A DNA stretch of 63,991 nucleotides, the filler included, from Octopus bimaculoides (lineage: Eukaryota), in NCBI RefSeq assembly GCF_001194135.2. It is 6 parts of 6 records of this genome, joined end to end, with 100 filler letters (N's around TTAATTAATTAA, not from the genome) between each part and the next. Parts side by side here need not be neighbours in the genome. Positions count along the whole stretch, not along the records: positions 44,952 to 62,012 come from NC_068996.1; 5 more parts are not named here. One strand, written 5' to 3'. Positions 1 to 63,991 of this stretch are shown here, in pieces. The position numbers and the translations under genes are program-made. Every line of letters starts with the position of its first letter. The first letter of the stretch is position 1. The notes below the pieces were generated by a model. It was given only the letters and a program-made list of their open reading frames with translations. It did no database searches and had not been told where the DNA came from.

Positions 1-2644
1 ATATATATATATATATATATATGTTTGTACTTGTGTGTCTGTGTTTCTCCCTCCACCATCGATTGGCCACCGATTACTGTACTACTCACGCAACTGATCG
101 ACCTCCCAGAAATGACGAATGGCAAAAATGACCTGGACAGAATTTGAACTTAAAACACAGATTCGGAATAAATACCATGGGACATTCTATGTAACGCTTT
201 ACTTTTTGTACCTCTTCCCCAGCTTTCTTATCACCTAATAGTAGAATCTTAATTGAAGTTTCTTGATTTATCTCATTAACTTTACTCTCGTCTATATTAC
301 TATCTCGAGACAACTTTCTGGGTCAAAAGTTAGCTTATTGGTCAATTTTTAATTGGCTTGTGACAGTTTTGTGTATCAGCAAAACGCACTAGTCATAATA
401 GTCATATCCAGTAGATGCTAAATATGTGATATAAATGTTTATACACGTATAAACACTATTGGTATTGTATAACTGACAAATATATCGTTAACATTCTCTG
501 CTAAGCTGAATACTGTCTACATGCATAGAAAAGGACTCCAGAAGTTATTTCAATGAGTGTCGCCTTTAATCACTGTACAAATATGATGATAGTTTCTGTA
601 TCGCTTCACTATATCAGTCGGTTCATAAGCATTATTTGGCTTCAACTAAATTAATATTGATATATGTTACAGAAGATGTCCGCCAGAGAAATTATAGAAT
701 TTCTTCATGAAACAATTTACATTTCGCCTTCAAAATATTTTCAGTGCGTATAAACAATAAATCTCTATAGGCTTCAGTTCTATCAAAACCATTTTCAAGA
801 AAGTCTCTTATGATGAATATGATTAGGCCTGTAATAAGAATACTGGGGAAAGTTGTTATTATAAAGATAAATGTAGCAGATGATCTGATAGGTGCTGAAC
901 TACTTGTATCATAAGTGTCATTATTTTGTGTCAGTGCTATGTATCGAGGAAGTGCTCATGACTCTTTACAAGCGCAGTCCATTATGCAAAAGCCTCCCTC
1001 CCTCGGTGAAATTGATCACACTGCTGCACATGTATAAGCAAACGTACAAAGATTTTAAGGAAGGTTAGCATTTCTCTATGCATACCACGCTGCCATCGAA
1101 ATATGTCCTATGCGTCTAAGGATAAAGTTTGTCGACGTGACCGACAAATCTGTCGTTGTTGCCGCAATGCAAACGGCCGTTAGAGATACCCTAAGACAAC
1201 TCATATAACTTTTTAACAGTTCCGCCAATCCTCCATACTGAATTTGTACTTTTTATCAACCCTGAATGGTAAAACTGCAAAATTTTCCTCGGTGGGATTT
1301 GAAATCGCAGCGCAGAGAATCGAGAAAAATCGTGATGTGTTGTATTTACCGACTCACTGCCGATTTTGATTAAATTCAAAAAAGAACTCATAAATACAAA
1401 GAACTCACTGCTATAAACAGGGGAAGATTCGTGACATTTGAAATTGTTTCGATGGCTTTAATGATGTAGGGTAGCGTTAAGAGAGGTGAACTTCGGAACA
1501 CAAATTTGTTGTCATTAGAGCCACCTTCAGATTATGGCTGAACCAGATTTTCTGCCTCGAGGCAGTTCTTTTCCAAGTGTCCGACGGTGAAAGGTGCTTG
1601 GAAGATTTAACAACTGCTGATGGACGCGAGTCTCCTCTCATCATGCCTCCGGTGTAATGCCGGGGCCGACACTGCTTGACTCCAGTCATTTTGCAAATAT
1701 TGCTGTCTGAACATTGAAAAACCTAAGCATGTCACCGATCGTTCGAACAGTTCTCCTAGATTTATACATCTTTATGGGTCACGAAAGAATATAATGCCCA
1801 GTTAACCACGATGGGATTTGAACATTGCGAGGTAGTCTATCCGACTTTATAAAGAAGCTGCTATTTGCTGAATTTATGTGTTTATATTTACTATCCAAAT
1901 GAGAATGTCTTCATGTTGTCGGGATTATAACTACGCGCATGATATAGCAAAATACCAAACCTAACGTGTAACAAGGACAGTATAAAATTATTGGAATTAT
2001 AAGTATAGGTACAGTTTATTAGAATATAAGACCATTGAATGTAAAGTAACAATACTGTAGCCATTTTCTGAGGTACCTTTTATTTTATTTTTACTTGCTT
2101 CAATCATTAGACTTCAACCATGTTGGTGCACCGTCTTGACGAATTATTAGTCAAACGTATACACAGTATTTTTTGTTAAACCTTGCTACTTATACTAGCG
2201 ACGCTTTTGATGAACCGCTAAGTTACGGGGAGGTAAACAAACCAACACTGATTGTAAAGCTGTGATTGGGGTCAAACACAAAGAGAGACAGACACAAACA
2301 CATACGACGAGATTCTTCCATTTTACATCTTCCAAATACACTGACAAGGTTTTAGTCAGCTCTAGAAAGACACTTGCTGAAGATGCCACACCGTGGGACT
2401 GAACTAAGAACCATGTGGTTGAAAAGCAAACTTCTTACCTCCCAGCTGCACCTGTTTATCTTACTAAGAAAAAGAAAGTAAAAATTAACAACAAATGTAG
2501 GATGACAGATTACGATAAGAGTTAAGAGTGAAAAACATAGTAATATTAATAGTAGAGAAGATAGAGTTCTTGACCAAATTCATTTTAAATCATTTACACA
2601 TTCCAGCAAGTAATCTTTATCATAAATGATATAGAACGTTGGTA

Positions 2645-2845
2645 AGGTGGCGAGCTGGCAGAAACGTTAGCACGCCGGGCGAAACGCTTAGCAGTATTTC
2701 ATCTGTCTTTACGTTCTGAGTTCAATTTTCGCTGTGGTCAAATTTACTTTTCAGCATTTCGGGGGCGATAAATTAGGTACTAGCTGCACGCTTGGATCGA
2801 TCTAATGGACTGCCCCCTCTCCTGTGCCTAGAGTAGAAAAAGATA
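2645..2845 (+). mobile_element. Second tRNA-type SINE family (GGCGAGCTGGCAGAA...GAGTTCAAATT...GCCTTTCATCCTTTCGGGGTCGATAAA)
   Basis: A/B-box-like head. Copies at about 5083-5290, 12709-12910, 12935-13095(-), 16020-16220, 17437-17635, 26622-26840, 45700-45845. Confidence 0.8.
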
Positions 2846-3064
2846 TATTACATTTTTTTTTTAGCACTAATTTTGAAACAGCCCGTGTTTTCCCATGGCA
2901 AGAATATTTTTTAAGATATGACTATCTGTTTATTTTTGTTCCTGTCGATCTTATGCTATGAGATACACACTGAAGTACTTTATAGAATTATATTTGAACA
3001 TAGAAATAAAGGTATAAGTTCATATTTATGCGCTAACTTTTGAACAGACTTGTTTTCATCTTTT

Positions 3065-4560
3065 GTAGGGTTATAACCGATCCAAATTAAGCCTGAAGGA
3101 TATTTTACACTGTTTGTGGTAGGGTCACCGCTTTATCACAACGGCAGCTTATGAAAACTGATCTTATAAAGATATACAAATAATATTTTGATTGACAACC
3201 TACGCTCACAAGAGTTAGCACGGGCACCTCTTCAAATTTGTATAGCGTGTTGAAATGATTTGCGCGTTTCGCTGAAGAAAAAAAAGCCACCAGCTGCTTG
3301 TGCAATAACAACTGTTTGGAGGGAGCAAAAAAGTGTTTCTTAAAAAATGATTGCACAAAATCATTTACACCAACCTGGGTCCGCAAGTAGAGTTCTATCA
3401 TATATTGAAACACTACCTATTGCTATTTTCTCGCAAGATAGTTTCTGCTTTATTGAGGGCGAAAGAATAGATATCGGGCAGGTTTCAATTGTTGGTGGTT
3501 CTTCTAAACGTTCGCCAGGTTCCTGGGAATACAAGCCAGTAGAAGAGTAATAAATCCAACTTGTTTTACCCAAGCCATTTTGAACGGTGTTAGGAGAGAT
3601 TTAGAACAGTCAATCAATAATTCAGACATCCTCTCTCACTTGAAAAGGAAGTTGTAGTAACAGTAAGTTACTACAGATATCAAAATTTTGGCTTAGCGCT
3701 TTACTTCAAAGTGGACGTTCCTTTCTATTATTGTCATGACATTAATAGACTGGACATCTTGTAAGTAGATGGTGACTTTCTGTAATTTGATCACTACAAA
3801 ACTTAAATGCTATATTCTTGCATTTAAAAGGATCTTATGTTAACATGGAGATCCTTTTTAACGTAATTCAATGCAATGGTGACTATGGGGCTTTTGAAGT
3901 GATCTTAAAGTAACTACCATATACAAGACGAATTCACCAGTTGCTGAATGTCTCTATGCTCGTGGGACAGTTGAGATTTTACAGAGCATCATCATAAAAG
4001 AATTTGCTAATCAAGTATTCATATATTCATGGAAGAAATAATATTCCATCACACCTTTTAATTGACCAGACGAAAACGTTTCGTCCCATTCAACCAATTT
4101 TTTGAAGATCTTTATTAAGGAGTTGGGGAAAAAATTTTCAAAGAAATATTGATATCTCAGGAATATTACTAAAATTAAGTGCTGCAAAATTTAGAACCGA
4201 AAATTTTCTAGGGTTTCAAAATCAAACAGCTTATGATGAAAACCTCAGCATCTCAGCTAAAAACAGAGAATTTGTGTTAACGTAAGAAATTACAAACCTG
4301 CTTTCCAAACTGGTGACGAGAAAATGATCAATTTAAAAGATAGGATTTGCTGCATCAATCCGAAATTCCATTTATTGTATTTGTTTCCTGAAAATCTTGA
4401 CGCAGTTATTGATGAACATGGAAACAGATTTCAATTTCGAGATTAAATCTATGGAAGCTAGCTATTAAGTATTCTGGAATGCAAACATGATGGCATACTA
4501 CTACAAAATATTACATTGTCATGACCTACATCACATTTACAAGAAAAATATCTTGATTTC
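3065..4560 (+). mobile_element. Decayed, near full-length Chapaev3-like (CMC superfamily) DNA transposase
   Basis: Ordered frameshifted motifs: FYTVCG (3103), APLQIC..C, VWREQ (3314), FTQAILN..RRDL, FYYCHDIN, DLKV (3901), WDS (3963), GRNN..L.D, IF*GFKIKQLM (4221), KFH..FPENLDAVIDEHGNRF (4384), WNANMMAYY. These parallel the Chapaev3 motifs FCYVCG, WAPH.C, IWREP, GDFK, WDSR, FVGPQI, FPENLGAVSDEHGERFHQ. Many stops and indels; ends approximate. Confidence 0.82.
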
Positions 4561-6305
4561 AGAAATTTATGCACTGTATACATATATACGCATATATAGC
4601 ATGCAACTTCTTTATCATGATTTACATTCTTCTGTGAGTATTTTTGTATGTGAATGCGTGCATACGTAAATTAAACAGGTCCAATTATTTTACCAAACAT
4701 GTAAGAGTGAAGACACGATAAGTTTGCGTTTCATCTTTTTTTTTTTATAAAGGATTTTTCATATGTGTTTATTAGTCTTTGAAATATAGTTTCAAATAAT
4801 ACCGGTCTTAAAGTCAGGAACCTGTAAACTTTCCAAGACGTCTCATGACTCATGAATATGAACTGATGGTAAATATAACGTGTTGTTCACGCGTGTTCCT
4901 GGATGTACCAAAGCATCATGGGAATATCAACATAGGAGATGAGAATCACCTACGTCTGTATCATAATTCCCGCGTTGCCGTGGTGCCGATGTTGAATTTA
5001 AAATTCATACAGCTTTATTATCATGGTAGATTTCCTGATTAACTTCTCGATTCGAATCATTTCCTCGTTCGTATAAGACGGTGAGGTTGGCAGGATCGTT
5101 AGCCCGCTAAGCAAAATGCTTAGCGGCATTTCGTCCGTCTTAACGCTTTGAGTTCAAATTTCACCGCTGTCGACTTTGCTTTTGATATTTTCAGGATCGA
5201 TAAAATAATTACCAGTTGAACTCTGGGGTCGATTTAATCGACATACACACTTTCCCAAAATTGCTGGCCTTGTGCCAAAAATTGAAATTAATATATGATT
5301 TGTATTTTACAAGCAAAGATTTTACGGATATTCTTCCGTGGTTCTTTTTCTATGGAATTCCCTATAAAACTGTAATGCCGTCAACTAATGTGTCATATAC
5401 TTTTCTTATATTCTTTTATGTATTCTTTATAAGCCTAGTACTTATTCTATCTGTCTCTTTTGCCGAACCGGTAAGTTACGGGTACGTAAACACACCAACA
5501 TCGGTTGTCAATCGATGGTGGGGGAACAAACACAGAAACACACACACACACACATATATACGACGGGCTTCTTTCAATTTCCATCTACCAAATCCACTCA
5601 CAAGGTTTTGGTCGGCAGGAGGCTATAGTAGAAGACACTTGCCCAAGGTGCCACGCAGTGGGACTGAACCCGGAACCGTGTGGTTGGTAAGCAAACTACT
5701 TACCACACAGCCATTCCTGTGCCTATAAGCCACTCTTGCTCCTGTGTGAAATTATTGTACACTATATTGATGAGTCATGACACCTTGTAAATGCATGGTA
5801 AACCGACGAGAAACTATGGCATTGCTGTGTCCAATGTAACTGTTAAGTTATAAAGTTTATAGTTTTCATGTTTTCAATGAAATATCTACATTATATTCGC
5901 TTTTCTAAGTGCATTATATGCTTTGCTAATTTATGGTTTTGTGTTATTGACGAAATTTTTCACAATTTTAAAATCCAGTACCGATGATGCATTCATTCAT
6001 TAAAACCATTCCACGTCTCGCAAACAAGCGGCCGTTATTATCACCATACTAATGACGAGACCGAGAAGATCTTGGAATATTAATGTACGAGTGTGTTTAG
6101 TAAAGCTATTGCGAATACGAAAAATACTTATCAAAATAAGTTTATTCGAATACGTACACTTGCGCTATGCTTAAATTCGACGTCTTGTTACAAGTTTTAC
6201 GCTTACACAAATATAATGATATATAACAATATTCTAATAATACTTTGTTTTCTCCTTCTGGTGACGAAACCGGGAAGATCATAAAGTGCGCCAGTGCACC
6301 TACAT

Positions 6306-6341
<36 letters not shown>

Positions 6342-6434
6342 TTTTCTCTCACTTTCTNNNNNNNNNNNNNNNNNNNNNNNNNNNNNNNNNNNNNNNNNNN
6401 NNNNNNNNNNNNNNNNNNNNNNNNNNNNNNNNNN

Positions 6435-6479
<45 letters not shown>

Positions 6480-9400
6480 TCTATCTATTTATCTATCTTT
6501 CTATCTATGTGTGTTTGTGTGTGCGCCCGCGCGTGAAGAAGTCTTCTTGTTGCCTCGATATAAAAATTATAAATCTCTGCATATATATAAAACGTAATAC
6601 AATAGGGAAACTATAATCAAAATTTCACCTAGAAAAATGCATTTGCATCTGCAATGTGGAAAAAAAGATGTTTTATTCTCTTGACGGATGTTATTCTATT
6701 ATGTTATATTTGTTGGATTGAGGTGATAAGTTTGAAAGAAAAAGAAATTACATTATGCTAAAGTCACGATACCTTTCAAAATACATACACGCCATTACAT
6801 TCACGTTTTTTTTGTTTTTGTTTTCATTGCCGTTATAGTTTTAGAAGGCCCCAATATATTTCTGATATTTATTACATTGTCACTGGCATAACTCCACCTC
6901 AAAATTTTTGACGAGGTCACAGTGGTATGACATCAAGAAATTTGTTGATAGTAATGGATTGTCATTTCGGCACATGTATCGCAAAGCATTTCGTCTGGTG
7001 CTTTAACGATTGTATCAAACCACCGCCATTGCTGACACCTAGTAACCGTTTATGATTTAGTCACGTAGTTAGAATTTTAGTAAGAGATACTTTATTTGTA
7101 TCAAACCTTGAGAGATGAAAGGTAACATTCACCTAGTCAGAATTTGAACTGAGTACGTAAAGACCGGGAATAAATAACGCACCGCCTTCTTTCTGACGTT
7201 AGTATATAATACATTTACAAACCAAAATCTAAACTCAATATGGTGGTATATATGTGTTTTAAATGACCATCATAAATCTATCTCAATTCAATTATCAATT
7301 TGCTATTGTCCTTTAAAAGAGAAGATCGTCACAAATTTCATTTTCCTTTCAATGGCATGGACATTTTGCTGGAATAATTATCTAATATTGCATCATTAAA
7401 TACAAATCATTCAACACCTTGAAACATAAAATTAAAGTAAGCCAGGATACATAACAGTGAACCAATGTAGTTACGCAGAGTGTTTGTCTAAGTACTTCCA
7501 ACATTTTGTCTATTATTGAAAATATTTATTTTAACTGCATTTTATAAAATTCAGTTCAGTTTCATATAGTATTAAAAAAATATATCCTTGTCAGTTGTTG
7601 GAATACGAAATACTAAATTATATATTACAAAGCGCTTTCCTAAATAGTAATTGATTTTTGGTCAGTCATTTCTTTATGAAGCTAATCGATTTTTATTGCA
7701 GGAACATTAATATCGCTCTCTGGACATAGATTTATTTCAATTTGTGTGGCGTATCATTCTTGTATTTCCTCTTTAAGGAAATCTACGCTGAAAATAATTA
7801 GTAAAACGAACAAAATACGCTCATAAATACAAAATTATAAGTGAGCTCAGTGGCAAATTTATATTTTACTATCATTTTCAAGAATCAAGCTATTCACTAT
7901 ATCTCAGTATCAAGATATTTTGCTTTATTCATTCAATAATTACGTTGGGAACAAATTAATGCCATTTTCTAGATTCAGTTCTATTCAATTTAATTTTCTG
8001 AGTTTTCTTCTATGCGTTTCCTGTCTAGAATTCTCATTAACACTGATGAATTTTTCTTCTGATTAGAGTATTCTACGTATACCACCTCCATTCAGTCTCT
8101 ATCTTATTCACTCACGCCATACCGTCGTCTTCTACAGTCTCCCTCTTCTCAGACACCTTACAAAACACCTAACTCATTCTTTCCTATCCAGCTTTCAATT
8201 TCACCCGGGAATTACTTCCACTGGAACAATCTTTCCATAGACAAAGATTCACAAACGGTCATTGGGTATATGGAAACCTTGTCTTCACAAAATTTATTAC
8301 TACGCATAACAGGAAACAGTTTGTATCTCACAACCTCAAAGCATTCTACAAATGCAAACGCACAGGATCTCTTTTCGTCTCTCATGGCAACTCCGCATAT
8401 ATTAAATTGATAAGAATGTACCCCATATCTCTGTATGTATCTACAACTTCAACCTTGGTTAGAGGCTATCTCTGCACAAAGTTCAAATAAAATCTATTCT
8501 CAAATCAGATCCATATTGAAATCAGGCCCGTATCCAAGTCACACCCACACCTACACCCATGTCATACTTATGCGGCTCATATTCATACCAGACACATAAA
8601 CATATCAGCTCCATAAAAATACATCTAAGCATGTTGTTTTCCATTCTATTTTTTCTGTTATTCTTTTGTTGTTGTTATTTGACCCAAAACACCCCTATTG
8701 ATCACATGTGTGATGAAAATTATTCCAGCCATGTCCATCATATCTTTTCAGGGTCTGAAGAGTCCCCTTTGCAACATGCATTTGGGCCAAATCTGAGATT
8801 TCAGGAAACTTTACTCCATTCAACCTTTCCACCCGCGTCAGAGATCCTATAACATGACAGAAGTATTGTGCTTCACTCCGGACTATGTAATAAAACAGAA
8901 AAAGTGAGCAATTTAGGACGAATTTGGCCGTTATTTCTCGCACTATATATGACTACTCAAGGCTCCCTTGTTGTTAGTAATGAAAGTCAAAGTCGTTAAA
9001 TGATATATATATATATATATATANNNNNNNNNNNNNNNNNNNNNNNNNNNNNNNNNNNNNNNNNNNNNNNNNNNNNNNNNNNNNNNNNNNNNNNNNNNNN
9101 NNNNNNNNNNNNNNNNNNNNNNNNNNNNNNNNNNNNNNNNNNNNNNNNNNNNNNNNNNNNNNNNNNNNNNNNNNNNNNNNNNNNNNNNNNNNNNNNNNNN
9201 NNNNNNNNNNNNNNNNNNNNNTATATATACATATGTGTGTGGGGGGTATGTGTGTGTGTGTGTACTGACACAAACGAATGATGAAAGAATTTGTGAATAT
9301 CATAATTGAAATCATTGGATCTTGAAATCGAATATTTTCTGCCTGCTGTTACAAAGTGAATTGGCTGCGTTGTTAGAGTGCGGGGAACTGTGAAATACTT

Positions 9401-10269
9401 TTGCGGGTCCCTACATTCTGAATTCAAATCCCACTCACAAAAGAATTACCTTTTATCCTTTCTAGGTCGGTCAGATAAACTGGCCGGCAACAAGGTTGCA
9501 TAGGCAGAATTGTGTTGAAAGGGTTATCTTACGGTGTTTGTTTTGTTGTTTTGGCTCTTTGCCATCTCAGCACTTGGCTGGTACATTTAACCCATGACCC
9601 AAGTTAACACCACTAACAACTCCTTGAATACCTGTTGCAGAATTCATTGTGTTTCAAGCACTGGAGCTATGCCTTTGGTTTGTATTCTATTTTCTGCATA
9701 CCTTCTGCAAATAACAGAGACCTTGAAAACATGAAGAATTTGTTTACTATCATGACGAATCTCACATTTATTGGAATTTAATTGTTGTAATATAAGAAGA
9801 GGCGTGTGAGAGATGATTACATGCATGCTAAAGAAAACTATTGTATTGGATGAAAATGTTAGGAAATAAGATGTGTTCAAGTTTGCGTTGGACAAAAGAA
9901 TACGCGAGCAACCTGTGTATAGTAAAGTTAAACAGGAAGGTGAATGCGGGTAAATCATACGATTTGAAATGGAGTGACACAAAAGATGATGCCGATAGGA
10001 ACATCGTGTCAGATGATAAAAGTCGCACATGAAATTGCTAAACCTCTTTCAACTATCGTGATATATACATATAAGACACGCATGCTACTTTCTATATATG
10101 TATAGTTAAATGTCCATTAACAAGCAACAGCAAAATGATAAGGGTAATTTAAAACGGAGATTTCGTATTAGGGGCCGTCCTTCGGCGTTTCTCCCTAAAG
10201 TATTTTCACAAAGAAATATATCTTCCTCAAAGTGTTCAATACGCACGCACACACAATCCTTTGTATTTT

Positions 10270-10472
10270 AACAGACACACACACACACACATATATACAT
10301 ATACATATATAAATATAACTTTTATATATATGGATAATATATATATATATATATCACACACACATATATATAAATGTACATATATATATACATGCATATA
10401 ACTTTTATATATAGATAATATACATATATATATATCTAAGATATGTATATGTATGTATGTATGTATGTATGT

Positions 10473-10505
<33 letters not shown>

Positions 10506-10570
10506 CATGCATATACACATTTACAGATACATATACATATATATATATACATACACATTTATATAAATAG

Positions 10571-10607
<37 letters not shown>

Positions 10608-11009
10608 AAAAGAGAGGGAGAACGAGAGAGAGAGAGAGAGTCACACACACATTCACACACACACACACACCCACACACACACACATAAATGTATATTTCG
10701 ACCTACATTCCATATTGATTTCTTTACCACATTATCAGAAACCGCTTTAATCGAAGTTAGCATAAACTATGTAAGTTAAACATCGATATGTTCAAGTGTG
10801 TGTGTGCGTATTAATATATATCGCTGTTTAACTTCTATACGATTTATGTTAACATCGATGGAAACATTTTCTGATAAAGATATCAATACCAAAGATAGAA
10901 TAAAATATACATTTTTTTATATCATAAGTGTAACATCCGAAAGAAACCGCTTTAAGCTACACGCTATTCAGTTTTGCATGATAAAAAAATATACATACGC
11001 ACATACGTG

Positions 11010-11108
<99 letters not shown>

Positions 11109-11310
11109 ATATATATATGTATATAATGCAATGTCATAGCGTATGGTTCAGACGCTAGCTTTGCGCACTTAAAAGTAATAGTAGCTTCGATTTGTTTGAC
11201 TAAAGCCTAACATGACTGCAATTCAATGACTGAAGCAAGTGTAAGATTAAGCATAAAAGATATGCACACACACACACACACACGCACACACACACAAACA
11301 CCTGCACATG
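10270..11310. repeat. Compound microsatellite cluster (CA, TA, TATG, TAGA, GA, long CT)
   Basis: Visible directly; includes a (CT)n run at about 11011-11103. Confidence 0.95.
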
Positions 11311-13572
11311 TGTGTGAGTGCTTTCGTGTTCGTGTCAGGAAATATGATTGCCAATGGCGTTTAACTTGCTTTCCTTTATGTCTCATGACATTCCAGTTCG
11401 ACAAATGGATATTATCAATAAAATAAATACGTGGCCGTATTAAAGTACTGGAATCAATATAATCGACTAAAGATTATTGAAGACGTTGCTCAACCATGCT
11501 TCTAAATGCAATGATTAAAAGCAGCAACAGATTAAATAAAAACAGACGTGTACTATAATGGATTTAATAATCTTCACAACACAATTAATTGGTAATTCTT
11601 ATATCGACGTTCAAGAAACTACAGGAAAAAGTGGCAGAAAATCTATTTCCATGAGATCTGAAGACAGAATTCAATACTTAAAGTTACTTTTAAATATTGA
11701 AGAACGATCAGTCAGCATAACCGTTAAAGTGAGATATTTCTTATAACTGGCTCCGTTTTTAATTCTAATCCCACCTTCCATCCTTTTGTATTTAATAAAA
11801 ATAAAACCCCACACAAATAGCGGTCTCTCTGACATTGACTTATACGCGCTTTGAAAAAACTATTTACCCTATACCTAAACCAGATATTATTTCTAGATAC
11901 TGATAAATATTTCGTACTTTTGTGTAAGAGTTATTCAATAAACTAAATCGAGCCTAGTATTTGACTATTTGTTATTTTTCGACCGCTGATGTAAAGAATT
12001 AAAGTAAATCCTGGGTGGAATTTTTGAACTTAACAACGCATAGATACTGCAGCTCTTTAATTNNNNNNNNNNNNNNNNNNNNNNNNNNNNNNNNNNNNNN
12101 NNNNNNNNNNNNNNNNNNNNNNNNNNNNNNNNNNNNNNNNNNNNNNNNNNNNNNNNNNNNNNNNNNNNNNNNNNNNNNNNNNNNNNNNNNNNNNNNNNNN
12201 NNNNNNNNNNNNNNNNNNNNNNNNNNNNNNNNNNNNNNNNNNNNNNNNNNNNNNNNNNNNNNNNNNNNNNNNNNNNNNNNNNNNNNNNNNNNNNNNNNNN
12301 NNNNNNNNNNNNNNNNNNNNNNNNNNNNNNNNNNNNNNNNNNNNNNNNNNNNNNNNNNNNNNNNNNNNNNNNNNNNNNNNNNNNNNNNNNNNNNNNNNNN
12401 NNNNNNNNNNNNNNNNNNNNNNNNNNNNNNNNNNNNNNNNNNNNNNNNNNNNNNNNNNNNNNNNNNNNNNNNNNNNNNNNNNNNNNNNNNNNNNNNNNNN
12501 NNNNNNNNNNNNNNNNNNNNNNNNNNNNNNNNNNNNNNNNNNNNNNNNNNNNNNNNNNNNNNNNNNNNNNNNNNNNNNNNNNNNNNNNNNNNNNNNNNNN
12601 NNNNNNNNNNNNNNNNNNNNNNNNNNNNNNNNNNNNNNNNNNNNNNNNNNNNNNNNNNNNNNNNNNNNNNNNNNNNNNNNNNNNNNNNNNNNNNNNNNNN
12701 NNNNNNNNGCTGGCAAAATCTTTAGCATACCGGGCAAAATCCATAACGGCATTTCGTCCATCATTATCAAATGTTGTCAGAGTTGAATTTGCCTTTCATC
12801 CTTTCGGGCTTGAAAAAATAATTACCAGTTGAACACTGGGTTCGATATAGCCGTCTTATCCTCTCCCTGGAAACTGCTGGTCTTGAGACAAAATTTGAAG
12901 TCAATGTTGTTTTTAATACTCTATGAACAAGGCCCGAAACTTGGGGGAGTGGGCCAGTCGAATACATCGACCCCAGTACGCAACTGGTATTTAATTTACC
13001 GACCCCGAAAGGATAAAAGGCAAAGTCAACCTCAGCGGAACTCAGAACGTAACGGCAGACGAAATATCGCTAAGCATTTCGCCCGGCGTGCTAACATTAA
13101 AATTCATTAAAAAAATATTGAATTTATCTTGATTTATTTTGAGTGATTACGGAAATATTGACAGCCCAAAATGATAGAGTGTTAAACTGAATAATTTAAT
13201 ATAACGTCCATGTTTACTCAAATGTAGATATGAATTGGAATTCAAACCCGATCTTGAGAGCTAGAAATGATAACATTGCGTTACGAATCTAGAATGCTAA
13301 CAACCATCAAGATAATTTGGTCTGTGATTCAGTGTTAGAAGATAATATATAATACTTAGAAGATACGAGTATAAAGCGGAGGCTGACGACTTATGATAGA
13401 TAATATATAATAACCGTTGTGTTAAGAAAAGAACTGGAAGATATGAGAAACAAGCAGTTAATTTACACCGCTGTTGCATCGGAGTGGTTACACACTCGCA
13501 CATACACACACACGCACACATATACACAAACACACACACACACACACTCACTAACACATAAACACATTCATA

Positions 13573-13608
<36 letters not shown>

Positions 13609-13975
13609 CGTGTGTGTGTGTGTAGATACACTACACATATGCCAGGTTCACAGTTGCTTTTCTTACTACACCCACCTCTATTCACCTGTTCTTCTCCTGG
13701 TCATTTCAGCATGCAGTAGCTGTCTAGTTGTGACTCGTTTGTTCTTTTCTCCATCCATTCTTATTGCTCCTCGTTTACTCTTTCTGTAGATGAACGAGTG
13801 TTCTAAACATGACCTATTGTTGGTTCATTTCTTCCTGGGTGAAAACTTAATACACGTCAGTTTGATAGATTTTCCCTCGCCTTCGTGCTTTTTTTCTTTT
13901 ACTTTCGCATAATGTGTATGTATGTAAATCTATCCATAACTTTCTATTCTTTTGTGTCTGTCTCTCTATATATAT

Positions 13976-14028
<53 letters not shown>

Positions 14029-14128
14029 NNNNNNNNNNNNNNNNNNNNNNNNNNNNNNNNNNNNNNNNNNNNTTAATTAATTAANNNNNNNNNNNNNNNN
14101 NNNNNNNNNNNNNNNNNNNNNNNNNNNN
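14029..14128. other. Artificial contig spacer N44-TTAATTAATTAA-N44
   Basis: Exactly 100 bp; the 12-mer has stops in all six frames. Confidence 0.95.
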
Positions 14129-14359
14129 ATATATATATATATATATATATATATATTACTATGATTGACCGTTGACTGAACACTATTCAATTTTTTTTTT
14201 TTTCTCCATGTTTTTCTCCTTGTCTCCATATTCTTTCTGTTGAAGAGCGTAGCTCGAAACGTTAAAGACTTTCCGTATTCCCGAGCGTTAAACTAATACA
14301 TCCTTTTGTTGTTTACACCACCTGTCCTCGTCTGTTGTTGTTTTTTCGTACATTCTCCC

Positions 14360-14391
<32 letters not shown>

Positions 14392-14735
14392 AACTCTCCC
14401 ATCAAGGATGATGTATGAACATTCAGATTTTGCTGAACAACCTGCACAGATGATTTGTTTATAGTGATGTACATCAGCTCACTCCTTTCATTAAATCGAT
14501 GTTGCCTGAACAGGAGCACAGTGTACCACATGTCAGGTGTTGAAGCGATCGCAGTGCAATGTGAGATTAAATATTTTGCACAAGAACACAATGCATCGCC
14601 TGATCTAGGACTGAACCCAAAATCTTATTACTGGGAAACAAGCTCCTGAACCATACAGCTGTGTCTCATTAAAATTCAGGAGACAAGTCAGCCTTTATTT
14701 ATTTAAATCTTGCTTGCTCGAATGTCTCATTTCAG

Positions 14736-14971
14736 GCTTTGCTCCTTCCAATACAACTGATACAAAGGGAGAGTGTCAAGGAGAATTGGAAGTTTATACA
14801 ACTGAAGAATCTTGTGAAAGAACATGCGAAAATCGATTTGAAACTAATATATTTGCATCATGTAAAAAGAAAAGCCACTGCATATGTAAAGACGGTTATT
14901 ACAGAAACCAAAATGAATGTGTTCCAGGAACAAAGTGTGACGTATGCCATATTAATGGAACGGTTTATGAG
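14736..14971 (+). CDS. TIL-domain exon of the mucin/vWF-like gene
   Basis: ttcag|GCTTTG...TATGAG|gtaata; encodes FAPSNTTDTKGECQGELEVYTTEESCERTCENR...CDVCHINGTVYE. Confidence 0.85.
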
Positions 14972-17244
14972 GTAATACATTATTTTCTATATCATCATCA
15001 CCATTTAGCATCCAGTTTCCATGTTGGCATGGGCTGGGTGGTTTGGCAAGGCATGCTGAGATGCAGGTTGGTGATGAGCCCTGCTGTCAGCTTTGGCATG
15101 TTTTTTATGACTGGGTGTTCTTCCGAGCACCAACCACTTCACAGTGTGTCCTGGTGCTTTTTCTCATGCCACCAGCACTAGTGAGGTCACCAAATAATTT
15201 GTGAGGCAGAAAAGGAAAATGAAAAGAAAAAACGAAAAGAAAATATCCCCTTGATTAAGTGACAGGGGGGGTGTATTTGAGTGTTACAGGCTAATTAGAA
15301 ATAGAGGCACAAAGGCAGTTTATAAGGGTGGGTAGGTGTAATCGGGACGAAGATAAAATCTGATGAGGCAAAGTGAAGATCTGAACTGTTTTAGAGGCTA
15401 ACTGTCACTGTTCACTGGTGGGTCTCAAGTCTCCCTTAGTTTTACTACTGAATCATGTGTACCATTGTACAATATATTTTGTGTGTTCACTTGTGGAAGT
15501 AACAAAAAAGAAACAAACTTTAAAATAACAGAGAGGCTTTATTCCTTCATAAAGTGATACAGTGAATCAAGTAAGAAACATTACAAACTCTGGTGGCTGT
15601 AGTTCATCCATCACTTGCATGATTCAGCTTGGGTTGTTGTTGGTTACATGTGCTTTATTATGTTATTTTTTCTCTGGTGAAAAACAGCAGGAAATCAGCA
15701 TAACTCGCCTTTATGAAAATCACTCACCTGTCTTGTCTAAATAATTTCTCACACGAATTTAAGGGAAAAGGTAAGCTCCAGAGCACATACTAATTAGTTG
15801 TTTGAGAATGTATTACGCGCAATGTGATTGGACTTCAATCCAAATCTCACACAATATTCAACCAATCATAGCACAGGACTAAAACCAATGTTCAAAATTC
15901 ACATGATAGGAAAAACTACCAATCATTACAGATTAATGTGCTAAGCCTATAAAAGGCTGATTGTCTCCAATATGTGAAAATAGAAATCGGTCTTGCTACA
16001 TGTTAATAATATTGTATTTTAAGTGGCAAGCTGGCTGAACCGTTAGCCTGCCAAGCAAAATGCTTAGCAGCATTTCATGTTTTTACATTCTGAGTTCAAA
16101 TTCTACCAGGATCAACTTTGCCTTTCATCCTTGTGGGGTTAATAAAATAAGTACCAGTTAATCACTGGGGTCAATTTTCGGCAATAATTACTGGCCTTGT
16201 ACCAAAATGTGAAACCAATAATATTGTAGTTTTCTATAAAGTATTTCCATCTATCAATGATTATATTGTATTAAATTTGATTTTGTAGCATGGTAGTATA
16301 TGGGAGTCTTCAGCTGGTTGTGAAATATGTCAGTGTGTGGGTGGTAAGGCTGTATGTAAAAGAATATGCCCGATACCGGAATGCAATGAGGTAAGTCTAA
16401 AATATTTCTAAAATAATTAAGTTGATAATTAACAAGAGCACTCAGAGAGCTCAAACCTCTGCCAGGGCAACACCAACACCTTCTCAATGATTAGTTGGGG
16501 ATTATTTTTAAAATGAGAATATCTGAAATAAACTTGACTGTTCTCACAAACGAGAATACTAAAAATGAACCTGACCTCTCTCAAAAATTAAGTAAAAAAA
16601 AACAAACAGGAAAATGTAATCCAGAATCCTTGTCCAGAACCGGATCGATCCCAAAATCTAATCAGTTTGTGCCAGTTACGAGGCCAAATGTCCTTGAAAG
16701 TTCTATCCGAATCCATCCAGTGGGTCTTGAGATATGTTGTCCACAGACAGACAAACAAATAAACAAAGAAACATGACTGAAGCAATACCTCTACCTTCAC
16801 TAAGGCAGAGGTAATAACAGGTACTGGCTCGTCTTTGGTTTTGACAATGAAGGTTCCAGTTGATCCGATCAATGGAACAGCCTGCTTGTGAAATTAACAT
16901 GTAAGTGGCTGAGCACTCCACAGACAACCTGAGCTGAACCAAAATAATAATAATGACTTTATGTTGAACCAGAACTTAAGCGATATCATCATCATCATCA
17001 TCATCATCGTTTAACGTCCGCCTTCCATGCTAGCATGGGTTGGACGATTTGACTGAGGACTGGTGAAACCGGATGGCAACACCAGGCTGCAATCTAATTT
17101 GGCAGAGTTTCTACAGCTGGATGCCCTTCCTAACGCCAACCACTCAGAGAGTGTAGTGGGNNNNNNNNNNGCCACCCACACAAGAGCCAGTCCAGGGGCA
17201 CTGGCAACGATCTCGCTCGAAAACCCTACAAAGGCCAGTCAGGC

Positions 17245-17286
<42 letters not shown>

Positions 17287-19885
17287 TGTACGTATTGTCA
17301 TCGTCGTTTAACGTCCGCTTTCCATGCTAGCATGGGTTGGACAAATTTCATGCCTTTATTTCATTATCCCATGTGATGACCTGGTCGTCATTGACAATGA
17401 CAGACAAACATTATTATTATTATTATTATTATTACTAAGGTGGCAGCTGGCAGAATTGTTAACACGCAATATTTCGTCTGCTGCTGTGTTCTGAGTTCAA
17501 ATTCCTCCAAGGTCGACTTTGCCTTTCATCCTTTCGGGATCAATAAATTAAGTACCAGTTGAACACTGGCATCAATGTAATCGACTCATCTCCTCCCCAA
17601 AAATGTCTGCCCTTGTGGCAAAATTTGAAACCATTATTGCTATAATTATTATTATTATTACATTATCCAAAATATTCGCTTTTCATTTTCTTTGTTTATA
17701 TCTTTATAGGACGAGAAACTTATTTATGAAAAAGATAATTGCTGCCCAAAATGTAAACATATTACAGGTATACTGATTATATCATGGCTATAAAATTCTT
17801 TCAGCATTTTAGATACTTTGAAGATTGGTAAATTAGCAAAAATGCTAAAGTGGTAAACTAAATGTCTCACAGTATTTATCTCCTTTTCTTCCATTCTAAA
17901 TTCAAAATTCCTTTACTTTACTATTTATTTTAAAATATTTATCAACAAATGAACTGGGTTTGATCTGATTGATTATAAATCCCATTCCTTAAAAACTCAA
18001 ATGTAAGAAATCAATATTTATGATAATTTTTAGAATTGAATAATTTCTAAAAAATAATTTTCGGTTTCTATATAAAGTAATATTTTCTTTCATCATTTTA
18101 TTAATATTTAGCAGAAGCAACAGAGTGACTCAAGAACTGAAAGTTGCTTCTGCTAAATATCAATAAAAATGTACATATACTCATATTTTGAGTTCTATTT
18201 TTCCTGTTTGCATCACCAAACCCATTTTATCATTTTATTAATTTCTCCCAAAATATTAATTTCCATTCATTCATTTTCTCTTCCTGTTATTCCTGGTAAA
18301 GTCACGTGGGATAGAATTCTCATGTATGTCTTCCATAGGGGCATATCAGAAGCAATCATTGTTACACTTTCCAAAAGGATTCCCAAGCATAACCAACTGA
18401 AACTATGAATATTATCCAACCAGCTCATTCTTGGATCCAAACAAGAAGAGAGCAAATGCATTATAAGTTACTCAGGAAAAGCAGTTCCCTTAAATATTTG
18501 AGGATTTTTCCACTTTTGAGATTGATGCAGTTGACTTAGAACATCTCCAGTTTTGACATGAGTAGGTTGGCATTTTCATGACACAAAAACAAGGCTAATG
18601 AGCTAATTCTTTGGAGTTTACGTTTAGTGAAGAACTGATCGAACAAAGTGCAAGTTTGTCAAGTCAGAAACAACTAAAGATAAACAAAAGAAGACAGTCA
18701 AGTATATTGGTTGTATTTGATGGGGTTGTGTAGGAGTATACTCATTTTGAGGAGTAGAGGTCATTGTAGTATCTGTAGAATAGGCAGGATTTAGTAACAA
18801 GAGATCTGTCAGCAAGTGATTGAAGAATTTTGATGAATGCATCTTTGCCAATCAGCAGAAGAGCTTCCTTTTTATGCTGGTTGGCTTGAAGAATCCATCT
18901 GCCACTCCTTTCCTGCAATGTTCTAATCACATGTCCATAATACCAAAACTGTGACTTCACAATGAGTTTTAAATGGGGAAAATTATTCCTAGATATAAAC
19001 TATAGCTTTAATAGATTTTCAAATACTATTTTTTTTTTAATATCTGTGGTAGAAATAGAGACATTGAAAATTATATGAAAAAATACAAATATATCAAAGA
19101 TTTGTCTTTATTTAATACAGCACCTGTCATAATATTATCCTTTTCTACATGTAACAGTTTTGCTGTGAACATTGATTTCAGATTAAAACACAAGTTAATG
19201 TGACAATATGACCAATGGATTGGTTATAATGGTTCTGAGTTTTCTAAAACTCTTTTTATAGTTGAATCAAATGGTCTCTCATTGAATCATATAGCGGTCT
19301 TAAACATAATATTCACAGAAGATTAAGTAGGTTGCACATTAATTAAATTCATACATTTAAAGTATTTCTCTTGTAAAAATTATCTTGTGAAAGTGAATTT
19401 ATTACTTGAAACATAGTTTAAAATGTGAAAATGTGAATTTATTTTATTAAATGCTTTTTAAATTGCCTACCTGAAAGTATAATTATAAATATCAAACAAG
19501 CTAACAAACTATCTAAAAATTTTAATTTTGTTTAAATTTAATTCTAAAGTTAGCTTCCATTTTTATTTCAGAGGGTACATGTGGCTTACATAAAGTCTGG
19601 GATTATCTGAAAAATTCAAATGATACTTGTCAGTCAGTTGATAAGATACAGCTCACCTATTGCAGTGGCGGTTGTGGAGATACTAGATCATACCCTATGC
19701 TGACAAATGATTCAACTGGAACAAGTAGCAACCATTGCCATTGTTGTGAAGGAAGCATTGCTAAAGTAAATGAAGTAATTGTCCAGTGTAAGGGGGAAGA
19801 GCAGAAAAGAACAATGTTTTATCCAGAATTCTGGTGCTGCAAATGTACAGAATGCAAAAAATGTAAGAAAAATCTATCTATTTAA
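14736..19885 (+). CDS. 3' part of a secreted vWF/gel-forming mucin/SCO-spondin/hemocytin-like gene (TIL, VWC, C-terminal cystine knot); 5' end missing
   Basis: Four phase-compatible GT-AG exons: 14736-14971, 16289-16390, 17710-17767, 19572-19885. They translate to TIL (CERTC..CICKDGYYRNQNECVPGTKC), VWC (C.INGTVYEHGSIWESSAGCEICQC...CCPKC) and CTCK (C..C..CSGGC..CHCC..C..CKC) cysteine patterns. Confidence 0.85.
16289..16390 (+). CDS. VWC-domain exon
   Basis: ttttgtag|CATGGT...AATGAG|gtaagt; 102 nt; HGSIWESSAGCEICQCVGGKAVCKRICPIPECNE. Confidence 0.85.
17710..17767 (+). CDS. Exon encoding the end of the VWC domain
   Basis: tctttatag|GACGAG...ATTACAG|gtatac; DEKLIYEKDNCCPKCKHIT; ends in phase 1. 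Confidence 0.8.
18290..18960. mobile_element. Highly decayed RTE-like RT remnant
   Basis: + strand KVTWD..RGISEAIIV, EELIEQ..LKINK; - strand QFWYYGHVIR resembling the RTE C-terminal LRYFGHVMR motif. Confidence 0.35.
19572..19885 (+). CDS. C-terminal cystine-knot (CTCK) exon
   Basis: ttttatttcag|AGGGTACATGT...; EGTCGLHKVWDYLKNSNDTCQSVDKIQLTYCSGGCGD...CHCCEG...QC...WCCKCTECKKCKKNLSI*; may instead end at a donor after 19862. Confidence 0.85.
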
Positions 19886-20529
19886 TATCATGAAAATAAT
19901 ATCTAGAGGAATCATTTCCACATCAGTTGTTAGTTGTTAGGACAAAGCATCCTTCAAGATTTCCATGCTTCCCAAAAATCACCAATGCTATGCTTGAAGG
20001 CACATGGCCTTGTGATTAGAGGTGTTATATTCATAATTGTAAGATAAGACCATGGGTTTGATTCCCAAAATGTTCTTGAGCTAAACATTTCATTTCATAT
20101 TGCTCCAATCCACTCCACTGTACATAAATGGATTCTAGCAATAGCTGGGAAGTTAACCCTGTGATGGACTGACCTCTCATCCAGTGGGTAATACTTTAAT
20201 CTCAATTACTTATATGCCATGAGACAGGCAAATTCTGTGGCTAGATACCTTTCTTGTTACCAACCCTCATCCATTTCCACACAAGGTAATATTCTCCCCA
20301 TATCTTGGTATGTTTTTCACAGAAGAATGTAAACAAACATCACTCTTTTACTGTTCACTTTTCTGTCTCTTTGTGTTTTGTTCTCTGTGCTATGCATGTA
20401 CTTCTAGCTATCATTACTGTCTTTCTCTGATTTATATGTCAGAAAAAGTTGAAAGAAGGGACAGAAGGCAGACGGGTTAAAGTACACCTGAATTCTGCAT
20501 ACAATAATCTCATCATTATTATTACCATT

Positions 20530-20601
20530 GCCCATGTGGTCAAATGGTTAGGATTCCTGGCTTTCACCTAGAGGGCCCAGGTTCGATTCCCAGCATGGAA
20601 A
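20530..20601 (+). pseudogene. tRNA-Glu(TTC)-derived sequence, non-functional; head of a retroposed element
   Basis: GCCCATGTGGTCAAATGGTTAGGATTCCTGGCTTTCACCTAGAGGGCCCAGGTTCGATTCCCAGCATGGAAA aligns base for base with eukaryotic tRNA-Glu-TTC, but acceptor, anticodon and T stems carry mismatches. Confidence 0.85.
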
Positions 20602-20852
20602 CCTGTTACATTAAGATGATACCATGCATAAAACACTGGTGCTGGTTCCAAGTAAAAAGGACTGATGATGGTGCCACCATGAAGGTACTCCTGACACCCT
20701 GTAAAGGGGTTGGTGTTGTGAAAGGTGTCCAGCTGTAGAAACCAAGCCAAAACTGAATTTGGAACTTGATATGGCCCCCGGCCTTGCCAACTCATGTGAA
20801 GCTGTCCAACTCATGCCAGCATGGAAAACTGACATTAGATGATGATGATGAT
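20530..20852 (+). mobile_element. tRNA-Glu-headed SINE or tRNA/LINE chimera with RTE-type 3' tail ending (GAT)n
   Basis: tRNA head joined to a body homologous to 40325-40473 (GGTTGG.GTT..GAA.GG..CCAGCTGTAGAAAC...CATG..AGCATGGAAAAC.GAC.TTA.A.GATGATGAT). Confidence 0.75.
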
Positions 20853-22561
20853 TTAGAATCGAATTTAGAATGATTTACGTTATGAAATGTTATTTTAAGA
20901 TTATACAATATTTTGTGCAATATTAACTAAACATTAACTTAACATGTTTTTATAACAGGGTTTCACCATAATGATCAAGTAAATGTTATGATAACAGTAT
21001 GACAGAAATTACAGTCATTGCACTTGTAAATAGCTACATCATCATTATCATCATCATCCAACATCCTCCTTCCAAGCTGGCAGGGATTAGACAGTTTGAC
21101 AGGGGCTGGCCTGGCAGAAGCCTGCACCACTTCTGTGTCTATTCTGGCATGGTTTTTTACGGCTGGATGCCCTTCCTAACACCAACCACCCTGCAGAGTG
21201 GGCTTAGTGCATTTTACATGGCACAAGCACAGGTGAGGTCAGTTTGCACATGGTTTTTACAGCTTGATGCCCTTCCAAATTTCAACCACTTTACAATGTG
21301 GATTGGATGCTTTTTAAGTGGCACCTGCACTGGCAGGGTTACCAAGTAACCATGCAAGACAAGAAATGGTTGTAGTCTAAAATAAAATGTAGTCTTTAAT
21401 AATTTTATTAATTATGCATATAAAACAAAATATATGCACAGAATGCTTATTTGATATTTACAAAATAAATCCCAGTAATATAAGAAACAATTTATTATAT
21501 GAGATTTAGCTATTCACTATAAAAACCAGTTGAAATAATGATCCCCCAAATTGTTAGTATATAATATGCATATTATAGGTGCAGGCATGTCTGTGTGGTA
21601 AGAATCTTGCTTCTCAACTGTGTGGTTCCTGGTTTGGTCCCACTGCACGACACCTTGGGCTAACCAAAGTAGTGTGAGTGAATTTGATAGACAGAAACTG
21701 AAAGAAGCCCATTGTATGTGTGTGAGTGTGTGTGTGTTTTTGTATCAATGTCTGTCCTCCACCAGTGTTGGTGGGTTTACATCCTGTAACTTAGTGGCTA
21801 GACAAAAGGAACTGATAAAATGTGCCAGGCTTAAAAAACATAAGTACTGGGGTTGATTCATTCGACTAGTCAGTCATTCCAGTAGGCAGAGCCACAAATC
21901 GGTGAAAGGAACCGGTGCCATCAATAGGAAGGTCTTGAAATGATGCACATTCTCTCCTGATGACTCCTGAAGCCTGCTGCTGTCTGGTATGTGGTATTTT
22001 CAACTGACTACACTTACATAAGCAAGCTGTTTTCAAGTCTCTAGATCAGCAGCTCTCAACATCAGTTTCCTGGGACAAATGTGATTCTCAATGGTCTTCC
22101 CTCTATGAATATAAAAAATTTTTCTTTAATTCACTTGTTTTACTTTTTTCGGTACAACATCCCCCCCACCCCCACCACCCCAAAAAAAAACATCGCAGGT
22201 TTTTGATCTGGCTCAGATATTAAAAGTGGTGAGAATCACTGCTTAAAGTACTATGTTTAATATCTAACTAATTTTATGTTGGTTTATTATGTTAAGAAAT
22301 GTGCTTTCAATTTTCAGTATGCTGTTGATAACGATGATCTTTTTTCTTTATTACAGAGTATTCACCATTCATTCATTTATTGAACACTTCATGAAAACCT
22401 ATTGATATTTTTCTTCACCTTAATTAATCATAATTTATTAAATTTTATAATTAAAAAATGAATAAAGTTTTAATTTCAAATTAACTCTTATATTGTTTTT
22501 CCATCAAATTATTTGATATATGCCAAAACATTATATATCTATATATATATATATAAAACAG

Positions 22562-22639
<78 letters not shown>

Positions 22640-24317
22640 TGTGTGTGTGTTTGTATCAATGTCTGTCCTCCACCAGTGTTGGTGGGTTTACATCACTGTA
22701 ACTTAGTGGTTCGACAAAAGAGACCGATAAAATGTGCCAGGCTTAAAAAAACATAAGTACTGGGGTTGATTCATTTGACTAAAAATTCTTCAAAGTGGTG
22801 TCCCAGCATGGCCACAGCCTAATGACTGAAACAAATAAAAAAATTTTTTAAATGAATCGCAATTTAGCTTTCTAAAATAGCAATAAAATGTCACACATTT
22901 GTGACCTCTCCAGCAATCCTTCCCATCCATGTGGGTCCTCCTGCTCCGCCTAGTCCATTCTGTCAGGAGGATACACGTGGATGGAAAGAGTCTCTGAAGA
23001 GGTCACAGATGTGTGACGAAAAATTTCCAGACAATATACATAAGATTAAAAAAAGAACGACAATATAACGTCTTTTACTTGTTTCAGTCATTGGAATATG
23101 CCCATTCTAGAGCATTGCCTGCCAGGGTTAAGTCGAATGAATCGACAGCAGTACTTATTCTAAGCCTGGTACTTTTAATATTGGTCTTTTTTGCTAAACC
23201 ACTAAGTTACAGGAATGTAAACAAACCAACACAACAGTTGTCAAGTGGTGGACGACAGAACACAAACACAGCCCCACCACTCACACATATATATGACGTG
23301 CTCCTTTCAGTTTCCAGCTATCAAATCCATTCACAGGGCTTTGGTTGGCCCAATGTATCCCAAAGTGGGACTGAACCAGGAATCATGTGGCTGGAAGTAA
23401 GCTTCTTACCACACAACCACGCCTGCACCTGTATCTACGACTTTCTCACACACACGCGCGCACTACGACTGGCTCCTCTCAGCTAGCTTCGTTCTACTAA
23501 GTTCACTCACAAAGCTTTGGCCAGCCTGAAGCTACAGAGGCACCATACCGTGGGACTGAATCCAAGATACATGGTCGGGAACCAAGCTTCTTAACCACAC
23601 AACCATTCCTACGCCAATAACTTCAGAATAAAGAAAATTAATACCTATTGCTGTGTATAGATATTGATTTCAATTTTAACTCTAAAATAGTTTCTCGTAC
23701 GAGTTAACTCCCTCTAATTCATGTTAGCAATATTGAAAGTTAGTTACTTCCCCTTATTCTAGGATTCGATTTGTATTAAAGTAAACGTTTTCTGAGAACA
23801 TAAATTATTGATGTCTATAGCAGAATATTCAAATAAAATGAAGAAATGCCTTGTCGAGATAACGGGAGCTATATTGTCTTCACGTCACTAGCAACACAAA
23901 TTTAAACTCACTTTTAGAATGATATGACACAATGGAAACGCTTTGAATTTCTTGAGTTGGGCCCGAGCAAATTTCGTTCTCGCACTTATGCTGTTACAGC
24001 TGTATTCTAAAAGAATTAAGTTGCTAAACACTAACTGTTAAATACCGAAGGAAAATATATTCCATTTTAAAAGATTGATCAAACTAAAGCGTTTGATCCG
24101 GTGGGAAAAAAAATTCTAATAGGTGTAAAACAACTTGCTGCGAACGAATATGAAGAAAAAAAAATGCGCGCTCGCGAACGGGGTGGGGGGAGAGGCCTCG
24201 GAACATTCACATCGTGAATGTTCCGAGAAGCATCACAGGAGCCAAGGAACAAAAGAAAAATAGTGTAATATATGTAAAACGACTTGCTCTGAACGAATAT
24301 GAAAAAAAAAAAAAAAA

Positions 24318-24417
24318 NNNNNNNNNNNNNNNNNNNNNNNNNNNNNNNNNNNNNNNNNNNNTTAATTAATTAANNNNNNNNNNNNNNNNNNNNNNNNNNN
24401 NNNNNNNNNNNNNNNNN
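24318..24417. other. Artificial contig spacer
   Basis: N44-TTAATTAATTAA-N44. Confidence 0.95.
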
Positions 24418-24858
24418 TTATGTGTATTTCTTCTATCTTAATGAATAAAAAATTTTCTGATAGAATAAATGGGTTAATAGAAACCAATGTAGCAAAGAAC
24501 ACAAAATAACTGTGGTTTAGTTCCTGTTTTTAAGGCAGGAACTCCTTGAAATTTTGGGTATTTGAGTATATTTAAGAATTTAAGGAATGGAGAAAACACA
24601 TGTTATAATTGCATACTTTATTCCTACATATGTTTCAAAGGATTACAACCTGTGTGATCCATAGGGATCTTTGATATTAAAATTGTAACCTTCTCATCAG
24701 GGAAAGCATGGGAATCATCTTAAACGTAAGACATTATGACCGATTATGAAAACAATAGATGGATAAGGTTATGATATAAAGCATGCCATGAGAAAACCAT
24801 TGTCTCCTGTTATTTTGCTCTGTGATTCGGTCCTCAAAATATTTTCTTCAAATTTCAG

Positions 24859-29553
<4,695 letters not shown>

Positions 29554-29649
29554 GTAAGTGTCTCTCTTATTGTACATCAGTTTCCGCCACCACCACCACC
29601 TTCTGCACCACCATTATCATCATCAGTACCACTACCACCACCACCACCA

Positions 29650-29935
29650 CTGTTGGCACTCCGTCGCTTACGACGTCGAGGGTTCCAGTTGATCCGATCA
29701 ACGGAACAGCCTGCTCGTGAAATTAATGTGCAAGTGGCTGAGCACTCCACAGACACGTGTACCCTTAACGTAGTTCTCGGGGGATATTCAGCGTGACACA
29801 GAGTGTGACAAGGCTGACCCTTTGAATTACAGGCACAACAGAAACAGGAAGTAAGAGTGAGAGGAAGTTGTGGTGAAAGAGTACAGCAGGCTTCGCCACC
29901 ATCCCCTGCCGGAGCCTAGTGGAGCTTTTAGGTCC
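29650..29935. mobile_element. Third interspersed SINE-like family (GAGGGTTCCAGTTGATCCGATCAACGGAACAGCC...)
   Basis: Related copies at 16850-16930 and 30045-30335. Confidence 0.65.
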
Positions 29936-31059
29936 GCCACCCTAGCCACTGGGCCATTGCGCCTCCACACCACCACCACTACCNNNNNNNNNNNNNNNNN
30001 NNNNNNNNNNNNNNNNNNNNNNNNNNNNNTACCACCACCACCACCACTGTTGGCACTCCGTCGCTTACGACGTCGAGGGTTCCAGTTGATCCGATCAACG
30101 GAACAGCCTGCTCGTGAAATTAATGTGCAAGTGGCTGAGCACTCCACAGACACGTGTACCCTTAACGTAGTTCTCGGGGGATATTCAGCGTGACACAGAG
30201 TGTGACAAGGCTGACCCTTTGAATTACAGGCACAACAGAAACAGGAAGTAAGAGTGAGAGGAAGTTGTGGTGAAAGAGTACAGCAGGCTTCGCCACCATC
30301 CCCTGCCGGAGCCTAGTGGAGCTTTTAGGTCCGCCACCCTAGCCACTGGGCCATTGCGCCTCCACACCACCACCACTACCATTACAACTATCTACATCCA
30401 CACCATCATCATCACCACCATTGCCATCGTCATCATGAACATTGCCACCACCATCTTCATCATCATCACCACCACCACCATCTTTACCACCAGTGGGCAG
30501 AGAAGATGAATCATCATCATCATCATCATCATCATTATCATCATCATCATCATCATCATTATCATCATCATCATCATTATCATTGCCAAATCAGATTGGA
30601 GCCTGGTGCAGCCATCTGGTTTCACCGGTCCTCAATCAAATCGTCCAACCCATGCTAGCATGGAAAGCGGACGTTAAACGACGACGATGATGATGATGAT
30701 TATTGACTGGGAAAGCAGTACATGCCATCAAAGTAGCACTGGGATACAAATATATGAAGCCCTGTATACCCATCATGACTACCCGTCTGATAAGGGTACA
30801 CTAGGCACATGCATCACAACCATATGTGTGCAACATGGTGATCTCATATCAAGATAAACAGCACATGACCTTGCAGGTGGGGCCCAGTTAGAATTTTCTT
30901 CGGGTTGAGTAGCTCATCCTGCTCAAAAGGTCCCTGAATAAAGTCCCATGTTTCTTATTTCTTTATTGCCCACAAAGGGCTAAACATAGAGGGGACAAAC
31001 AAGGACAGATAAAGCGATTAAGTTGATTACATCAACCCCAGTGCGGAACTGGTACTTAA

Positions 31060-31159
31060 NNNNNNNNNNNNNNNNNNNNNNNNNNNNNNNNNNNNNNNNN
31101 NNNTTAATTAATTAANNNNNNNNNNNNNNNNNNNNNNNNNNNNNNNNNNNNNNNNNNNN
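31060..31159. other. Artificial contig spacer
   Basis: N44-TTAATTAATTAA-N44. Confidence 0.95.
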
Positions 31160-31253
31160 TATATATATATATATATATAGGGATGTTTGGCAATTTTTTA
31201 ATTAATAGATAATGCAAACAGGGAAAATAGAACTCAAAACATGAGTGTGTGTG

Positions 31254-31294
<41 letters not shown>

Positions 31295-31679
31295 GAAGCA
31301 ACAGTGTGACTCAGGAGCCAAAAGTTTTGTGTGTTTGATAAGAGCTAGCACATGAAACTCTGAGCCCTTGAGTTCCTCTGTTGTTTCTGATAAATATTCA
31401 TATTATATATGTGTGTGTACTATATGAACTAAGAAATACAAACACATATTTGTATATGCGTGTGTTTTTAAATGTTTGCAGAGAGCAATATATGTTAAAA
31501 AGGTTAGTCAGGAAAGAAGTCAAGTGTAAGAGATTTGCTTATGTTGTGCAGTAAGAATAGGATGAATAAGGCATTTTGAATTCCAAGAAGACATTATATT
31601 CATATGAATTATTATGAATCCGAATATATGTAAGGTGAAGAGTCTTCATGACAACACTTATATGCCTGCTCTTAATAAT

Positions 31680-31885
31680 ATGGTAATGAAACATTATGGA
31701 AGTGTCACTATAAGAGAGTATTAAATGGAAATAGAGGAAACTTGACCCAAGGAAGAAAGCAGACGCATAAAAGGTGACAGTTATAGGTAGGTGTTAGCAG
31801 AAGTATTGTTAGACAGGCAATTAAGGATATGAAGTCAGGGAAAACTGCAGGTCATTTAATGATATTTGCTGAGATGTGGAAAGCA
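31680..31885 (+). mobile_element. Old RTE LINE fragment
   Basis: WKCHYKRVLN...VRQAIKDMKSGKTAG...FAEMWK, same region as 44625-44851. Confidence 0.6.
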
Positions 31886-31924
31886 TTATATGTTATCTAG
31901 GTGCTTTTGTTGTTATTCAGGTAG

Positions 31925-32100
31925 CAGTATTTATAGTAGTAGTAGTAGTAGGAGGAGTAGTAGGAGTAGTAGTAGTGGTGGTGGTGGTGGCGGCGGCGGC
32001 GGCGGTGGCGGTGGTGGCGATGGTGGCGGTGGTAGCAGCAGCAGTAGCAGCAATGACAACAACAACAACAACAACAACAGTAGCAGTAACAGTAGTAAAT
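31925..32100. repeat. Compound trinucleotide array (AGT/AGG/GGT/GGC/AGC/AAC)
   Basis: Visible directly. Confidence 0.95.
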
Positions 32101-32199
32101 GAAATATTGAAGAAATGGTTCCTCTGGTGGATAACTCCATGTCAATCTGTCATGTGTTTATATTTTATTGTTTTGTTTTGTTTTATTGTGGGGCTAAAG

Positions 32200-32650
32200 T
32201 ACAGGATGTCTAAAAAAATTTGATATCATTTTACAATCAAATAACATTACCAGTTTGTGTTCAAATGACTTCAAATTTTAACAGCATGTGTAGAAACAAG
32301 TCAAAATTTTATGTTTAATGTTTGATATGTTTATCTCTTCAGGTATAGAAATGGCATTCACTGGAAAAGAAAAGGCGTTGTGTGTGTTGGAGTATGCTCG
32401 AACACAGTCGAACAAGACTGTGTAGTGTGCATTTGTGAGAGAGTTCTCTAAAAAGTCACCAACAGCAATGCAGATTTGGACATGACATAAAAAATTCAGA
32501 GAAAGCTGTCTGTGCAGGGCAAAAGGATCTGAACGACTACTAACATCAGAAAAAAAAAATACTTCTTTACATATTTGTATCCATTGAAAAGGATTTATGG
32601 ATCAAGGTACAATGAAACTTTGTATTAAAGTGATCTGGATAATATAAACA
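32200..32650 (+). mobile_element. Tc1/mariner remnant with N-terminal HTH (DUF4817-like)
   Basis: TACAGGATGTC terminus; MAFTGKEKALCVLEYARTQSNKTV*..F..KSPT..I..*HKKFRE.CLC..KGS. Confidence 0.7.
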
Positions 32651-32689
32651 AGTGGAATATTGACTAAAAAAGGAACAAAATGCCTATAT

Positions 32690-33240
32690 TTGCATATGCT
32701 CTATTGATACTCCATTTCCCAGAAGCAATAAAGATGATGCAAGAAAATTCTTGAACAACACTAGTGATCATACTTGGTTGACTCACTTTTCTGTCACACC
32801 ATGAAGATACTTCTATAAACAAGCTCTTTCAATTCGAGAATGGAACAAATACATGAATGATTAAACTCAGCATTAAAATATTTTAACTGGATATATTGCA
32901 CAAGTATGCCATTAGGTTAAGACATCTTTGTCTGGAGTGAAAAAAGAGATTGTCATCAAATCTTTCAGGAAGCATGGTATTAATAATGTTCCAGATAATA
33001 TGAAAGATGAAGTGATTTATGAAGAAATCAAGATCACAAGTAAAGAAGAATTTCAAAGTTTCAAAGACAGCAGCAGTGAAAAAGAATTTGAAGGTTTCCA
33101 AGAAGTCAGTAGTAAAGATGTGATAAAGTTTTGAAGATAATAAAGATGGATAGTGAATGAAAATATAACTATATATCATTGTATTTATTCTTAATTTTAA
33201 ATATATCTGAGATAATCACTTTGCTATAGTGAATGTTTGG
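32690..33240 (+). mobile_element. pogo/Tigger-like (DDE_1) transposase C-terminal remnant
   Basis: TLVIILG*LT..DTSINKLF..EWNKYM..AQVCH*V..V..EIVIKSFRKHGINN..D..DE.IYE plus acidic tail. Confidence 0.7.
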
Positions 33241-34959
33241 CTTTTTTTCCACTTCTGTCAATTATATGAACTACTTTTTTTAGTTTTTTTCTTCCTAATT
33301 AAGTAATTTTTATCTGATATTTTCTTATCCGAAATTTCAAAACCACAGTATATTTTTTTCCACTAATGTAATTTATCTATAATACATTTCTGACATAAAA
33401 ATTCAAATATTTAGAAAAGGAACTAATTATTTACTTCTGTTTAAACATAATTGTTTTACTTCAAATTTAGGAATATGTTACAAATGAGTGTCTGCAAACA
33501 AGTATGATAGATATGTATATATATTCATGAGTATAGTCTCCTGTAGGATAAAGAAAATCATGTAATGAACTATTTTCAACTTCATAATTTTTTACTGCTT
33601 TTTATGGGTCACATTTTCTTTACTGATACTTGTCTGTGTGCAAGCCATGGATTCAATTCTACAACCACTATGACTTTGTCCACCTTTGGTTCTTTTTAAT
33701 AACCAACATATATTTGTGTGCTATTTTAAAGACTCAGCTACAATAATCACTAGACTTTTCATTAGTCTGGTTAGTTGTAAGGTGTAATTCTTAATGTGTC
33801 AACGTTTCAAAACAAGCTCATTTGTTTGTTGATTGTCAATTTACATAGCAAATACAAATCACACAGCCTCGGATCTCCACAAGTGTAGCTACAACTCACC
33901 TTTTGATGCTTACATTTCTTTTGGTGTTCATGTGTATTTTAATAAAGTTATTTTGTTCTGTTTATTTAAATTGTAAATGCTGTGGAAGCTGCTTTCCTGG
34001 TAACAGACTTCTTTGAATGGATTTTCTGTCAATACAATATAGGTGGTCTCTTTTCTTGTTGCCTGCTGTAATTCTGGCACAATATACAATAGCTTTCCAG
34101 TATTCACTGTTGAGTGACATAGCTGGAGTCAGACTCAAGCCGACCACAAAATAAATTTCTGCAGCCAAAGCAATTATTTGTTTGCATACAAGAATGCCAA
34201 TCATTGAAAATAAAACATTGTAGATTAGAACTGAGCAAATATTACATTTATTCAACAATATTCTTTAGCTGGCACGAAACCATGAAATATGTAATAATGC
34301 TGTGAAACAATAATACATACACATATCTGTGTGTATGTAGACACACACACACACACACACGCACACACGCACACAGATATATCATCATCATCATCAGTTA
34401 ACAATTTAACATCCATTTTCCATGTTGGCATGGATTGAACAGTTCAACAGGGGCTGGCAAGCCAAAGAGCTGCAAAAGACTCCAGTTGTCTATTTTGACA
34501 TGTTTTCTTTGGCTGGATACTCTTCCTAATGCCAATACACTTTACAGGGTGTACTCGATGCCAGTAGAGTTGCCAAGCAGCTTGCAAGACAAAAACCTCT
34601 CAGCTAACAGAGGGAAGAATGAAACTAAGAGGAGTGACCACGTGCCGTGCAAGAGGCTGGAATGATAGAAGGACAGAGATAGCTGATATACGTTGTGTGT
34701 GTGTGTGTGTGTTAATTTAAGTCACAATATATGGATTCAAGTAGTCTGGTTGTACTTATAAAAAAGTTCTGTAATGTATCATTATACAAAACATAGAATA
34801 CATAGTATGATACAAGAGAAAATGATAAGGAGGGCATTATTTTGAAGGATTTTCTACATTTAGCATTAATGCAGGCAATTATATTTATTATTAAATATAG
34901 TAATATAAATTATTTACATGTTTTTAAGTTATGAAACAATTTGTTGTGATATTAGAATT

Positions 34960-35671
34960 TCATTAATGCTGACTAAAGTTTCATCAAACCAACTCTATCA
35001 TTTCTGACTTTATATAGTTGCCATATTCCCTTCCATACTGGCTAACTCTGATAGAGAACAATCTCTCACGCGACTGTGCCCCACACATAATAATAAAGAG
35101 GGTTGCAGTCTTAGTAGTTGGGTGGCCAGATGTTAGGAGTGGTATGGCTGCAGAAATTGTCTGAAAGCCATGACTGAGTTCTCCTACTTGTGTGGCATGG
35201 TACAGAGTCCTGTTGCCAGACATAGGATCTTCCAGCAGGCACCCTCTTGACCCAGGGCAGCACTACCTCCTCCATGTAGGCCTCCGTGTTGAGGCTGAGG
35301 CCATGTAGGAAGATGAATAGAAGTATAACGTCACCATGACTAGTGATCACTCCAAATACCATGATGTTTACTGGATGTTTGATTTTTATCCCTCTCGGTA
35401 CATGTTTTGGAGACACGGCACAAAAACTCAGATTAACACTCAAACACTTTGAAATGTTTTTTTATTAGAGTTTCCAGCACAAATGCCAAGCAGCAAAGCA
35501 TGTCGTTTCCAAATATCTGGCAGAGTGAATTGCATCATGGTGCTGTTTTTCTCACAGATGGTGCCCAACTGACCCTACTATACTGTGTACTTGAGAAAAC
35601 CAAAGGCAAACAATGCGCATGCACAAAATTAAAAATACAAAATGGTGGCAATTTACCCATCACATCCTGTA
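34960..35671 (-). mobile_element. Internally deleted Tc1/mariner (maT, DD37D-type) element, copy 1
   Basis: WKRHALLLG HTH start joined to KHPVNIMVFGVI..WQQDSVPCHTSRRTQSWL..WPPN..DCNPL; TIR TACAGGATG at 35671; left end approximate. Confidence 0.82.
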
Positions 35672-36875
35672 TGTATGCTTGTATAGACTGACAGATAAAC
35701 AGACAGATAGATAGGTAGATAGATAAACAGATAGACAGATGGAGTGGTGCTGGCAATATAGATAGATATATACATACAAGTAGATATAGGAATGTTAATT
35801 TGGACAGCTAATTTTAATTCATTAAGAATTGTGTGTTATCTTGTGTAAAATCTTTATAAGATTGTAAAATATAAACAAAAATGAAAATGGAGAAATCTAA
35901 GAAATGTAATAAACTATTTATCCAAATAACTATTTGACTGAATGTGTTTTGTTTCTAATTTTCAAGTTTGTTTTAAAAATCTTATCAGCCAAAGTTTATA
36001 TTAAATTAAGCATTTAAATTACAAAATTATCAAATAAATAAATAAGACGAAAAAATTAAAAAGAAACTAATTATGAATGCTATAATTAAATTTTTAAAAT
36101 ATCACTTTAAATTTCCTTAAAATAATTTCTATTATTAGTATGATGGTATAAATGATTATATTAATTATTGCTGTGAGGCAAAATTTTAAGTTTATTCATG
36201 CAGATATAATGACATCACCAACAATGTTTGGCAAGATTTTAAAGAGTTTGTCACTTTCTTTTATACAGTAATTGACATTTCAAGTTTGATTGTAGAAATC
36301 TTACATTTTATCAAAAACATAAAAAGTGAGAGAAAGAGACAGAAAGTAAATGAAAAGAAAACAGTTTCTGGTTTAGCAGTGCAAGAAAAACTCAGTCCAT
36401 ATGTTCTGAATTTTATATGATCTTCACTAAAATTTGAACTTTCTTTGTATATGTATTTATTATGAACAAAGAGGATGGGTGATTAACTGACAAAATGGTT
36501 AGCATGTAAGATAAAAGGAGATGAATTGCTTACTGGTGTTTCTTCAAGCTGTACATTCTGAGTTCAAATTCTGCCTTTAGCTAAGTGCAGTTCAGTAGAC
36601 ATGAGGCAGAAAAGTAAACAATTAAATACATAAACAACCTATTAATTTCAAGTCATAAATACAGGGGTAGCTGAAGGTATCGGCAAATAAAGCCATCACC
36701 CATGGTCTCATGTGCTTGGGGCACCATGTCAAGTATGTGGATCTTTGAAATAAAAAAGAGAAAATTAAAATCATGAAAATAACTGAAATAAACCTTTATT
36801 CCTATATTTAATAAATTGTAGTGAGTGGATTTGGTAGAAGCTGAAAGAAGCCAGTCATATACAGATGTGTGTGTA

Positions 36876-36913
<38 letters not shown>

Positions 36914-36953
36914 TGTGTGTGTGTGTGCGTGTGCACACGTGTGTGTGGATATG

Positions 36954-37800
36954 TACAGGATGCGGTGAATAAACAGTCATCTAAATTACACAAAAATGAA
37001 AACATCACTGATATCTCATTTTAATAAATATATTTATCAAAATTACATAAAAGTATCTTGAAATACTAAGCAGCAAATTAATTCAATAAAATCGTCATTG
37101 GCTTCAACCATGACCTCCAGACAACTTCGGAATCTCCTGCAACTCTTTTGGACAGTCTGCTTGTTTAAGTTGGTGAATGCTGCCATAATCCTTGCATCCA
37201 GCTCATCTTTGGTGTTACAAGGAGTTTTGTTGGTCTCTCACTCAACTGCACCCCACACAATAATCAAAGGAGTTGCAGTCTGGGTAATTGGGTGACCAGA
37301 TGTTGGGCGTTACTTAGTCGCAGAAATTATCTGACAGCCATGACTGGGTTCTCCTACTTGTGTAGCATGGTGCAGAGTCCTGTTGCCAGGCATAGGGTCT
37401 TCCAGCAAGCACCCTCTTGATTCAGGGCAGCACAACCTCCTCCAGGCACTTGATATAGGCCTCTGTGTTGAGTCTGAGGCTGTGTTGGAAGATTAATGGA
37501 AGGAAGCATAACGTCACTGTCACTAGTGATCACTCCAAACACCATGATGTTGACTGGATGCTTGATTTTTATCCCTCTCAGTACATGTTTTGCAGACACA
37601 GCAAACTCTCAGACTGACACCCAAACACTCTGAAATATTCATATTGGTGCTTCCAACACAAATGCCAAGCAGTACAGCATATCGTTTCCAATAGAGGGCT
37701 TTAAAACATTCGGACAGATAAATGTTACAAAGGTGGATAAGAAAAACAACAATTAGGACAGGCAAAAAAGGTCGGGTCATTTTTGGCTTTCTTTCATCAG
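36954..37800 (-). mobile_element. Internally deleted maT-type element, copy 2
   Basis: Same structure as copy 1; 37 codons between the QD aspartate and the NSFD aspartate; TIR TACAGGATG at 36954; right end approximate. Confidence 0.82.
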
Positions 37801-38351
37801 TCAAGTCCCAGAAGTCACAACCATTTCAGGCAGTTACACTTGAGATTGTTCGATCTGGTTGCCCCCCTCAAAAGTCTAAGCTAAGAGCATTAGACCCCTT
37901 TGTAAGAAAGCTAGTGAATGTGTACAGCAACAAAGACAAAAAGCAAACACACAAAAAAAAATGGAGAACATGGTACACAATTACGAATACAAACAACAAG
38001 AAATAACAACAGACGTCTAGACAGAATGAGATAACAGATCCAAGACTGTGAGGAGTTTTCAGGACATTTATAATGAAATAGTCTTCCAGCTGTTTTTGAG
38101 ATATTATGGGTATCCCTTCATCAGAGATGGCATGAGAAAATATTTGAGTTCGAATTATTGTGGAAGAGGAGGAGATAGGGAATATAGAGAAAAATAAGAG
38201 AATGAAAGTAGAAATAAGATATATAAAGATATTGTAGTTGCAGTTCCATTATTCAAAGAAAATGGCGTATAGAAGTAGTAAAAATGTTTCCTGTACATGG
38301 TATGTAAATTCCAATAGCAGTTCATGTTTAGTCATTTCAAAGTATGGAGTC

Positions 38352-38382
<31 letters not shown>

Positions 38383-38442
38383 NNNNNNNNNNNNNNNNNN
38401 NNNNNNNNNNNNNNNNNNNNNNNNNNNNNNNNNNNATATATA

Positions 38443-38718
38443 TAAACTTAGATAAACTTAGATATGTTTCGACCAAAGATTGGTCCAAGCCATGTCTGAC
38501 TTAATAGCACCACCTGATAGGATTATCTAAATCCTTTTTAAGTCAAGTTTTGTGGTACCATGGTCCATATGAGTAGGGAGTTCTTGTTGAGTGAGTTGTA
38601 TCCAGGTATAGGTGGCTTGTCTGGTATTCCTTGAAGAAATTTGTCCAGATTCCATTTAAAGGTAATGGGATACTTTTCCTCTTTAATCTGTTTTGGGACA
38701 ATGTTAAATAGGGCATCT
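38443..38718 (-). mobile_element. 3' end of a CR1/L2-group LINE
   Basis: ALFNIVPKQIK...FKWNLDKFLQGIPDKPPIPGYNS..NSL, short UTR, tandem CTAAGTTTAT tail; clade assignment approximate. Confidence 0.75.
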
Positions 38719-38719
38719 A

Positions 38720-39200
38720 CCTCACCAAACATGAATGGACCACTACTGTCTCTCCCTCCCTCTGACCACAGCCATCCTGAATCTCCTGATCCTATGCATT
38801 TATTCCCTGGTCCTCGGCAGGCCCCTTCGGCTTTTCTCTTGGGCTTCCACCAATTGGAAATATGGAGCACCCTGTGGGTCACGTGTCTCCAGTTGGCCTA
38901 AACTCGCAATTTAACATACTTCCTTTGGCTAAGCAAAATTCAAATCTGGCCCTACAGAGAGCTGGTAACACAAACCAATTTCAGCTTGAAATGAATGCCC
39001 CTTCAAATTCTGGTAGCAAACCTCCTCCCAGCTATGTACAGTGAACAAAACAAAAGTGGTAAGATATGGATGAGATTTACAAGAACCTGCATCCAACTCC
39101 ATCACCTCAACAGCTAAATTTCCTCAATGCATTGGAAGGACAAGAATTAAGGAGAACAAAATGTATGAAATACAGCATATTGAGAACCATGTTCTATTTT
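38720..39200 (+). pseudogene. Decayed BCL9/legless-like coding fragment
   Basis: One frame reads LGLPPIGNMEHPVGHVSPVG...LQRAG...KPPPSYVQ*TKQKW*DMDEIYKNLHPTPSPQQLNFLNALEGQEL. It resembles a remembered protostome BCL9 motif PPPSY..KRKR..D.Y.NLQP.PSPQQ..YLN.FEGQELTI. The identity is from memory only. Confidence 0.5.
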
Positions 39201-39763
39201 GTGACAGTAAGATCAACAAAAGATTTCTTCTAAAAAACTTTTGGAAAAGGCAACATCCTGCTGCAACAATTCCCCAGCCAATAGTGGCTTTAATTACGAA
39301 TTAATTTACAACCCCTGTAGTAATTATATGAATAACAAGAATAGGAGAATAATCTGGTTTCCTCCACAGACACACGCACTTAGGTAAGAGATCCCTGTCT
39401 CTCTTAGACAAATAGTTTCCAATAAACCATAGGTACAACCAACTATTCAACAGGTGCTCAGTCAAATTATCATATAGCTGCTGCCTCAGTGTGAAGAGCA
39501 TCATTACATGCAATCACCACAACAATTGTAACTGTTGAGGCCCAGGAGTTGCACCAAGTTCCAATCTGACTAGGCATGGTTTCTATGACTGGATGCCCTT
39601 CCTAACACCAACCACTCAAAGAGTGTAATGGGTGCTTTTTACATGCCACTGGCAAGGGTAATTCTTACATGCCACCAACACAGGTGCCATTTATATGACA
39701 TATATTCATGCAAATAATAAATAGAAAGATTTTATTCCTGGTGTCACTTGATATTCTAAGTGC

Positions 39764-39947
39764 TTAACCCATTCGTTACCAGCCCAGCTGAAACCAGCTC
39801 TGGTTCTGTAGTACAAAAGTTTTGTTTTCATAAGTTTTAACTTAAAATCTTCCACCAAACCTTAGTCACAATTTATGTTCCTAACGCTAGCTGAATGATA
39901 ACTAAGTTATTTTACTAAATTCTTTGTTATATTTAAGATTAATTGAA
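39764..39947. mobile_element. piggyBac-like non-autonomous element end
   Basis: Begins TTAA-CCCATTCG; a diverged reverse-complement relative at about 59440-59619 ends AAAGGG-TTAA. Confidence 0.55.
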
Positions 39948-40473
39948 AGGACCTTCGAACGTTGGGCCTCAAAGAGGCAATGGCAAAAGACCAAGACATC
40001 TGGAGATATGCTGTGACTGCGAAGACCTGGCAAATAAAGTGAGTTCATGGCTGTATCCTACACCAGTTTTGCATAATCAGCCCCAGCCCATTCAAAAGTA
40101 CTTTGGATTGTAGGACGACCTGCTGTGCTTGAGGAGACCTATTGAGTAAAGTACATCAACATCAAAATAAAAATCAAATGGAAATTGTAATTGTGATACC
40201 TGTGCCGGTGGCACCTTGACTGGCTCTCATGCTGGTGGCACGTAAAAAGCACCAACTGATCATGGCCGTTGCCAGCCTCCTCTGGCCCCTGTGCCGGTGG
40301 CACATAAAAAGCACCCACTACACTCATGGAGTGGTTGGCGTTAGGAAGGGCAACCAGCTGTAGAAACACTGCCAGATCAGATTGGAGCCTGGTGCAGCCT
40401 CATGGCTTCCCAAACCCCGGTTGAACCGTCCAACCCATATAGCATGGAAAACGGACGTTAAACGATGATGATG
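39947..40473 (+). mobile_element. 5'-truncated RTE-clade LINE: RT C-terminus plus 3' UTR
   Basis: DLRTLGLKEAMAKDQDIWRYAV followed by a UTR with GTGCCGGTGGCAC subrepeats and a GACGTTAAAC(GAT)n tail. The UTR recurs at about 16985-17250(-), 25750-25910, 28285-28498, 28885-29099, 30580-30700, 44952-45300 and 49980-50178(-). Confidence 0.8.
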
Positions 40474-41089
40474 AAACACAGTGCATCTCAAAATGAATAC
40501 AGATATGAAAGGGTTAAAGTGATGATGCTCTTCAACTTTCTTAAACAATGCAAAGTGTACATTAAATCAACAGCTGGGTTCCATTCTTACATTCAAAGAC
40601 ATCTATACTCAATTGCTTATACTCTCATTCTTGAAACATTTGAACTTGCAGTGAGATAACTAGAATGAGAAACTACACCCATATGTTGCAGAATGTGAAT
40701 CAGCTGAAGCTACTTATCATTGACATTCAGACTACTCCAAAGATAATACAATAGATATTCAAATATATGAATATATGAGTTGAAATGTGACATTTAACTT
40801 CAGGTTTGTAATTTGCGAACTTCATTATTCCACTTTGAACTAATTACTTTCCTTTGATTAGTATCAATTAAAGGTGAGTAATTGTTTTGTGCTGATTGTC
40901 ATCTGGTAGCTTTTAAGTTATGCCATCTCTTTAACTACTCTTGAATCTTTTATTTAATTTTACTAACTACTGTTTTGCCTAGTATTAAATTACCTCCTCC
41001 CTTTTAGAATTCAATGGTCACGTTCCAATTATCTCCCCCTTTTATTTTCTGCTTTTAATATCTTCAGTCTTAAATTTGATTTCATTTAG

Positions 41090-41545
41090 TTTGGAGAAGA
41101 AGAAGAAGAAGAAGAAGAAGAAGAAGAAGAAGAAGAAGAAGAAGAAGAAGNNNNNNNNNNNNNNNNNNNNNNNNNNNNNNNNNNNNNNNNNNNNNNNNNN
41201 NNNNNNNNNNNNNNNNNNNNNNNNNNNNNNNNNNNNNNNNNNNNNNNNNNNNNNNNNNNNNNNNNNNNNNNNNNNNNNNNNNNNNNNNNNNNNNNNNNNN
41301 NNNNNNNNNNNNNNNNNNNNNNNNNNNNNNNNNNNNNNNNNNNNNNNNNNNNNNNNNNNNAAGGAGGGAGGAGAGTAAGGGGAGGAGGAGAGTAAGGTGG
41401 GAGGGGGAGTAAGGAGGGAGGAGGAGGGTAAGGGAAGGGTAAGGAAGGAGAAGAAGAAGAAGAAGAAGAAGAAGAAGAAAGTGAGGAAGTGGTGGCAGCA
41501 GTGGTAGTGGCTCTACCCCCTCCTCCTCCTTCTCCTCCTTTTATT
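41090..41545. repeat. (GAA)n and purine-rich repeats around a gap
   Basis: Visible directly. Confidence 0.9.
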
Positions 41546-41559
41546 TCCTGAATAGGTCA

Positions 41560-41900
41560 ATCTCCTAACAAATAGCTGATGTCTTAGATTGCATTATCAT
41601 AGATGTTGCTGACTACTATACAAATTTCACCCATTTTAATTAGATGAAAGGCACACATAACTGTTCCCTTTAGTGTGCTTAGTCAAGATCTTTTGCACTG
41701 TCATCAGTTATGCACAATTCCCATTCATAACAAGAGATTGTGAAATGTTTTCTTGAAGTGGTCATTTAAATCTGGTGGTTTTTGGGATTCCTTTTCGTAG
41801 AAGAATGGTTTTATACATAGCTGGCTTTCTTCTGAGACAGCATCAGTGCATTCCTTAATCAATAACTTCTCAGAATAGCAGAAGATTGGTGTTCACGTAA
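41560..41900 (-). mobile_element. Possible hAT (SPIN/GTF2IRD2-like) transposase remnant
   Basis: YSEKLLIKECTDAVSEE and downstream SNIYDNA / QLFVR resemble FSDGEFIKEC and STDITDTAQL.IFIRG; very decayed. Confidence 0.35.
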
Positions 41901-42384
41901 TTGAAAGATAGTGCAACAGTTTATACAGGAGTGAGAGATGAAGATGTAGACAGAAGGGAAACAGAGAGAGAGAGAAAGAGACGGGGGGGGGAAGAAAGAA
42001 GATAAAAAGAAAGCCAGATGGATATAGAAAAGTAGACAGGCTGGTAAACAGACTACTCAGGAGTGCATAGATGTCTGTAGTGGAAGATCATTATCTATTG
42101 ACATCTTAATTAAATTCTGCATTAAGTGAAGTTTTTATAAAGAAACTAGGAACAAGTATGATAGAGTTTTATATCCATTTTTCGCTTGTAACATAGATGA
42201 GATTCTTTTGTGAGTGAAAATGTGAAGATATGAATGCAACTGGATCAAATATAGAAAACAAAGCAAAGTTTGAATCCTTCATCATGTATACAGAAATCTA
42301 ACATCGTAATTTCACTCTCAGTCAGCTTAATATTAATATATTAGTGTAAGCATATTTATTACAGAAAATAACAAAAGATTTATT

Positions 42385-42555
42385 GGTGTAGGAGTAGCTG
42401 TGTGGTAAGTGGCTTGCTTACCAACCACATGGTACCAGGTTCAGTCCCACTGTGTGGCACCTTGGGCAAGTGACTTCTGCTATAGCCTCGGGCCAACCAA
42501 AGCTTTGTGAGTGGATTTGGTAGATGGAAACTGAAAGAAGCTCGTTGTATATATG

Positions 42556-42586
<31 letters not shown>

Positions 42587-42811
42587 ATGTGTTTGTATGT
42601 CTGTGTTTGTCCCCCCAACACTGCTTGACAACCGATGCTGGTGTGTTTCGATCCCGTAACTTAGCGGTTCGGCAAAAGAGACCGATAGAATAAGTACTAG
42701 GCTTACATAGAATAAGTCCTGGGGTTGATTTGCTCGACTAAAGGAGGTGCTCCAGCTTGGCCACAGTCAAATGACTGAAACAAGTAAAAGAGTAAAAGAG
42801 TAAAGAGTAAA
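42385..42811 (+). mobile_element. Full-length tRNA-derived CORE-like SINE, the commonest family here
   Basis: A box (TAGCTGTGTGGT), B box (GGTTCAGTCCC), CORE-like GGCACCTTGGGCAAG, internal (TA)/(TG) tract, tail ending (GTAAAAGA)n. Further copies near 2085-2450(-), 5390-5730(-), 21580-21870, 22600-22840, 23050-23610(-), 29100-29270(-), 45300-45450(-), 51270-51640, 54370-55530, 56350-56670, 60050-60250. Confidence 0.85.
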
Positions 42812-44624
42812 ACAATTAAGTAAGATATCATTAAAATAATATTATTCAAAGTCCTGATATACCTCGGCATTTCTGTGAAGTTAAGATGCTTACTTTACAA
42901 CCGCATGATTCTGGTTCTGATTTCATTCAATGGCCTTTTTGAGAGGAATTTGGTAGAGGAAAAGTCTGTTGAAACCCTTTCTTTGTATAATTAAAAACCA
43001 TTTAGGAGCTTCCAGTGCTAAAGGAATGTCATCTTTTCTTCACTGAATAATTTGTCTTTCCTTAGCTTTTTTGATTTTCACTCATTTAAATTCTTAAATA
43101 TCTTTTTTCTTTTATTACATATCTTTTATCTTGTTTCAGTCATTGGACAGCAGCCATGCTGAGACATGTCTTGAAGAAATTAAATGAACAAATCAACCCC
43201 CAAGTTAGCCATTGTTTTATGTGTAGCTGTCTCTCTGTGTAATACATATCAGTCATTTAATATTATAAATATACTAAATTTTCATACCTATTCATATACA
43301 TTATTGTACACCTACTTAGTTAGTCTCTTATCTCTAATTCTGCAAGTACAGTGAAGTCTATACTTCACTGAGGAGAGCTAATAAAACCAAAAACATGTCC
43401 AGAGCTGTCTCTCACACTAACTCAAACAATTAAAATAATATCTGTTATTGAGGTAACATTATTGGTTTTTCACTACATAATTATCTCTAATAACAATTTT
43501 GATTCTCACTACATCAAATATTACCACCACTACCACTACCATCATCATTAACCGTTAACGTTTGTTTTTTCCATGCTGGCATGATTTTGGATGTTTGGCG
43601 GGAAGTAGCAATTCAGAAAATTGTGCCAAGCTCTCTGCTGTATGCTTTGGTATGGTTTCTGCAGCTGGATGTCCTTCCTAATGCCAAATTATATATGCTA
43701 ACACTGAATCAAAAATTACATTAGTGTGTAGTAAGTCAGTCGGTTAGTTGGTCGGCTGGTTGGTTTGTTGGTTGATTGGGTGGGTGGGTGACTTGGTTGG
43801 TTTGCTGCTATGTGAGTGTGCTATCCAGAGCAGCTACAAAAGAAACCATTGCACATATAGAATTTGATTCCCAGACTCCAAAAATCATTTCATAGAATCA
43901 AACGCTAAAAGCATCATACAGAGACACCTTTTTGATATTTTCTCTTTGTCCCCTAAAGAAGACTGATGAATAATGTTAGAATCTCTCCTGAATTACCATT
44001 AACACATTAAACACGCCAAAAAAACAAAATAAAATAAAATAAAACATATAAACACTTAGAAGGCAATACATACAATAGAAACAACCAAACTTTACATTCC
44101 AGTCTATCAGAAACCAGTTACATTCAATCAACAACATCATACGAGAGAACAAAAAATTTCAGAGGAAAGGCTTTGAGGAATAATATTGAAACTGCATATG
44201 TGAAATGCTAAACTAACAATTGTCTTTAAGCTCCACTATGGTGGTCAGTCAAAAGGAACAAATAGAAAACAAATACTGCCATGATATAAATGTACTGCTG
44301 CTATATTATCAAATATTTAAGAATCCATTGTCCCACAGTGACTAACTAATATGCCGTCTGTATTGCTGGAAACTATACATGTCTGTTTCCCAGTATGTCT
44401 GTGTATCTATTATGTTCTATTCATTTATCTGTATGTCAGTCTAGTCTGTCTGTCTATCCATTCATCTGTCCATCCGTCTCTATCTATTTATCTTTCTACC
44501 TGCCTTCTATCAGTCTGTTTGTTTGTATATCTCTCTCTGTGCCTTATTGACTGTCTATCTATCTATCTACTCATTCACCTATCTCTTTCTCTCTTTTTCT
44601 CTCTGTCTATCTATCTGTAGAGGT

Positions 44625-44851
44625 CTGGAGATGCCACTACGATAGATTGCTTAATAAAAAGAATGAATGGGAGAAAGAGAGCCTGCCGTATGTCGACCCG
44701 ACAGAGGGACCAGCTATCCGAGTTGACAGTACCAGGGTAGATAAAGCAATTAAGAGTATGAAGACAGGGAAAACCCCCGGCCCATCAGGAATCACTGCAG
44801 AGATGCTCAAAATATCTGGCAGTGTTGGCTACAGCCTAGTCACCCGTATTA
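44625..44851 (+). mobile_element. RTE LINE ORF2 fragment (start of RT region)
   Basis: HYDRLLNKKNEWEKESLP..DPTEGP...VDKAIKSMKTGKTPGPSGITAEMLK; cut by the artificial linker. Confidence 0.88.
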
Positions 44852-44951
44852 NNNNNNNNNNNNNNNNNNNNNNNNNNNNNNNNNNNNNNNNNNNNTTAAT
44901 TAATTAANNNNNNNNNNNNNNNNNNNNNNNNNNNNNNNNNNNNNNNNNNNN
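44852..44951. other. Artificial contig spacer
   Basis: N44-TTAATTAATTAA-N44. Confidence 0.95.
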
Positions 44952-45260
44952 GTTGCCAGTGCCCCTGGGCTGGCTCTTGTGCGGGTGGCACATAAAAGAC
45001 ACCATTTTGTGCGTGGCCGTTGCCAGTACCGCCTGACTGGCCTTCGTAGGATTTTCAAGTGAGATCGTTGCCAGTGCCCCCTCTGGACTGGCTCTTGTGC
45101 GGGTGGCACATGAAAGACACCATTTTGAGCGTGGACGTTGCCAGTACCGCCTGACTGGCCTTCGTGCCAAATTAAATTGGAGCCTGGTGTTGCCATCCGG
45201 TTTCACCAGTCCTAAGTCAAATCGTCCAACCCATGCTAGCCTGGAAAGCGGACGTTAAAC

Positions 45261-45299
<39 letters not shown>

Positions 45300-45888
45300 A
45301 TATATGATGGGCTTCTTTCAGTTTCTGTCTACCAAATCCACTTTCCAAGGCTATTATAGAAGCCGCTTACCCAAGGTGCCATGCAGTGAGACTGAACCCA
45401 GAACCATGTTGTTGGTAAGCAAGCTACTTACCACACAGCCACTCCTGCGCCTGTATTTGCCAAACATCTTGCTGCAAATTACTGTAACTTTGATGAACAC
45501 TTCAAAGTACACATTCACAAAAGATATTCTGACTTCACTGCTTTTTATCTTGTTATCAGTTACACTTAAGTGTAAGTGTTCTACGTATTTTTCATTGTTT
45601 TTGTCATATTTTGAACCTGTAAAAAACAAACATACTAGTTTTTGTTATATTACACATCATGCTCTTCTAATTTTTTATCTACCTTCGTTTTCAAATTTCA
45701 TTCTGAGTTCAAATTCTGCTGAGGTCGACTTTGCATTTCATCCTTTAGGTGTTGATAAAATATATACTATTTGAGCATTGGGGTCAATATAATCAACTAA
45801 GCTCCTCTCCCAAAACTGCAGGCCATATGCCAAAATTTTAAACCAGTAGCAACAACGGATTAATGTTATCATTTTTTTTATCTTGCAG

Positions 45889-45958
45889 CAAATGAAGTCC
45901 TGTTTTCTGCAGCTGAAGTGCCTCGAGGATGACTGTAGCAACAGTGAAGAGACAAGAG
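45889..45958 (+). CDS. MIA3: TANGO1-like exon
   Basis: tcttgcag|CAAATG...ACAAGAG|gtaaaa; QMKSCFLQLKCLEDDCSNSEETR. Confidence 0.75.
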
Positions 45959-48900
45959 GTAAAAACCACCCTTCACATTCCATTTGATTCCTGTGTTATA
46001 TGCATATGGGCACACAGATAAGTAGATAGTAGAATGGATTGAGAGGTAGACACATACATGTGCATCAACACATACATACACACAGTCACATGTAGACAGA
46101 TGAATAGATTGCTGAATGAGTAAATTCTTCAATAAGAAGACATGTAAATAGGATACCACACACACACACACACACACACATCCACCCACACAGAAACAGA
46201 GTCAAGTATGGAGCTGGGCAGATATAGCATTACAAAATCTACCATCAAACATATAAAACAGACATTCTTATATGAACTGCATCATTCTATCCTTTAATCT
46301 TTTAACTTATAGTGTTGTATCATAATACAACACTTTACTGTCAAATCCAAATGTAGAACACATGCTTAATACTAATCTGTAGACTACTATCTCTGGACTT
46401 ACCTTAATTCCAAACTTGTTAATTGTTACCCCTTAACCTATAACCTGTAATCTTATTCCCTAACTAACCATTAAACCTCTTACCATAACCTCCACTTCTA
46501 ACTGTAATGATTTATCCTTATTACCATCTTAATCTTAATCCTCACCACTAATCCTTACTTTTACTCTTAACCTAAGTTACTCATCTTAATCTCTATCTGT
46601 AATCTTAATCCTTAAGCTTATTTTTTTCTCTAAATCTTTCTCTAAACCTTAATCTTAGTCTCTTACGCAAATGTAATTCTTAGCCTTAATAGATAAAACC
46701 AAAGTCTAGGAAAAGTCAGTAAAATTAATTTGTAAAACATACATACCATTCTAAAATCTCCCTACTTATACAAACTAATCTCAACTTGAAGACTTCACTG
46801 AAATTTAATCCATAGCTTTAATTATAATCTTAGTTTGTGATATTACTGTGTACTTTAACTTTAATCCTTAACTCTAATCTCTAACTTAATCACAAGGTTA
46901 GTCATTAATATAAAATGCCAAGTATAATTTTTCTTAACATGGTAACCAAAGATCTTAGCTCCCACAGTCATTTCTGCTTCTACTCTCATTCATACTTATG
47001 TTTCTAATCATAATCCCACCATAACCTTCCCAAACTATAATCACTAATCTTAATCTTTACCTAAATGCCTGATCCTTGCTGCAGTCTTAATCCTAATCTT
47101 TTACTTAATTCCTAACTCCAATCCCCACTTAATCTGCAATTTATACTTTAATGCTTACTTCAATCATATTCTTAATCTGGAATTCCTACATTCATCCCAG
47201 ACATTAATGTACATGATTTTAATCCCTTAACCTTAACAAACTTAACTTAAACCTTTAACCTAACCATAAATTTGAACATTCAAACTCTAATTGTATTGTT
47301 GTTTTCGTTGCTTTTGCTGCTGCTGTTTCATCATCATTCTCTTCCTTCTCCTCCTCATTATCCTTATTTTGTATAATTTCAGGTGATCACAATCTTGTGC
47401 AACAAAAGATACAACAAATGTTGGATGTTTCTGAGGTGAGTTATTCAGTTATTGTTATTTAACCCATTCCAGTTCAACATTGATTAAGTAAACACATTAC
47501 TACTCTGACCATCTTGTCATTTTATGAGTAGCTAGGAGTACATTTTGCAATGTGTAGTTCCTTAAGCTAGTTAGGTTTCTATTATTGTATGTCATCATCA
47601 TCATCATCATTTTGTATTGGCTTTTTTTTTCTTTTTTTTATCAGACTTGCATAGTTGGATGAATCTTCTTCTGCATAGTGTCTCACCACTTACTGCAGTC
47701 CTTTGTCATCTACTTGGTGAGATTTGGTGTCTTAAAATCAGCTTTCTTGGCTTCTTATGTCTTCCTCTTCCAAAGGTGCCTTCCACTGCATGACACTTCT
47801 TTCCCCAATTGTCATGCTCCATATGTATTACACAATCAAAGCAGCTCAGCTTTCACACACTACATCGATTCCTGTTCATCCAGTTTTTCTCTCTATACAT
47901 TTTTACTTTTTATTCATATGCATTAAGATTATACATCTAGAAGAGCATGTTCAGCTCATTTTTGCAGCTCACATACATCTTTTGCATTCAGTATTCATAA
48001 ATGTGAATACTGGATGAACAGGAATTGATGTAGTGTATGAAAGCTGAGCTGCTTTGATTGTGTAATACATATGGAGCATGAGAATTGGGGAAAGAAGTGT
48101 CATGCAGTGGAAGGTACCTTTGGAAGAGGAAGACATAAGAAGCCAAGAAAGCTGATTTTAAGACACCAAATCTCACCAAGTAGATGACAAAGGACTGCAG
48201 TAAGTGGTGAGACACTGCCCTTCACTTTTTCCACTCCCTTCTTTGTCTAGTTGCTGTACTTTCAGAAATCCCTAGTGTTGCTTAATTTGACTACTTATGT
48301 AGTAGAAGTTGTCAACTACTTTATGGAGACTTCTGAGTATGAACTTCCACAACATATCTGTTGTTTGCTATAGGACTGCATTACTGATTATATGACTGCT
48401 TTTTGCAATTTCTCTTTGCCAAATTAAGTATAATAAATGTTATTGGTATAAACTAAAACTTCTCCCCACAAGTACTTGTTTCATACATAATTTGTAGCCT
48501 TTAGACATTTCAGTAAATTTCACACATGTGCACACACACAAATACACACTCATGTGTAATTATTATTTTTAAAATTTACTACTTTTAACTACTTTGAGTT
48601 TTGTATCAGCAATGCATTCATTAGATGACACTTGAGAAATGCAAATGGAATTTATTATAATATTCCACAAGGCAACATACTGTAGACATCCACTTGGTCT
48701 TATTTCTTAAAATCCAGTAGAGTAATCAGATCTGCCTCCAATTACAGTTGACCAAGTAGAATTTGCTTACTTGATGACACTTTGACATCATTTCCCTTCT
48801 CTTTAAAGTATCAGTTTGTTTGGTCACATGATATTTCACTGTAATGCGCAATTGGCATTGCATTGTTCCATTCATATAGAGTATGCGGGAATAATTAATT

Positions 48901-50176
48901 ATTGATAAGAAAGAAAGTGTACTACAATCGGTACATGTGATTTTTATTGATAGAATGACGCTGCCAATGTATGATAATTGCATATGTATATAAATACATG
49001 TATATATACTTTCTAAAAAATGTGATGATGGGTGTATACACATGCCTACTTGTTTCTATCTCTGTTTCTTTCTCTTGCTCTGGCAGATGAATGCAATGTT
49101 AAAACAGTCCGATGATGAACGTGATCAGTTGAAACACCGGTTGGAGATTGAAGCTGAGAGCCGAGTAGAACTTGAAGGTGAGTATCATATTTTTGTGTAG
49201 CATATTTACTTGACTTGAGCTCATTTCAATTCCTTGCTCCACTCAGGTATATTATCCAGAGAGAGAGACTGAACTTTGAACTTTACATTGTCAAAGCAAA
49301 GAATTAAATCCTATAAAATCAAAAATAACTAAAACTACTAGCACATCCTCTACTTACATATAGCTTTTTGTGAATCGCTTAAAAACAATCTCATAACTTG
49401 AAGCTGACACACCTAAATATACACAACTGCTTACTAAGTTCATGCATGAATAAATTCTAAGCAATAACACAACCCTGAATTTTATTTATAAGAAGTTCTC
49501 CAAAATGTCTCTCCATCACAACCCACCCTATGACTTAATTACAACTCTATTCTAATCCACACACCCAAGAAACATTTTAACTCAACAAAGACTATATAAA
49601 GCCAAGGTTAACTTTAATGCATCACAGCCAGACAATGGCTTATCTGGCCAAAACTTCAAAGTCACTGTCAATAATATTCTTGTTTAAGAATAATAAAATT
49701 GTGCTCTACAAAAGTATGGAGTAACCTATCAGATTAATGTAAAATTGTTTCTCTAATAACTGAACATAAAAACCAACATTATATGTATGTATGTATATAT
49801 ATAGATGTGTGTGTGTGTGTGTGTGTGTATAATATATCTCATATCTAATATATAAAACAGAGATATGTGTGTATTCGCTTTTCACGTGAAAACGGTTTCA
49901 CCAATTGCTTCCATACTTGTGATGCATGAATAATTTGAATTCGGACATATAGTAGGGTCTTCATTTGGTTAATATATCATCATCATCATCATCATCATCA
50001 TACGTCCGCTTTCCATGCTAGCATGGGTTGGACGATTTGACTTTGACTGAGGACTGGTGAAACCAGATGGCTACACCAGGCTCCAATCTGATTTGGCAGA
50101 GTTTCTACAGCTGGATGCCCTTCCTAACGCCAACCACTCAGAGAGTGTAGTGGGTGCTTTTACGTGTCACCCGCAC

Positions 50177-50246
<70 letters not shown>

Positions 50247-51405
50247 CAAGGGAGAATGATGCAAAAAAAGTGAGGAAGTAAGAATCAAAATAACTTAGCT
50301 GCTCCTCACTTTTCAACATGCATAGCCAAGCCAACTTCAGGAAGCCACCCAGTTACCAGATAACCTATTAATCTGGCCGCCATGCTAGCCAGATTGACTA
50401 CATTCTCACCAGAAAGCGAGGTACATGGTTGCCATAAATGTAAAGACCTTCCCTGGTGAAGAATATACCCCTCAGCATAGGTTAGTCATTAGCGACTTCA
50501 GACTAGTCTGTAAAAGAAAGATTTGGAGTCTTAAGGATACTTTGAATAGTCAGAAATTTAGAGACGTCCTAATTGAAGCGTTTAACAAGAAGGAAGAGGA
50601 ATTACTGATGTGTAACCTTGAGGACAATGCGAAATTCCTACGGGACAACTTACTGAGTATCACAGACCAAATCTGTGGCTGGTGCAAAGTCCCATCCACA
50701 CCTAGGTGGTTGGGACAGTGTCTAAACAGGGCCGCTAGAGTGAAGAAACAGTCCTGGAAAGACTGGAAGAATGGTGGTAGCAGAGAGCTATATCAGATAG
50801 CTAGAAGGCAGGTATACTTAGGCAGGGGAGAAGCAGAAACGAAGGACTTTGCCAATGTTCTGCAGCATGAGGATCAGAGGCTTGAGGTGTTTCAGACTGC
50901 AAGACAGTAGGTGAAAATCAATTTGTTGTAGAAGTGCATTCACATGGATGATGGCTCACTTGCAGTTAGTGATTCTACAAAGAAAGAGGCTTGGAAATAC
51001 CATTATGAAAGACTGCTAAATGTTGAGAATGCTTGGGAAAAGGAGAGCCTGCCTAATCTGGACCCAACAGAGGGGCTGTTATTTGAATTGACAGTAGCTT
51101 AATAAATAAAGCAATTAAGGATATGAAGACATGGAAAGCTTCCATCCCACCAGGAATCACTGCAAAGTTTGTCATGTGTTTCAAAGTCTCAATTTTTGAT
51201 TAAAAAATTAACATAGGGCATGAATTAAGCATTCCCTTTTCATTCATTTGACATTAAGCAACATATTCCCATCCACATTGTTCCAGGTTCAGTCTCATTG
51301 TACGGTATATTGGGAAAGTGTCTTCTGCTACAGCCTTGGGCCAACCAAAGCCTTGTGAGTGGATTTAGTAGATGGAAACTGAAAGAAGCCTGTGGAACAC
51401 GCATG

Positions 51406-51441
<36 letters not shown>

Positions 51442-53897
51442 TCTTTTGTCTGTGTTTGTCCCCAACTACCACTTGACAACCAGTTGGTGTGTTTACATCT
51501 CCATAATCTAGCAGTTCAGCAAAAGAGACTGATACAATAAGAACTAGGTTTTAAAAAATAGAAAGAAATACTGGGATTGATTTCTTTGACTAAAATTCTT
51601 CAAGGCAGTGTGCCCCAGCATGACCCAAAGTCTAACAAGTAAAAACTTGTTTCTAACAGAAACAAGTATAAGAATATATCTCCTCATTCTTCTCACCTTT
51701 TTTACTTCACACTCATTCCCACTCCCACCTCTATTTCCATGCTTTGCTCATATACAGTTAATGACTAGACACACACACATTCCACACCTCCACTAACCCA
51801 TGCTACTTTACTTCTATATTTGCATGCCTCTGCATATGTATACCTCACACACTACAAAACCTCATGCACAGTACTCACCCACTTTATGCCTATCTCAAAA
51901 CACAAACAAATTAACTGTATATGCATGCACATACTTTTCCTCTCTTCTTTCCTCCTTTCCCAAAGAACCATAGAACTGCATTCTCTTCTGGCCTTTATCC
52001 CCAGGCCTGCCTTCCCCCACTCTTCTCAACCACTTTTCCTCTTTTGCACTCTTCTATTATTTTTTCTTTATACTTTCCTTCTGATGAAGATTTAGCATCT
52101 AAAATGTTGAGAGTCCTTTTCTTCTTTAAGCCTTAAACTAATACAATATTTATTAAAACTTATCCCTCCTGTGTTGTCTTTTTCTTTTCTTTTTTTTTTT
52201 CTTGTCTGTTGTCTTCAATTTACATATATTTTCATTAAAACCAAGACTGTGTGTTTGTCTTGTAACTTGAATTTCACTTTTACACACACATACACACACA
52301 CACACAATGTTCACACATTTTGTTTTTGCATTTCAGATAAAATTGCTACGTTAGAGCGTGACATTGAAACCATTCAAGCAGACAAAGCAAAAGTTGTTCG
52401 TCAGAACCATGAGCTCACAGTATTGACTTCATATCTGAAAGAGAAAGAGCTTCAATTTCAAAGGTGGGTTTGTGGTGTGTGTACTGATTTGTAAGCATTT
52501 GTAGACTTCATTTCAATCTGAACTATACCCAACACATTCTAGTATGATGACAACCAAACATTGTCTTCTTTGATATAGAGGCCTCTTACCCTATATCAGT
52601 AATACATTTATAAAATCCTGACTACAGTCTCTATAATCACTATAAAATCCAGGCTACAGGTTTTATTCGAACTTTGCTCTAAAAGTCTGTTGAATTGATT
52701 CTTTCCACTTGTCATTCTTGTCACCTAGATTTCAATAACTTCCAATATATATACACACACACACACTCTACCCATTCTGGCAGTCTATCCCCTGCCCCCT
52801 CATTCTCTTTCCTTACAATTTTTCAAACTGATTTTCTAACTCACCTAGGAACCTCATCTCCATTATCTCTTGCAGCTCCTACTGTTCATTTTCTCTTTTT
52901 CTCCCCTTCCAATACTGGATGTGAGAAATTGCTCTGCCCCACCCTCCCTTAGTTCAGAACCTTGTCTACTAGCATGAAGCAGGCCCTGCACCCCCAGAGC
53001 TGCATGGTAACCTCAATAGTGTAGGTGGCATGAAAAAATTACCTAGCTCATGCTGTAGATTGGTTGGCATAAGGAAGGGCATTCAGTTATAGCAACCATG
53101 CCAAAGCAGACATGTTAGTTCGATGCAGTTCTTGAACATAGATTCTGTCAAACCATCCAGTCCATGCCAGTATGGAACATGTTTTGTAATTGATGATGAT
53201 GATGATAATAATATACATACAGTTTCTACCTACCAAATTACTGAATTCTCTCATTTGGATTAGTTGATCCTGGGCTGTACTAGAGTGCATTTACCCACAG
53301 TGTAATGTTGTGGGACTGGACCTGAAGTACACAAGCATCTGCATAAATATGTCAAGAGATATACGTAGTCACATTAACACCAAGCAACATTCAGTCATGC
53401 AGCAACATTTGTAATACATAAAAATGTAAGGTAAATAAAAGTATATCACAAATCGTCCTTAATGGTATAGAGCAGAAATTATGCTTGATTTATATGCATA
53501 ATTTGATATGTACAGACAAATTGATAAAACTCATTCAATTTATAATAACAACAATATATTCTGTATCAAGAAACATCTCTCTATATATATATATATAAAT
53601 ATATTCCAGAGCTTTGGGTGAACAGGAAGTCCTCAAAAACCAGAACATTACCAAATTAGGAAGTGCTGAGGAACGAGTCAAGACAATTGAGGATGAACTA
53701 AGTAATTACATGTAAGTGAACCACATGACATGCTTGTTGAGAGGTCAACCTTCATATTTTTCTTGTTTCTTTTTCTTTTTTTTATATCAATTTTACATAT
53801 TTATTATATGATTAATATTTTCATTGTTAATGTTATTAGAACTCGAGTGCCCTCTTTTATACATACAGAGTTTATATATTACTGCATGATTATAAAC

Positions 53898-53938
<41 letters not shown>

Positions 53939-56900
53939 TAGCAGTACCCATGGAATTTCCAGTTATTTTGAAAATTGTATGATGAAATTGTATATTTCTC
54001 TGATTCTTGGGAAGATATAAAATTCCATGTAGGCAGTATTGAAAAGTCAATTAATCAGTCTGTGAACAAACAAACAAGCAGAATTGTAATATATATATCA
54101 TCCATTTTATATTTTTTTTCTATGATTGCATGCATCATACAGAATTTGTTGAGGCAGCTGGAGGCTTTCTGTCACCAATTCTCACCTGTTTCCAAGCAAG
54201 GTAATACCTCCTGATGACCAGACATGTTTTCACATAATATTGTAAACATAGGACATTGCTTGCCCTATGGTGACACTTGTTTACAATTATCACACAGTTA
54301 TAAAAAAAAGGAGACAGTAACACAGTCATGCAGACACCCACCCACACACACATGTACATATACATCTATGTATGACAAGCTTCTTTCAGTTTCCATCTCT
54401 CAAATTCATTCAAAATACTTTAATCAGGCTAGGACTATAGTAAAAAAATACTTACCTAAGGTGTCACACAGTGGGACTGAACCCCAAACTACATGGTTGG
54501 GAAGTAGCTTCTTACCACATTCACACCCGTGGCTATGGTTTATATATATAGGCCCAGGTATGGCTGTGTGGTAAGAAACTTGTTTCTCAACTGCATAGTT
54601 TAGGTTCAGTCCCACTGTGTAACACCTTGGGCAAATATCTTTACTATATAGCCAAAGCCTTTTGAGTGAACTTGGGAGATGGGAACTGAAAGTAGCCTAT
54701 CGTGTATGTGTGCATGTGCATGTATGATAGTGTGTGTATGTGTGTGATGGGGTATGTGTGTATTTCTGTTTCTTGCCTTGACATTATATGATAATTGTAA
54801 ATTAATGTCAATGGAATGCAAGTGGTGTCCTTCATTTCCAATATTTTGTGAAAATATGTTTGGTGATAGGAAAATTATTATTTTATTTGGAAACAGGTGA
54901 AGATTAGTGACAGGGAGGACATCTGGTTGTAGAAAATCTACTTCAACGTATTCCATCCAACTCATGTAAACATAAAAAAGTGAACTTTAAAACAATGATA
55001 TATATATATATATATATATACAGGCAGAGTCGTGGCTATGTAAGGTGCTTGCTTCCCAGTCACATGGTTCCAAGTTCAGTCCCACTGCATGGCACTTTGG
55101 GCAAGTGTCTTCTACCATAGCCTTGGGCCAACTAAAGTCTTGTGAGTGAATTCGGTAGAAAGAAAGTGAAAAGAAGCCTGTCATGTATGTGTGTGTGTGT
55201 GTCTTTGTACCAACACCACCACTTGACAACCAGTATTGGCATGTTTACATTCCTGTAACTTAGCGATTTGGCAAAAGTGTCCAATAAAATAAATACCAGG
55301 CTTTAAAAAATAAATCCTGGGGTTGATTTGTTTGGCTTTTAAGGTGGTGCCCCAGCTTGGCTGCAGTCAACTGACTGAAACAAGTAAAAGAAGCTTGCTT
55401 CCCAACCACATGGTTCCGGGTTCAGTCCCACAGCATGGCACCTTAGACAAGTGTCTTCTACTATCGCCTTGGGCCAACCAAAGCCTTGTGAGTGGAGTTG
55501 ATAGACAGAAACTGAAAGAAGCCCATCATATATACATATATATATGCACATATAAATACATACATACTATGAGAATATTAAATAGGAATACAGTCTAAAA
55601 GAAAATGGTGGGTGGAAATATTGATGGGAATCAGTCTCTGAGAGATAAAAAAAAAAACATACTTAGAACTAGAGAATAATGCTTCAGGATTTTTTCCTTA
55701 ATACAATACTATATGTATATAAATTCTGAAACAATGCTTTGGGCCTCAAACAAGTTATGAATGAGAAATGGATTGCAATGGTAAAATATCAAGTGAATTG
55801 TTTATTATATATCTAAGAAAGAAAGAAAGCAATCAGTATGACTTAGCTTTGTTGATATTCATAGATCCTAGTTAAGAGGTCAATGAAAATAACACATCAG
55901 GATTCTTTTTTACTCGTTATAATAAAGCACTTAAATACATACATACATTCTAAAAGAAAGACTACATTATTGGCCCTAAACAGATTATGAATGAGAAAGT
56001 GAGCTGCAGTATGTATGTGTATATATTTTATATATATATGTATGTATATGTATTAATATGTGTAAGTGTAAAGCATTGAAAAAAAAAACTTTTTATAAAC
56101 CCATGTTTCAACACAAATTTGCATTGATTACTTGAAAGACAAATGATCCATCTATGCATCCATCTTCTCTGCTCATTTATTCATAGCAGGGGTTAGAGTC
56201 CTCAGGCACCTCTTCTGAAGGGTCTCGTCACAAGCAATTATGAAAAGTAATGAAGAAATACTAAATCAAGCTAATCTTCAAATCAATCTATTAAATTTAC
56301 TACAAATTCTTTAAAAAAAAAGAACATAAATATATTTATATTTATATGTGCAGGAGTAGCTTGCTTACCAACCACACGGTTCTGGGTTCAGTACCACTGT
56401 GTGGCACCTTGGGCAAGTGTCTTCTACTATAGCCTCAGGTCGACCAAAGCCTTGTGAGTGGATTTAGTAGACGATGTATATGTGTGTGTCTGTGTTTGTC
56501 CCCACCAACATCGCTTGACAACCAATGCTGGTGTGTTTACGTCCCCGTAAATTAGCGGTTCGGCAAAAGTGACCGATAGAATAAGTACTAGACTTGCAAA
56601 AAATAAGTCCTGCGGTTGATTTGCTCAACTAAACATGGCCGCAGTCAAATAACTGAAAAGAATAAAAGAAAAAAGACAGGTTATGAATATTTAACAAGAA
56701 CAATAGTATCTTGTATTCTGTATAACATGCCAACACCTGCACTAATTGAAAACAAAAAAGCAGAATTAAAACCCAGAGGCATTGGTCACCTTTTTCTTAC
56801 CTAGTACAAAGCTACTCCTCGTTTGTCAAGGGGTCTTTGCTTCTATACAAGGTAAAGGCATTGCACATGCATGTGCACACATATATATAAAGTGTGTATG

Positions 56901-59159
56901 TGCATATATATTCATACTGGCTATTTTTTTACGAGTATAGGACAAAAGCCGAAAAGCTTAGTCATTCAAACGTACTTCTTATCGTTTTTATGTTTCTACA
57001 CATTTCTTGAAGTAAATGCTTTCCTTTTTGTTAGAATTCAGACAATATGTACATCGAGTAGTAAAGAGTTTTGTATTCTGTTATTCTATTACTGATGGTA
57101 AGGTTGATTTATTTTCGTTTTCAAACTTAAAAAATTATTCTAAAAACGAGAAAAATAATTAAAACACACGGAACATGCCATTGTGAGGGACATAGATGTT
57201 TTGACACCGTTTTTCGATTGAATACATTTTGTTTACTTAAAAATTAGAATTTTGGAAACTAATTTTTTTTTACACCACGATTTTCGTTTTTGTTTATGTG
57301 AAATTATAAANNNNNNNNNNNNNNNNNNNNNNNNNNNNNNNNNNNNNNNNNNNNNNNNNNNNNNNNNNNNNNNNNNNNNNNNNNNNNNNNNNNNNNNNNN
57401 NNNNNNNNNNNNNNNNNNNNNNNNNNNNNNNNNNNNNNNNNNNNNNNNNNNNNNNNNNNNNNNNNNNNNNNNNNNNNNNNNNNNNNNNNNNNNNNNNNNN
57501 NNNNNNNNNNNNNNNNNNNNNNNNNNNNNNNNNNNNNNNNNNNNNNNNNNNNNNNNNNNNNNNNNNNNNNNNNNNNNNNNNNNNNNNNNNNNNNNNNNNN
57601 NNNNNNNNNNNATATAGAGGGACCTTCTGGGCTTAACGTTGAAAATAATCTAAAAAAAAATTCTGGGGTCGATATAATCGACTAAAAATTCCTCAAGTTG
57701 GTGCCGTAGCATGGTCGCAATCTAATGACTGCAACAAATAAAAAGAAACAAAAAACAAAATATATCACAGAAGTGGTTTTGATCAGGCTTTAAAAAATTC
57801 TGGGTTCCATACAGCCATCGAAGTATTCTTCAAGGCGGTACCCAAGCATTGCCGGCAGCAGTGTAATAACAGCAACAAGTAAAAAAAAAAAAAAAATTCT
57901 GGGGTCGATACATTCAACTAGAAATTCTAAAAACAGAAAAATAACCGAAAAATATAACCATGAGGCTTTTTTCCGGATCCCAGATCATCAGGTTACCTAA
58001 TATCCGGTACAAAACCAATTGATGAGACTGGTTATACTTTGATTAATATATATGTATTATTATCATTTAACATGTTTTCGATGATAATGTAATAGTATGA
58101 TGCTGATGATGACTATATATATACATGTATGTATACACACTCTGCGCACACATACACATGCATATACATAAGTGCAGTTTATGAAGATAAATATATAAAA
58201 TTCACTATAAAATAGGTCATTGTGAACTAAATTAAAATCTTAACTGAAAAATATTATTGCAAAAGAAGGTTTCTCTTCATCAATATAAATAAAATTAGGT
58301 CTAGTGGAAGCAAAATGGAAGCAGTGAAGTATCAATCTAGACGGGTTTTCTTTGAAACAAAATAACTATTTCAGCTCAGTTTCCAATGATTTGGATAACT
58401 TTTCAATGTGGTTATAAATACATTCAATACAAATCAACAGACATGCAGTGCGTAACTAGCACGTCTTGACTGCACACCACTGGAAGAAAAACATATAAAA
58501 CTCACTATAAAATAGGTCATTGTGAACTGCATTACTAATATCTTAACTGAAAAATATATTAAAGCAAAAAAAGGTTTCTTTTTATCAATATAAATAAAAT
58601 TAGGTCATGAAAAACTATTTAGTACAGTCCATTATCATTCTACCCAAAGACATTTTAATGTCTGTTTCCTTATTGGCATAGATTGTTAATATCTGTTGTA
58701 ACATTATGTAGATCAAATGATTACTAAAAAAATATTTCCTTTAATAATCTGCTGTATTTACACATCCACCAGGCATCATCCAGACACTTGATGATCTTAA
58801 TCTATTGGATGATTATTTAATGTTGAAAAGTGCCCAGGCTAGATAAATTCTTTTTTTTTTTAAATGGGAAGAAAACAGAAAATTTATTGTCAAATGATAC
58901 CTTATTCACCTGAACTTTGGTAATTTTTGATTGAAACTACTTTTCTTAAGATAACTAATGTATGTCTTTGCAAGAAAAATCTTAACATTTTACTTCATAC
59001 TTAAAATTATGTATTCCCTAAATCTTTGCATTAGAAACTCAAAACTTCTTTGCAAGTAAAATATGTGGTTCACATGAATGATGAAATATGATACAACAAA
59101 TTGTTCATCATGAAGCAACAAAATTTATTTTTACTTAGTCCAAAAGTTCATGTTTACAA

Positions 59160-59196
<37 letters not shown>

Positions 59197-59946
59197 AATC
59201 GGTTGTCAAAAATCAAGTAGTTCTGGTTGGCTGTGAGTCAAAACTAGAGTGATTAAGAGAGATGAATTGGTCCATTTAACATCAATCCCTTTTATGTGCT
59301 ACTCTAGAAGTTTTGGTATAAGTATGGAACAAATTAAATCATCCAAGCACTAAAGACTCTCCATTTCCCATGTATATTATATAAGGCCTAATTTGAATAA
59401 TTAACTTTTTTCTTATATTTCTTTTGAAATGCACCATCTGTTTCAATTAAAAAATTATGGAAAATTTAGTAAAATAATTTTGATGTTATTAAGCTGGTAT
59501 TTGGAACATAAATTAACATGATATTTTAATGGAAGTTTTCAATTTAGATCACTTGAAAGCAATAAGTTTGTATCATAGAACCAGTTACAGTCTCAGGTGG
59601 GTTGGATCAAAAGGGTTAATTTGCAGATAGATAAAATGTTCAGAGAACTTCATTGTTTCTCTTAAACCAAGAAAATTCCCTAACACCAACTGGTTTTTCG
59701 CTGCTAGTGTTTCAAAATGCTCTAGAAAGGCTAATTAATATCAATACCTTGCACATTTTCTGGCAAATCAGAATAAAAATCATAAAAAGTAAAATTTCTC
59801 TCAGATTAAAAAAAAAAAGAGTCTGGATTGTTTGGCCTGGTCATGCTTTTTTACAGGTGACTGCAAGCAAAAGACACAACCCCTACTGTTGTTTACAATC
59901 AGCTGATACACACGAAGATGAAGGAAAATACAAACTCACCCACGTG

Positions 59947-59978
<32 letters not shown>

Positions 59979-61219
59979 TCCTTAGTTTTTCTCAACCTTT
60001 ATTGACCTGCGACTATAGTTTAAACTGCCAACTGACAATATTCATGCAGTTGGACTGAACCTCTAACCACTGCATGGCAACTTGGGTACGTATCTTCTTT
60101 GATAACCCCAAGCCAACTAGAGTCTTGTGAGTGAATTTGATAAATAGAAACTGAAAGAAGTCCATCATACACACACATATATGTATGTAATTGTGTGTGC
60201 ATGTTTGTGTTTCCTTGTCTTGACATGGTGTAATAATTGCGAATGAGTGTTACTATCATTCAAGCAGCATTACTTCTTTCTAGTATTCTGCAAAAAAAGC
60301 CATCTCTAGCCTTGCTTAGGAAAAGGTGAAGGTAGATGACAGGAAGGGCATCCAGCTGTAGACAATATGCCTCACTAAACTTCATCTGACCCATAAAACA
60401 AATAAAGGGATAAAAATATTGATGTTACATTTATTGTCCAGTTACAGTCATTTCAGTAACAGGAGTAGGGTAAGTAAATCATTCAACATGCTGGAACCCA
60501 TAGAAACAATGGTTATTTAACTGTATGCCCGTGTGTGTGTGTGCTCAACCTATGCTGGTGTGGAAAATGGATGTTAAATAATAATGATGATGATGATATA
60601 TGTATGATGCATGCATATACATACATATAGAGAAATCACACTCATATATGCATTTACAATTATATTTGTTTTTCATTGCAGACAACAAAATGAAGATTTG
60701 AAACGAGAAATCCTCAAAGCTGAGCGAGATTTTCGTGCACAGGTGACGCTTGATATATACATATATGTGGGTGTGTATGAATGCATGTGTGTGTGTATAC
60801 ATGTGCTAATACATATGAAGACGCATAACAGATAAATATTTATATATCATGTTCCACTCTCCAAAATGTATATAAAAGATTTGAGATTGTTTCAATTTTA
60901 TCAAAATTTCTGTAGCATTTTGAAATAATATTGTTAAACCAATTTTGTTTCCTTAAAAATACAAAGTCATACAAATATATTCCTACATTGTTAAATGCCA
61001 ACAACAAATACATAAAACATATAGATTGCGAAAAATAAATGGCACATAAAATATAGATACATAGAAGAAGCAAGGAATTGGAATGTTTTCTATGTTCTAA
61101 GATCAAAATCTGCCAAATTGCAATTGGTGGACTATGGTTGATAATCATTATTATTATGGTTATGTTATTTTCTTTCTTTGCAGATTGCAGCAAATGAAAA
61201 GAAAGCTCATGAGAATTGG
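45889..61219 (+). CDS. MIA3: TANGO1/cTAGE5 (MIA3/MIA2) family ER-exit-site protein, cytoplasmic coiled-coil region; partial
   Basis: Seven phase-compatible exons (45889-45958, 47383-47435, 49087-49177, 52337-52463, 53610-53711, 60682-60742, 61184-61219). They include QKIQQMLDVS and end in [22 protein letters not shown], matching remembered human TANGO1 NQIKQMMDVS and [23 protein letters not shown]. Confidence 0.9.
46400..47290. repeat. Degenerate hexamer-like array (CTTAAT/CCTAAT/CCTAAC), very G-poor on +
   Basis: Recurring CTTAAT, CTAATC and TTAACC words over about 900 bp. Confidence 0.7.
47383..47435 (+). CDS. MIA3: TANGO1-like exon
   Basis: tttcag|GTGATCAC...TCTGAG|gtgagt; GDHNLVQQKIQQMLDVSE. 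Confidence 0.88.
47677..48216. repeat. Long inverted repeat: 208-bp arms, 124-bp spacer
   Basis: 47677-47884 is the reverse complement of 48009-48216; I count 4 mismatches. Confidence 0.95.
49087..49177 (+). CDS. MIA3: TANGO1-like exon
   Basis: tggcag|ATGAAT...CTTGAAG|gtgagt; MNAMLKQSDDERDQLKHRLEIEAESRVELE. Confidence 0.88.
50330..51170 (+). mobile_element. Decayed RTE LINE ORF2 fragment (endonuclease end to RT start)
   Basis: SQIDYIL, VKTFPGEE..PQHRLVISDF, WKYHYERLLNVEN.WEKESLP, KAIKDMK; stops and indels. Confidence 0.88.
52337..52463 (+). CDS. MIA3: TANGO1-like exon
   Basis: tttcag|ATAAAATT...TTTCAAAG|gtgggt; DKIATLERDIETIQADKAKVVRQNHELTVLTSYLKEKELQFQR. Confidence 0.88.
53610..53711 (+). 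CDS. MIA3: TANGO1-like exon
   Basis: ttccag|AGCTTTG...TACAT|gtaagt; ALGEQEVLKNQNITKLGSAEERVKTIEDELSNY. Confidence 0.88.
60682..60742 (+). CDS. MIA3: TANGO1-like exon
   Basis: ttgcag|ACAACAA...GCACAG|gtgacg; [20 protein letters not shown]. Confidence 0.88.
61184..61219 (+). CDS. MIA3: TANGO1-like exon (36 nt)
   Basis: tctttgcag|ATTGCA...AATTGG|gtaatg; [12 protein letters not shown]. Confidence 0.92.
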
Positions 61220-61249
61220 GTAATGTATTATTATTTTTATTATTATTAT

Positions 61250-61810
61250 TGAGTGAGAGAGTAGTGCATGCCATCAAAATGACACTGGGGTAAAATATAC
61301 GAAACCCATTCTACCCATCATGACTAGCCATCTGACAAGGGTACACTAGGCACATGCATCACAACCACATGTGCGCAACATGGTGATCTCATATAAAGAT
61401 AAACAGCACATGACCTTGCAGGTGGGGACCAGTTAAACTTTTCTTCAGGTCGTGTAGCCCATCCTGCTCAAAAGGTCCCTGAGTAAGGGTTGTTGAAGGG
61501 TGTTGAGTGAAACACTCATGTTTCCAGAGGTGAATTATTCAAACCCCAAAGAATTCCTCTCAACACATGGCTATGATGCTCCCCCACTACTTCTGCTTGT
61601 GATCAGAGATGCTCATATCATCAGCCACTAAGGGACATACTCTAAGGGACTGGTTATGGTCAAACAATTGACCAGCAAAACTATGGTATTGAGCAGAGTA
61701 TTTGCTGCAGCTCATCTTTTATACCAAGACAAAACAATGTACATGATAACACTTCCAATCAGTTAAGAACAGAAGCCATGAGAGCCACCACCTGGTGCTG
61801 CATAGGGGTA
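61250..61810 (-). mobile_element. Interspersed retroposon-like repeat ending in (AAT)n
   Basis: Shares about 240 bp with 30700-30940; starts from an (ATT)n tract on +. Confidence 0.6.
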
Positions 61811-61821
61811 TTTATTATTAT

Positions 61822-62012
61822 TGACAGGTGCGAAAATTAACGCGGAAAAGTCAATGGGCTTGCAACTAGGCACCTGGAGGGGCAAGTCCATGCCGTCCAA
61901 CAGCGTCGTAGGGCGCTGGACAGAAGGACCCATTAAACTGCTCGGGGTCTGGTTCGGTCCGGACCTCCAGTTGGAGAAAAACTGGGAAGAAGTGACGAAC
62001 AGGGTGGCCAAC
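61822..62012 (+). mobile_element. L1/Tx1-clade LINE RT C-terminal fragment
   Basis: TGAKINAEKSMGLQLGTWR...PIKLLGVWFG...NWEEV, uninterrupted; cut by the linker. Confidence 0.75.
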
Positions 62013-62112
62013 NNNNNNNNNNNNNNNNNNNNNNNNNNNNNNNNNNNNNNNNNNNNTTAATTAATTAANNNNNNNNNNNNNNNNNNNNNNNNNNNNNNNN
62101 NNNNNNNNNNNN
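62013..62112. other. Artificial contig spacer
   Basis: N44-TTAATTAATTAA-N44. Confidence 0.95.
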
Positions 62113-62146
62113 TATACATATATATACATGTATGTATGCATATACA

Positions 62147-62295
62147 TACGAGTGGTGCTGAAAAGTTCTTGACTTTGGGTAAAAGAGAATACAGAAGGAT
62201 GAATTAAAGATGGTTTTATTCAACATATTCCCTCCTCGGTTTACACACTTAGTGCAGCGACCCTTCAGTTTTTTCAATCCCTGTAAAAGACACCT
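62147..62295 (-). mobile_element. mariner 3' end (transposase C-terminus and TIR)
   Basis: LKKLKGRCTKCV..G-like peptide then TIR read on + as TACGAGTGGTGCTGAAAAGTTC. Confidence 0.7.
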
Positions 62296-62319
62296 TTAAT
62301 GCGAGGAAATTTCCAGCAC

Positions 62320-62472
62320 CGCTCCCCCCACACACAAACACACACACACGTACACACACGAACACACACACACACAAATACACACACACACATACATACA
62401 CACACACAGATATTGAAATATTTTACTCTCAAACGCATAATAATAATAATAATGATAATAATAATAATAATG

Positions 62473-62513
<41 letters not shown>

Positions 62514-62525
62514 CATAATAATATG
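62320..62525. repeat. (CA)n and (AAT)n microsatellites
   Basis: Visible directly. Confidence 0.95.
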
Positions 62526-63574
62526 CGTTTGAGAGCAAAATATTTCCATATCTGTGTATGTCAATACATCTCAACGCTTCTAAAACAAGCAACCTCTGTT
62601 TACATACATCGTATATATNNNNNNNNNNNNNNNNNNNNNNNNNNNNNNNNNNNNNNNNNNNNNNNNNNNNNNNNNNNNNNNNNNNNNNNNNNNNNNNNNN
62701 NNNNNNNNNNNNNNNNNNNNNNNNNNNNNNNNNNNNNNNNNNNNNNNNNNNNNNNNNNNNNNNNNNNNNNNNNNNNNNNNNNNNNNNNNNNNNNNNNNNN
62801 NNNNNTTGTGGAAAAAACGGAAAAAACAAATGTATGTTTTCTCATAAAGTTACTGAAATAATTTTCAAAGTGATGTTACTGGGAAAAATGTATGATTCTC
62901 TCCATATAACTGCATTATCATAACATATGTAATAATAAATTATGAAACCATAAATTTATCATAAATTAACCACGCTATAGGTTTACCGCATCTTAGCTTT
63001 ATTTTCTCTCACGTCAACTGCACATTTGTTTATATTTTGATCAGCTGAATTGTCATGTCGGATGTTGAACACATATTTCTAGTTGCGATGTTTATATCTA
63101 GCCGAAATTGGCCAGTAGGATGGCACAAAATCGCTATGAGTTTCTAGGCCTCCACTCATTGCAAATGACGAATAAGCGAATGAAATTTTGATAAAATTCC
63201 ATTAATATTTCTAGGTAAATATTTTTTTCGTGTAGATAAGGCAAAATAAAATGTATGTTTCTTAAATGTAACAGTTATGAGATAATATAAAATATATATT
63301 AGCTGTGTATAATTTAAACTGGAGAAAAGGTGCAATTACATGCTGTAACCATCTCACATAACTATCAAGAAGCTTTCATTATATAGTTTCCGTTAATGGA
63401 CTGTAAAAATTTGGCCTTCTATCAAAATTTTAGGAATAACTATTATTGTGCCGAGCGAACTTGCATAATAGCCCTCGATACTCGGGCTCCTATACCCAAC
63501 TCCTTTACATTCCTTTCCCGTCTAGTGATCGACTAACATTTTCCACAAAATTTCAGGCCTTGTCGTTATAGCAG

Positions 63575-63605
<31 letters not shown>

Positions 63606-63945
63606 GTTTGAATTTTGCTTTGTATTTGTACAAGTTGAACCCAAGTCTAACCCAGAGACCCAAGATACAAGAAGTTAGAAGTTCAAGTTGGTGTTATGAC
63701 TAGGATGCCATATATTCGGACTAGCACAAAGTGTTGTTTTAGAGAATGTTTAAGAAAACATAAAAATTATAAGTTTATTTTAAAATGTGAGATTATATAG
63801 ACAGTATTTTACGTAGGATATGGGCAGTTACCATGGGCATTATTTTTTGAATTTCTGCCATTTTTTGATTTTCTGGTATTTGAGCTAGGTAAGAATCAGC
63901 CCCTTTTGCCATCAATCCTAGGGCACCTATTATTATTATTATGAA

Positions 63946-63976
<31 letters not shown>

Positions 63977-63991
63977 GTTCAGTAGTTTTAT

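What the first reader, a model, noticed from the sequence alone, without database searches (positions are those of the whole stretch)
47677..48216. Near-perfect 208-bp foldback built from an RTE LINE 3' coding fragment inside a TANGO1 intron
Seen: the arms 47677-47884 and 48009-48216 are reverse complements with about 4 mismatches around a 124-nt spacer, starting about 240 nt after the exon ending at 47435. The arm is an old, stop-riddled RTE C-terminus (HMEHENWGKKC..VEGTFGRGR..K..), yet the arms are about 98% identical, so the inversion or homogenisation is much younger than the insertion. Established: long intronic dsRNA is the typical ADAR substrate, and coleoid cephalopods edit heavily. 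Inference: the pre-mRNA forms a long hairpin that could be hyper-edited, yield endo-siRNAs against RTE, or affect splicing of nearby exons.
Basis: partly seen in the sequence, partly recalled or inferred. Interest (0 to 1): 0.7.

Follow-up and report, generated by a model that had tools for sequence, protein, structure and literature searches.

The report
Inverted LINE-fragment repeat in an intron
A decayed piece of a jumping gene (a LINE retrotransposon) sits in an intron next to a recent back-to-front copy of itself, so the transcript should fold into a 211-base-pair RNA hairpin; such hairpins are very common in octopus genomes, so this is an ordinary example.

Summary
Arms 47677-47887 and 48006-48216 are reverse complements: 211 nt, 5 mismatches, no indels, 118-nt spacer. 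It is the only long near-perfect inverted repeat in the 17-kb piece, and the predicted RNA fold is -421 kcal/mol (z = -48).

The core of each arm is a decayed C-terminal tail of a retrotransposon reverse-transcriptase ORF. This was shown against real LINE tails fetched from metagenomes. The RTE clade could not be tested.

The foldback lies in a 1651-nt intron of a plus-strand coiled-coil gene (five in-phase AG/GT exons). TANGO1 identity could not be verified.

Only the left copy runs on outward to an A-rich stretch and an (ATG)n tail. The right arm is therefore an inverted copy of an internal segment, not a second retrotransposition. No target-site duplication was found. There is 4-nt microhomology (ACTG/CAGT) and a 13-nt hairpin at the inner junction. 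I favour a DNA-level template switch about 2.4% divergence ago.

Function is inference only: a probable ADAR hyper-editing substrate, most likely a neutral by-product. Octopus genomes are known to be rich in such structures, so interest is low.

The parts
47677..47887 (-). Left arm of the foldback. LINE sense is on the minus strand, so it is antisense to the host gene. Probable source copy.
   Evidence: 211 nt, 5 mismatches to the right arm. The LINE-tail profile hits 47861-47706 on the minus strand, i-E 1.3e-5. Frameshift-aware alignment scores 61 against a null of 30 +/- 3.5.
47888..48005 (.). 118-nt AT-rich spacer (30% GC), the loop of the hairpin. Origin unresolved.
   Evidence: It weakly resembles the inner half of the left arm in direct orientation: p 0.002-0.04 depending on the null. 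No significant LINE-protein similarity in either orientation.
48006..48216 (+). Right arm, an inverted copy of the left arm (LINE sense on the plus strand). It lacks the LINE 3' end and tail.
   Evidence: Profile hit at 48035-48172 on the plus strand, i-E 1.6e-5. The sequence beyond 48216 is unrelated to the sequence beyond 47677.
47611..47676 (-). Stretch present only beyond the left arm. On the LINE sense strand it reads the presumed end of the ORF (..IHPTMQV**), then an A-rich run, then GCCAATACAAA. Probable LINE 3' terminal region.
   Evidence: Sequence read. T-rich repeat at 47621-47639. Similarity to SINE tails and to reference 3' ends is suggestive but not significant.
47593..47610 (-). 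(CAT)6 on the plus strand, which is an (ATG)n retroposon-type tail on the LINE sense strand, 66 nt beyond the left arm.
   Evidence: There are only three perfect (ATG)>=5 runs in the 17 kb. The other two are tails of SINE-like elements in the matching orientation.
47985..48016 (+). Small hairpin at the inner junction of the right arm: CATTCAGTATTCA / loop TAAATG / TGAATACTGGATG, 12 of 13 paired. It contains ACTG (48009-48012), which is complementary to CAGT (47881-47884) and is repeated at 48214-48217.
   Evidence: one of only two such non-low-complexity hairpins in 17 kb; single-stranded DNA fold -9.4 kcal/mol, z = -3. Microhomology read directly.
47436..49086 (+). Host intron (1651 nt) that contains the foldback. 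The 5' splice site is GAG|GTGAGT and the 3' splice site is ..CTGGCAG|ATG.
47383..47435 (+). Upstream exon of the host coiled-coil gene.
   Evidence: AG/GT bounded and in phase with exons 45889-45958, 49087-49177, 52337-52463 and 60682-60742, giving a 134-codon open spliced frame.
49087..49177 (+). Downstream exon of the host gene.

Best explanation
A 5'-truncated, decayed 3' end of a LINE (non-LTR retrotransposon) lies antisense in an intron of a coiled-coil protein gene. This is the left copy: arm, then about 66 nt of 3' terminal sequence, then an (ATG)n tail. Later, a 204-211-nt internal segment of this fragment was copied in inverted orientation 118 nt away. I think this happened by a DNA-level template switch: the nascent strand folded back during replication or repair, entered and left at 4-nt microhomology (ACTG/CAGT), and was helped by a small local hairpin. 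The two arms have since diverged by 2.4%. The result is most likely a selectively neutral structural by-product. Both arms are transcribed in one pre-mRNA, so the intron should form a 211-bp duplex (101 bp perfect; 3 true mismatches and 2 G.U pairs). That is the standard substrate for promiscuous ADAR hyper-editing before the intron is degraded. Shown: the repeat, its LINE-tail origin, the intronic position, the asymmetry of the flanks, and the lack of a target-site duplication (TSD). Inferred: the direction and mechanism of copying, transcription, folding in vivo, and editing.
For: - Repeat geometry and identity.
- Fold.
- LINE-tail homology. 120 metagenome contigs carry '..RLRWYGHVLRKEDNDWVKKCMEYEVEGARPRGRPKKTW..DRSRWRKQI..*'. 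A profile of 13 of these tails hits only the two arms in the six-frame translation of the piece (shuffled pieces reach at most 3.9 bits against 14.1). The part upstream of the motif used for selection still ranks first, scoring 44 against a shuffled best of 34 +/- 3.7. The same tail follows a Pfam RVT_1 domain in L082.
- Only the left copy continues into an A-rich stretch and an (ATG)n tail in the right orientation. This is the kind of tail carried by the SINE-like elements of this piece. It also fits the octopus RTE described in PMC9115989, where a microsatellite starts at the ORF end.
- The right arm ends without any tail, so it is not an independent retrotransposition.
- No direct repeat of 7 nt or more flanks the structure.
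- Junction hairpin and ACTG/CAGT microhomology.
- Template switching is a documented way to create hairpins in one step (PMC8794818, PMC10710096, PMC10766183).
- Editing context: PMC9989829 and PMC5625713. The latter reports more than 1 million hyper-edited sites in Octopus bimaculoides and an exceptionally high fraction of loci that form long near-perfect dsRNA.
Against: - The copied tract (204-211 nt) is several times longer than typical short template-switch events. The largest pattern in PMC8794818 was 59 bp.
- Four nucleotides of microhomology is weak evidence, and the direction of copying is not proven.
- LINE homology of the 47611-47676 stretch and of the spacer is not statistically significant.
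- The LINE-tail profile score depends strongly on the GRGR.KK motif; with the motif masked the score is 1.6 bits.
- No other genome, reads, RNA-seq or small-RNA data could be reached. The ancestral state, expression and editing are therefore all untested.
- If the source LINE RNA was already decayed, the insertion and the inversion could be a single recent event.
Confidence: 0.62

Rival explanations
1. The foldback was made in one step during retrotransposition. Either the first-strand cDNA snapped back on itself and the reverse transcriptase copied it, or a twin-priming event had a very large overlap. The source would be an already decayed (non-autonomous) LINE transcript. In that case the 2.4% divergence dates the insertion itself.
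For: - The topology fits: inverted arm, spacer, sense arm, LINE 3' end, (ATG)n tail.
- ACTG/CAGT microhomology could serve as a self-priming site.
- Twin-priming variants with unusual architecture are documented for L1 (PMC2837659).
Against: - No TSD of 7 nt or more flanks 47593-48216. A TSD only 2.4% old should still be visible.
- In classical twin priming the inverted segment comes from further 5' in the RNA and overlaps the direct segment only slightly. Here the whole inverted segment duplicates the direct one.
- The spacer shows no significant LINE homology contiguous with either arm.
Confidence: 0.2
2. The 540-bp unit is one copy of a mobile foldback or MITE-like family whose long terminal inverted repeats were captured from a LINE tail. 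It arrived here by transposition.
For: Long, near-identical terminal inverted repeats with sharp ends. The genome could not be searched, so copy number is unknown.
Against: - No TSD of any length directly abuts the arms..TGCAT| against |GCCCT.
- There is no other copy in the 17-kb piece.
- The left arm appears to continue outward into a LINE 3' end and tail, which an inserted unit should not do.
Confidence: 0.08
3. The hairpin is a functional RNA locus kept by selection. It could be an hpRNA or endo-siRNA source against its LINE family, a precursor of a young miRNA, or a regulator of splicing of the neighbouring exons.
For: A very stable 211-bp stem within a transcribed intron, 241 nt from a 5' splice site. 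Template switching is known to give birth to miRNA hairpins (PMC10710096).
Against: - No Rfam family matches.
- Nothing suggests conservation. The 5 mismatches are ordinary neutral changes, one at a CpG site.
- The stem is far longer than a miRNA precursor.
- Structures like this are very numerous in octopus (PMC5625713), so the prior for function at any one locus is low.
Confidence: 0.05
4. Assembly or library artefact, such as a chimeric palindromic read or a mis-join. The real genome has a single arm.
For: The piece comes from a scaffolded draft with a 301-N gap at 57311-57611. Inverted repeats are a known source of assembly trouble.
Against: - The arms differ at 5 sites, including a CpG transition. 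They enclose a unique, non-palindromic 118-nt spacer and have different unique flanks.
- Artefactual palindromes are usually exact and lack a spacer.
Confidence: 0.04
5. Two independent head-to-head insertions of the same LINE family, later homogenised by gene conversion.
For: LINE fragments and SINEs are dense in this region.
Against: - Both ends of the two arms coincide to the nucleotide.
- The right arm has no 3' end or tail, which every target-primed insertion must carry.
Confidence: 0.02

Closest known systems
Intronic inverted-repeat transposable-element pairs that form dsRNA and are hyper-edited by ADAR (for example inverted Alu pairs in primates, and repeat-derived dsRNA across Metazoa including Octopus bimaculoides)
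   Same: Two copies of a retroelement sequence lie in opposite orientation within one transcription unit, are close together and nearly identical, and are predicted to form a long intramolecular duplex (PMC9989829, PMC5625713).
   Different: The two arms are not two separate insertions. They are a local inverted duplication of one internal LINE segment. Editing itself was not observed.
Template-switch mutations and replication-based inverted duplications (Loytynoja and Goldman four-point model; ODIRA; quasi-palindrome template switching)
   Same: An inverted copy of adjacent sequence was inserted nearby. There is short microhomology at the switch points and a small hairpin at the junction. A perfect stem is created in one step (PMC8794818, PMC10710096, PMC10766183).
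   Different: The copied tract is 204-211 nt, against the usual tens of nt for short template switches. It is far smaller than ODIRA-type amplicons. The ancestral state is not available.
Twin-priming 5'-inverted LINE insertions
   Same: The order is inverted LINE segment, junction, sense LINE segment with 3' end and tail (PMC2837659).
   Different: The inverted segment duplicates the sense segment completely instead of continuing it 5'-ward. A 118-nt spacer of unclear origin lies between them. No TSD was found.
LINE ORF C-terminal tail family '..RLRW[YF]GHV..W.KKC..VEG.R.RGRPKKTW..DR..WR..' from marine host-associated metagenome contigs (L001-L120)
   Same: The arm core aligns collinearly with this tail: KLSCFDCVIHMEHDNWGKKC--HAVEGTFGRGRHKKP against RLRWYGHVLRKEDNDWVKKCMEYEVEGARPRGRPKKTW.
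   Different: The arm is decayed, with stops, at least 2 frameshifts and small deletions. Its clade (RTE or another) is undetermined. The metagenome relatives have a PHD finger after the RT domain and a roughly 90-nt 3' UTR ending in (TG)n or (GTT)n, whereas the tail here is (ATG)n.

Membership tests
LINE (non-LTR retrotransposon) ORF C-terminal tail fragment | Sequence homology to the conserved tail downstream of the RT domain | tested here: met
   The profile of 13 metagenome LINE tails hits only the two arms in the piece (i-E about 1e-5; shuffled maximum 3.9 bits against 14.1). Frameshift-aware alignment scores 61 against 30 +/- 3.5. The motif-independent part ranks first in the piece.
LINE (non-LTR retrotransposon) ORF C-terminal tail fragment | In intact relatives the tail belongs to an ORF with a reverse-transcriptase domain | tested here: met
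   The L082 ORF directly upstream of such a tail has Pfam RVT_1 (E 1.1e-9) and PHD (7.3e-8). It overlaps the L120 tail ORF at '..SSMLHGSETWP..'.
LINE (non-LTR retrotransposon) ORF C-terminal tail fragment | A retroposed copy keeps the element's 3' end and tail | tested here: met
   Met for the left copy only: an A-rich run and (ATG)6 lie 66 nt beyond the arm, in the right orientation. The right arm has none.
LINE (non-LTR retrotransposon) ORF C-terminal tail fragment | Target-site duplication flanking the insertion | tested here: not met
   There is no direct repeat of 7 nt or more between 47540-47690 and 48195-48300. This is expected if the insertion is old.
RTE clade of LINEs | Placement of the RT domain within the RTE clade by phylogeny | not testable with these tools
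   The window has no RT domain of this element and no RTE reference sequences were reachable. Protein searches returned nothing useful.
RTE clade of LINEs | Very short 3' UTR ending in a microsatellite rather than poly(A) | tested here: inconclusive
   On the left copy about 45 nt separate the presumed stop (TGATAA) from (ATG)6. This fits the octopus RTE-2_OV description (PMC9115989). Microsatellite tails also occur in other LINE clades, and the reading frame is inferred.
ADAR hyper-editing substrate (long intramolecular dsRNA) | Near-perfect duplex of about 100 bp or more formed within one RNA | tested here: met
   211-bp stem with a 101-bp perfect run, -421 kcal/mol, z = -48.
ADAR hyper-editing substrate (long intramolecular dsRNA) | Both arms lie in one transcription unit | tested here: met
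   Both arms are inside one intron of a plus-strand gene model with five in-phase AG/GT exons. Expression itself was not tested.
ADAR hyper-editing substrate (long intramolecular dsRNA) | Clusters of A-to-G mismatches in RNA reads | not testable with these tools
   No RNA-seq access.
Foldback / MITE-type DNA transposon | Terminal inverted repeats directly flanked by a TSD, and multiple genomic copies | tested here: not met
   No TSD abuts the arms. There is no further copy in the piece. Genome-wide copy number could not be tested.
Template-switch (replication-based) inverted duplication | An inverted copy of nearby sequence with microhomology at the switch points | tested here: met
   CAGT at 47881-47884 against ACTG at 48009-48012, with ACTG repeated at 48214-48217. 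A junction hairpin is present. Four nucleotides is weak evidence.
Template-switch (replication-based) inverted duplication | An ancestral or allelic state that lacks the inverted copy | not testable with these tools
   No related genome was reachable.
Twin-priming LINE insertion | The inverted 5' segment continues the element upstream of the direct segment, and a TSD flanks the whole | tested here: not met
   The inverted segment duplicates the direct one completely. No TSD was found.
TANGO1 / MIA3 / cTAGE5 gene | Significant sequence homology of the exons to family members | tested here: inconclusive
   No database homologue. PDB and Pfam gave only generic coiled-coil matches below threshold. 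That is a lead, not a test.
hpRNA / endo-siRNA or miRNA locus | Small RNAs processed from the stem, and conservation of the structure | not testable with these tools
   No small-RNA or comparative data. No Rfam match.

The most novel reading that the evidence does not exclude
A single template-switch event turned a dead LINE fragment into a 211-bp intronic hairpin that now works as a heritable RNAi trigger. It would act as an hpRNA / endo-siRNA source, or as a hyper-edited dsRNA sponge, against its own still-active LINE family in a cephalopod. This would be an instance of de novo birth of a transposon-defence locus.
Probability: 0.04. Interest if true: 0.55.

Novelty: new member of a known kind. 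Interest (0 to 1): 0.12.

Why it matters
Taken alone it matters little. Nearby inverted copies of young repeats are the main source of endogenous dsRNA and of ADAR hyper-editing in animals, and octopus is already known to have an exceptionally high density of them (PMC5625713, PMC9989829). There are two modest points of interest. First, the two arms are a local inverted duplication of one internal LINE segment rather than two insertions. The junction microhomology and small hairpin make it a fairly clean, unusually long (about 205 nt) candidate for replication template switching creating a long RNA hairpin in one step. Second, if the host gene is well expressed, the locus would be a convenient natural test substrate for intronic hyper-editing in cephalopods.

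Tried and rejected
Searches that gave nothing:
- The search for homologous proteins with the antisense 82-aa ORF of the arm, with a stitched sense translation of the arm, and with the 134-aa spliced exon peptide.
- The search of protein representatives with the 48-aa arm core. The only hit was a spurious 921-aa repetitive protein.
- Pfam on the arm peptide and on two other retroelement-like ORFs of the piece.
- Rfam on the whole piece.
- The look-up of encoding contigs for three window ORFs. I could not reach an independent assembly or an orthologue.
- The search for related loci in viral contigs, and exact 26-mer scans of genome and viral contigs.
- k-mers from the arm in the O. vulgaris transcriptome supplement, and peptide motifs in the literature.

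Ideas tested and not supported:
- The outer 66 nt of the left copy is homologous to the SINE tails of the piece: not significant (p 0.12-0.49).
- LINE homology extends into the spacer or beyond the arms: not significant.
- The spacer is a diverged tandem copy of the inner half of the left arm: only suggestive (p 0.002-0.04 depending on the null). Left as unexplained.

Ideas considered and rejected:
- The 55-86-aa ORFs inside the foldback are genes. They are mirror images produced by the palindrome and have no homologues.
- Two independent insertions. See the rival explanations.
Full report
**1. The observation**

The repeat finder lists arms 47677-47887 and 48006-48216: 211 nt, 98% complementary, 118 nt apart. 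It is the top inverted repeat of the piece. All others are 70-93% SINE pairs.

Pairing position by position gives five mismatches and no indels:
- 47778/48115 and 47867/48026 are G.T.
- 47811/48082 is G-G.
- 47856/48037 is C-A.
- 47885/48008 is T-T.

Complementarity collapses immediately outside both ends. The outer 101 bp are perfect. One difference is a CpG (left) against CpA (right), which is a typical germ-line change. A 36-mer of the arm occurs twice in the window against zero expected.

As RNA, 47640-48260 folds at -421 kcal/mol against -155 +/- 5.6 for shuffles, z = -48. In the plus-strand transcript two of the mismatches are G.U pairs. A unique non-palindromic spacer, different unique flanks and five ordinary substitutions argue against a chimeric-read palindrome. 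The piece is a scaffolded draft (301 N at 57311-57611), and I had no reads to check.

**2. What the arms are**

Direct database routes failed. I therefore scanned metagenome contigs for DNA encoding RGRPKKTW, a motif I remembered from LINE tails. The 120 contigs returned, mostly from marine host-associated metagenomes, carry a recurrent tail: '..ELRERLGLDDIISVLQQNRLRWYGHVLRKEDNDWVKKCMEYEVEGARPRGRPKKTWREIVEKDCQARKLNREDAMDRSRWRKQIRDD*'.

- A profile of 13 of these tails, searched against the six-frame translation of the whole 17-kb piece, hits only the two arms: 47861-47706 minus and 48035-48172 plus, i-E 1.3e-5 and 1.6e-5. Shuffled pieces reach at most 3.9 bits against 14.1.
- A frameshift-aware alignment scores 61 against 30 +/- 3.5.
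- The references were selected by the motif, so I checked the rest separately. With the motif masked the HMMER score falls to 1.6 bits. The 31 residues upstream of the motif still put the two arms first among 1647 tiles, scoring 44 against 32 for the next unrelated tile and 34 +/- 3.7 for the shuffled best.
- In contig L082 the ORF that runs into such a tail has Pfam RVT_1 (1.1e-9) followed by a PHD finger.

The arm core is therefore a decayed C-terminal tail of a non-LTR-type reverse-transcriptase ORF. It has a 48-codon open core bounded by stops, small deletions relative to the references, and frameshifts needed on both sides. 'LINE 3' coding fragment' is supported. 'RTE' could not be tested, because no RT domain of this element is in the window and no RTE references were reachable.

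**3. Context**

Five AG/GT-bounded segments on the plus strand splice in phase into a 134-codon open frame that is rich in heptad-like coiled-coil sequence. They are 45889-45958, 47383-47435, 49087-49177, 52337-52463 and 60682-60742.

The foldback lies in the 1651-nt intron 47436-49086. It is 241 nt from the 5' splice site and 870 nt from the 3' splice site.

The protein found no homologue in the large collection. PDB and Pfam gave only sub-threshold generic coiled-coil matches. That is a lead, not a test, so TANGO1 stays unverified.

**4. Anatomy beyond the arms**

The two copies are not equivalent. On the LINE sense (minus) strand the left arm continues with '..KW*DT MQKKIHPTMQV**', then an A-rich run, then GCCAATACAAA and (ATG)6 at 47610-47593.

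The piece holds only three perfect (ATG)>=5 runs. The other two are the tails of SINE-like elements in the matching orientation. (ATG)n is therefore the retroposon tail of this genome. By my rough estimate, the chance of finding one within 100 nt on the correct side and strand is about 0.01.

The SINE tail '..GGACGTTAAACG(ATG)n' resembles the 3' terminus of the metagenome LINE family, '..GCCGTTAAACGG(GTT/TG)n'. The similarity of the left copy's last 66 nt to these tails is visible, but it is not significant on its own.

The right arm stops at 48216 and is followed by unrelated sequence with no tail. Every target-primed insertion carries the 3' end, so the right arm is a copy of an internal segment and not a second insertion. 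No direct repeat of 7 nt or more flanks the structure, and no short repeat abuts the arms. This argues against a cut-and-paste foldback element and against a recent one-step retrotransposition.

**5. Junctions**

The first bases of the right arm, together with the last two of the spacer (48004-48016, TGAATACTGGATG), pair 12 of 13 with 47985-47997 across a 6-nt loop. Only two such non-low-complexity hairpins exist in the 17 kb. As single-stranded DNA it folds at -9.4 kcal/mol, z = -3.

ACTG at 48009-48012 is complementary to CAGT at 47881-47884, the inner end of the left arm. The same ACTG recurs at 48214-48217 across the outer junction. The structure can thus be written as the insertion of a roughly 204-nt inverted copy of 47677-47880 at '..AATACTG^', with 4-nt microhomology at entry and exit.

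The T-T mismatch at 47885/48008 is then explained, because 48006-48012 would be pre-existing sequence rather than copied sequence. This is the footprint expected of a template switch during replication or repair (PMC8794818, PMC10710096, PMC10766183). The tract is much longer than typical short template switches, and four nucleotides is weak evidence.

A reverse-transcriptase snap-back or an overlapping twin-priming event at the time of insertion would give the same topology (PMC2837659). It is my main rival. The missing TSD counts against it.

The spacer weakly resembles the inner half of the left arm in direct orientation (p 0.002-0.04 depending on the null). I leave this unexplained.

**6. 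Age**

Five differences in 211 nt is 2.4%, or about 1.2% per arm. With no cephalopod mutation rate in hand I give only an order of magnitude: a few million years at 1-3e-9 per site per year. This is inference.

**7. What it does**

Nothing locus-specific could be tested. From established knowledge, ADARs edit long, nearly perfect duplexes promiscuously. Across Metazoa most editing sites lie in young repeats paired with a nearby inverted copy (PMC9989829). Octopus bimaculoides shows more than a million hyper-edited sites and an exceptionally high fraction of loci that can form long near-perfect dsRNA (PMC5625713).

My rough estimates, all conditional on the host gene being expressed:

| Outcome | Probability |
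|---|---|
| The intron folds into the 211-bp stem | about 0.8 |
| It is hyper-edited | about 0.6 |
| It yields functional small RNAs | 0.1 or less |
| It affects splicing | 0.1 or less |

No Rfam family matches. The ORFs of 55-86 aa inside the foldback are mirror images created by the palindrome and have no homologues. The most likely status is a neutral by-product.

From my own knowledge, long inverted repeats with spacers of 100 nt or more are far more stable in DNA than unspaced palindromes (Lobachev et al. 2000). That fits its persistence.

**8. Verdict**

LINE-tail origin, intronic position and young arms hold. RTE, TANGO1 and every functional statement are untested.
- It is a new member of a very well-known and, in octopus, very abundant kind.
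- The only mildly unusual aspect is the origin by local inverted duplication of about 205 nt with junction microhomology.
- Interest is low.

Noticed in passing
window 45165-45281 and 49976-50098: An inverted pair of SINE-like elements, 91-93% complementary over about 117 nt and 4.7 kb apart (I7/I11). Each ends in an (ATG)n tail (45262-45297 plus; 49978-50001 minus). They bracket exons 45889-45958, 47383-47435 and 49087-49177 as well as the foldback. This gives a second, long-range dsRNA possibility, and it is the arrangement known to favour back-splicing.
   Followed up: partly
window 51255-51560, 55042-55330, 55388-55570, 56354-56625, 60067-60220 (plus); 45299-45470, 54331-54504 (inverted): At least seven copies of another SINE-like family, 65-87% alike (families D5, D7, D10, D14, D15, D18). 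They give many further inverted pairs (I2-I6, I8, I10, I12-I15, I18, I19, I23), including a close pair at 54426-54483 / 54603-54660 that is 79% complementary and 119 nt apart. ARAGORN finds no tRNA-like head.
   Followed up: partly
window 45222-45261 versus loci L015, L063, L120 (3' ends): The SINE-like tail '..GGACGTTAAACG' just before (ATG)n resembles the terminus '..GCCGT(T/A)AAACGG' just before the (GTT)n or (TG)n microsatellite of the metagenome LINE family whose ORF tail matches the arms. This would fit a shared SINE/LINE 3' end. Significance was not tested.
   Followed up: no
window 57311-57611: A run of 301 N, which is a scaffolding gap. The source is therefore a draft assembly.
   Followed up: yes
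window 46370-47290: About 900 nt of the upstream intron is a degenerate satellite-like stretch built on ATCTTA / TTAACTTTAATCC-type units. TRF detects only short pieces of it.
   Followed up: partly
window 50425-51102 (plus) and 61821-62012 (plus, cut by the end of the piece): There are open frames of 161 and 52 aa, and a frame that runs off the end of the piece ('..KLLGVWFGPDLQLEKNWEEV..'). They look like other retroelement fragments. They have no Pfam hit at E<=1 and no record in the contig index.
   Followed up: partly
loci L082 (1154-2081 plus), L042, L066, L112: In the metagenome LINE relatives a PHD finger follows the RT domain. Several contigs carry two tails, in tandem or nested, so this part of the element is often rearranged.
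   Followed up: no
protein P0001: The only hit of the 1.84-billion-protein search was a 921-aa protein made of about 15 degenerate repeats, probably a translated satellite. It matched the arm peptide in 15 stretches and is spurious for this question.
   Followed up: partly
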